DNA from: Setoptus koraiensis
Lineage: Eukaryota > Animalia > Arthropoda
Direction of reading: 5' to 3'
DNA: 64,000 nucleotides
Assembly: GCA_048013815.1 (NCBI GenBank)
Contig: CM106586.1
Span: 6,200,001 to 6,264,000, forward strand
Positions 1 through 64,000 of this stretch are shown here, piece after piece; positions within the stretch are counted from its first letter, which is position 1, and each line of letters opens with the position of its first letter. The notes below the pieces were generated by a model. That model had not been told where the DNA came from. It did not search any database and saw nothing but the letters and a program-made list of their open reading frames with translations. Made by a program: the position numbers and the translations under genes.

Positions 1-1433
1 TTGCGTTTTTGGCTAAGCCAAGAAAGCCAACAGTGCAAAGTAACAATTTTACAACATTTACATTGGATGACGATATCAATAATAACTACATAACATCATC
101 GGCCAATCAAACTGATTATGAGCTAGAGAATAGTTGTCTGGCGTTGTTTTTAAGCAACAACAACTATGACGTTTGGCTTCTTGAGGCCCGTGGCTCAACA
201 CCCCAAAGCTCTCATCATATGATCAAATCTATTGAATTGCAATGGGACAAATATTGGAATTTTCGTTTAGACGAACAAGCCCTGTATGATTTGCCAGCTC
301 AGATACAATTCATATTAGATGTAACTGGCGAAGAGAAGCTTGCCTATGTTGGTTATAGCCAGTCGACATTGTTTATGTTTGCATTGTTAAGTGAGAGGCC
401 AGAATTTAAGAATAAATTGAGCGTATTTGTTGCTGTGTCGCCTGTTGTTTATCTAGGTCAAGTGCGCGGTCTATTGAAATTGGTCAATCAAATGCCAGGA
501 CTAACAAATCAATTGATAAGAGCACTCAATAATCCAAATATTGTTTCTCAGACACTATACGACGAGATAAACAGAATGCTCACAGAGATGTTGTGTAACT
601 CTCCCCTTTTAAAAACGGCCCAACAATGGGCACTGGGCTCAGACGACCAGCTAAACGTGCTCGTAAGTAGACAGATGAAAAACAAAAACAGACACATCAA
701 CTAATTATCACCATGATTCATTAATTAATTACGTTAAAATAATTGCTAAATCAATGCTCAGACTAATACTTATTGCAGTCGAATGGTGTCGCCAGTGAGC
801 CTCAAATCGGTGGCTCAATTCATCCAATACATAAGAAAGCCTGTCTTCTGTCGTTACGACTACGGACCCATTCTCAATATTTATCACTATGGCCAGGTAA
901 CTATGACCATCAACTATGTTTGCTTTAGAATCAAGAGCCGCTCAAAGAGTTTTGATCCTTGGTCCTAACGCAATTGTCAATTGAGTTAGAAATAATGATG
1001 ATTTGCTTGAACTAACAGCTATCTTGTTTTTATTGCCTCAATTCAACTATCAAACAACAGGTTCAACCACCTATTTATAATTTATCTAGGATACAATTCG
1101 ACAGAATAGCCTTCATCAGATCAATTCGTGACGACGTCGTATCGGTTGAGAGCGATCAAAAGCGACTCATCAAAGAGTTACAAGGTAAGTTGTATAATTT
1201 GATTGCATAATATCATTTCGCTTTCGCACATGCAAACTAATTAATATTTGTCTCAATAATTGACCAAATCAATCGCACTGTTTATCGCAATACTAGTACC
1301 ACTGTACAGAGATGTAAAGCTACCGAAAAACTATAACCACCAGAGCTATTGGATAGCAAAGAATTCATTTCAGACAGTGATCAGACCCATCTATGAGATT
1401 ATCACTCAGGCATTCCAAGATATCCGCCAATGA
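1..1433 (+). CDS. Lysosomal/gastric-type triacylglycerol lipase, copy A (5'-partial). Exons <1-662, 762-896, 1061-1184, 1297-1433
   Basis: Motifs YDVWLLEARG, W-N-F-x-L-DEQALYDLPA, GYSQS nucleophile elbow, CRYDYG and YNHQSY. GT-AG introns are phase-compatible and at the same positions as in copy B. Confidence 0.9.
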
Positions 1434-1876
1434 AGGCCAATGCGCCAAATCATGTATTACACATTATTATTAATTACTAACTATTACACATTATAACTAG
1501 TAAATGACGAATTAACTTAATTATAACAATCAATGAGCACACATTGTCCCATTTATTTGTTGTTTGTCTCTCTAAAAATGCGCTCGATTCAATTAATCCG
1601 ATTGGTTCCTAGAATTGTTTAGTTATACAAAGGCTAAGAGTAGAAATAATGTCATGACATAATAAAAGCGAAACAAAACAACGTATTATGGTTCGGATGC
1701 CAGTCGACCGAATCAAAACAAACACTTGCCAAGTGAAATAATTTGACAAAATGAAGTTCGGTATTCGTTCTGATGCGACTCATCTGCATGAAAATAACAC
1801 ACTTCGGGTGGGCTAAATAGTTGAATAAGAAATCAATATTTGAATATTGCTGTTGTTGATATGATTAGTGTTCATA

Positions 1877-3665
1877 ATGAGCTCGAAAGGTGAAAACTTT
1901 TGCCTTGCCATAATCATATTGCTGGGCACACTCACGCTTGTGAGTTCATATTGTCCAATCGGAAAAATATTTTCGCATTTGTCTAATGTCAAAAATAACT
2001 GTGCGGAGATACGCAATTGTACGGAAAGTTACAACAAGATGTCAACGGTAAGTGGGCCAACGATTACAATTGTAACAACGAGCAGGTAAATTCGTTTCAC
2101 GGATACTAATTAGAATTTTAAGCACCCACATACAGGCCAACGTAGTTGAGTTGCACGGTTACGAGGTTGAAGAGCATAGCGTTGTTTCCGAAGATGGTTA
2201 CATCACCCGCTTGACCAGGATAATAAATCCCATGATTGACGACGATACACGACATGTGCACAATGGTCAACCTGTTGCTATTCATCACGGTTTGGCTCAA
2301 TCACCGATAAGTCCCCTGTTGACGTTTGGCTGTTTCGATATGTCATCGCCCAAAGCGTCAACTATTGATGATTTTAATTCAATTTCAACTGGAGCTCATC
2401 ATGACAATCGCTTGACTACTATCCCCTATTATTTGAGCAACAAAGGCTATGATGTTTGGCTGCTGGAGGCTCGAGGTTGCACAAGTGACAGCAGAGGTCA
2501 CACAAACAAATCCAAGACGGATAAATCGTCGGAATATTGGGACTTTGCTCTAGATGAACAAGCTTTGTATGATCTGCCAGCTCAGATAGATTACATTTTG
2601 GAGGCAACAGGCAAACCCAAGCTTGCTTATGTGGGCTACAGTCAGTCTACAACATTCATGTTTCAACTGCTTAGCGAAAGACATTCCGAATATGCCCCCA
2701 AATTGGCTATATTTGTTGCCATAGCCCCGGTGGCCTATCTAGAGAACGCAACAGGCTTAATTGAGTACGTCAGTGGATTGCCTGGATCAGAGAATCATTT
2801 TTCCAGAGAAAGTAAACCATTTTTGGGATCGATTGATAGATGTCACAAGCTGAATGACATGTTTGTGTTGCTTGCAAACAATCCCGTGCCCATGTCAGCC
2901 GTAGTTGTGAAAAAATTATTGGAGTTTGGCTATGGTCCAGATGATTCGCACAACATACTGGTTCGTACTGATCCTATTCTGTCTATGCTAATTTTATGCA
3001 ATATTTTCTACAATATTTTGCATGCTAAAATTAATCACAACATCCGATCACTCTATTACCCGCTTTGATACACAAAGAGCACTTCGTACCTGAGTAGCTT
3101 GGTCCACGCGACTAGCTACAAAGCTTTGGGTCACTTTCTGCAAATCAAAGACAAAGATCATTTCGCAAAGTACGATTGGGGACCGAGAAAGAACATGCTC
3201 ATATATGGCCAGGTAAGTGTAGCTCGTCAGTAGAGATAAGTTTTCTGCGAACAACTAATCAACATTTTAACAACAAGATCGATAAAATCATGTTGTGATT
3301 CGACTCTCAGGAGCATGCACCCAGCTACAATTTGTCTAGAATTACCTTCAACAAGATTGTCATGTTCAGAGGAACCAAAAGCGATCGCGCTTCCACTGTT
3401 GCTAGCCAAAAGAGACTGATCAAAGAACTGGCAGGTAAGCTGTTGATCGTCACATGTATTACTCATAATTTGTTACGTCTATATCGCTAATAGTAACCGT
3501 TTATGTTGACAACCAGCTCCCTTGATGAATGATTACATAATGCCCGAGTATTATAATCATCAGAGCTATTTCATCTCGAAGGACTCATACAAGTATGTCA
3601 TTTTACCTTTATGCAAAGAGATAGGCGACGCCTTTGGTGGAGTCAATCCGAAGAGGTCACCATGA
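1877..3665 (+). CDS. Lysosomal/gastric-type lipase, copy B, ~467 aa, secreted. Exons 1877-2047, 2136-2960, 3078-3212, 3311-3434, 3517-3665
   Basis: Hydrophobic signal peptide (FCLAIIILLGTLTLVSS), HGYEVEEH..EDGY, HHGL, GYDVWLLEARG, GYSQS, YNHQSY. Spliced length is 1404 nt, divisible by 3. Confidence 0.9.
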
Positions 3666-5119
3666 TCATTAATGGTTATTAGTTAACATCATTCGCCTAA
3701 TTAAGCTGACATAATGAAGAATCTATGTTCTGTTATCGCCCAATGGCAATTGCAACGTCAGTAATAAGGCGTACAAAATAATAGAGTCTGAATATAAGTT
3801 CAAGTCTAACAAATGTATGTTGCATGCCAGGAGATGCCAATCTTCAATGAAATTTCCCAATAGGCGCTGGCATATATTAATTATATCATTTCATGTTAAT
3901 AAATGGACCGGAAGTGCAATTAAACGTGTGCTTAACAACCTTTTCGTTCTGACAAACGAAGATGGGCCGGGCTCGCTAATTCCCCCCCCCTCCCCAGTCT
4001 CCCATCATCTGAGCCTCCCATCTCCCTTCCCTCCCACCATACCACACACCCCCCCCCCGCGGCACTCATAGAAACCGTCCCGAAGGGAACACGAACAGTA
4101 ACAGTAACAGGAACACCACAGCTGACTTTTTGAAGGGGAAAACTCTATGGACTTTTTTGCTGCAAAGGGGGGAGAGAAAAAAAATTTCGCTTGATAGGAC
4201 CGGCTCGCTTCGCTCGCCCGGCCCAAAAATTATTTTCAGAGTGACGATAGTGGCACAGGTGGCACACCGGATGTGCCAATATGCTGTCCTAGTGCTGGGG
4301 GCATGGGCATGCCCGAGTTGGGCAGCCGGGCGGTTAATTCTTGAGCAGGAGACGGGCCGCCGGGCATGCCCTCCTGGTTCAAATCGGCCTTGCCTCGACG
4401 AGCAATAGAAAGTGAAGAGAAGTTTGAAAAGCCTGGTAAAACGACCCCAAAATCACTGATGTAAAAGAGGCCCTGAGCCCAAATCTGTGCAAGGCACATC
4501 GCTGAAAGTGCGCAAAAATTTACAATGAGCGAAGGGCTCCAATAGTGATTTTGGGGGCGTTCCACCACTGGGCAAGCCTCTCTTATGCATTTCGAACGCG
4601 GGCAATGATTAGTCGACACTTACTGGTCATATTGTATAGATATTCATTTTTAAAGGACTTTTATTACAAGATTCTTTTTTACATTCTTGCAATCGGACAT
4701 TGGAAAATATTTCTTCTTCATCTCATCTACTGTCCACGATGTTCTTGAAACTTTCACCGGTGGTGGTTCGAGCTGAGCAGCCTCAATTTCAATATATTCA
4801 GCAAGGAGATTTCTCAACGATGGTGGACTTGACGGTGACTCTTGATCAAAAATAGCGAGATCAATACACACGGCTTCATATTCCACAATCTCTTCAGTTT
4901 CGATGTTCTCAAGGAAGGAAGATTCTCTAGCCTTCATCAGTAGTATGTAACACGCTCGGTGAAAATAGCCACTAGGATTTTTCGTGGGTCTCACAATTAA
5001 TTTCGACCCGTCCATAACACCATAGAGGCTGCATCCGTCGTTATTTAAAGCTTAATTTTAATTTTACTTAAGTGCTTATGATGTAGTGTTGTTGGATCCT
5101 ATAAATCACGCATAAATAT

Positions 5120-5505
5120 CCACGCACGGTTTGATGGTGGATACTAAATTCCTGCATTTCACAGGATATTCACCAATTGTTCTTCGTTTAGTCACGCGCT
5201 GTGTGCTCGTGAATACTCGGACTTTGTATGCCAGTAAATATTCACATACCGTTTCATTTGTGGATATTCACAGCCTGCGATCTTTAGTACTGATAACTAA
5301 ATTAAGAAATTAAACCAATCATACTATACCTCCAGAGCCTGGGCGGCTATCTTGCCCGCAGCACTAGAGTCAACCATAAAGTACACAGCGTTCATCATGG
5401 ACGCAACGAACATCGAATCAGATCCGCTTTCACTAGCTGAATTCAGGATTGTAGCGTCGTGGTGCTTCGCGTTATATGGACCGAGCATAGCGATAACATA
5501 GCTTA
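5120..5505 (-). pseudogene. Degenerate PIF/Harbinger (ISL2EU-like, DDE_Tnp_4) transposase remnant
   Basis: Manual translation gives YVIAMLGPYNAKHHDATIL and STQRVTKRRTIGE, resembling GY..GPY...NDA.IL and SR.VTK.RW.VE of this family. The frame is disrupted. Confidence 0.4.
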
Positions 5506-5769
5506 GAAGTAGAGCGACTCAAACTCAACCTTGTATGTAGCTTAATGTGTGCTAGGGCGACGGAGCGACTTACCAACCAAACCAACCACAACCAAACCAA
5601 CCAACATCACTACATCATCACTTCAACCTTCAATGTATTTGGCGATGGCAGATTGCTAACTATGCAGCTGTTGCTGTTTTCTGCAACACTATTCGGGTGT
5701 TCTTTCGATTGGGTCCCCACTCAGAATGAAATGAAACTTCACACACACCACATCATGAATTATGTGGTC

Positions 5770-6730
5770 CGGGAGCGCGGAAACTGGGTATTCTATCTAA
5801 TAGCGCCACACTCCGATTTTGATGAAACTTCACAGATGGAGTCCACAGGGCCCCCAGACAATACTTTGAGTGGTCCGGAAGTGCGGAAATTTCTACTTCC
5901 GGAGATATGGAAAAGTGCATTTTTCGGGCCTCACAGGGGCCTCAGACCAAAAATTTTCACATGATTGTATAGATCTTATCGATGTTTTTGTGGTTCAGTT
6001 GAATTTAGCTTCATAGAGCATCCAGACCTCCAGATAATAAACTTTAACTCCATGAGCAACTTCCGGTCTACATGATAGTAGTATTATCGAACATCGCACG
6101 ACTCTCCGTGTGTCACGCACGCATTCGCATTGTTTCTGGTGTCCGGATGTGTGACAATTACTCGGCCGAAGGCCGGGGTTGTCGGTTCGAGCGAGGGTTG
6201 AGGGCGAAGCCCTCAACACGAGGCGAGGCAAGCTCGCGAGGCCTAAGGCCGAGTCGGTAAAGATCGAAAGATGGTCCAGTATAGATGGAAGGTTGAGCAA
6301 CGAAGTAAATTAGTAAAAAGTGGGGATATATCCCTTTATTCTAATCTCATCATCTGTATCAGAGCTGCGACCGGGTCGGCCCCTTTTCTTGCACGCGCAA
6401 GGAATCGATGGGTGGTCTCACCAACTGCGGGCGCAGTCTCACTCCGCGCCGCACTCAACGGTCACGCTTCTTCGGTTTAACTGCATTTTTCCTCTTTCCC
6501 GAGCTTCTGGGTATCATCTAACCTCGGCACAGAGACGCGAGTACCCTACCCGATGTCCGCGCATGTGGGTATCGCCGATTGAACCGTCAATATGCCCTCA
6601 AATACCCCGAAATACCCAGAATGCGGTACCCCGGGAATCTCGGTGACGAAGAATTTCCGCACTTCCGGAATACCCATTCGGGTATCAGGGCACTATACCC
6701 TACCCAAAAATACCCAAAATACCTAAATTG
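5770..6730 (+). repeat. Repeat family member E1 (module A - GNA hairpins - inverted module A - module B)
   Basis: GGTCCGGAAGTGCGGAAA at ~5870, hairpins at 6163-6217, TTTCCGCACTTCCGGA at ~6655, GGGTATCAGGG.ACTATAC.CTACCCAAAAATACCCAAAATACC at ~6680-6725. Confidence 0.7.
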
Positions 6731-6759
6731 GGCGTGGCTCCTATTCGATGGTACAACCC

Positions 6760-7179
6760 AATTATACAGTGAAGGCTGAGACGCTAACTAGTAAAAATTA
6801 GCATGCGATAATACTAGCTGTTTACAAATTGAATTTAGCACTAGGGAAGCTAGGAGTGCAAAAACTAGACGGATTTAGTACAATGAAACGCTAAAATGTT
6901 GAATTTTAAAATCTAGCACACGTAAAGCTAGGAGGCGGAGTTTTAAGAAATAAATTATACAGTAGAGGCTGAGACACTAACTAGTAAAAATTAGTATGCC
7001 ATAATACAAGCTGTTTACAAATTAGATTCAGCACTAGGGAAGCGAGGAGTGCAAAAACTAGATGGATAAAGTGCAATGAAACGCTAAAATGTTGACTTTT
7101 AAAATCTAGCACACGTAAAGCTAGGAGGCGGAGTTATTAGAGAACAATTATACAGTAGAAGCTGAGACACTAACTAGTA
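6760..7179 (+). repeat. 193-bp tandem repeat, ~2.2 units
   Basis: AATTATACAGT..GGCTGAGAC recurs at 6760, 6953 and 7146, with near-identical sequence between. Confidence 0.95.
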
Positions 7180-7569
7180 GGAATGAGCATGCGAAATAGC
7201 ACACAACACACCTCATGCGTCCTATAACACATAGTGCGCCAATGCATCTTGGTGTATCTATTTAAGTTATTAATTGTGCCAAAACTGAGCGCTGGGAATG
7301 CACCAATTTCCGCATGCAGTTGCAATTTCCACCAATCTAAACTATTATATTCCATCAGCACTGTCAAAGGCACTTAAGTCAGTCATAATATTTGATAGCT
7401 GAGGAGTGGACTGTTGTCTACAATCACGCGTTGAATTCGCATTGTCTGCGGCAGTTGACGAGGTCACATAGTGTGATAACAAGGATACCTGGAATTTTCA
7501 GCTACCACTCATACATCCATTCATCGATTGCGAACGTTAACAGGTTATCATATACTTCGGTTATACTTG

Positions 7570-8450
7570 AGAACTGGGCGTAGATCCGATCAGGGTATTT
7601 TGGGTATTTTAGGGTAGCGTATAGTACCCTGATACCAGAATGGGTATTTAAAAGATGTAGGTACTTTTTGAAGATAATTTTGTTACAGCAAGGTACAGTC
7701 GAGTATTTTTAACTCAGAAATCGTATACCGGAAGTGTTAAAATGAACCAGAGGTGCGATACCAGGGTTTACCAGGGTATTTCGGGTATCCGAGTATGTAA
7801 TAGGCTACGCGAGGGTAATAATCACAACCGCATGAGTGCGGCATGACCGTTGCGGGTAGCACGAGGTACAAGGGGTACCCATGCTCACTCGTGTATAATA
7901 TACAATAGCCCTTCCGTCTGCCATGCAGCTTGGGCCCGGGCCGGAGGAGGGGTTCGGCCTCCAGTCGTCCATGCCTACGGCCTACGGCCTCCGGCGGGAC
8001 GACTGACGGCCACCAAACTAAAAAAGATTTTTCCCGAGGACTGGGAGTCGAGTGGGCGGGGCCCGTGATCGAGCCGGGTTTCGTTCGTGAATGCGTGTCA
8101 CCTTGCTCTGGGTGTAAGATTTTGGCTCTGAACAGACCCAGACCAGCCTAGATTCGCCCATACATGCAATTTTCCTGAATATCTCGAGAACCGGAAGTTG
8201 TAGAGAGTTGAAAATGATGCCATCGGGGTAGTCGTAGTCTGATGTACTAACATAACGAGTTTCAAGGCTGTATCTCTAAGATGAAGCTAAAACCGGAACC
8301 GGAAGTTTCTACACTTCCGGTCCAAAATATTTCTCGTCAGGGGCACCTAAGACACTCACACCATGAGTTTCGTCGCGAACTGAGCTACGCCCAGTTCGCA
8401 AGAACACCCTATACTTCTCTGAATCTTCCATCGATACTTATCCACCCGAA
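7570..8450 (-). repeat. Repeat family member E2 (same module order as E1, on the minus strand)
   Basis: Reverse complement of 8290-8330 reads GGACCGGAAGTGTAGAAACTTCCGGTTCCGG; GCC-GTA-GGC hairpins at ~7973-7990; module B at 7590-7650 in reverse orientation. Confidence 0.65.
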
Positions 8451-8489
8451 AAATTAAGCGCTCGAAATACTGATTCGATCAGTCTTACT

Positions 8490-8632
8490 TGTTAAATATG
8501 ATCTTTATTGCTAGACTTCTGTATCGTAAGTGAGACGAGTCTCATCACACAGTACAGAACTGTGATAACACAGAGTGTGTAATACATAACATAAGTATTC
8601 TACAATGTAACATGTGTGATTGTAATTATTCA
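8490..8632 (-). mobile_element. Copia-like 3' LTR (143 bp), with polypurine tract at 8636-8644
   Basis: Minus strand reads TTGGGTGGGAGTAT|TG...AATAAA...TTAACA. This gives a Copia-style PPT junction, TG..CA termini and a polyA signal at 8504-8509. Confidence 0.65.
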
Positions 8633-8808
8633 ATACTCCCACCCAATCGCACTTGACTGTTCGGAACATCGTAGGTAGCTTCAGCGTTTGCACTACGCTC
8701 CACAAATCTCGCTTTGAATTTGGAGTAGTATTTGAATCCAATTATTAATGCAACTCCAATGAGTAACCAAATAACTATTGACAACAGAAATATGTAGTGC
8801 GCCCCCAT
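8626..8808 (-). CDS. Small single-TM ORF (or env-like C-terminus) ending in the LTR junction
   Basis: MGAHYIFLLSIVIWLLIGVALIIGFKYYSKFK...VRLGGSIE: one strong hydrophobic helix followed by a basic stop-transfer segment. The frame is open up to 8904. Confidence 0.45.
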   Translation of the reverse strand: MGAHYIFLLSIVIWLLIGVALIIGFKYYSKFKARFVERSANAEATYDVPNSQVRLGGSIE

Positions 8809-8817
8809 CCCATGCGC

Positions 8818-9477
8818 CTCGGTGTGTTCCGACTCTTTCAATGAACAGCCGACAGCTGAACATGCGCCACCGTACTCTCCGATGGTTCCACAACATAGAA
8901 ACATAACACCTAATTCAAGCAGTGAAAACCATGATCAACAGAATGCGCCCGGACAACCTGAAAGAGTTGAAAGTAGACGAGCAGGGTTACGTTACAAAGG
9001 GCCTGTTGATTATTATAAAGAGAGAATCTCTTATGCAGAAGCATTGTATGTGGAGGGCGAGGCGCTAATTGCAGAAGAACCCAGTTCATATAAAGATGCA
9101 ATGAGTTGTAGCGAAAGTGACAGATGGCTAAGTGCAATGCAAGATGTTGCTAAGAACAAAACGTGGGTTCTGTGTGAACTGCCTACAGATAGAAAAGCCA
9201 TAAACTGTAAATGGATCTTGAGAATTAAACGCAATAGTGATGGTAGCGTATCAAAATTCAAAGCGAGGCTCGTTGCATGTGGTTATTCGCAGCGATACGG
9301 TTACGATTATAGCGAAACTTATTCGCCCGTGGCCAGACTAGAGTCTGTTAGAGTGATTCTGTCCATTGCAGCCACTGAGAATATGGACCTATCGCATTTT
9401 GACGTGCAGACGGCGTTTTTGCACGGCAAATTAAAAGAGGACATTTATATGAAACAACCAGATGGTTGGTCTAATGA
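8818..9477 (+). mobile_element. Ty1/Copia reverse transcriptase N-terminal fragment (RVT_2), truncated after QPDG
   Basis: EPSSYKDAM, WVLCELP, CKWILRIK, FKARLVACGYSQ, DYSETYSPVA, FDVQTAFLHG, IYMKQPDG. Confidence 0.95.
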
Positions 9478-9631
9478 CATCCCATGCGCTCACAATAATG
9501 CCACTATCACACCAATGGTTCACTCACCTGCGATTAAGACTATCTTGTTGATTTATTATGCTCCGTTTGTTCTAAAATATTTGGCTTTTATTTGTATTGA
9601 AAAATACACACGACTTCACGATTTTAATTGG

Positions 9632-10771
9632 TCAAAAGAACACGTCACTTATCAATGGTTTGAAAATCGACTGGTTTCCTTGGTTCTTCCTATGGTTGAA
9701 AGCTTCTTTGACGACGTCAAACCTGATGACGTCTTGGCAAAATGGATATTTTTTCATGGCAATATCTTCTTGCTTTCTGAAACATCGCACAACGCATGAC
9801 AATGTCTGATCGGCGGCGCGTGGTAAACTCATTACTTTGGTGTAAGTGTCCATTGCATCTACAGGCACATTGACTAGGGAGCCTTTGATGAATTTCGAAC
9901 CGCGTGCCCACACTCTTTCTGAGGGTCTGTGCTCAGAAAGTGTGCTGAATTGTATAACCGGAGACACTATTATTTGTTCGATTCGATTAAGTTGGCGAAC
10001 AGACTCAGGTAAATCGCGGAATTTGAGGCCATTGTTCATGCACATCGGCGGGATCTGTGACTTCTTCAGATATTTGAAACAGGTAGTGCAGAGAATATAT
10101 TCAAAATCGTGTCTCGCAATCACTCTGTTAACCAAATCTTCGCCATACTTTCTGATCAGATCGTTTAATTCAAATTTTGTAGTATAATCTCTACGAAATG
10201 TTCCCGAGCAGCTTGCACAAACTCGACTGTAGTTGTCGGCTACGCTCGCGCGGGATTTCTCCATAGCACCATTTATTCTATCTTAGTGCAACTCGGAAAA
10301 TTCTTCCATATAACCGGGTTTTTTGCAGAGACGTAGTATTTTCATAAGATAAACACCTCGACGTTGAGCATTATCGTTGTCTCTACGAATTATCTTAGCA
10401 TACTCATCGTTCTCTTTCTTCAACTCACTTTCTCGGAATTTATTATTCAAATTGAGTTTTCGATGATACTCGTTATCTTTGGTGAGGAAATAATCGTCAA
10501 ATTTTGCGGGTGCCTTCACAGACCTCGTCGATCTTCGCAGATCGCTTGTTTGTTCATGTGAATTTTGGTCAACATCAGAATCTTTGGAAATGTTAGCCTC
10601 TTCATTTAGGGAACAACTCTTTTGTTCTTCTTTCAATTGATATTACTCTCTCCTACGAGACAAACGCGATTGATTATCTCCGTCGATATACCTTACGCGC
10701 TTTCTTTCTGATTCCGCAGCCCTTCTGGCAGGATCTAATCGAGAGCGACGTTTTCTCTCTGCAGCCATCAT
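9632..10771 (-). pseudogene. Helitron/Helentron-type ORF, N-terminal half with DUF6570-like domain; Rep and helicase parts absent
   Basis: Three listed ORFs are in one frame, separated by single TAA codons (10643-45, 10283-85). Contains C-x2-C...LCTTCFKYL..PPMCMNNGL..LPESVRQLNRIEQIIVSP...KGSLVNVP, typical of the region preceding Helitron Rep. Confidence 0.75.
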
Positions 10772-11042
10772 TGGACGGTTCTGCTCAGGTTCTACATTGC
10801 CTTGAACTGGAGCAGAGTTGAGAAGGGATGTTGACCTAGTTTCAGAACAAACTGGGAGCTCACATCCCGTAGGACAGCTCTGAAGCCGGCCCCACCAGGT
10901 TGGGGAGCCCACCGGAAGCCCCAACGCATTTGCAGGGCTAACCGGGAGCTCATGTCCCGTAGGAGAGCTCTGAGGCTGTTGCTATTAGTACATCTCAGTA
11001 TTCTTCTTATTCTTGCCAATGATGGTCCCTACATCCGTACAC

Positions 11043-11680
11043 GGGTTGCAGTCATTTGAGCGGAGGGTTGAGGGCAAAGCCCGATACCCGAAGCGATCAT
11101 CAACCCCACCCGAAGGGTTCCCGTCGCACGCAGTCGTCGCGTTAGCGACGACGGAGATGTGACGGCCTCCAGAATACGAGGCCGCAGGCCGAGTTCCCAG
11201 ATCCGCCGCTTATTCATTCCTGAGCAAATCGGAGCTCCAATTTTCCGCACTTCCGGACCGTTCTTTCCGGTCTATAGACGTCAAGATGTACCCGTACAGG
11301 ATGTTTCACCAAAATCAGGGCGGGGCACTAATCGCTACAACAACCGATCCTTGGAGCAGTGATCATGCGTTATGCTGAAATACCCATCACACCCCACACC
11401 AGTTATTTCGAATTCGAGTCGATTATCCACTTCCGGAATACCTTTAAAGGGATGAGAGTTCTCTGATGTATGCTTAAAGTGCCCGAAATACCTTCAAGCA
11501 CGCTCCGAAGACTCTTAGCGGTCGTCGAGTATCTCCAAACGCCCACTGTGCGGTACATCGGGTAACTCGAAAACCGTAAATTTCTACATCTTATGAATAT
11601 TTGTTTGGGTATCGGGGTACTATACTCTACCCAAAAATACCCAAAATACCCAGATCGGAACTACGTCCAGTTCGCTACAA
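11043..11680 (+). repeat. Repeat family member E3 (5'-truncated)
   Basis: 11043-11117 is near-identical to 14799-14872; inverted module A at ~11245; module B at 11606-11660 matches 6680-6725 and the reverse complement of 7573-7650. Confidence 0.75.
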
Positions 11681-11754
11681 CAGCCAAATTGTGTTATCGT
11701 GTTCAGCATAGTCTATAACGTCTCTCTGGTGAATTTCCGACCTCTAGCTTTAAC

Positions 11755-11862
11755 TTACCAAAACACTACACTTCAGTCGCCAAACCTTTTAATTACCAAA
11801 ACACTACACTTCTGTCGCCAAACCTTTTAATTACCAAAACACTACACTTCTGTCGTCAAAAC
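11755..11862 (+). repeat. 38-bp tandem repeat x3
   Basis: TTACCAAAACACTACACTTC at 11755, 11793 and 11831. Confidence 0.95.
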
Positions 11863-12164
11863 AAGTAATACTGATTCTATCAGCATCTCGAGCGCTCAAT
11901 TTTTTGGATAGACGATTATCGTTGAAATATAGATGCGAGTATGTGACAACATGTCGGAGATAAACATCTATGCCTGCCAGATCAGGGTAGCCGAAAAGAT
12001 GACAGAATAAATACAAGTTCTCCAAATTTCTATCGCAGCATGATACACATGTTGATTTCTTGCTTACGGAATTTAGTACGATTCTAATAGTCAGTTTCGC
12101 CGCAATGAGTAATTAAGTTAGACACACCAATTAGTCAATGGCGCACACTTTGTAATAGTGACTC

Positions 12165-12720
12165 AATTTCGAAGTTCGAAATGTGACCACCGAACTTCGG
12201 ATTGTTAGAACCGAACTTCGAATTGTGATCATCAAACTCTGTACAAGCAGATGGAACTGTCATCAGAAATTCGAATTTACAATTTCGAATTTCAAAGTTC
12301 GAATTGTGACCATCGAACAAGCAGCAGTAACTCTTATCAGGAATTCGAATTTTCAATTCCGAATTTCAAAGTTCGAATTGTGACCATCGAACTCTTACCA
12401 CGGAACTCTGACCATCGAACAAGCAGCAGTAACTCTTATCAGGGATTCGAAGTTTCAATTTCGAATTTCGAAGTTCGACATGTGACCATCGAACTCTGTA
12501 CAAGCCTCTGAAACTAGTATCGGAAATCCGAATTTTCAATTTCGAAGTTCGAAATGTGACCATCGAACTTCGAACGAGCACGTGAAACACTCATTGAAAA
12601 TCCGAATTTCGAAGTTCGAATTGTGACCATCGAACTCCGACCATCGAACGTCGAACGGGCAGATGGAACTGTCATCAGGAATTCGAAGTTTCAATCTCGA
12701 ATTTCGAATTTCGACTGGAC
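12165..12720 (+). repeat. TTCGAA-rich degenerate minisatellite
   Basis: Recurring GTTCGAA(A/T)TGTGACCATCGAAC and AATTTCGAATTTC blocks. Confidence 0.9.
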
Positions 12721-12765
12721 ACCACCGAACCCCTCACAAATTTGACCTAGTCAAATCCCCATAGG

Positions 12766-14404
12766 ATTGCATACGTAATATTCTCGAGTGAAGCGATAAT
12801 AGACCAAGTCGAATCTACATGTGTAATGCCTAGCAGGATTCTCACAAATTTGACCAAGTCAAACCTCCATAGGATTACATAGTCACGTGGATAAACGTAT
12901 CCAACATCACTACCCCAGTAGCTACTTAATTAAAATCAAGCGCCAAAAATAATCTCCTGCCTAGAAGAAATCTCCAACTAGTGGCTGATATTCTAGGTCC
13001 ATATAATCATGGGAGTTAACAGTTAAAGCGTCTACAAACTCTTTCGGGAATTTAGAATACATGTTACCTGTCCACTGCTCCTGTTTTCTGGCATGTTCCT
13101 CGGCAGCCCATCTCATCTCCAACCTGTATTCTTGACGGTTTTCTCTTCTTTTCAATTTCACCCTCTAAATCGTTAGGTTTTTGTTTAAAATTCCTCGGCT
13201 GATGGTAATTGGGTGTTTACCAACTCACACCAAAAATTGAACCCTTCCTTGCCGTATTTTTCTTCTATGTAGTTGCTTCTTTTCCTGTATTTATTATATT
13301 GCTTCTTATAAACTTGTATGGACACGGTCCCCATCTTGTTTGATTTGAATAACATGTTTTAACGTTTCACTAAGACGTTGTTTTTACGTTTCACTAAGAC
13401 GTCGTTTATACGTTTCACTAAGATGTTGTTTTTGGTCTGCTTTGGATACATGATGGGCCACTGTATCTACCGGTGGCGCAGCATCCTATCCTGCCAGTCC
13501 AGTCCGGACTGCGCCAGTCCAAGTCCGTACTCGCAGTTGGACTGGCGCAGTCCTACCTGCAGTCTGGACTTAACTGCGCCAAGTCCAGACTCAGTCTTCG
13601 GACTGGGACTTGCAACTTCATGGTGCAAGTCCCAGTCCCAGTCAAGTCCCTATCACTAATAGCGGAGACGTGAACGGAACTCAGCTATCACACGTCTGAC
13701 ATCAGATTTGACGTAAACCCGGAACCGTTATCTGTCAGGATCTGGTCTGGGGTACCACAGCGGCATATCAATTCATCAACGACGAACCTAGCGACTAATT
13801 TGCTGTCGACGTTATTTGTCGCTTTAGCCTCTACAAATCTAGGAAACACATCTATGTCGACGAGGATGTGCGTGTTGCCATTAATGGCTTTCTTTCTTTC
13901 CCCTATGAAATCGAGGGCTATTACTTCGAACGGTTTCGAAGCTGTTATGCTTCCCATCTGCCCTTGCGATTGGACTTTGATCATTTTACGGCGTAAACAT
14001 CTGTCACAGTTTTCGACGTAACTTTTTACGTCGTCGTGAATTCTGTACCAGTAAAACTTCTTTTAAATGACGTCTGTCGTCGCTTTTAGCCCTGGATGCG
14101 CGACGGCGTCGCTGTCATGATTCAGTTTTTAGCGCTTAATTTTAATTAAGTAGCTATTGATGTGGTTTTGGGCTCTACGTTTATTCACGTGGGTAGAACA
14201 AATCAGTGCTTTTTTAGCGCTTAATTTTAATTAAGCTGCTATTGATGTGGGTCGGATGGATACGTTTATTCACGTGACTATGTAATCCTATGGAGGTTTG
14301 ACTTAGTCAAATTTGTGAGAATCCTGCTAGACATAACACATGTATTCCTATGTAGATTCGACTTGGTCTATTATCGCTTCACTCGAAAATATTGTGTATG
14401 CAAT
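12766..14404. repeat. ~185-bp inverted repeat pair (12766-12949 / 14211-14404) enclosing ~1.26 kb
   Basis: GAGTGAAGCGATAATAGACCAAGTCGAATCTACAT and CACAAATTTGAC.AAGTCAAACCTCCATAGGATTACATAGTCACGTG are present in opposite orientations. Confidence 0.85.
13688..14125 (-). mobile_element. Gypsy/Ginger-type integrase fragment (HHCC finger plus first two catalytic Asp), pseudogenised
   Basis: HDSDAVAHPGLKATTDVI*KKFYWYRIHDDVKSYVENCDRC...PFEVIALDFIG...GTPDQILTDNGSGF; one internal stop; ends before the catalytic Glu. Confidence 0.9.
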
Positions 14405-14489
14405 TATTGCGATTATTATTATATACGCCCACAGCGTAACATCTCTTCCGTCATAGATACATTTGGGTGTTGTTGCGATTAGGTCCCAG

Positions 14490-14872
14490 CGCCGATCATC
14501 ATGAAACTTGACACACGGGCCCCGCAGGGGCCCCATATCATGAATTGAGTAGTCCGGAAGTGCGGAAACTTCCGGTTCCGGAGATACAAAAATATTGAGA
14601 TAGAGCTTCGAAACTTCGGAATCAGATGTTCGCCACCTAGCGGAGCATGATGAGATCAAAATTAATCCGCTACGACTTCCGGTTCATAAGATATAGAGGT
14701 TTAACCAAATCTTGGGGTGTGGCCGGGTTTGTGCGGATGCGGTCAGCGGACCCATTCTGTGCCCCGTGCTCGCAGCATCTCTTCTTGCAGCTGTGTTTGG
14801 GTTGCAGTCATGTGAGCGGAGGGTAGAGGGCGCAGCCCGATACCCGAAGCGCTCATCAACCCTACCCGAAGG
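14490..14872 (+). repeat. Repeat family member E4 (left half, continues into the gap)
   Basis: 14500-14590 matches 5820-5910 (ATGAAACTT...AGTCCGGAAGTGCGGAAA); 14799-14872 matches E3. Confidence 0.75.
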
Positions 14873-15372
14873 NNNNNNNNNNNNNNNNNNNNNNNNNNNN
14901 NNNNNNNNNNNNNNNNNNNNNNNNNNNNNNNNNNNNNNNNNNNNNNNNNNNNNNNNNNNNNNNNNNNNNNNNNNNNNNNNNNNNNNNNNNNNNNNNNNNN
15001 NNNNNNNNNNNNNNNNNNNNNNNNNNNNNNNNNNNNNNNNNNNNNNNNNNNNNNNNNNNNNNNNNNNNNNNNNNNNNNNNNNNNNNNNNNNNNNNNNNNN
15101 NNNNNNNNNNNNNNNNNNNNNNNNNNNNNNNNNNNNNNNNNNNNNNNNNNNNNNNNNNNNNNNNNNNNNNNNNNNNNNNNNNNNNNNNNNNNNNNNNNNN
15201 NNNNNNNNNNNNNNNNNNNNNNNNNNNNNNNNNNNNNNNNNNNNNNNNNNNNNNNNNNNNNNNNNNNNNNNNNNNNNNNNNNNNNNNNNNNNNNNNNNNN
15301 NNNNNNNNNNNNNNNNNNNNNNNNNNNNNNNNNNNNNNNNNNNNNNNNNNNNNNNNNNNNNNNNNNNNNNNN
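14873..15372. other. Assembly gap (500 N)
   Basis: Run of N. Confidence 1.
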
Positions 15373-15980
15373 AATCGTTAGAATTAATTGGCTGTGCCAC
15401 TGATCCTGATAGTGATCATCCGCTGACAAATGTCACACAAACCAATCAGATTTATGCGACCGATCGATCTGATGAATTACGCCAACGTTCCATTGAGGAC
15501 ATCATTCGTCGCAATCAAATTATTAAAAATTGCTCACTTGTTAAAGATGGCAAACGTTGGTTCCATTTAAAATATCTGCTCATAAAACACTGCGATAACC
15601 TGAGTGAGCCAATGATTGGTCTATTGTTGACTATAACTGAGAACAGTCTTATAAAACTCACCATACAATCAAATCAATACATCACAGGGGAATGCCTGAA
15701 ATATTGTAGTAACTCATTGAAAATATTAGATTTAAAATATTGTCCATCCCTGCAACAGAGGCCACTAGAGGATCTTATCAAACTCAAATATCTCACTTGT
15801 GGAAAGAATGATCATTTGAAACATCTAAAGTCCGACTGTATCAATATGAACAAGAAAAGGAGAACAGAATTTAACGAACTCACAAGCTTGTCAGTGGAAT
15901 ATTGTCCGAACATCGAAATGGGACAGCTCGCGAAGTGCATAACTCAATACTGTCCAAGAATCAACATTCAAAATAATTGA
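15373..15980 (+). CDS. 3' end of a cysteine-containing leucine-rich-repeat (F-box/LRR-like) protein; 5' part lost in the gap
   Basis: Repeated LxxLxIxxCxxL motifs: LKYLLIKHCDNL, LKILDLKYCPSL, LTSLSVEYCPNI. Confidence 0.65.
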
Positions 15981-15989
15981 AAAATTACA

Positions 15990-16930
15990 CTACATACAAC
16001 ACATCAACATTTTTGTCTACAGTTTGGATGCCCTTCTCTCCGAGTCTCTCAGAAGTGGTCAATTCCGTTGGTCTCTTCTCCTCAGTTTTGTTGGTTCCTT
16101 TGTAGATTCCTGCACACCTTTGCCCGAGAAACTTTCGAGAGCCTTATTGACACACTTACTACGGAACAGCCAAGGGTTTTTGTTAGCCTCAGTTCTGAAG
16201 AAAAACATGTCTATTTTTGTTTGAGCGCTTTTATCATTGACTTTTTTCATCACAGGCAATAAACAATCGTCGATCTTTTTCGTATCCCAACCAAAATTTC
16301 GTCTAGCATATCCGCGAAATTCATATAATTGGGGCATACCCTATGTGAATTGTTCAGCGCGAATCATTTTTTCAGTCATCGAGTTAGTCCGACGCTATTC
16401 ACGATTTACTTTTTTCTTCGATGCTTCTAGTTCCTCTGAATTCATAGGTCTTGGTGGCTGCGAAGAGGCATCTACTTGGGAGGAAGTGCTAGGCTGGTTT
16501 GAATTTTCATCACAACTTGCTAACGGGACTCTTGTTTGACTATCAGATACATCATACAGGTGACGCTCACCTCGATTGGCTTTCCGCTTCAGTTCCTCTA
16601 TCAATTCCAGAGTCAGCCTAATGTCATTCCTAATGGACCTGGATTGATCACTGAACTTTTTTAAATACAGCATACGTAATGTGGGGTCTGAGTGTAAATA
16701 GCCTAGCTTGTGGCCGTCATCTTGATCGTGAAATCCATGCATAAACTGATACAACCAAATGCTTGCGTCAACACCTAGAACTCCGCCTTCAAGCGCTTCC
16801 ATTTTTATTGGGTAGCCGGTGGATTTCAGGATTGACCAAAGTCCATGGACTCCCATTAGCGTGGCCTTTGAAATTGTATTTTGTAATATAAGATTATGTC
16901 TCTGAAAAATATAATATTTCGCTCACCAAC
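15990..16930 (-). pseudogene. Internally deleted XPG paralog (mini-XPG); reading frame 16856-16059 with two TAG stops
   Basis: Colinear match to 27030-29870, including 5' and 3' UTR sequence, with three large deletions; stops at 16395-97 and 16341-43. Confidence 0.92.
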
Positions 16931-17167
16931 TCCTTGTCAAACTGCAGTGTTATTGCAAAAATGTAGTCTGTTGTGTAATAGCTTCGCACGCACACATGAG
17001 AAGAGAGAAAAACTAATGGCATTTGAATTGTGCGCCGAAAAGGTTAAACTCGAGATATATTGCACTGTACCAGATGTTTACTGCAAGGATCATCATTGTT
17101 CCTCATCGTTATTTGTTATTCCTCAATTATATCTATCTAAATTACTAGCGAAGAACAGATAACCAAG

Positions 17168-18537
<1,370 letters not shown>

Positions 18538-18794
18538 AACCTTCTCGGACGCCTCCAAATTTTACCACAAAAGCTCATCCACTATTTGAAATAAAGCTAG
18601 TTTGAATAAGTAAAACAGGAATCTTTGAATGACACTCCAATAAAATGTAATTTGTGGTTTAGTTTCTCGATTATTGGGAGCTATAAATTCTATTCGAATG
18701 ACTTTATTTTAACGACTTAGTGAAGATGTGATTAAATATTTACATTTGTAACTACTAGGGTGAGCATGCTGATAGAATAATGAAATCAGATCTT

Positions 18795-19100
18795 TCATGT
18801 TGAGCTTGGTTCTGATGGGACCGGTGGCTTAATTTTAATGTCACCGACAAGTTGAGAGAGAGAATAGATCATGGCACCACTGAAGATAGTAATACCAGAA
18901 GCGCAAGCGATTTTCTTGAACATATTGTTTGTTCTGATCGCTTGAGGTAGATGATAACCCGAAACGGCCACTATTCCACCTGACATGGCAGTGGCTAAGA
19001 CTTTACAGGCAACACAGGGCTTTTTTTCTCTTTGAATAAACGGTGGATCATTGAAAAAGGTATAGACGGACCAATACAATTGTCCTCTGTCACTTCTCAT
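18795..19100 (-). CDS. Small two-TM protein, DMAC1/TMEM261 (DUF4536)-like
   Basis: CxxC (CVACKVL) followed by two hydrophobic helices in a 101-aa ORF; sits tail-to-tail with PSMC2. Confidence 0.55.
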   Translation of the reverse strand: MRSDRGQLYWSVYTFFNDPPFIQREKKPCVACKVLATAMSGGIVAVSGYHLPQAIRTNNMFKKIACASGITIFSGAMIYSLSQLVGDIKIKPPVPSEPSST

Positions 19101-19299
19101 GATTGAAATTGTAGTTGTGGATAAGTGATTTCAGTATATTGAATTGGAGGCCTGGTGAATTATTTGAGTCCTATATACAGCTTGCCAATTTTCGTTTTTA
19201 CGACTGATAAATAGTATCTAGCCCAAGAGATATTTATTGATATTGGATAATAGTAAGAATGAATGTATCAATAGGTTGAAATGATAAATCATCTGGGCT

Positions 19300-20460
19300 T
19301 GCGTACAGGGTGTAACTTTTCTACAATAAACTGTTCCCATTCGTTTAGATCAGTAGTTGATCCCATCTTCCATGGGCATGCCATTCACCAGCATGGTATT
19401 CATGCATTTCTATGAGCAACCCGTACCCTTGTTTCGACTTTGAATGTTTGCACTAACAAGCGCCAAATTCGAAGTTCAAAATTAGTTCGTCGAACAAAAT
19501 AAAGTTAATTATTAATCTGTTAATAACTTACTTGACTACTAATTGTTATCTCCTCAATCCTTATACTGAGGTAGGAGATCGCAGGCAGGAACGCAGCTGA
19601 TATGTTGGCTTTCAATTCCCATTCCTGCCCATCTCTTCCAAAGTGGACGACATCGATGAGTGATCGGAGTAAATGTTGATGAGCCAGAGTCAATTCAACC
19701 ACCGACAAGATTTTTTGCCATTGAAATCTACCGCAAATCTTCGGCGTTTGCTCCACATGATGAGCGAAGTGAACGAGTATGGTCCACATTAGTTCAGAGA
19801 TATAGCCCTATCTAACACTCCCGAATTTAGTCGGACATACAACTGCCCGGCCAATGCAACAATGAATCCCCCTACTCAAATGTTCAGTCTGGTGATTATC
19901 ATCAAGATTAAATCATCGACAAATGTAAACATACCAGTTATTGACACAGCACAAAACAAATAAAAGTGACTAATTCTACTATTCCTTAATTGCTACTGTG
20001 CTTCCGCCTTGCCATATCTATCTGACTCTGGGTCCATATCGAAACATCAACTAGTCGAGATTGCTGTGCACATCTGCAGCATGAAAGGGAAACAGAGAAT
20101 GATTTCGCTCACTAACCCGACCTTATGATGACAGATTTTAACCATTACTGATAGCTGCAATACACATTTGTTGAGCGGGCTCGTTGAGTTGTCTCATCTG
20201 ACTAGGTGGTATTTTGAGCCCTGCGGAGTGGGTAGAAGTTTCAATCTTTCATTGGTAACATATCTAAACGGAAATTGCCAAATATTGATAGCGGTTACTT
20301 GTAGCATGTAGTAGCCAATAGATTCAACTTGATAACATTTCTCTTGTTTTCCACAGCCAGTGGACTGAGGCAGGAAGATCGTAGGTCGGTAGGGCGCCGA
20401 TCTGTTGAAACAACTCCCAATTTTCCACTTCCGTGCTTCTTAACGTCCCCAGGATGAAAC
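19300..20460 (-). pseudogene. Unidentified decayed multi-exon gene remnant
   Basis: Stop-interrupted long frames (82 codons at ~20439-20194; 89 codons at 19789-19520), a strong acceptor (TTCTCTGTTTCCCTTTCATGCTGCAG, ~20075) and a GTAAGT donor (~19532). Confidence 0.3.
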
Positions 20461-22486
20461 TTCGTTCTTAACAACAATCTACTAACGTTCTACAATCTAA
20501 TAACAGATGAGACAGGTGCTAGTTGCAAATGAATTATTGAGTTAACAAGAGGATAGATATGTGTGCTTACAATCGAAACAGTAACGTCCGACTCTGCAAT
20601 ATAGAGTCCATATCATTACATTTATATGGCCAGGTACAGGTGGTAGTGGCTGAGTTACACATTTTCGCGGATATGTTGTGTAATTGTGAGGCGACAATCG
20701 AGCGCAAGATCCAAGTCGTAGCTATCACCTAGGCTAGACCAGTCTGGCTGATTTCACCGAAGTTGAATTCTCAAATGAACTTGCAAATGAAGCACAATGT
20801 GAAAAACAACTCGTGGATATTACGAACATAGCAGGCAGCTGGCTTATTCATAATCTGCTGCAGTTTGTGCACGCAAAAAAGTTGCGACGGTTGCCAATGG
20901 CGATGAACCATAGTCTGTTGTGGTGTCGTCATCGTTATCCCTATTGTAATTATCGCTTGTTTGTTGTTATCAACCGATGGTCATTACGATTACAAATACG
21001 CGCAGTACAAATATTGTATAATACAGTATTGTTGTTGTTGTATATATTTATCGCACACGATCAATGCCCACATATAGCTGATGGGTGGACTTCACTACCT
21101 GGTCTACATGACCTGGCTGACATTGGCGCCATTTTTACACACAAACACACATTGGAGTTTTATTTATGCGCTAGCTGATGGATGGAATTTATGTCATCGA
21201 TACCAGGTGACATGGTGTCTATATATACACACAACAGCTACGATGAGGGTGGCTATTGATCGATAGAGGCCGTGCAAACCGTTGCTGCATAACGTTTTTG
21301 CTTGCTATTTATGCATTGCGCTGACAATATGTGAGCTAAACATACATTTGTGTTTTCCGCACAATACTATTTATAACTATATGAGTCGTTGAATAGAGTA
21401 ATTTTATCAGTAGCGTGTCTATGTATTGTTTGCGAGTGTTTTTAATCTACTTAGCGAGCATTAGATCATATGCGTGAAATTTTAGCCAGCATATTGCTGG
21501 ATTGTTGAATCAAACGTGTGCGTCCGATGTTTTGTTGTGTAGCCGGTCAGAGGCATTGTTGTTTGCAATTGCATGCAAACCTAACAGACCAGACTAGACT
21601 AGACTAGGCCCAACCACAGAGATAAACCAACAAGCACATGGATGAACCAACAGCAACGGTTGGACAACGGTTGGACAGAAGAGATAGCGACAACAACAAT
21701 TTAGAGCACACCATTTCATAAGTACTAATGATGCAAACACACACACATGTGCAATTCATCATAATGATCGTTTTCGAATCGATCGATAGCGGCACACAAA
21801 ACTTTGACAAACTTGGTGAATTATGAATCGAATGTGTGTTTGCGACAATATATTTGACAAGTATCATGATTGATTTCTTTTCGTTGTGTTATGTGGATGT
21901 GATATATTGGGGCAACTATGTTATGTTAGCTTTCTCTTGTCATGAATGGCATGTTGTTTTATACAATGTTTGGTTTCCAATTCACTGTCGCAAGCTTTAG
22001 GGTGTGTGTATGTGTTTGTGTATGTGAAGCGGCACTCTATATAATTCAGAGAGAGGGAGAGAAAGAGAAGAATTATTACACAACAAGAGACAAATAAAAA
22101 TTGGCATCTAAGTCAGCATACATTACTATCCAGGTAGCGAGTCGCTAACAATGAGCCAGTGAGATTACAGCCGCAACAGCCATGATGCTCGCTCACTGGT
22201 GATTAATATCTGAATGCTTAGCAAGTAATGTAATATATCTACACCGCCAACAACAACAACAGCGGCAGCGCAAACAACAACAACTGCAACAACAACCACA
22301 GAGAGCGATAGAGAGAACAATAGGAGAGGGGAAAGTTCTTGTTAACTTCATGTTATAGCTTGTTGGCGTTGATAGGACACGGGAACAGGTAGCAACGCCG
22401 CTAAAACATAGACATATATAAATATGTTTAGCTAGATAGTGCTAATGGTGTGTGCGTTTATTAATAACAACAGATATATTCATGTA

Positions 22487-22571
22487 TATATATATATATA
22501 TTTAGGTGGATGATAAAACAACAGAGGACAAAAACAATAACAAAAGTGTCGTTCTTTTACTACCTTGCATA

Positions 22572-22624
<53 letters not shown>

Positions 22625-23075
22625 GTTGTTAGCATCATCATCATCATTATCTATAGTTTAATAACTATTTATTCCATCCTCTCTAACGATCGAGCTATTT
22701 CTCTGAAGCGGCCAGCGCAAACAGCATGTGAGAGAGCAGCCATTTATCAAATCTTCTCTAATTGCTCCATTAGCTAACATTAGTTTGTAGTTGTCAACTT
22801 ATCAACCACAGTAGTAGCAGTGAGTAATCATCTCGATTTACGAGAGATACCTATGAACGACAACGTGCCATTGAATCATCATTGACACAGACTTCAACGA
22901 GAGCCAACCAATTGTCCTTTTTGCGTGTGCCCGATCACACCGACCATATCGCACCGACCTCATCACTCCGACTAGATCGTACCTGTTAGGCCGCCAATCT
23001 TCAAAGCATTCAGACAAACAATGTGCATGTGACCGCATCAATAGTGATCAAATATTTGTTTATTCGCTCATGTCT
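22487..23075 (+). promoter_or_regulatory. Non-coding block upstream of the tetraspanin, duplicated at ~29876-30535
   Basis: Direct similarity across ~600 bp; core 22703-22788 equals 30118-30203 at 85/86 nt. Confidence 0.7.
22573..22619 (+). repeat. (CA)n microsatellite, ~23 units
   Basis: Direct reading. Confidence 0.98.
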
Positions 23076-23267
23076 TGACCAAGAAAACGCAATACAACCA
23101 CAGTTTCCACTACAACAAACTACAAACAAGCGAATAGTTTCAACCGTAATCATTTACATCAAAGCACCAACAAACATCCCTCACCTGTGAACTGACATAG
23201 CGGCTGCAGTAGTTACAAGATAATCTCAAGTACATAATCATAATTAGAAATCTTCTGTCTCGTCAGC

Positions 23268-24346
23268 ATGTGCCAGAAGGTGATAAACGTTTGCGTAAGC
23301 TCCATGCGTCCGTTACTGTTCGCTGGCAGCTTCGTATTGTTGATATTGGGAATATTCCTAGCTAGCAACTGCTACTACTCCAATGACCTATACTCAATTT
23401 TAGAGGCGAGCGAACACTGGCTGAGCAAAATGTTCTGGCCTCAGTTAATGGTGGCCTGCTACTTGTTGATACTGGCCATTGCCGGCTCTCTAACCGCCTA
23501 CTTCGAGCACAAGGAGGCTATCAGAATTGTAAGTGCCTAATGTTGCAATATGCCCGTTAGATAAACAATTTATTTATTTTTCGTCTAAAATTAAATTAAC
23601 TCTAAATTAATCAATTAACGAATCGATAATATGTATAAACTAAACGACAGTTCGCTGTTGTCGCAACTGTCAATCTTATACTAGCGATAGTGGCGGTAGT
23701 ATTTATACCTCACTCAGCATCAGTTGGTGCTGATCTAAAGCCGGCTCTAGAGGAAGCTCAACACAAATACAACATATCCGACGTGAGCGATTTGCCATCA
23801 ATGAATCTCATACAAAGCACCATATTGGGCGCTTTTAAATCTGTATCTGTCACTGCCGGCAACGAATCCTCAGCAAAGACAGCTGGAAACACAACGGATA
23901 TTGGTGGCAACAATTTGAACAGGGCAACTAGAATGTCAGATAACCAACTACAACAGAACAACGCAGAATTGGGGCCCACTAAACCACAGGTAAAAGCTGT
24001 TGTCATGGATGGAAAATTGGCCACTAGGATCTGGGACTATTTACAAGCGACCAAAAGCTGTTGTGGCATTGAGAATGGACAGCTAGAATGGAAGCAAATA
24101 TTGAAAGTTGACAAAATACCTAAATCTTGTTGCTCTAAACCAAAAGAAGATAATGGTTCACGCTTTTGTGAAGCTGTCGATTCTGAACATCATCGCGGCT
24201 GCCTAGACCTAGCGGCATTGCCAGTAGAATACCTGTGGCTGGCTACAGTGGCCATAGCGATTGTGAATATCTTTTTGGCCGTGGTAACTGGACTGAGCTC
24301 ATACAGACTGTATCATTACAATGAAGCCAACACAAATCCATACTGA
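23268..24346 (+). CDS. Tetraspanin, ~318 aa. Exons 23268-23528, 23651-24346
   Basis: Four TM helices; WDYLQATKSCCG (CCG motif), PKSCC, and GC before TM4; one phase-0 GT-AG intron. Confidence 0.92.
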
Positions 24347-24447
24347 TGTGTAGGGACAACAAAATTGGCGACCAAGAATTGAGAAATTCGGTTCTTAAAT
24401 GAACAAAACATACGGTTTCTCGGTTTTATCGGTTCGAATAAAATTAT

Positions 24448-24640
24448 TTATATTGATATAATTCGTTCATCATTTTCGATGAGGAATGAATTGTAGTTGA
24501 TGATGTAGATGAATATAAGATTGTTCTCAGTAAAATTAGTTTTATCATCTGAGTGAATACATAGTGTTTTAGAGAAAGATCGTTCGACATCTGATGTTGT
24601 TATTGGAGCACATATGAAATCAATCCTCTGAGGGAGATCA
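24448..24640 (-). mobile_element. hAT-like transposase C-terminal (dimerisation) fragment
   Basis: FICAPITTSDVERSFS...SDDKTNFTENNL matches the AP.TS.DVERSFS...D.R..F..ENL pattern. Confidence 0.65.
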
Positions 24641-25020
24641 CAAATTATGAAAAATTTTGGATAATCTTGATTTTTCGCAGAGAAGTCCTCCACTTTCAAT
24701 TTAGCTTCAACCGATCTACCTTCACAGATGGTTGTGAATGTCCGACCAACAAGATCCATAGCACTCGAGGGTCAACTTCTATGTTTCCAGTTTTTCGATT
24801 ACTTTACACAAGAAAACACAATCTTGGAGATGAAAGAGTGTAGGCAACCAGTGAGTGAATAACGCCATCGTAGGTGAAGGTTGCACCCATTAACGGGCTA
24901 GATTAGATATAAAACGACTATCTATATCGTGTATCTGGCCTATATTCTTTGAAAAAAAAGTTTGAGCGCCCCCCAGTGGGGATCAGAAGTTATTCAAGAA
25001 AAAAGTTCGCAGTCTGTAGT

Positions 25021-25035
25021 GGGACACTCTGTATA
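25021..25035 (-). mobile_element. Tc1/mariner-like terminal sequence
   Basis: GGGACACTCTGTATA, reverse complement TATACAGAGTGTCCC; a similar end lies at ~29982 (TATAAAGTGTCCCAAA). Confidence 0.4.
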
Positions 25036-25341
25036 AAATATGGAGTTCGGTATATTTGGTTAGTTTCAGTTTTGCACTATTATGAGAATACGATGGTAGA
25101 ATTACACGTTGGGTTGATTTTTGATTAGTCTTCGGCATAAATAACACTCGTTTTCCCCACTAATATCCAATACTCAAAAATAATACGCGCCATATTGAGT
25201 TTTTTAAATAAAAAATAATTTTTTCTTGTTTAGACGAATTCATTTAGAATATTGCCCGCATAGTTACGAAAACATTAGCCATCAACTTCAACTCATTATT
25301 TAGTTCAAATTATACCCACCAACCAAACTATTACATCAAAC

Positions 25342-26001
<660 letters not shown>

Positions 26002-26477
26002 TCGGCCCCTCCAGTATCTCATCATCTCTTCGATCCAATTCACCTGGCGATACTCCTTTCAACTGTTACGATAAATATACGTCTGATCGCGGCTCATCTC
26101 ATAATTCAACAAATTCAATTTTCGCACACAAAGTTTTGTTGACAATCGGGCCTATCTGCCATTTGCATTTGACAACTTAAGCACAGGCAGTTACAAGGGC
26201 AACATCGCATCCATTGGAGCCGTAACGCCTGACAAACCCTATCCGCCCTTTGCTATAAGTAGAAGAAAAAGATATCATTAAATTCATGTGCTAGGATATC
26301 TATCAAAAAAGAATGTTTTCATTCACTTTCGAAGTTTCACGACAGCAAGCTTGAGTTCGATCGGTCCAAAATAAAGTATCAAGCCAATAAATGGGAGTGA
26401 GTCCTCGATAAAATTATAGTAGGCGCATTTATTCAGGTACACAGGAGCTAGATTGTTGATGTGCATTCAATACATAC

Positions 26478-26792
26478 ATGCTGATGGAAAAGGAAACACC
26501 CCAATCCGAGTAAACGTTGTCGAACATTGATTTTTTGTTTTGAATTGCTTGTTCCAGTGGCTCAACAAAGTAATCCAAAGAAGACATACGGGCCATTTCT
26601 AATGGTGTAAATCCAGAAGAATCCTTTATATTGAGATCGGCTCCGGTCCTAAGAAGTAACTTCATGCTCTCGGGTTGATTGTACTTAATACAATAGTGAA
26701 GAGCAGTCTCTCCCAAGACATTCTATCTGTTCAATGTCCGACTATTCTGTAGGATGAAGTCTAAAATGTGTAAGGCACTTTTGGATTCGTGT
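26478..26792 (-). pseudogene. Isolated ankyrin-repeat exon of an ASAP (ArfGAP-ANK-PH)-like gene with a premature stop
   Basis: SALHILDFILQNSRTLNR*NVLGETALHYCIKYNQPESMKLLLRTGA...FTPLEMAR...EQAIQNKKSMFDNV..DW, resembling ASAP LHIVDFLVQN..TALHYC..LKLLLR; bounded by a CAG acceptor and GTATGT donor. Confidence 0.65.
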
Positions 26793-27090
26793 CTGAGATG
26801 AGAGTGAGAAATGCGAGGAAAATTTTCTCCTGCGTGAGGGCATCTCACGTGCAGCCGTACACAGAGTGAGACGTCTCATAATGCGCAAACATTTGTTTAT
26901 GTTTTCAAAATCTGCGCCAACTCCAGTCGCAAATCAGTGCTCCTAACTTGGCCGTTCAACCGCTTTTGACAGGCGATCCAGATTGTCAGACAAAACAGTT
27001 TACATTTTTGCATGTGCCATCACGGCCGTTTGGGCGAAATGTTATATTATTCAGAAACATTATCTTGCATATATTTCAAAGGCCACTCTA

Positions 27091-29817
27091 ATGGGAGTCC
27101 ATGGACTTTGGTCAATCCTGGAATCCACCGGCCACCCAATCAAATTGGAGGCGCTTGAAGGCAGGGTTCTAGGTGTTGACGCAAGCATTTGGTTGTATCA
27201 GTTTCTGCATGGATTCCGCGATCGAGATGACGGCCACAAGCTAGGCTTGTTCAAAAGAATAAGTAAGCTTCTGTTTTACAAGATCAAGCCAGTGTTTGTT
27301 TTCGATGGACCGGCAGCATCATTGAAGAAGCGTACATTGGAGAAACGTCAGGAGCGCCGCAACAAATACTTAACCAAGGCCGGTAAGCTCGGTGAATTGG
27401 ATTTTGAAATGTTCAAATTGGGAGAGAAATTGGAGGAGAAACTGGAAGAGAAATTAGAAGAGAAATTGGAAGTCTCTCCCCTTGAATGTGTTATAGAAGA
27501 GGAACTTGACGAGATACAAGACAATCAGCCTTACCTCGCAGATGAAGATATTGACTCTGAGGACTTCAATAATTTACCCGCCGAATTGAGACACGAAATA
27601 CTCACTAATATAAAAAATGCTAATCGCAGAACTTCAAAAATACTACCCGACGAAGCTAACAGCTTTTCTAGCGCTCAATTAGAGCGACTGAGGAAAAAAA
27701 GATCGGTGCAGGAAAAGATCGAAGAAGCCGAAAGAGATATACGCACATCCATTTCTGGCCACCACAATGACACCTCCATAGTTGAATCGTATCGTGTTCA
27801 CTCGGACCCTACATTACGTATGCTGTATTTAAAAAAGTTCAGTGATCAATCCAAGTCCATTAGGCATGACATAGCTCTGGAATCTGGTAAAGGAGCTGCC
27901 AAACTAGAATGTGAAAAAGAGGAAAAAGTTGATCTCACTCCAATCAAAGCGTCTTTGAAGGAATATCTCAGTTCCGCAGAGAAGCCCGACTATAAACTTA
28001 TCGGAAAAAAATTAGCCAAAAGTGCTGTGAAACTTCAGCCAAAAATTAGCCTATCACCAAAGTTAAGTGATGATGATTCCGATTCAAATGAATCCTTCAT
28101 CTCCGTCGAGGAGCCCCCCACACAAGAAGTCACAAATAACGATGATGAAAATATACAAATTCTTAGTGAAGATGACAGTCAAACTAGCGCCCCGTCAGCG
28201 AGTTGTGATGAAAATTCAAACAAACCCACCACGTCGTCCCGAGTAAATGACCATACTATAATTATCTCCAGCGACGATGAGACTGACGAAGATGGAGCGT
28301 CAGCTGCCGGACTAAAGAGGCCAGTGACTTCGTCTCAACCGACTGAATTGTTGCTGCAAGAACCTAAGAAACAGCTGACTTTGGAGTTAATGGAGGAATT
28401 AAAGCGGAAAGCAAATCGCGGTGAGCGTCAACTGGATGATGCACATGTATCTGATAGTCAAACTAGCGCCCCGTCAGCGAGTTGTGATGAAAATTCAAAC
28501 AAACCCACCACGTCATCTCAAGTAAATGACCTTACTATAGTTATCTCCAGCGATGATGAGACTGACGAAGATGGAGCGTCAGCTGCCGGATTAAAGAGGC
28601 CAGTGATTTCGTCTCAACCGACTGAATTGTCACATCAAGGACCTAAGAAACAGCTGACTTTGGAGTTGATGGAGGAATTAAAGCGGAAAGCCAATCGCGG
28701 TGAGCGTCAACTGGATGATGTATCTGATAGTCAAACAAGCTTCCCGTTAGCAAGTTGTGATGAAAATTCAAACCAACCCAGCACGTCATCCCAAGTAGAT
28801 GCTTCTTCGCAGCCACCCAAACAACTGAACCCAGAGGAACTAGAGGCATTAAAGAAAAAAGTAAATCGTGATGAGCGTCGTGCTAACTCGATGACCGATA
28901 AAATGATCCGCGAAAGCAAAGAACTACTGGAGCTTTGGGGAATTCCGTATATAGTAGCTGCTAGTGAAGCTGAAGCTCAATGTGCAACACTGGAAACACT
29001 CAAACTCACCGAAGGAACAATTACTGACGATAGTGATGTTTGGTTATTCGGTGCCCGTGTAGTGTATAAGAATTTCTTCAGCGATCACAAATATGCTATG
29101 CAGTTCAAGATGACTGATATCGAGCATCATATTAGGCTAGATCGCGAATCGCTAATTTGCATCGCCATGTTAGTTGGTAGCGATTACACCGACGGAATAG
29201 ACATGGTGGGACCTGTCACAGCTTTAGAGATATTGAGTGAATTTCCCGGAAAGAAATTAGAACCTCTGATCGAATTCAAAAAGTGGTGGACTAACTGCAA
29301 GGCTAGTAAAGATAGAATTCCTGGCAATAAAAAGCGCAAAAGTTTCACCAAGTTAAACTTACCTGAGGATTTCCCTAGCTGGGTAGTGTTCGATGGTTAC
29401 AGGCAACCATGTGCAGATGATTCGGATGAACGATTCACATGGGGCATGCCTCAATTAGATGAATTACGCGAATATGCTAGACGAAATTTTGGTTGGGATA
29501 CAAAAAAGATCGACGATTGTTTATTGCCTGTGATGAAAAAAGTCAATGATAAAAGCGCGCAAACAAAAATAGACATGTTTTTCTTCAGAACTGAGGCTAA
29601 CAAAAACCCTTCGCTGTTCCGTAGTAAGCGTGTCAATAAGGCCCTCGAAGGTCTCGCGGACAAAGGTGGGAAAGAATCAACAAAGGCACAAACCAACAAG
29701 AGTAGGAAGAAAGACACCAACGAGGAGAAAAGAGGAACTACTACTAGAGGAGGTCGACGGGGAGGTCGTGGCAAAACTCAGGCCAAAAGTCGAGGAGCAT
29801 TCTCACGTGTGATCTAA
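27091..29817 (+). CDS. ERCC5: XPG/Rad2 structure-specific endonuclease, 908 aa, intronless
   Basis: MGVHGLW, VDASIWLYQF, PVFVFDG, UBM-like DFNNLPAELRHEIL, EAEAQC, TDDSDVWLFG, LVGSDYTDG, PIP box QTKIDMFF. Catalytic acidic residues are intact. Confidence 0.97.
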   Translation: MGVHGLWSILESTGHPIKLEALEGRVLGVDASIWLYQFLHGFRDRDDGHKLGLFKRISKLLFYKIKPVFVFDGPAASLKKRTLEKRQERRNKYLTKAGKLGELDFEMFKLGEKLEEKLEEKLEEKLEVSPLECVIEEELDEIQDNQPYLADEDIDSEDFNNLPAELRHEILTNIKNANRRTSKILPDEANSFSSAQLERLRKKRSVQEKIEEAERDIRTSISGHHNDTSIVESYRVHSDPTLRMLYLKKFSDQSKSIRHDIALESGKGAAKLECEKEEKVDLTPIKASLKEYLSSAEKPDYKLIGKKLAKSAVKLQPKISLSPKLSDDDSDSNESFISVEEPPTQEVTNNDDENIQILSEDDSQTSAPSASCDENSNKPTTSSRVNDHTIIISSDDETDEDGASAAGLKRPVTSSQPTELLLQEPKKQLTLELMEELKRKANRGERQLDDAHVSDSQTSAPSASCDENSNKPTTSSQVNDLTIVISSDDETDEDGASAAGLKRPVISSQPTELSHQGPKKQLTLELMEELKRKANRGERQLDDVSDSQTSFPLASCDENSNQPSTSSQVDASSQPPKQLNPEELEALKKKVNRDERRANSMTDKMIRESKELLELWGIPYIVAASEAEAQCATLETLKLTEGTITDDSDVWLFGARVVYKNFFSDHKYAMQFKMTDIEHHIRLDRESLICIAMLVGSDYTDGIDMVGPVTALEILSEFPGKKLEPLIEFKKWWTNCKASKDRIPGNKKRKSFTKLNLPEDFPSWVVFDGYRQPCADDSDERFTWGMPQLDELREYARRNFGWDTKKIDDCLLPVMKKVNDKSAQTKIDMFFFRTEANKNPSLFRSKRVNKALEGLADKGGKESTKAQTNKSRKKDTNEEKRGTTTRGGRRGGRGKTQAKSRGAFSRVI
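28174..28810 (+). repeat. In-frame tandem repeat within the XPG spacer (279 and 273 nt units plus a partial third)
   Basis: DSQTSAPSASCDENSNKPTTSS...ISSDDETDEDGASAAGLKRPV...KKQLTLELMEELKRKANRGERQLDD; units start at 28174, 28453 and 28726. Confidence 0.97.
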
Positions 29818-29875
29818 CGTGCGGGCAAACTTTAGACAAAAATGTTAGATGTGATGTATATGGTGCAATTTTATA

Positions 29876-30535
29876 TATGTATATATATTTATATGTTTAG
29901 GTAGATGATAAAACAAGAGACGGCAAAACGATAATAAAAGTGTCGCACACTTACTGCATCGCATATCACACACTGTTGGAGTATAAAGTGTCCCAAATAT
30001 GCACACACCGCAATCGGTTACTCAGGGTACTAGTCGAATAGTAACTTTTGCAGATTCATCATTAACTATAGTTTAATAACTTTTTATTCCATCCTCTCCA
30101 ACGGTCGAGCAATTTCCCTGAAGCGGCCAGCGCAAACAGCATGTGAGAGAGCAGCCATATATCAAATCTTCTCTAATTGCTCCATTAGCTAACATTAGTT
30201 TGTTGTCTTACTTATCAACCGCAGTGGTAGCAGCGAAAACTGCAGTGAGTAATCATTTCGATTTACGAGAAATACAATGTACTAATGAGCGACAACGGGC
30301 GATTCAATCATCATCGACACAGACTTCAACGAGAGGCAACCAATTGTCCTTTTTTGCGTGTGCCCGATCACACCGACCATATCTCACCGAACTCATCACA
30401 CGAACCTTATCATACCGACTAGATTATACCAGTTAGGTCGCACCGCTAATCTCAAAAGCACCTAGACAAACATTGTACACGTGACCAGATCAAACGTGAT
30501 CAATTATGCGTTAATTCGCTGATGTTGTCTTGACT
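29876..30535 (+). repeat. Second copy of the tetraspanin-upstream block, with no tetraspanin ORF after it
   Basis: Matches 22487-23075; carries an ~80-bp insertion at ~29975-30055. Confidence 0.9.
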
Positions 30536-33500
30536 AATGGCACACTTTAGCCAGCAGATGTATCAGCAGATATTCGAGCATATTGAGACATATCAGCTGA
30601 CGAATGGGCAGAGATGGTGATGCGTTTGCTGTTGTTACATTGACAGCTTACGTCAATCAAACCCCCGTCGATATGTGATCCCTCGTATCTGGCTCTCTGG
30701 TCGAAAATCCGACGTCTCATGCAAATCTCAGATGAATCGAAGGTCGAAAACATGTTTATAACATTGTCACTCTGTTAGTTGGGCCAATGGCAGTTGCCTG
30801 GTCAGTAGACATTGATAGCAATAGGCTAGTAACGATGAAATTCGACACCCAGGAGAGGAACATTAAATGTCAATGTAACAACGTTAAGTTTGCTTCCTTT
30901 CCATTGTAGTTCACAATGTTCGTTGGCCTTGTTAGCGTGCTCTCAGACATAGCAGCACCCAATGCTTTTATGCAACTCAGGTGCCCTGACTATAACCTGA
31001 CTATAACCTGACTATAGCCGCCGACTATAGGAAGAACGGAACAGCTACCGACACACACAAATGAGCACCACGAGCAAACAAATCGTTTAATTGCATAACA
31101 TGTCTATATGTCTCGTTCTGTAGCTAACCACCACTAGTCAATGCGAAAAGAGGGCCGCTAAAAGAAGCTACTGTATAGTTTAGGTATGGCTGTTTGCTCT
31201 GTGGTATGCCAACGACGAGCCCTCTCATTAATAGCCTCCAATATGATTAACTTAAATTGCTAAAATTAGATTAGGCCAGAGTTTTAGTATCGAGGCGAAT
31301 GTGACAATTTCGCGTTTGAAATTCGACGAAAAACAAGCAAACAAAATTGTAATTTGACTCCGTGGGTCTTTTAAGTCGGGCGACACAGTTTTCTTGCTTA
31401 CAACATGGTTATTTTCGTAAACAACATGCTGTCTGTCGTGCACTAAGAGGGTAAACCTCTTTCTAGTTATGTATGATTAAAGGTTATTATTAGTTCGTTC
31501 AGTTTATATAGTCCGAATGAACTTATAATATCAAAAGTCGATTACCTGTCTGGCTAACTCTTTTCCCATTCAGTTGCACTAGGAGGTGCTGCTGTATTTT
31601 GACTGACTAGTCAAATTGGAGTTAATGTGGATCAAATAGATTAGTGGGTGGCATCAGTGACGGACGGATGTTGTCCCGAATTGCCATTCGAGGGCCAAAA
31701 AAAAAAACAAACCGATAACAATATCTCTTCGATGCTTCCAACAACTGATTTCAAGTCACTTGCTCAGCAGGTGCAATAGACTGCCTAGAAGCGAGAAACA
31801 GATTTCGATATTTGTACTTTTATCACTGGAACTTTTCACAAAGCCCGATACAAAGTGTGATAAAATAGGAGGAATCTTCCGTTGGAGCCTCATCTCTTTT
31901 TCTCGACTCGATCACTCTTATGAAGTGTGTCAAAATCAGCACACTCCATCGATGGTACCGATTTTGTCCTCGAGTGGCGCTGTGTCTTGGACTGGTGAAC
32001 AGATTGATCGCTCACACTGCGCGCCTGCGTACTGGACCGAACAACCTTGACATGGGCGCCCCACTGCAACTGGGTAGCCCCGTGTGAACAAGTGAAATAA
32101 AAACGCTCCCATGCGGGCCCTACCGGCAGGACATGCTTTTGCGGAGCTGAAGTGAAACTTTTCGCGCACTCGCCGGTACAAGCAGTATCAGTCAATCATA
32201 TTTGTCAGTTTGTCATGCGTTTAGATATCAACCATTTATATCATCATGTATGCTGGCTTTTGCCCACTGATCAATCAGGCCGATAAGAGCGGAAAACACT
32301 ACTGTCGACATGCACAAATGGGATAAAAGTAGCTAGTGACACTGACAAAATTTGTTCAGAGGTGTCGTCGCATGGCGTCGCTTACGAACGTGGCGGAAGT
32401 TGGAGTTTTCACTTGTGCAAGCGCCAACATACACAAGTGATCTATGCGAATTTGGGGCGCCAATGTCGGGTTTACAATGACAGAGGATGAGAGAAACGTG
32501 GGCGATAATAGTCAAGTTTTATACATGTCCGCCTGCCCAATGGCAGTTGGCAAGTTGTTGCGAAGCGTCGTGCTATTATTGCTATTGTGTTATTATTATT
32601 ATTAATAATAATAATAATATTATTGTTGTTGCTGTCGACGTATTTGTTTAAATTATTGACCGTGTCACTTTGATGATAAACAATGGTGAACAAACACAGA
32701 TGATACAACATACACACATGTACTCGAGGCTTATCTCAAGTATCCCAATTAAGATAAGACGCCAGCTGTTGGTGTATCCAGTTGGCAAGTGAGCCGCTTC
32801 TTCGAAAGCAATCGCTAACAATAATAATAAATCCGTCTCTCCCTCTCTCACTATTGCCAGTGATGCTAGTGGTGGTAGTCCTCAATTTGAGCGCTCAGCC
32901 TTGATTGGTCCCTTGATGGTGGTGATATGTTATCGACACTTTGTAAGTCACTTTGTAGCGTGTGTTTACTCTGTTTAGTAATAATCAGTGAGTTTGCATT
33001 GATGTGACGAATGAGACAACTCGATTTAGTCACGATTCTGTCAGCTGCGACTCAATCAATCTGTTCACTTCTCTGTACAATGATTATCAAGGAGAGATTA
33101 CCATTGGCTCACTTTATATAGCCAAAAGTTAACAATTTCAATTTTACTGTATCTAACCGAGCGGAACTCAGGCCAGAGAGACGAATGTTTCGGCGATTGT
33201 TTTCCACTGTGAGTTCCACACTGTCACGTGGATCGGAAACATTCCACAAATATCTGGGATTGAAGGAAAAGATTTCCATTTTGATGATCAGTACCAACAT
33301 GGGTATCAAAATGATGAATGGCTCGTCTCAATGTGCCCATCCAGCACTTTAAGCGAAATCCTTCTTGTGCCACCAAAATGTCATAAAATGCTCACTTGTT
33401 GTGTATGTTATATAGTAACTCTGCGACTTTTGGGAAAAATTCTAAAAAATTGAGAGAAAATCGCGGTAAAAAGAAACTTCTCTACGTCTCGTTGGGCACA

Positions 33501-35401
33501 CCCGAAACAAACTCCTTTTTATCGAGCCAAGACACGAGTTGATGGTCATGTCATAGATCTATAATATTGTTATGTTGTGCATAGTTTATGTCAGTCTCCT
33601 AGAACACTCCAATAAAAGTAAGAATAACTTTTCTATATGAACTTGATGAATTCGTAATGAAGCAAAGATGACGAAGAAAAGAAAATATAACTCCTCTGGC
33701 CCCAACGAATCGCATGCTCACAATTGAAGAAAACCACAACTTGCATTGTACCCTTCGACTATGCATACTGAAATGATTCGTTGGGATCGGTAGATCGTGG
33801 CTTTTTCTCACACATTCCGATTCGTTCATTCGAGAAAGCTTGTGATGTCATGAGTTTGATCTAAATACATATTTGCAATGTGTTATGGGTATCACCAGTA
33901 ACAAATTGTGTAAAAAATAGAAATTGTTTCCACTAGTGACTGATGCGTTGTAAATGTATTAAATTGGCTATGGGTGTTTGGATTATTATCGCTAGTAAAT
34001 GATACCATCTCAGCGCGTAGTGAACAGGTGCCTGTGTGTTAATCTTGATGAGCCGACCATTGATGTTGCTGTCGAGATTGTGTCGCCCAACAATTAATAT
34101 CTGAGCATGGCAAACCAAACTGAAGCTGCCACGCAAGACCCATAATGGATTCCTGCCAGCCTATCTGTAGCTGTAACCATGTCTTTGAAAATAGTTAGTG
34201 TGGTGGCGTGGTTAAATGTAGCCGACAACTGTTGCGACTAGCTCATTGAGTATGCATACTCATACATAGACTCATATTAAATAGTTTGTTTGTCTGTTAA
34301 AAGTAATATATAACTTTTAAACAAACTGGCCCTTCTAGTATCTCCAGTGTCTTCCTCAATTCACTCGCAACGAACGAAATCAATAACGCATCCAACAGAG
34401 GGAGAGAGAGAGAGAGAGAGTGCCTTCGGAGGGTGATGTAACGAGTGGAGCTTTTTTGCTTCCTCAGTATGGATTGCATGGTATGGAATTCACACTGACA
34501 TAAGAGCGAGACAGTGAAAACACACAAGCATTTCTAATTATATTAGACACTTGTTAGTGTATTGGTATAGTACTAATACAATATTAGTATGGTACGGATT
34601 GCCAGATAGACAGGCTTGCAAGTGTTAGAGCAGGCTCGGCAAATCCGGTTTTCAGCCACAAATCACAGATTGAATATCATATCACACCGCGTTTATACTT
34701 TGACAATGCCAGTCTTGTTTATTAGCTTTATGTCAGTGGTTTGTGTGAGTGAGCTGTATCAGCTGTTGCTGTCAAGCTGTTGTTTACAAGTCGGCCGACT
34801 TTTAAATGGGATCGTGTGACTCTCTGTCTGTCTGTCTAATCCAGTTCATTTGGGTAACTTTGACAAAGCAAGCAAATCTGTGCAGTGCAGTTGACAACAG
34901 CGAGAGAGAGAGAGAGAGAGAGAGGTGCCATATTGTGTGCTGGCTGCATCGGCAGCGTCTGGCCCAGGTGAGGGGAAATTTATTGATCACTAATTATGAG
35001 CAGAGCGATATCAAGTTTGTTAGCAAGTGCGTCTCTCTAGATCTCGAGGATACGTTTGATAGGGGGCGCATCTCGCGACAGATTGTGTGCTGGGTGTCGC
35101 TGTTGTTGTTGCTATTGTTTGATTGCAACATGCAACAAATAATTTGGTTAGTAAGTAAATATTTTTGGCTGGTAAGATGACTTATTTACTGTTAGAGTGT
35201 GTTGTTGTGGTGGCCGCGACAACACTTAATCTAGCCAGATACATTGTTGAAATGATTGCAAGTTATGTAAAGTGTCACAACGGGCGCACAAACAAAGAGC
35301 TGGGACGTGTCAACATTATCCATATATTACACATGTACATGTTGCACAATTATGGCATTGATGATACAACAATTCGTCTAGCCAACAATTTGTCTAGCTA
35401 A

Positions 35402-35403
35402 CG

Positions 35404-35436
<33 letters not shown>
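35402..35436 (+). repeat. (AAC)n microsatellite
   Basis: Direct reading. Confidence 0.95.
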
Positions 35437-35437
<1 letters not shown>

Positions 35438-36738
35438 GGCACTGTACTGTATTTTGTTGCTTGCTGCAGCGTGTGCGCATGGGCGCAATCAAACAGCAAC
35501 AGCTGTTGCTGCACAGCGATAAGCAAGTGTCGGGGGGCGAGGTGGCGCTGCTCGCGAGAGGGGAACCAAAGGTAGAGGTACGCTGGTGGTGGCAACAGCG
35601 CACTTATTATTGTATGTGTACATTGTATAGCGAGCATAGCACTAGTAAATTACTAGTAGTTACAGTGTTAGCAGCAGCGATAGCGACTGGTAAGCGAGTC
35701 ACGAGAGCGAGTGAGTCGGCAGATGAGTCACTGGCTTAGGCCCCGCCCGCCGGTGCGTCAATCAATCGAATTGATCATTTTGACGACTCCATTAGCGGGC
35801 TCAAGGCGGCCGACGCCGATATCTTGTCTGGCATCTCTGGTAGTTTGTCAAGTTTGTTGGTGTGATTCGAAAGTGGTTATAGCAGCGACTGCACACACCA
35901 CAATATTCAATATAGTATTTGCAATGCATTACATTGAGCGCAGTTGAAGTGTGTGTGTGTGTGTGTATGCGCTCGCAATGCGCTGATGGCTCGCCGATAA
36001 ATTTAAGTCTCGTGAATAGCGACGACAGCAAGCAGCGATGCTTTTAGCAAAGGTTTGTGCGTATAATGCGCTATAATAGTATACAGAGAGTGTTACAGAT
36101 GATACAGCCAGCGAGCGAGCGACAATATTTGTGCGAGCGTATTCAAGCTTTTTCAATATGTTGTGTGTATAATAACGACAACGTACATGTATATTGTTTT
36201 ATAACTGATACTTGCCAGTATCAACTTGCAACAACCTAACTGAACTGAACGTACAATACACGTCGTATTAGCACGTCGTCGTTAAGCGTACAGGCAGCTA
36301 ACGTAACGCGAGCACGCGTTTCAGTTGATCTCAATTGTTGCTACTGAGCATTCGATCTGAGCACCAGCGAATTGTTGCATTTGCAGTTCGATTTGCCACG
36401 TTCGATTCGCCACGTTCGATCTGAGCACCAGCGAGCCAGTGCGAGGCGCCCATTGTGCGAGGCCGTGTGCGCATTGTGCATCAACAAGCGGGCCAGCGCC
36501 AGTGCCGCCGCCGGCCACACCAACCCAAACGCGCCCGAACATGCCGCCAACAGCTTAGACGCGCCTCGACATGCCACACACTGATATATTATCAATTATT
36601 ATCACAATTATTATTGCAACTCAATCGCTGGGCCAGCAAGCAACAATCACTCAATTAGAATTAGAATCAATTTGCCAACTGTCTCAGCTGAGACAAACCA
36701 GCTGAAATTAATTAATTAATACCGCTCATTAGGCCACC

Positions 36739-36837
36739 ATGATCAAGTCGGGCAAGCGCAACGCGTGCCAGCGCTCTCTGGGCACCGGCACCGACACTCA
36801 GCCACTGCACCACCAACTGCAACAGCCCTACCAACAA

Positions 36838-36875
<38 letters not shown>

Positions 36876-39800
36876 ACAACAACAAATGCATCAGCAACAA
36901 CAACAGCCACAACAGGTGGAACCCGCCAACAACAACAATAGTGAGGACCATCGCAAGCAGAACCATTGCGACATCGAGAAGAGAAGGCGCGACAAAATGA
37001 ATCACTACATCACTAAATTGGCCTCCATGATACCCTCGTGCACGAGCATGCCCTGCAGACTGGACAAATTGACTGTGTTAAGGATGGCGCTGCAACACAT
37101 CAAATCCATTAGAACGTCCCTGTGCGGCTTCTCGTCGTTCCATCTCAGGCCCTCATTTCTGTCCTCGGGCAATCTACTTAAGAATTTGATATTGCAAATG
37201 GCCGCACAGGAGGTAGAGGACAATTTGTTTATTGTTGTATCATGTGATAGGGGCAAGGTTTTGTTTGTCAGCGAGTCATCTAAGGACGTTCTATTCTATG
37301 ATCAGCGCGAGCTCATTGGTCAGAGTCTGTTTGATATATTGCACAAGGAGGACGTGGCCAAAGTGAAAGAACAAATCAATTCAAGTGTTCCACCAAAGGA
37401 GATGCTCGTCGACTCTAGGACATTGCAACCGGTGAAGGGGGTGCGCCAAGCGATGCTTAAATCATCAAACAATCATCAGTATGCCAATGGTTCCACTCCT
37501 CAGCCAGGTTCCAGGCGCAGTTTCTTCTGTAGAATAAAGACTGGTCATTTGCCAAACACCAACAATAGCTACAATATTAAGAATACTAATAACAACAACA
37601 ACAATATTGTTATTAACAACAGTGACACTAACAACAACAACTCAACTGCTGCATATTCCGCAAATCAGCAGAATCAACGTGCTACATCAACGGCTCCATC
37701 AACAAATCACAAGATTATAAACAAATCAGCAACGGCAGGCGAAGAAAATTTACTAGTGCATTTGAGGGAAGAGGAAGCGCCAACTAATCACAAGCAACAT
37801 TGTCAAAATGATCGACTTCAGTCAACCCATTCCCAACGAGTCAACAGATCTTTTGTGGCGGCCGCTAGAAACAATGTAAATGGAAACAATGATAGTAACA
37901 ATAGTGGTAACAACCATGATAATAATAATAATAATAACAATAATAATAGTAATTTAAAATTTAAAAGCTCTAGTAACAACAATCAAGGGACAAATCAACA
38001 ACAGCACCAGCAACAACAGCTCAGGCAAAATGTTGACTCTATACAAGATATTGTCCAAAACAATCAACCCCTAGCATTGATAACAAATTCACCAAATACA
38101 ACAGCCAACAACAATACAAATAATACTAATAATAACAATACTAAAAACAACAGATTCTTGTCTAGAAGGGGTCACGCCAAGTACATTGTGATGCGATGCA
38201 CTGGATATCTCAAGTCTGTTACTATTAGGAACGACGACGACTTTTTTGACATGAATGAATTCGACGGATATGAAAGCGAAAACGATTGCACAAATGAAGA
38301 GGACGGAGAAACAACCAAATGTAGATCAATCAATTGTCTTGTTGCAGTTTGTCGCCGGGTGCCAGTAGATAAAGATTTCAAACCGGATAGACCTATCACA
38401 TTCACGTGCCGTTATTCAGTTGATGGAAAGTTTGTTTTTGCTGACCAAAGAACAACCGTAGCTCTCGGTTATCTGCCCCAAGAACTTGTTGGTACGTCTC
38501 ATTATGAGTATTGTAATCCGGAACATCACAAGATTGTGTCTGATTGTCACAAACAATCGCTGCAGAGAGCCGAGCCCGTCTCATCCGATGTGTATCAATT
38601 TAGAAGAAAGAACGGATCATATCTGTGGCTCCAAACCAGATTGAGGAGCTTTAGAAATCCCTGGACCAAGTACATTGAATTCCTCATAGCCACCCATACT
38701 ACCGCCGAGGAAGTTGAGCCAGCCCACTATAGTCAAGGTTGTGTACCAACAAAATTCAATCAAGATATTACGGCGGCCCAATCATCACAAATATCATCAC
38801 CATCGTCCTCATTTTCTTTGTCTATACCGTCAATGGGTAGCAAGAAATCATCATCACCATCATCATCATCTATTGGCAGCACTTATTCGGTGGATTCATG
38901 GACTCAAGATGGTGTATTCAAGATGTTGAACAATTCCTCACTGAAAGTGGAACGCGCAAAAGTGGGACAATCGATAGCTAAAAGAGTATTAGATTCTTAC
39001 AGAAAGCAAGCAGACTCTATTGGGGTTGCCAGATCGGCGAGTCTTGGCCCCTGTTCCGGCTCGTCGGGCGGTAACGGAACAGAGGATAGTAGCTACTCGG
39101 ATCCGCCATCTTGCTCCTCGCAATCGTCACAAAACAGTATAGCATCAACTGAACTTCAAATGCTATCCAATTACGTCGAAAGTGTTAACAACGAGTCCCG
39201 GGATATTCAAACAAATTCTAACAATCCCAATGCACAATTGTCAAACTCCTCAGCTAGAACTCAGACAACTAGCGCCAACATGGATATGTGTGATACTGAA
39301 TCGGGTTCATCTTCTGGTTATAACGCGTCATCATCTTCTAGATCAGGCAGAGCTTACAGCATTACAAGTGCGACGAAAAGTTCAGAGTCTAGCGGAATTG
39401 GTAGTAGTCCCAACTCATCCGGAGGAGAAACAGGTGGATCAGCAAAGAATAAGTCAGCAGCAGGTCGACATTATCACCATCATCACCATCAACAAATTCA
39501 TCACCAACAAACTCACCGCCAACAAACTCACCACCAACAAACTCACCAACAACAAAATCACCTAATACAGCGAGAAATGGCTTTTATTCCGTCTGGTTGC
39601 TGTGGTTATTTTAACAGTATTGCAGGGCAGGCGGACGTTTACACCACTAACATTGGCGACAACAAAAGTAGTTGTAATCGAGCCACATCGCAAAATGTAA
39701 ACCATCACCATCAAGTGGCCATGTCAACATCATTGACTGTTGAAACTGGCAACAATGAATATGCAATGAATACCGGAAATGCCATTCAATCAAGTTCACA

Positions 39801-39981
39801 TTGTGTAGACACCAACTTGACCATGGCTCCCATAGATGCGGGTTCAGATCTTCACGACATAGGAGCTAATTCTTTATTTGAAGAAATTGACGACGATGTC
39901 CTACTTGAATACATAGCAAATCTGGATTCGGACACAGAATTTCCAAATCTACCAATACACATAATAAATGGTGAGATCTAA
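36739..39981 (+). CDS. cyc: bHLH-PAS clock transcription factor cycle/BMAL1, 1080 aa, intronless
   Basis: RKQNHCDIEKRRRDKMN...LDKLTVLRMALQH; PAS-A (FIVVSCDRGKVLFVSES, SRRSFFCRIK, TGYLKS); PAS-B (DGKFVFADQR, GYLPQELVGTS); FRNPWTK. These motifs fit CYC/BMAL1 rather than ARNT/Tango. Confidence 0.9.
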
Positions 39982-42900
39982 TTTGTTTTGTTTTCACTGG
40001 TGGAGTCTTTTCTACCACTGTTATCCTTTATGGCATCGCCTGTTTCCGTTCTATCATTGACCTTTACAAGTTGAGTGTCTGTGATTTGTTGATTGGGCGA
40101 TGCAACAACAAGTGTCGTCGGCTGTGAAAAGGATGATGAATTAGTTGTTGGCCTTACATTGGCGCTTAAATCGGATGACTCTAAGCTGCTCTCAATGCGA
40201 GATTCTGTTTTGGTTTGATTGTTGTCGGCCTGGCCAGACTTATTGGCTCTATCGTTAGCATAGTTATGACTTCCGTTGCTTGTTCCAGATATGGACGATT
40301 TACGTGATGACGATCCCTGGTTGTTTTTGGCGAGCTGCTCCTGTTTATCGGCGGCCCCCTCATCTGTCACACGATCGCCATGGCCAGACAGCTCATTTAT
40401 GGTGACCGGTTTCATCTTGATCGAATCGGCTTTCTTTTTAACATTGTCCAGCACAATATCGAGATTTCCGCCCGTCGACTTGAGGCGACGATGTCCGCGA
40501 ACTTGTTGCTGATTGTTACTGCTGCTAGATGAGGCCGAGTCTGACAATTTTGCTTTGTCATTTTGTTGCTGCGAATTCTTATCTAAGCCCGATTCGAAAT
40601 CATTTGCGTCTGTTTTGTTGATAGAGTCATTTGTCATATTTTTGCCATTTTTATTTGTTGTACCTTCTTTGGTTTCATCGAAACTCATTTCTTCTATTGA
40701 AGAAAATTGACTATTTGAGCTATTGCTATGTATCCTGTTGTTGCCCGTGGCTGATGTTTCCTTTGGCCGTTGTCGCTGCTTGCCCATCATCAGATCGCCA
40801 CTAGTATTATTATTGTTGTTGTTGTTTCCGGTGTTCATCACGTTCGTCGATTGACTATGAGGTGTAAAGTTCATAGCTGGCGTTGATACGGCCACTGTAG
40901 ATGCAAAATATTTACTAGGACTAAATCTTTTGTCTTGTTGCGACTGCTGTGATGGTGAGATGCCCAAGTCACTGTCTCTGCGTGTCACAGCAATAGTTGG
41001 CTGACTTCTGGTCTGTTCCACCTGTTGATTGTTGTCCATGGGGTGTCTAGATTGGCTATGATCTGTCAAATGAAGATGATTATTGCCATTTATACCCAGG
41101 TCAATGGATGTACCAATTGCCTGTATGTTTGTTGTTTGGGCCACAGTGGCTCGCCTATGAGACGGCCCATGAAGATGATGACTATCATTTCTAGTGAATT
41201 GCAACGAGTTATCATCTTCATCATCAAAATTTTCCACAATTTGATCTCTGGTGTCCATGGTAGCTGAGTCATCGCTTCTATAGATATGATCCGTGCTGCT
41301 AGAATTGTGTTGTGTATTGAAATTATTATCCGCTTGTTTGTGGTTGCTAGTTAAGTTAGTATTAGTTGTATTACTGTTTATGTTGTAATCGATAAATGTC
41401 GATTTGTTTTGATTTAAATCTCTGGCGCGTCTTGCCGATATAGAGCCCAATATATTGCTTAATTGATCATGCGAGCTGACATCAATGGCAACGTTGTTGA
41501 TCGATGACAACGAATCAACATTTATCACATACTTTTTGCCTCTGTTCATTTGTTGTTCCAATGTCATAGGATTAGCCTGACCATGGTTATAGGCACTTGA
41601 GCCATTTGGAGAGCAGAAACTAGTTAGTTTCTTGATACAATTCTTTGCTAAACTGTTTGCAGAGTTTCCGGCGTTAGTCATGTTGTGACGGCTACCCATT
41701 GAGTTGGGCAACAACAGTGCCGCCTGTTTCTCCAGCAACAATCTCAGCTTGTAGGGTGCTCCGCAATTGAGTATGTCTATGGCGTCTCGCAGGAAGATGT
41801 CGTCGAACGATATTGTGAGGCCCTTGATTTTATCGCCTGTTCACCATTGACATTTAAATGGTAAATAGTCGTGAATATATATAGTAAATAAAATTAGTGA
41901 ATCATAGCAATTTAAATGTGCCAATTATGCAAACTGCGTTGACTGCAAAATTAAATCAAAACCATATCAAGACTATGTGTATGAACTCACCCGCCTCAAT
42001 GCAGCCACTTTCGTTGGCGGGACCGCGCGACAGCACCGACCGAACAAAGATACCGTCGCGCTCATTGCCCGTTATGTCAAATCCGAGACCAATAAAATCA
42101 TGTCCGGTTATGTCGACAGCTATGAGATCGCCCTGATTAAACCAAATTGTTTGTGACAAGAATGGTTGATTAGCGCTGATTACTCATTGGCGACAGTTAT
42201 GTCATGTCGGTTACAGTTATGTCACGTGTAAGCGTTTACGATTGTGATCACAATTAACTGTTACTCACCTCTCTGGTGTTTCTCATTTGTCTGCCGTTGC
42301 CAGAGCCATCGGCGGTCAAATCAACAGCATTCAGGTGGCGTCCGTCAAGTTTGGCACCTGTCATTTTGTGAGATAATTTTGTCAGTGGTCAGATAACAAT
42401 AATAAATAGAAACATAATAGAAATATAAATAAATAGAAATATAAAAGGGACTTACCGTTTATTGTTAGTTCGTTGACACTAGACGACAATTGAACTTGAT
42501 GCAAATTGGATATATGCTCATTGAAATGATGATGATGATGATCGTGAGTGTGGGCGCCACCAACAAGCTGCATATCGGCTTGGCCGCTCGTTGAATCACG
42601 ATGATTCAACTGATGATGCAATATATGGTGGTGCTGATGATGATTGTGATTGTTGCTGTTGTGCAATGGCAAGGGCGACAAGGGCGTTGGCGAGCCGGCC
42701 AGCGAAAGATTTGATGGTGATTGTGTATCATTAATTAGTTGATCGTCCTTGAAATATGGATTGTCAAAAGCGTATTCATGTAAATGATCCGAGGTGTTAG
42801 TTGTTGTTGTGCCGCCGCTTAACAGAGCATTATTGTTATTGGCCCTTGATCTGGTTGATGTTGACTTCTGATGGCAACCATTAATAATATTAACGCCCGT

Positions 42901-43001
42901 TGTCTGGCCAACAATTGGACAATTGGATGACGATTGTGACAGGTCATGATGGAGGCGATCGTTCAATCGCATATTGTAGTGCTTTGTGTTCTTGACTAGA
43001 T
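39978..43001 (-). CDS. PDZ-domain gene (periaxin/AHNAK-type PDZ), 3' exons 43001-42456, 42357-42269, 42132-41991, 41836-39978
   Basis: Spliced PDZ reads GLGFDITGNERDGIFVRSVLSRGPANESGCIEAG|DKIKGLTISFDDIFLRDAIDILNCGAPYKLRLLLEK; all introns are GT-AG and phase-compatible. Confidence 0.88.
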
Positions 43002-43461
43002 CTGTTACAAGTGCGATGAAAAGTGCGATTTTCAATAAGGGACACAATACAGACAAACAAAGACAGTTGGTCAGTGGGGCTATTATTGATTTACAATTTA
43101 CATCTAGTAATTTGATTGTTTAACCGTTTGCCATTTGCAAGTGCGGGCGTGTGCTATTCACAACAGGCGAACAACAGCCAGTGGGTGGCCAGACGAAATG
43201 GGTGCGCAAACGTTGGACGTGCAACATTGTTGTCGCCGTCCATTCAAATTGAGATTTATATTCGCATTGGGATTTATATTCGAATTGAGATTTGAATCTA
43301 AATCTCACAATTGTTGTCAGTTTGAATTAGAATTTAAATTTAAATAACAACTTGTGAGCATTGTTGTTGTTATTGTTATTGTGTGCCCGCAACAATGGCC
43401 GCGCCGTCACGTGGGCTCATCGTGGTCGAGCACAGTTCATTAGTGGGTTCATTCATCATTC

Positions 43462-43570
43462 GGTTGTATCATTTGGTTGTATCGTTTGGTTGTATCGTTT
43501 GGTTGTATCGTTTGGTTGTATCGTTTGGTTGTATCGTTTGGTTGTATCATTGGGTCGTATCAATCGGTTG
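43462..43570 (+). repeat. 13-bp tandem repeat (GGTTGTATCGTTT)n
   Basis: Direct reading, ~6-8 degenerate units. Confidence 0.9.
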
Positions 43571-43856
43571 TGTCATTGGGTTGTATCATTTGATCACGAG
43601 ACGAGATTCAGTGCTGACACAAGTAAGCTATTGTGTGAAAGTAAGCTCACGCGTAGTGCATGTGAGACAATGGCGCAAACAAAGACATCCGAATAGCTGG
43701 CGAGCGAGCCCAGGAAAGAGGTTAAAATTAGAGCTGGCCCACAACAACAGCGACAACAACAGCGACAACAACAGCAACAGCGACAACAACAAATTCGCAA
43801 ATTTGCTGTTGTTGCTGTTATCGAGTTGGCCAACGGTTGCACTGCAAAGGTTGCAC

Positions 43857-43932
43857 TGCAACGGTTAGACTGCAACGGTTAGACTGCAACGGTTAGACTG
43901 CAACGGTTAGACTGCAACGGTTAGACTCAACG
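43857..43932 (+). repeat. 14-bp tandem repeat (TGCAACGGTTAGAC)n, ~5 units
   Basis: Direct reading. Confidence 0.9.
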
Positions 43933-46900
43933 GTTGCACTGGGCAGGGTAGGAGTGTGGGCACAAGTATGAATTGTCGGTAACAAGTTGCTGGTAAGTAA
44001 AGTGATATTCTCACTCACAGATGACACCTATCGATTGTGTGTAAACGGCGAGTTGTGTTGTAACGGACGCCAGTGGGCCGTCGCTTCAAGGCTCGGCTTT
44101 ATCTACGGCTCTCTGTTGGCTGTCGCTTTGTTGCCTGGCTGGCTCGTTGACTCGTTGCATTGCTCACGACAGGTGAGTCAAATTGCGTTGGCTGGCATGG
44201 CGATGCGAGAAGCAGCGACATGTGCGTTTGTATCGGATTTGTTGTGTGTGTTGTGGCAGCGGCACGGTTATTTGTTGTTATGCAACTCATAGCAGCGGAT
44301 AAAATAGAAACGGACGGCACACAATTGTCTAGCTCTCTCATATTAGCTCACACACATGACAGGTAGAGGCAATTTAGCATGTGCATTTGCTTATCGTGTG
44401 TTATCATCATCATCATCATCATCATCATCATTTGTTGTATCATGTTATTATTATCGGTGTCCATTACGAGAAACACAATCACTGTTACTGTTACTGTTGC
44501 TAACTCACTAACAGTGTGTGACTCACACACTGATATCATGCAGCTATTCGTATCGATTCTCACGGAAGGGAACGAGCGGCCCACTGACACAACACACAAG
44601 CTCATTCCCATGACAACAAGCCCATCGATTGATTGCAATCACCTGTTTTTTACTATATCTGGTCTGGTTGCCGTTGTCGGTGTTGCCGGCGCTCAGCTGT
44701 GATTGCCGGTCACTTGACAGTTGTTTGCGTGCCAACAACTGCTGTCAAGCAGCGCCTGTCAAACAAATCAAGGTCAAGCTGCTCTCTTGTTAGGCCTGAC
44801 AGTTGCCGCTGACCATTGATAACTGACCAGTGCATTATACAGTGCCTATCAGTTGCAGTGTGTGTGTGTGTGTGTGTGTGTGTCAGTTGTCAGTTGGTCA
44901 GCTGGCCAGCGCGACAATAATTGAGTTATCAAAGTGGCACAAATATTGTTGTTGCTGCTCGTTTGAGCACAATTAATTTGTGTCAGTTCATGTCTCATAT
45001 AACGATATCACACGATGTGCGATCACTAATCATACCATGTCGCTGTTCAACAACAACAAGCGCTCATTTAGCAACATGGCACCACAATGTGCTGTAATAG
45101 CTGCTATCACGGCCACCGTTAATCATATTGGCCAGTGGCGATATTCCGGCCAGTGAGGCGAGTCGCAAAAAGTAGATCACACACTGACAATGACACACAC
45201 AATTTATAACTTGCAACAACACACACACACAAGTGGCACAACAATGGTCGCCGGCGTTGAGTTGCGCCGTGAATTCAATTAGTTGTCTTGTCACTTTTGG
45301 CCAACTTATGGCCAACTTATGGTCAGTGCATCCATCGTGCAGATGATGGATGCATTGCTTTATCGTCCAGATAAAGTGGCGCGTTGATCTTGCTGCAGCT
45401 TGAGCGAATCTCGGCCGATGTCATCTCATGGCAAACAAACAAACAACACAACTGACCGTGTGACAAGCTGCCTGCGACAACAGGCTGGGCGTAGCTCGCT
45501 ATTCATTATTATTCATTATTATTTATTATTATTTATCCATCAGCGTTAACGAAATACCGCAAACGTTTCCACAAGTGACACACGCAACTGACAATTATCA
45601 GCTGGGGCGCCCGCTCGAGATGCATTCATATAGAACAAGTGTAACTGTAACAAGAGTATGTATAACACACGACAACGGCGGCCTCGTTGCAGTTTTAAAT
45701 TCATGGCGACTGCGATTGTTTGCTCGCCCCTGCAACAAGTGCTCGTCGCATCATTTCGAGAACTCGACGCAACTTGTTGCCCGCTGTCACACAAGACAAG
45801 CTACGGCGTTGCGCAACAGATGAAACAAATGAGATCACGATCGTGCCCGTCTCTCCAAACGGCCGCTCTCACAGGCTGTTGTTATACATAGATTATCTAT
45901 AGATAGCACATAGCAAACACACAAATATGAGAACGGGCCTATTGTCAATTGTTGTTGTTGCTGCTGTTGTGCGCATACTTACTGTACATGCAACAACGGT
46001 AGCCGACACAACGGTTAACCTGATTTCTGCCACAAACTGAAGCACATTTATAGCGTTTACAGCATGCTGCATAGCGTGCGTCCAGTTATGATGACATAAC
46101 ACAGTTACGTAACGAGCGACGACCACGACGACGCTGACGACGAGAATGGCAACGGTAAATGGTGCAATCATTATAGTATCGTCTGTATTTATGTGCATGC
46201 ATCCTGCAGACAAATACAGCTATGAGATGCTGATCTAGATCAAATTGAATTGTCAAATTGAATTGTCAAATGAGTCGCGATTGCCGTTGGTGTTATAATT
46301 GTCAAGTGATGATCAATCATTTGACAACTGTGACTCTGTTGCAACCGTCAATTGGTTGCTTGCCCGACACGCTTGTGAGTAACAACGGTGTGAATGGCAT
46401 GACGACATAGATTGCACTGGTTGCATTTAGCTGAGCCATTTATCTCCAGTGGCCACTCGTTGTCGGTGTGGCCGTTGCTAGCTGCTCTATCACTGATGCA
46501 CACTGTCGGCCAGAGTCTAGCGGCCGCTGTGTGACACTTGACGTACACACTGGATATCCGCACTCGATATCCGCACTGGGTATCCGCTCTTGTGAGTATC
46601 CGGTCTGGATACTAGACGCACTGAACAGGATTAAAAAAAGACCTTGCGCTGTGTGACAATTGACAGTGCGAAAAAATTAAATTGTCACAAGCAGCTGACT
46701 GAGTGACAGCAACTGCTCTGTGTCAGTCAACTGTCAAACTTCAACTTGTCCAATTATTTTCATTATTTCATTAGCCTCAACCACTCACACCCTGTCAGCC
46801 AGTCGATGCCAAGCGCATGTTGCGTCCGTAACTGTCGTTACGTAACACATACTCTATTAAGATCTTGTTACGTAACACACACACACACACACACACGCTT

Positions 46901-48749
46901 GTATCTGTCGAGTTTTGTTTGGGCATCATGTCGCCATGGTTACATGGCAACGTGGCAAGCAACATGCGCTCTTCTTTGACAAGTGATGATACTAACAGCG
47001 ATCAGTCAGTGGTGATCATGTGATATATGATCGATGGGCACTGTTATCAGCACACGCACAATTAATAATAACTTTTCATTAATAAATGGATGATTGAATT
47101 GAGTCAAGCGGTCAGTTGTTACTATTATATAACTAACATAGTAGCAAACGGCAGCTGGTCAGTGGTCAGCAAGCCGGTCAATCAATCAATCGATTGGCTG
47201 GCCGCTCTATTCAATCGATCAACATTTATTATTAACGAAACCAATCACTTCGCTTGATGTAATCACTGTAACTCAATAGATGTATTGACTCAAACGATCT
47301 CTATTGAGTCACTAGCTAATCACACTGGCAGGCTTACTCATCGGCTGCCATTTGCGACAGATCCATCAAGTCAGCTGACTTTTAGAGAAAAAGTAATACA
47401 ATTAATTGCAGCACAAACTGAATTTTATCCAGATGATTGAGTTAATAGTGCTCGATATAGCGATACAGCGATACAGCGATATTTCGATATTGCGATATTG
47501 CGATATTGCGATATTGCATGGGACCAGCAAATGGCCAAATGGGTCAAGTTCGTTAAAACTGGCCTCGCCTAATTAACTCACTGTCAGCTGGCTGCGTGTG
47601 TGGCCAGCTGACAGTGAGTTGAGAGGAGAGAGCAATATGCAAATGGAGCTTTTGTGAAATTTTGCGCAACTCGTTGTAAGCGACTCTTGCAGCGACTTTG
47701 AAACGTTTGCTTTCATCGAATGAAAGTTTTAAAGTCGCTCGTCGATCATCGTAAATCAATCCCTTGACCCCAACAAAGGAACAAACTGTCTAATTAATGG
47801 TTGACTCGCTCGCTTTGTAGCTGCAGTATTTCAACTGTTGGTTGGCGGCATTGAGCCGGCAACCTGTGGCCTGTAAGTGGCACAGTGAGAGTGTTTATTG
47901 TAAACAATTTAATCGAAAGTATATAAACAAAAAGATCTGCCTCACATCAACTAACTAACTTTTGTAACTAGCTAACTTTTATAGCCAACTGACTTTTATA
48001 AATAACTAACCTTTTGCCGCCAGTGACCACTCACAAGCAACAATGCAAATCACGGTGGCTGCAATATTGAGCCAAATGCCAACTTGATGCAATTGTGGGC
48101 AGCAGTGGTGTGCGTCGGACAAACATGATTCAAGATTGAATGTTGTGCAATGTTGTGCAATGTTGTGCAATGTTGTGCAATGGTTATCCGGTGATTCATG
48201 GTCTGCGATGCATGCGGCCGACAGTGCAAGGCAATTAAAATTTTGCAAAAATTAAATCGCATCCAAGTGCGAGAAATGACAGTTTGTTATTTAGTCTGCA
48301 GTTTAGAGCGAGCGTGATGTATCAAAGCGACAACGCATAAGCGACATAACATCCAATGAAACAATATAAATTAAATACAATATGAAAGCGCCTCACCCTG
48401 CTGCATGCAACTATAACTACAACTGACTCAACGGAACGGAACGAACCATTCAATTCGATTGCGAACATCACACAACAATCAATTCTAATATTATATAACA
48501 ATCAACTCCAATGTTTTATAATAATCAATTCTAATATTATATAATAATCAATGGTTATATATATATTATACATTACATAAGACTCTTATGATAAGAGGGC
48601 CCACCAATAATACTAATGCACGCAAACAATTCACAGACAATGCCACTCATAGACAAAGTTTGCAATGAAAAGTTGCGATTTGTTCTTTGTGCGAGCGATT
48701 CTTTTGTTTGTTGTTGTGTCTCATGCACATCATCGTAATAGTCGTCATG

Positions 48750-48781
<32 letters not shown>

Positions 48782-51700
48782 GTAAACAATCGGCCTGTCA
48801 TATCGCACTGACATATCGACTTCCTGTTAGAAGCGAGCCGCTTGTTTGGGCCAACAGATATCTGGACAACAGATATCTGGACAACAGATGGCGAGACATG
48901 GAGCGCATTGGTGAATGACAATACGCAATTGTTTTGCCTGATACTTTCTCATTTCATATACTTCACATGTATTTATATATGTGATATGATTGATTCAGGA
49001 GCTTGCGAGAATGCGCAACAAGCATGGCCAGTCTATATACACTGTCTATCTGTGTGCATATACAGCCGCTCATATTAGTTAGTGCAGCCTCTAATAGATG
49101 GGCTAAAGAGCTTACAAGTTGCCTGTTACAGCAACCAAAAACCGGAGACTTGCATCGAATGGCAGAGATGGCAAGATAAAGAGATAAAGGGACAACAATG
49201 GTGCTCGACAGGCATTATTGTCTTGCCAACAACAGCATACAAATACAACGGAGCCAGCTGTGTTTGTATATGACAGCAAGCAGTGTCTTTATTGCCTTTA
49301 TTGCTGTATCGGGCCGCTGATACAGATAAAAAGGGATATAAAGGCACATAAAGGGACATAAAGGGATATAAAGCGATATAAAGCGATATAATGAGAGGAT
49401 ATAAAGAGGAGATTTAAGGAGATACAATCGCAAGATAAGGAAAACGAGCCACTGCATGTGACAGTGGCTGCTGGATACTTGCAAATACTTGACAGACTGG
49501 CGTCTACCTGATGTGTGCCTGATACATGCCTGATACATGCCTGATATACGCCTGATATACGCCTGGTGTGTGCCGGTAACAAGTGCAATTGGCGCAACTG
49601 CATCAACAAATATGATTATGAGCTATTAGCTGTGTGTGTTATGACGCAACGCAACGCAACAGTGACAGGCAACAGTGACAGGCAACAGCGACAGGCAACA
49701 GCGACACAACATCCGAACAGGTAACAGGTAGCGGCCAAGAGGAGAACAGGTAACTCAATCAGTGTGTTTAGTTAGCATGACTGGTTAGAAAGTAAAACTG
49801 AAAGTTGCAAAAGTTGCAAGTGACAGTGGAGACAGCGACAGGTATGTATGACAATTGGCAGCATGTTGCACTGTAATATTGTTGTAATATTGTAATATTG
49901 TTGTCGGCTTCAGTTTTCAGTGTGTGCGCTAATTGATCGCCATTGAGCGACACCAACCGACGACAATAACAGACAATAACAGACAATAACAGCTGACAAC
50001 TAAACAACGACACAGTAGACAAAAGTGACACTTGCAAGCTGCAGCGACACATCATATCACCGGCGACGAGTGTCGCTGCTAATTGTTGTCTGTCGCCTAT
50101 GTTTGCTTGTTGTTGCATCAGCCATCAGGTATCACTTGTTGCATAATAACTGTCACTGTCACTGAAAGCGCTATACTGTGTTGCGTAATATTGCGCATAG
50201 TGTGTTGTGCAACTGCAACAAGCGAGCGACTGAGACTGTTTGTCCTCATGGTGACACTATTTGTCATCTGTCTATCGTTGCCGCTACACTGCATGCTGTT
50301 GATTAGCATGCTGTCAGCTGACCAGCTGACCATCCGAACATGTGACCGTCTCAACATGTGACCAACATTTGACAGATCTGCCGGTTAGCCGACCGGTCAG
50401 CTGATTATGGCCAGCTGATTATGGCAGGCCGAGTATGGCCATTGGCCGGCTACAAGCAAGCGGCCAGCTGAGTTTGGCAGCTTTGTTTGCAATCACGCAC
50501 AGTCCACACATTTATACATTACATATTACACACACTTCACTAATATATAATATAATTGCGGCATTCGCCGGCCAGCTTGTCGGCACCGGCAGAGCGTCGT
50601 CGTCGGGCCGTCAAGCCGCTGGCAAGACCAACTAAGGCCAGGTAAGGCCAGGTGAGCGGTTGCGGCGAACGCATCAATCATTGGCGGTTACCGTTGCATC
50701 CGTTGACTGTGAGCGGGCTGCGATCGCAGCAAGCTGACAGCAAGCGCTACGAGTATCATGAGTTTTGAGTTGGTTGAGTTGCGTCACTCGCAGCAAAGGC
50801 CAAACGGGCATCCATGCGTGCCGAGAGTTCATCGTCGCCAAACACAACCTCTGGCCATTTTAATTTGCTGTGAGAAGATGTTTATTATTATTATTATTCG
50901 CCGCTGCTGCAGAGACACAGCGAAAGCGAAAATCTTGCCAGAGATCTGCAAGAGCGGGCCGGGCAACTGTCGGCAGCCAGACAGCGAGACAGCGAGACAG
51001 AGCGAGCTGGCCGACACAGAGCGAGCTGGCGGGTCGGCGAAGGAGCGAAACGGAGCGAGATAGCGGGCACAGACGCACAGGGTAGCGGAGGGAGAAAATA
51101 AAAGAAGCGCCAGTCTAATTGTGTAATTCTTCTGCAAATCTCAGGCCGAGCGGGCACAGCTTATATCGGTCCGTTAGGCACGCTGATTCCATTCAAATGT
51201 TGCCGTTCACCTGTTGCAGCCGACGCTAAACTTTAAGCTCACCTTTTTATGCTCATTGCACACACACACACACACTGCTCAGCAGTGACTGCTGTTGCTG
51301 GCTGGCAGTCGGCGGGCGACGTTGCGCAACTGCCGATCGCATATCTGTTGCTGTTTATTGCTCATTGCCCATTGATCGGGCATCACAGCTGACACAGCCA
51401 GCCAAGTTGATAGGCGACACGTCAACGTCTGACGGGCATCGCATAAAATCACACAGCAACAGCAACAACAACGACAACAACAACAACTACGACAACAACA
51501 ACAACTACGACAACAACAACAACTACGACAACAACAACAACGATAACAACAACAACGATAACAACAACCAACGGCCCGCAATCATCGCACACGGAGAGCG
51601 ATTAATGGGCGAAGGGGCAATCAGGAAGAGCATTATGTAATGCTCTTGTTATGCTAACTAACTAACTAACTGACAGTGTTAGCATTAGTTGGACAGTGTG

Positions 51701-54404
51701 TTGCGCGCGCCCTATCGGTGGCTTTTGTGCCAGTTTCAACCAGTTTTGGCTCGCAAGCGTGCTGAGATTGATGTCAGTATTGCGAGTTGCCGAGAGTCAT
51801 GCTAACAGTGAAAATATGCTGATATGTTTCAACTTTTAACTTTCATCTCTCTGGCCACCACCAGTCGTGTCCAATCAAACTGCAGCGCCGCTTGGTGCAA
51901 AATACAACCGCTACCGGATTATTCAATCCATTCCATTGTTTGTGCGTGTGCTACCCGTTAGCGTATCCGTTATCATAACGGCTCATAACGTTATCCGCTC
52001 AAATGCACATCAAACGGCTCAATGGCTCAAATGGCTCAAATCGGCCACTTGATGATGCAATGTGATAACACTCTCTGCTCTGTCTGACAGCCGGCCGTTG
52101 ATAGCAACTAATGTAGTGTCACATGTTGGCCGGCCACACCAACGTTGATGCTGACAGGCGCTGTCAGACGGCGCCAACAGCAACAACTGGACAACAAGTG
52201 ACTCGAGGACATTGTCGCTCATCACCATCGTCCATAATGAGTTCATGATGTCATAATGTCATAATGTCTGCCACTGGCAGTCACATGAGTGATTTCGAGC
52301 TGATTTTTAGCATTTTGACCGGCTGAATTTAGAGCAAAATCAATACATGTCAGATGTTGCTGTTGCTGTTGTTGTTGTGTATTATGTAATGATCGTATTA
52401 TGTAATGGCCATGATATTGCATCGCCATATTGTTTGCAAACAACGGCGTTGGCCACAGAGAACAATGGCCGGCTCGCCTGGCGTTCAGTTGGTTTGTGTC
52501 GAGCCAAATTATCGTCGTTATTAACTTAACTTATTAAGTCTCTCTCTCTCTGCTTTATCGCTGCTGCCGCTTATAAATAATTGTTCTAGCCGATAGCTGC
52601 CGATGCACGGCATTCCAATGCGTCCACTGGCTGCACTGACGTAATATGACGTAACTGAGTAAGTGTATAAAGAGTATATATCTCACCGATACAGTGAGCG
52701 ACTGGCCGACTGGCATCGGACAATGACTTTTGATCGAAGCCAGCGAGACACAAAAGCTGCAAAGTGTACGCAAAGAGCAAACTCACAGCCGTCGATGCCG
52801 TCGATGCCGACGATGCCGACGATGCCGACGATTCAGTCATGCACATGAACAACTGGCGGCACTGGCGAGCCACAGATAGAGCGAGAGAGAGAGCGAGAGT
52901 AACGGTAAAGAGTGAGTGAGAATTGGAGAGTTTACAGCATGTTTATATGATGAATTCTTGGTCACAGTGGCGTCAGAGGAACAATTTGCGAAACGAACAA
53001 GTTCTAAATGAACAATTTCCATGCAGCGGCCATGTGGCAGCAAAGAATTGGCAAGAATTGAGAATTTGGGAGCAAGCGATATAATAGAGATAATAGAGAT
53101 AATGGGGAGAGAGAGAGAGAAAGTCAGCGCCAGTGTGCGTGTGTGGTCAGGCCTAAACGGTTTGTGTGGCTCGAAAATTGGAAAAATTGGCAACCATGAA
53201 TAGATTGGATGAGCCGGCGTCCCTAATAGCTTTTGTTCTGGCTTTGCAATCGATTGCAGCGGCGGCAGCAGCAGCACGCCAGAGCACACAAACAACGACA
53301 AGCGGCAACAAGCGGCCCAAGAATACACACAGGTAAAAGAAGGCACATCCAAACGTCCAAAGGAACGCACATCCAAGACAGCGCACATCCAAACGAACGC
53401 ACATCCAAAAGAACGCACATCCAAAAGAACACACAGGTAAACTCAGGTGAAAGAAGAAGGCACAGAGAGCGCTCTAGTGAGCGAACAGAAAGAACTGCGA
53501 AAACTGGAAGAACACACAGGCCGCCCCCGCCCCCGCGCTTGCCAGCGGCCGCCGCAGAGCATCAGTTAGTGATGCATGCAGTAATGGGCTCGCCAACGAA
53601 GGAAAGTAATTATATTCTTGTGGGCGAGCTGCTCGCTCTTTTCCATATTTGTTGCCGTTATGACGCCACTGAGAGCCAATGAGCCAACTAGCGACAAGAG
53701 AAACTTGCGAGAAACTTGCACACTTGCCAAGCTCATTACGGTACGGACGGCTAACAGTAATAACAACAAAATGTTGCATACTAAAACTGACTGACATTTG
53801 TGTTTTGAGCGGCCGGCAATAACGCGCTTCGGCAGCAACGGCGCCGAGCGCAGTCACTGTGGTGGTCAGCGCAGTCGATACGGTCAATATGGTCAACATG
53901 TAAACAACAACCCTGCATCTGATGATGCAATCACATGTTGCATCATATCCGTTCCATTTGCATCATGCGCGGCTTTGGGCCTCGATGCAACGGATTGCGC
54001 ACCAACCAACCGCGCAACGGAAACAGCTCGCTGTCCGACGGCGATTTTCATGAGTGCCGCACTCGAGAATGCCAGCGCTTGCCGTGCCGATGATAACAAT
54101 AATAATAATAAACACACACAACTAAATCTCGGCCCAACTGGCTCGCTCGACAGCGGGCTCAGGCGTCAATCAAGCAGTTAAACAAGCCAGCGACGGCCAG
54201 ACGAGCACGGTCGGCATGAATATAAATATATTTATCCATGTTATATATTTATTTATATTTATGCTTATATTTTAGCTGTGCAAGGCAAATATTCAGGAAC
54301 TGGGCACTGGCACGACCGTTAACTGTGGCCACTTGTGCGCTGGCCAGCTAAGCGGGCGACCACAATATTCTAATTGAAGCCATTGTCATGTGCGCCAACT
54401 GACC

Positions 54405-54452
54405 AACTGACCAGCGCGCTGTTATTACGTAATGACAGCGCGCTGGTCAGTT
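54405..54452. other. 48-bp near-perfect palindrome
   Basis: AACTGACCAGCGCGCTGTTATTAC|GTAATGACAGCGCGCTGGTCAGTT; one T:G mismatch. Confidence 0.95.
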
Positions 54453-55376
54453 AGTAAACAGAGAGAATAATCTGCATTTAACAGCACTTGTTGTTGCCGC
54501 ATTAATCTAATTACGAGCCGCCTGTTGCTCGTTGCTTGTTGCTTGTTGTAATCTCTCACCGGCGCTGACCAACCAACACAACAAAGGCCAACAAAGAATC
54601 GCAATTCGCATTTTGAGCCGTTTCGCTGCGAATTTGTTTACTCTGCGCTCAACAATCTAAACTCGTTGCCCAATTGCTCCACAACAAACCAATTGGCTGA
54701 CACAACAACATGATTAGCGACCATCGCGAGCTCGCTTGCCATTTACAACATTGTTAGTTGTCACAAGTCACAAAGTTTGTAACTATCGGCGGCCATTGTT
54801 TGTTGGTCAGTCGCTCGGTCGGGACTGGACGCACTGTTAATCGTTACTAATGATTGATTTGGGCTTGGCATGCCATCGGGACGCGCACGCTGAAAATGCG
54901 AAAATGCCAAAATGCGAAAGTATGAATGTATGGAAATATGAAAGTATGAAAATGGAATGAGCAGCATAAATCACGACTCACATCGCTGTGAGTGATGCAA
55001 CAATCAATCAAATGTCCGCAACTGTTTTTGCCGCCATCCGACCGGCCAGCCAGGCCGAAACAACGCCAAGAACACGGCGACCCGGCAAAAGTAGCAACAG
55101 TCGCAAGATGCCAATGTGAGCAGTGATGCAGCAAAGGGCAAGGGGCTTTTTTGGCGGCTGTCATTGTCGGCTCGGCGGGCCGTGCAGCGCGAACAAAAAA
55201 GTCGACAACAACAAACTCTGGTTTGCGCAAAAAACCATTCCGAAAAACTTTTTCAATCAGACCCGATTTCCCACACCGCTAATCGCTGATTAACTCATCC
55301 CCGGTGCGCTGCCAGACGCGACAGCAAACAAAATTACTGGCTGGCTTCAAAAGTCAAAATTAATTAATTAACTTAC

Positions 55377-57426
55377 CAAATTGGTGCCTGTTCATGTGTT
55401 TCATCGCCAAATGGGTGCAAAAGCAGACCAAAATGGTCACCAACACTGTGACAAGTATGACCAAAAACAGCGACACTGTTGTGTAACAAACGGTGGAGCT
55501 TGCGTCGAACGCGGTTGTCGTTGTCGGACTATTGCTGGCCAATTGCACTTGCTGCTGATCACTGTTGGCCGTGCTGAGGAAGTCGCCCCGCTGACCGCTG
55601 GGCATGGAGGCCAAATCGTTGCTTTGCGAGGTGGCCATGGGATCGGCGAGGGCGATCGCGTTCGCCGATCGGCCCATGTTGACGTTCATATTCATGAGTG
55701 AATTCATGTAGTCTCTGTTGTTGTTGTTGTTGTTGCTGTTGCTGTTGTCATTGTTGCCGCCGTACTGCTGCCCGGACTGACCACTGCCACTTCCGGTCGG
55801 AATGTTGCCGCTGCTGGAGGCTGATCTGGAATTGGGGTCCATGATTGTGATTGCGTCGTTATCGCTGAAGGAATTGCTATCACTGTTAATAGTATCACTG
55901 TTGCTGACAGTTGTTACTTGAACGTTGTTGCTGCTGCTGCTGCTGGCGGTGCGATATGACGGTGTCATGGTGGTGGGCACAACGCCAATCTGCTGTTGGC
56001 GCGCCAGCGTTGTCGGCGCTGTCGCCACTGAGGGTACCGTGGGCAACATCGCGGGCTGATGCCGGCCCGCCGACATTATCGCGCCGGCCGATTGACCGCC
56101 AATTCTGTTGGCGACAGAATTGGCGCCGGCCTGCGCTGGCTGCTGCGACGCCGGCCCGTCCGATCCTGTCTCGATCGGTCGGGTCTCGGTGAGTCGGCCG
56201 GCCGGCTGGCCAGACGCGAGCGCGTTGCTTGGTCGGTGCGTTTGTTGTGGCTGCTGGCGCATCAGCACACTTATCTGACCTGAGCCCGTCTGCGGCGGCC
56301 TCAACTGGGCCTCGCGATTCGCCGCCATAATGATGGGCGGCGGAAAGGTGCTGTCAGCGGACGTCACCGCTGTCGGCCGCTGTCTTGTTTCGCGACTCAG
56401 CGGAACCTCGGCGGCCGCATCCAGCTCGGGATTGTTGTTGGCCGGCGCGTCGTTGCCCTGAGAATTGTTGTTGTTGTCCGAGCCAGAGCTTGGGCTGTCC
56501 TGTGAGCCCGCGGCGTCTTCGTTGTCCGAGGACCCGTCGGCCGAATACTCGGCACTGTTGGGCTCGTTGCTCGAGCCAGAGGCGGCACCCGACGAGCCGT
56601 AGTCATCGGGATCCGACGACGACGGCGAGTCGGCGTCGCTGTCCGACGAACCGTTGTTGTCTCTGTCGAGTTGCAGCATCTTGCCGGCGCGGCCCCGACT
56701 CACTGTGGCATTGCTGTTGCTGTTGTGATCGGTCGTTGGCGGTTGCGACAATTTGTTGTTGCTGTTGTTGTTGTTGCTGTTGTTGTTGTCGCTGTTGTTG
56801 TTGTCTGGCTTGCTGTCGAGCTGCGGCGCCTGAGTTGTGTACAATAGACTAGTTGGCTGCTGCTTCTGGTTTCCGTTGCTCGCCTGTTGCCTCTGAAGGT
56901 GCCTCAAACTGACCGTTGGCGTGAGCTCGCTGGCCGGCGCCGCTTGCCTGGCGCTGCCGGCTGATGTTGTCGTTGTGGTGTTTGCATGGGCAGTGGGGGC
57001 CGCCTGGCGCTTGCTGAAATCTCTCGATGAAAACAAAGAGTCGTAGTGAGTATTGTTGTTTGCTTGTTGTGTTTGTTTGAGTATGTCTGATGTGTTTATT
57101 TGCTGATGAGATCTGTTGCTGGTAGTGATAGCGCTACTATTTACATTTGCAGTGCCGCTGTCAGCAGCAGCCGGCTCGCTGATTGGGGCCAACATTGAGG
57201 CGCTAGCTGATGATATTGGTGGGCCCACAATGGCTTGCCGGCGAGCAAATAAGCGGCCCGCGTCGAACAGTTGATCGGCGAGCACGTTGACCGGCTCGTC
57301 GCGATGCTCGTCCTTGTATCGCCATTGGTCGGCCGGATGTTTGGCCCAGGCCAGCAAATGGCAATGGTGGTGCAATATGAGCAGTAGGCCCGTTGCAATT
57401 ATGTGATGGCATTGCACTGATTTCAT
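55377..57426 (-). CDS. Large exon: signal peptide, S/T/N/Q-rich mucin-like ectodomain and one TM helix; probably exon 1 of the PDZ gene
   Basis: MKSVQCHHIIATGLLLILHHHCHLLAWA, ~600 aa of low complexity, TM VSLFLVILVTVLVTILVCFCTHL, then TTTG|GTAAGT phase-1 donor at 55377. Confidence 0.75.
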
Positions 57427-58785
57427 GTGGCGCTGCATTCTGTCCCTTGTGTGTCGTGTGGCGTGTTGCAAATTAAATGGGTGCCGTGTTTTTATTCAAA
57501 ATATAATTATAATTATAATTTAATTAATATGTATATGTATTTATATTTGTATCAAGTATTTCAAGTGGCCAACGAGACTTGAATGGCGGCTCGATTGATA
57601 GCTAACAGAATCAATGCGATGCGTAACTAAGTGATGCGACAGTTTGCTGTTGCTATCGCCGACGTTTCAACATTTTCCGCTCTGCTTGCAATGACCTCTA
57701 GCTTGCTGGTTTGCTGCTCTAATTGATTGTTGTTGTTTGTGTTTTGTGTGTATATTGGCGCCACTCATTACATGTATTATGTTGATTACAGCAATGTTAT
57801 ATAATTATAATATTGTGTGTTATATGACATAATATGGTGATCGCTACTGTTTGTTGGCGCTGATGAAAAACTGTGATTGTGTTTTGTGTTTTGCCCTGAT
57901 TGCGCTCGCTCGCTTGTTTGCTGTCGTGATTGCGTAACGACAAATGATTATGATAGTAATGGCAATAATGCTAATATTGGGCAGAAAACAATTACGCAAG
58001 TACGATGAGTTGTTTGCTACTAATTTGAGTTTGCTAGTAATGATGCGACTTGTTGGCCGCCACTCACTCACATTGTCAATTCAATTGAGTCGACTGTTGT
58101 GATTGTCGAGCGCTATATCGTGCATGCGATCACCATGTATCATACAAATGGATATGTGATTTATGTGAATGCCTATGATGAACGCCAAATATGCGATTGT
58201 GTGGATTCACAATTGTCAGTTGCGATTCTTGTGGTTCAGCGTGTGATATCGAGTGTGTGATTAGATTGGCTAGATTTGATGGTGTCTCTTAGACGATGTG
58301 TGGCGCTGATATTGGTTTTGATGTTGCTCGCTGTGTGGTTGTCGTAATTCGGTCGGATGTAATTGTTAGCAAGTGACAATTGCGCGACGAGATATAGATG
58401 GGGACACAATGCGATGCTATGAGAATGTTTATGTAATAATAACAATATATCTTGTTTGTAATTATGAATGTAATCACTACAGGCTGGCGAGGCTAAAAAA
58501 AGATGAGAGCGCCGACGAGCACAGCGACAGTTGCAGACGATTGGTGAATGTTGTTGTCGCTGGCATGTTTTAATGCGGAATAAAACGAAATGTGAGCAGT
58601 CGCTGTGAGTCTCTCACTGTGCGAGTTGCAGCCAGTGAGAGCTGACAGCCAAACGCCGAAGCAAAAGGAAAAAACTCAGTCTCGCCACTGCAATCTGCGT
58701 CTATGTGCGCCCGTCTTGCCGCCTTCTTTGCATCGCTTTGCACTGCTTTCCACAGCAACAGCCGCTGTAAAACAACAGCAACAAC

Positions 58786-58816
<31 letters not shown>

Positions 58817-59694
58817 ACAACAACAACAGCAGCAGCAACAACAACAACAAGTGGCAAAAACAACGCTGCCTGGCTAGCGCTGGCTGGCTAACTGCGGCAA
58901 GCCAGCCAACAGGTGACTGGGCGACTCAGCGAGCGCACTGTGTGAGCCATTGTATCGTGATTATTGCCAGTATTGCAATGCTAGCCAGAGTGAGCCAGCG
59001 ATAGCTCTAATGACGCGCGTAAGTTGTAACAAGCGAGCTGCAACTTGGCCACTCCCGGCAACTCAACGCGGCGGCGCGCAGGTGAGCAACGCCAAATGAA
59101 TTTACCTGGCAGTGATATTAGCTGTGGGTGATCAGCGATCGCTAGCAACCGACAGCCGACACAGCGCATAATATAAGTAATGTGTTATTAGGCATGGCAC
59201 GGCAATAAAGTGCATCATTACCTTGTTTGTTTGTTCTTTTCGCCAACAACGACACCGACAACAGCGACACCGACAACAGCAACAGAGACAACAACAACAG
59301 AGACAACAACAACCGCCAGTGGGCTTGGCACGACCGGCAGCATCCATGGCGCGCCTGGCGCAATGGCAACAATTGATACGATGACAGCAGCAGCAGCGAC
59401 CACGACGCCAGCGAAAAGAGAGCCAAATGCTGAATATTGATACACAAATGGCCCTCGTAAACACTGCTTACAAAGTGGCTGGCAAACACTTTCACTGGCA
59501 CACTTTTGCCGGATAAGTGAACGATCTGAAAAGCAGTCTCGCCAGTCGCCAGTGGCCCATTGCGCCAGTGTCACAATGCCGGCAATGGGCATCGCGCTCA
59601 CAGTGGATCGAGTGGCTGTTGGCTGGTCTGCAGTGGAGTGCATCACCCAACAAACTTGCAACTAACACACAACTAAACACTGACACAACAACAA

Positions 59695-59701
59695 CATCAG
59701 C

Positions 59702-59751
<50 letters not shown>

Positions 59752-59765
59752 CGACAACGACAACC
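59695..59765 (+). repeat. (AAC)n microsatellite
   Basis: Direct reading. Confidence 0.95.
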
Positions 59766-61948
59766 ATCGCAAAAACTAAACAACCGCCAAGACAACAACA
59801 AATCCGGCAAACATGATACTCGACAACAACCATCTTTGCCACCTGTTGCTGCGCACACCGAGCTTACAGGTGAATGCAACACTAACACTGGCTTATGGCA
59901 CTGGCAGTGTTAGTTTGGTGAACACGACAGCCAATTAGACAAAATAATAGACGGTAATAGGAGATACACATTTGTCGGCTGCAACACGGGATTCCACTGA
60001 CACTGCAAGGGCTACACTTGCAACAGACGCAACAACAAAAGCAACAGCCAAACAGTGATATTATCAACTGAGTATCAACTGTGAAAACATGTGTGTTTGT
60101 TTGTTGTTGTTGTTGCTGCTGTGAGAGGCTGTCAGAGGCTGCTGTCGGACGGCAACGTGATATATTGTGCAATTGGCAGTATAAATCGCAAACCGTTTTC
60201 GATGGCAACAAAGGCACAAAAGGTGAACGTTGCATTTGCCATCAATGCCAACCAATTGGCCGCTTTCCGCAAGCACGCTGCTCACAATTGTCAGCCACAC
60301 GAATGCAACTGACAACTTGTTATATTAATACATCCAATAGCCAATCTCACTGGCGATGTCTCACTGGCGATGTTGCCTTTCGATTGGTCCCAAATTGCAA
60401 CTCCCAATCGCCTCACAATCGACTCAACACTGTCGAGTCAACACTATTTACTCAATACTGACTCTTGTTCTCTGCAAACACAATCCAACAAGCGCAATTG
60501 TCAATAGCGCACCATTGACTCAACATTGTCAGTGGATATTGTCGGAAAATCGCTCTCACACGTCGCATTGTCGTGATTGCAAGCGAGCTCAAACAATTAT
60601 AATACTACTCTAATTATAGAGCTGTGTCTTGGTGCGCTCATTGTGGCACTGCCAGGCCAACAGTGATACTCGATGCCAGACGTCACATTGACGTATATTG
60701 AAAATAGCATATTGCAAATAATGTATTCAAAACAGAAACGGGAATTACTGCTAATGAGTCTAATTAGGCCCACTAATCAAGAGCAACCCGAATTGGCGCT
60801 TAATTGTGTGTGCTGTCTCAATCGACCAATCGACTGGCGATTGGCAACTTACCTGAGCTTAGCAAACCTTGAAAAAGATTATCATTTTACATTTTTTGCA
60901 ACCAACATGCTCTTTCCAAACCAAGCCAGCACAACAAACAACGCAGCAAACGCATGAATAAATGGCCACGTTTCCTCATAATGATTCGCGCAAGTGCCAG
61001 CAACACATGTAAATCTTTAATTCTTTTGTAATGCACGTTCATTGCCAAATAATTGCTAATCAAAAACACTAGACACACATTTTATTCTCTATCGACACAA
61101 ATCCAAGTTTTGATCTTCATCTTGAGCTTTGATTTTCATCTTGTTTCAATTAGTAAATGATGGCCCCAGCTCACAATCATCATTCGAGCCCGCTTGGTAT
61201 TGGCTGTAATCCGATAACGATCCCATTGCAATCCACTCAGACAACTGCGTCTCTTTGCCTCCGCCAATTCACTTAATATAAACTCGATAAATGATAATCC
61301 ATATTGCAATGTCAATATCGGCCATTCGTGTAATCGAGTCCGATGATCGCCGCCACTCACAATCAGACGAATTATTTATGACATGATTAGAGCCAGCGTT
61401 GCCGGATAAATAAGCCTTTTCCACAGTTGGCTCTATTGTTCTCGTTGCCTCGTTCAATCTATTGCCACACTCCACAGCTCTTTGCAACCACACTCCCGGC
61501 CTACATGTAATGCATGTAGGCCCTGCAATGTCATTCAAAATATTGACAAGGTAAACCTCACAACAATTCAGTCAGTTTTACACGTGCTGCTCCGTGGTCA
61601 GCAGTCACTATTACATAATGTGACAGTGACTCACATAATGTGAGAGTGATATTGTTGGCCTGACAAATGTCGTGCATAAATGTTTGGTCGTCATTAACTC
61701 ATGAATAATTCAGCCGTCTGCATTGTCTGCACGCACACGATGACAGTTGCATAACTATTGAAAGCTCAACCAATTGTCAACTAGCCAACGGCAAGATGTG
61801 TCAGTGTCAAGTGACAGTGACAGTTTCTATAAATCACATTAGTCACCTGGCACACGAACAACACTAATCAATCTAGTCTGGGTCTAGGAATTATCAATTA
61901 TGAAATTGTAACGAACTAACTCAGTCACCGATAATTCAATGAATCATC

Positions 61949-63911
61949 ATGTCAGGTAACGGAACAACTGTTGTGCCCTCGTCTAGGTCCAGCTCGCAAC
62001 TGTTGTGCTCATTATTGAGTTATGGCGCTTTTTATATTTGTGTCTGTGATTTTTGGAGAGATGAGTGTTTTAAGACATATGTCACTGACAACAACAAATC
62101 AGCGCCAGCCTCATTACAGGAGCATTATAATAGTAATAAGAAAAAAGTCAGTTGGAGCGACGATATTTTTGTCGTTGGCACCAGTAGCAAAAATGACAAT
62201 TTTAGGCAAATAGCTGCAACAACAATACAAACAAACCAAGACACTTCGTCAAAGCCAATTCTCAATTCGACAAGATTGAAATATTTCAACTTATTAAAGG
62301 TGTATGTCGAGTTGTATGCTGCACTTTACATTTCAATATTGTTGTCAATACAATATTATATTCAGCGCAACAAAATCAGTGATGAGTCCGATGATCTCAT
62401 TGGGCCCATGTTATCAATTAATATGAATAACAGCAGCTTTTTTAGTAGAGTAGACGAAGAATTTCAATGCAACCAACTAGCAACCACAAACGACTATTTG
62501 ACATATGTTATCGTTCTCATGGATCCGATGGTGTCAATGGACTCACTGAAACTTTGGCTCTATCCTCTGCAGTTAATGATCATAATATCGACATTAATTG
62601 AAGAGCAATGGTTTCGATCGGACCGCCACCGGGTGGTGCGAAGATTCATTAAATTTTCGGCCATTCTCGAAAGTGGATTCGATGACCTTGTCGATGATTA
62701 TCTGCTTGCGCTGGCCAGCAACACCATCCACGATATAGGTGCTAAGGTTGAAATATTACAAAGACTAGTCTTAGATAGTTACAAAAAAATACCCAAACAT
62801 ATCGTTGCAACGATACAATTTTATCCGGTGATAAATTTGAATCAATTGAAGAATGACAACACAAACAATGGTGAAAGCATGGAAACCTCGTTTTACATTC
62901 AATATAACAGATCGAGCAACATGCGCAAATCGACTTTTGACAGCAAAAAATCAATCAGTGTCGCCGATAATTATCTCGCCAGTCGACCTACAGCGACCAC
63001 AAGTGGGTCAGATGTGCGACGTTTCGTCGTAACTGTTGCTAGTTCAATACTGATAGCGCAAATGCTAATTAATTATGGCTATGTAATGACGCAACAGAGC
63101 CAGTGCGCCCATGGTCTCACTCTTATACAACAATTAACATTGTCTATACTTAAAGTATCTGTAATCAATATCTACTATATAATAACCGGTGTTCATATGT
63201 CTATCGTTCATGTGTTATACATTATCACAATGAAGATGACCACTGATCAATTACGTTTGCTGCACAAGGCCATGGATCAGTATGGTAATCAATTCAGTAA
63301 AAACGTTGACAGATCGTTTCGAGCGCAATATAGAACCATCAACGCTCACGATTCAAATGCTACATCGGATGTCGATTTAATAATAACTAATTTGTTGCGC
63401 ATCAATAATTACATCATTTGGAAAATCGACTGTTACAACGTGTTCTTTAGATTGGCCACAACATATTATTTTATTTGGAACATTGTATCCGCCATCGCTG
63501 CTGTTGCATATTCTATTCGTTCCTATAATATTATGAACAAATTCGAGATCTACTTTAGCGTCTTTCTGACCGCTGTCTATATAACTCTCTTGGCAACTTA
63601 CAACATGGGGGCCACTGTAAACAAGGAGGTAACTCAATATAGAATTTTCGAACAGTTTCTTTTTGCTCAAATTCACCTTACAAAGACTCATCCTTTGAAC
63701 TGATCATATTTTATGTCGTCTCTTTATTTATCGTTGCACACAGATCGAGTTGAACTACTCCAAATGGATGAAATTGTATTCTATTCTAATTCATCGAAGT
63801 CATTTGTCTATTAGGCAGGCCATCCTCAGAAATATATCGGTTTTATATAAATCAAGCTCATTGATTGGCGTACAAATGTTTGGGCGCGTGACTAAGGCCG
63901 GTTTGCTAATT
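61949..63911 (+). CDS. Multi-pass membrane protein, gustatory-receptor-like; exons 61949-63628, 63744-63911, 3' end unresolved at the window edge
   Basis: Several hydrophobic helices. The spliced C-terminal part ...IGVQMFGRVTKAGLLI| resembles the pre-TM7 G..F.IT...L segment of GRs, with phase-0 introns late in the gene. Confidence 0.55.
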
Positions 63912-64000
63912 GTAGGTATTCATGCCATGCCCAATGTCGATTCTCTAAATCTAATGTAAGCGCTCTTACATCAGATTGAAGATGATTGAATCAGACCCAT

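Follow-up and report, generated by a model that had tools for sequence, protein, structure and literature searches.

How can two protein-coding genes on opposite strands end on the same bases, and where can the 3′ ends of their mRNAs then be formed? This question is raised by a locus of Setoptus koraiensis at which a cycle/BMAL1 orthologue (gene cyc, protein CYC) on the + strand converges with a gene for a PDZ-domain protein on the − strand. The locus lies in a stretch of 64,000 nucleotides (assembly GCA_048013815.1, contig CM106586.1, positions 6,200,001 to 6,264,000), referred to here as the window, and all coordinates are positions in it. An earlier sequence-only reading of the window proposed that the two genes have overlapping stop codons, and CTAA was read directly at 39978–39981, where the two stop codons overlap with two bases in common. 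The coding parts concerned are the following:

36739–39981, + strand: cycle/BMAL1 orthologue, 1080 codons in one uninterrupted frame closed by TAA.
39978–39981, both strands: overlapping stops, TAA at 39979–39981 on the + strand (cyc) and TAG at 39980–39978 on the − strand (PDZ gene).
39978–41836, − strand: last exon of the PDZ gene (1.86 kb), with the C-terminal third of the domain, a Ser/Asn-rich tail of about 580 residues, and the TAG.
41991–42132, − strand: PDZ-domain exon, with the first two thirds of the domain, followed by a GT donor at 41990–41989.

The identity of the + strand gene as cycle/BMAL1 was confirmed by Pfam domains, by a match to the BMAL1 structure, by database matches, and by a tree. 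Its start was set at the first ATG, at 36739, and further exons may lie upstream; as called, cyc is a single 3.2-kb exon. The bHLH domain of CYC occupies residues 72–124 (PF00010, 48.1 bits against a cut-off of 20.7), and PAS-B occupies residues 555–658 (PF14598, PAS_11, 73.6 bits; PF08447, PAS_3, 63.2 bits). PAS-A is covered by the alignment with the BMAL1 structure (residues 70–269 of CYC against 11–194 of the chain), the Pfam matches of PAS-A type being below the cut-off, and the two PAS domains are kept apart by an Asn/Gln-rich insert of about 250 residues. Against solved structures, CYC scores 267 bits with BMAL1 and 188 bits with ARNT. An exact look-up of the protein matched no record. 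Its top database matches are thirteen long proteins of eriophyoids (gall and rust mites), one of which is an annotated protein of Fragariocoptes setiger and another of which is wrongly labelled as coming from a plant; beyond the eriophyoids there are hundreds of matches, and those with names are nearly all “protein cycle” of insects and chelicerates or ARNT-like protein 1. A quick tree, which included no ARNT sequences, places CYC inside the eriophyoid clade and outside a 12-member clade, with Fragariocoptes closest at 48% identity.

The assignment of a PDZ domain to the − strand gene was also supported. The domain is interrupted by an intron of about 150 nt (GT donor at 41990–41989, AG acceptor at 41838–41837), and the PDZ-domain exon is 60–94% identical to its orthologues at four loci of other eriophyoid assemblies (L009–L012). 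The gene was searched exon by exon, without a joined spliced protein, and the exon piece 41959–42183 with its intron-split domain scores 22.8 bits with PF00595, the cut-off being 23.2; relatives in which the domain is uninterrupted pass this cut-off (P0142 with 32.6 bits, P0123 with 25.0 bits).

Whether both coding regions truly reach the CTAA can be judged for each gene separately. For cyc, the evidence is provided by the C-terminus of the protein, which is common to eriophyoid CYC:

39883–39978, + strand: acidic C-terminal motif DDDVLLEYIANLD... followed by the last 15 residues of CYC.

The pattern D(E/D)DxLLEYLA..D is present in 13 of 13 eriophyoid orthologues, which stop 15–21 residues beyond it (15 in the window), so the cyc stop stands at its ancestral place. 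The motif is located at the position equivalent to the BMAL1/CYC transactivation tail (BCTR, ...DFSxLPWPL), a likeness that is positional only; in the alignment, Glu-Phe-Pro-Asn-Leu-Pro of CYC resembles Asp-Phe-Ser-Gly-Leu-Pro of the canonical tail, and a BLASTP comparison of the CYC C-terminus with the Ixodes tail returned no match. For the PDZ gene, the evidence is provided by a sister species, represented by a 6.7-kb contig of a Logan assembly (L009) with the same arrangement of cyc and PDZ gene, the called genes overlapping by four bases. The − strand frame 39981–41840 is open for 620 codons, and its counterpart in the sister species (P0121), the only close relative found in an exhaustive protein search, is 81% identical, collinear over 620 of 620 residues, and has the same end point. 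Indels within coding sequence all have lengths divisible by three, and dN/dS of the PDZ exon is 0.18 overall and 0.27 over the last 100 codons. These in-frame indels, the low dN/dS, and the collinear sister frame together argue that the exon is coding up to the TAG. In the sister species, the junction reads CTAG, by which the cyc stop changes from TAA to TAG and the last Asn of the PDZ protein changes synonymously from AAT to AAC; both stops survive.

These observations bear on the reading in which one of the two gene models is mistaken and there is no transcript overlap, either because the PDZ tail is untranslated down to the TAG or because cyc lies within a PDZ intron. The tail is of low complexity and gave no Pfam match, as such a reading would have it. 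Against it stand the 620-codon frame, open and collinear in the sister species with the same stop, the in-frame indels, a dN/dS of 0.27–0.29 over the last 100–200 PDZ codons, and the agreement of the CYC C-terminus with its orthologues. Nesting of cyc in a PDZ intron, by which the PDZ transcript would splice out before the junction, was rejected; the 7 kb to the left of cyc (29818–36738) hold no noteworthy − strand ORFs, and the PDZ frame is kept to its stop. As both frames are coding up to the shared stops, this rival is disposed of, and we consider an error of this kind extremely improbable. The comparisons thus place both genuine coding ends at the common CTAA, and the proposal that there is no spacer between the genes is upheld by the sister frame and the cyc orthologues. 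A third frame over the junction (− strand ORF 39866–40027, open in both species) was also considered and rejected as non-coding; it has seven residue changes between the species, four of which arise from substitutions that leave the CYC or the PDZ protein unchanged. Metagenomes were scanned for the junction by an exact 28-nt pattern and, guided by protein, for DNA of the same or a close species, and both scans were blank.

Because the coding regions abut, any 3′ UTR of either gene is antisense to the coding sequence of its partner. An overlap of the two transcripts would thus follow from the gene ends themselves, provided that both genes are expressed, and with the hexamers proposed below the mRNA overlap would be roughly 100–150 nt. 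The candidate signals for 3′-end formation are as follows:

39963–39968, + strand: putative cyc poly(A) signal AATAAA, in the cyc codons Ile-Ile-Asn, at −18 from the stop.
39982–40014, + strand: putative cyc cleavage region and downstream element, G+T-rich, whose antisense encodes the last 11 residues of the PDZ protein.
39873–39878, − strand: putative PDZ poly(A) signal AATAAA, 100 nt past the PDZ stop, antisense to Ser-Leu-Phe of cyc.
39583–39588, − strand: second AATAAA, a possible distal PDZ site, 390 nt past the PDZ stop.

The + strand hexamer and the proximal − strand hexamer (TTTATT on the + strand) were found where the sequence-only reading had placed them, as was the T-rich tract after the cyc stop; the 30 nt past this stop (39982–40011) are 60% T and 83% G+T. 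The hexamer at 39963–39968 is the sole AATAAA or ATTAAA on the + strand between 39700 and 41886, and after the cyc stop that strand has neither AATAAA nor a one-letter variant for 719 nt, the next canonical hexamer being at 41887. The hexamer at −18 is therefore the only nearby candidate for cyc, and a very short cyc 3′ UTR is favoured. For the PDZ gene, the distance of +100 is comparable to +91 and +116 at two other genes of the window. Hexamer positions taken alone are weak evidence. On each strand of the window, AATAAA occurs 0.63 times per kb, which gives a chance of about 2% that one falls within the 30 nt preceding a stop and of about 6–8% that one falls within 100–130 nt past the other stop; in cyc orthologues elsewhere, the position of the poly(A) signal is too variable to be informative. 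The case is strengthened by the 719-nt emptiness of the + strand and by the retention of hexamers and stops at a dS of about 0.65: the sister species keeps all three AATAAA hexamers, and that at 39873–39878 is set in an 18-nt invariant context.

Further evidence comes from the pattern of substitution around the junction, measured in one species pair only, the window and L009. Background divergence is considerable, with dS 0.63 in cyc and 0.65 in the PDZ exon, a dN/dS of 0.09 in cyc, and introns that are 55–58% identical. Against this background the junction is contained in the following feature:

39895–40014, both strands: conserved block of 120 nt, centred on the junction, with one substitution.

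Substitutions near the junction are at 39888, 39894, 39981, and 40015. In 60-nt bins, 39900–39959 is 100% identical, the best of the 5.4-kb alignment, and 39960–40019 is 95% identical, tied for third. The last 28 cyc codons are identical, the next-longest run of identical codons in cyc being 12 and the longest in the PDZ exon 21. When the states of silent sites were shuffled, a terminal run of this length arose in 5 of 100,000 permutations (p = 5e-5), and one of this length at any position arose about once in 100 shuffles. None of the last 19 synonymous sites of cyc is changed (0/19), against 44% elsewhere, where about 8 changes were expected (probability about 1.5e-5). Beyond the stop, the tract 39982–40014 is invariant, and conservation falls off at 40015. 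These comparisons indicate that the junction is real and under selection and that the selection acts on more than the protein sequence of CYC. Both proposed transcript ends fit the extent of the block: a near-zero cyc 3′ UTR agrees with it and with the sole available + strand hexamer, and a PDZ 3′ UTR of about 100–125 nt, antisense to the CYC C-terminus, agrees with it and with the proximal − strand hexamer.

The constraint could also serve a single transcript, with the block needed by the cyc mRNA or by the PDZ mRNA alone, the neighbour incidental, and the function other than 3′-end formation. Options of this kind are a binding site for a microRNA or an RNA-binding protein, a translation-termination context, or an alternative splice donor at GGTGAG (39970–39975). 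Other animals have synonymous constraint elements where coding regions end, which lends this reading some plausibility; GGTGAG is present and invariant, and the synonymous identity of cyc is raised already from about 39720, beyond the need of the proximal PDZ hexamer. However, the block is centred on the junction, reaches 33 nt into the end of the PDZ coding sequence, and stops at the expected limit of a downstream element; the orthologues of cyc end at the same place, so that a further exon is not expected, and no candidate downstream cyc exon was seen. RNA structure is not significant on either strand (z about −1), by which a structured RNA was rejected as the cause of the block, and no Rfam family was found in 36000–44000. 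A function confined to one of the two mRNAs is thus judged improbable.

We consider it probable that the locus is a zero-spacer convergent pair, restricted to one lineage, whose dual-use bases are kept by purifying selection. A rearrangement or deletion in the common ancestor of S. koraiensis and the sister species would have created the pairing, and the abutting genes would then have forced each signal for 3′-end processing into coding sequence. In this layout, cyc would use the AAUAAA in its own last codons, with cleavage within about 35 nt past the stop, and the G/U-rich tract guiding this cleavage would double as the last 11 codons of the PDZ protein. The PDZ mRNA, in turn, would run about 100–125 nt antisense to the C-terminal codons of cyc and use the AAUAAA located there. 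Nearly every base of the junction would then be coding on one strand and serve 3′-end formation or UTR on the other, and because each base would have two jobs, about 120 nt would be frozen, the synonymous sites of cyc included. We infer the usage of the hexamers and the positions of cleavage from the sequence; on the same footing, the dual-use layout appears to be the most economical reading of the constraint, and the data are explicable without a dedicated cross-regulation of cyc and the PDZ gene. Dual use may nevertheless fall short of explaining the degree of conservation, given that invariance over 85 nt is rare in ordinary 3′ UTRs.

The age of the pairing was estimated from other eriophyoids. 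Approached from the cyc side, five species (L001–L008) have other downstream neighbours, none of which is a PDZ gene; these include Cu/Zn superoxide dismutase, D-tyrosyl-tRNA deacylase, and unnamed ORFs, and the called genes are 0.5–1.7 kb away from cyc. Approached from the PDZ side, two further species (L010–L012) have the PDZ orthologue without an adjoining cyc. The pairing is therefore present in the sister species and missing in seven other eriophyoid species, by which an ancient pairing of cyc and the PDZ gene was rejected; on the loci compared, the pairing is lineage-specific. Very short distances between genes are a known trait of eriophyoid genomes, the median intergenic length in A. 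lycopersici being 538 bp (PMC7738191). The window itself is not extremely compact here, since 7 kb upstream of cyc are free of ORFs and remnants of transposons occur in it, and owing to this limited compactness, compaction pressure alone is a weak cause of the zero spacing.

The sequence-only reading went further and suggested that the obligatory sense/antisense pair could couple the expression of the two genes through transcriptional collision or dsRNA, which is speculation. In its general form, the overlap would be a selected regulatory device in which convergent transcription, or a duplex of the cyc mRNA end with the PDZ 3′ UTR, couples the output of cyc and the PDZ gene by interference, RNA masking, or small RNAs; perfect complementarity, or the control itself, would then be what selection preserves in the frozen 120 nt. 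The synonymous constraint lies right at the junction and exceeds that in the rest of cyc, the arrangement has persisted over a dS of about 0.65, and there are precedents: antisense control of a clock gene by Per2AS (PMC8168560), and the 3′ cis-natural antisense pairs of Drosophila, catalogued as sources of endo-siRNAs, in which convergent 3′ overlaps give rise to siRNAs (PMC4079977). By contrast, seven other eriophyoid species do without the pairing, and the invariance is not specific for a duplex function; as the strands of one locus are always complementary, a duplex mechanism does not predict sequence invariance. Furthermore, A. lycopersici, the one eriophyoid studied in this respect, retains cyc, Clk, tango, and vri, but no per, tim, cry, or Pdp1 and no clear homologue of R2D2 or AGO2 were found in it (PMC7738191). 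The siRNA and clock-coupling parts of the regulatory reading are weakened by these absences, and the description of cyc as a core clock gene, also made by the sequence-only reading, is doubtful in view of this gene set. A regulatory device of this general kind is considered unlikely, and it is very doubtful that the frozen junction is a selected sense/antisense switch in which the level of CYC is set by PDZ transcription running into the 3′ part of cyc or by base pairing between the mRNA ends. Were the switch real, CLK-CYC would gain a regulatory input of a kind undescribed for cyc/Bmal1 in animals.

The dual-use reading gives the locus its main interest. If the proposed transcript ends are right, it shows how tightly an animal genome can pack two genes and what such packing costs, namely about 120 nt barred from even silent change. 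The junction would be a compact natural case for the coexistence of 3′-end signals and coding constraint, and it is a place where antisense interaction at cyc could occur, in a lineage with an apparently stripped-down clock; taken alone, it opens no long-standing question.

Among known systems, the locus can be assigned, from its two opposite-strand genes lying tail to tail and from the retention of this arrangement in L009, to the established class of tail-to-tail 3′ cis-natural antisense gene pairs. As in the Drosophila pairs, protein-coding genes lie tail to tail and their 3′ transcript ends must overlap, which in our case is deduced from the sequence; unlike in those pairs, the stops of cyc and the PDZ gene share two bases, and each UTR would lie in the coding sequence of the partner rather than UTR against UTR. 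Antisense transcription at a clock gene is also found at frq/qrf of Neurospora. The antisense RNAs of Per2AS and frq/qrf are non-coding, cover a gene of the negative limb, and have a measured rhythmic, antiphasic expression, whereas the partner of cyc is protein-coding, its target would be a factor of the positive limb, and the predicted overlap is confined to the very 3′ end. With Per2AS, the present locus shares antisense RNA over a clock-family gene, for which interference by convergent transcription was proposed (PMC8168560), the antisense RNA of the cyc/PDZ pair being predicted; a further difference from both systems is that the mite lineage may be without a negative limb altogether (PMC7738191).

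The intron-poor genes and very short spacers of the locus are like the genome streamlining described for A. lycopersici (PMC7738191) and an unidentified eriophyoid (PMC11879100), although the window is less compact than A. lycopersici. The median spacers in those reports are about 540 bp, and overlapping stops and poly(A) signals inside coding sequence are not described there (PMC7738191, PMC11879100). A further likeness is to synonymous constraint elements. These are coding regions in which an overlapping function suppresses silent change, and the run of cyc codons without silent change similarly lies at a coding end beside putative processing signals, although it is defined from a single species pair rather than from a multi-species alignment. 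Within the class of tail-to-tail antisense pairs, the features by which this locus is distinguished, as read from its sequence, are the shared stop bases, the predicted processing signals inside coding sequence, and the strong synonymous constraint.

All eriophyoid orthologues of CYC, the product of the cycle/BMAL1 orthologue (cyc), comprise 1150-1510 aa, whereas those of other arthropods comprise 600-850 aa. A poly-Gln run lies close to the N-terminus of cyc in Setoptus koraiensis, and a longer insert separates its two PAS domains. This insert and two features that lie beyond the cyc stop codon, the second of them within the convergent PDZ gene, are as follows:

37540-38200, + strand: Asn/Gln-rich insert of ~250 residues between PAS-A and PAS-B of cyc
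39998-40017, + strand: small hairpin just 3′ of the cyc stop codon, with a stem of 7-8 bp and a loop of 4 nt
41124-41290, - strand: second region of suppressed silent change, inside the low-complexity tail of the PDZ gene

In Fragariocoptes setiger (GCA_019968535.1), the deposited model P0001 (L001:8914-15666) joins the cyc orthologue and a downstream Cu/Zn SOD gene, and is named “Superoxide dismutase [Cu-Zn].” In-frame reading places the stop codon of cyc at L001:12853-12855, shortly after the conserved C-terminal motif, and the cyc-SOD fusion therefore looks like an annotation error. Another record, P0002, is deposited in nr as a plant protein, [quoted passage not shown]; in the phylogenetic tree it is nested within the CYC clade of eriophyoid mites, and it is probably mite contamination in a plant data set.

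In the sister species, two changes in the 3′ arm of the hairpin are predicted to convert G-C to G-U pairs in the + strand RNA; taken alone, the hairpin is not significant. Within the conserved stretch of the PDZ tail, synonymous identity between the two species is 0.85-0.93 versus a mean of 0.73, and 21 identical codons occur in a run starting at 41186.

Other features of the window include two XPG-type ORFs and two transposon remnants:

26983-29817, + strand: full-length XPG/ERCC5-like ORF of 944 aa
16398-16856, - strand: separate short ORF with the XPG N-terminal domain only (PF00752)
8822-9796, + strand: copia-type reverse transcriptase remnant (PF07727)
9635-10264, - strand: transposon remnant with a DUF6570 domain, of the kind that accompanies Helitrons

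The full-length XPG/ERCC5-like ORF contains an internal acidic repeat of ~90 aa in two or three copies. No ORF of note was found on either strand of the ~7 kb located 5′ of cyc (29818-36738). This stretch is unusually roomy by the standards of eriophyoid genomes, and could provide room for regulatory DNA or 5′ exons of cyc. The genome of the eriophyoid mite Aculops lycopersici is reported to be more streamlined (PMC7738191) than the transposon-bearing part of the Setoptus koraiensis window.
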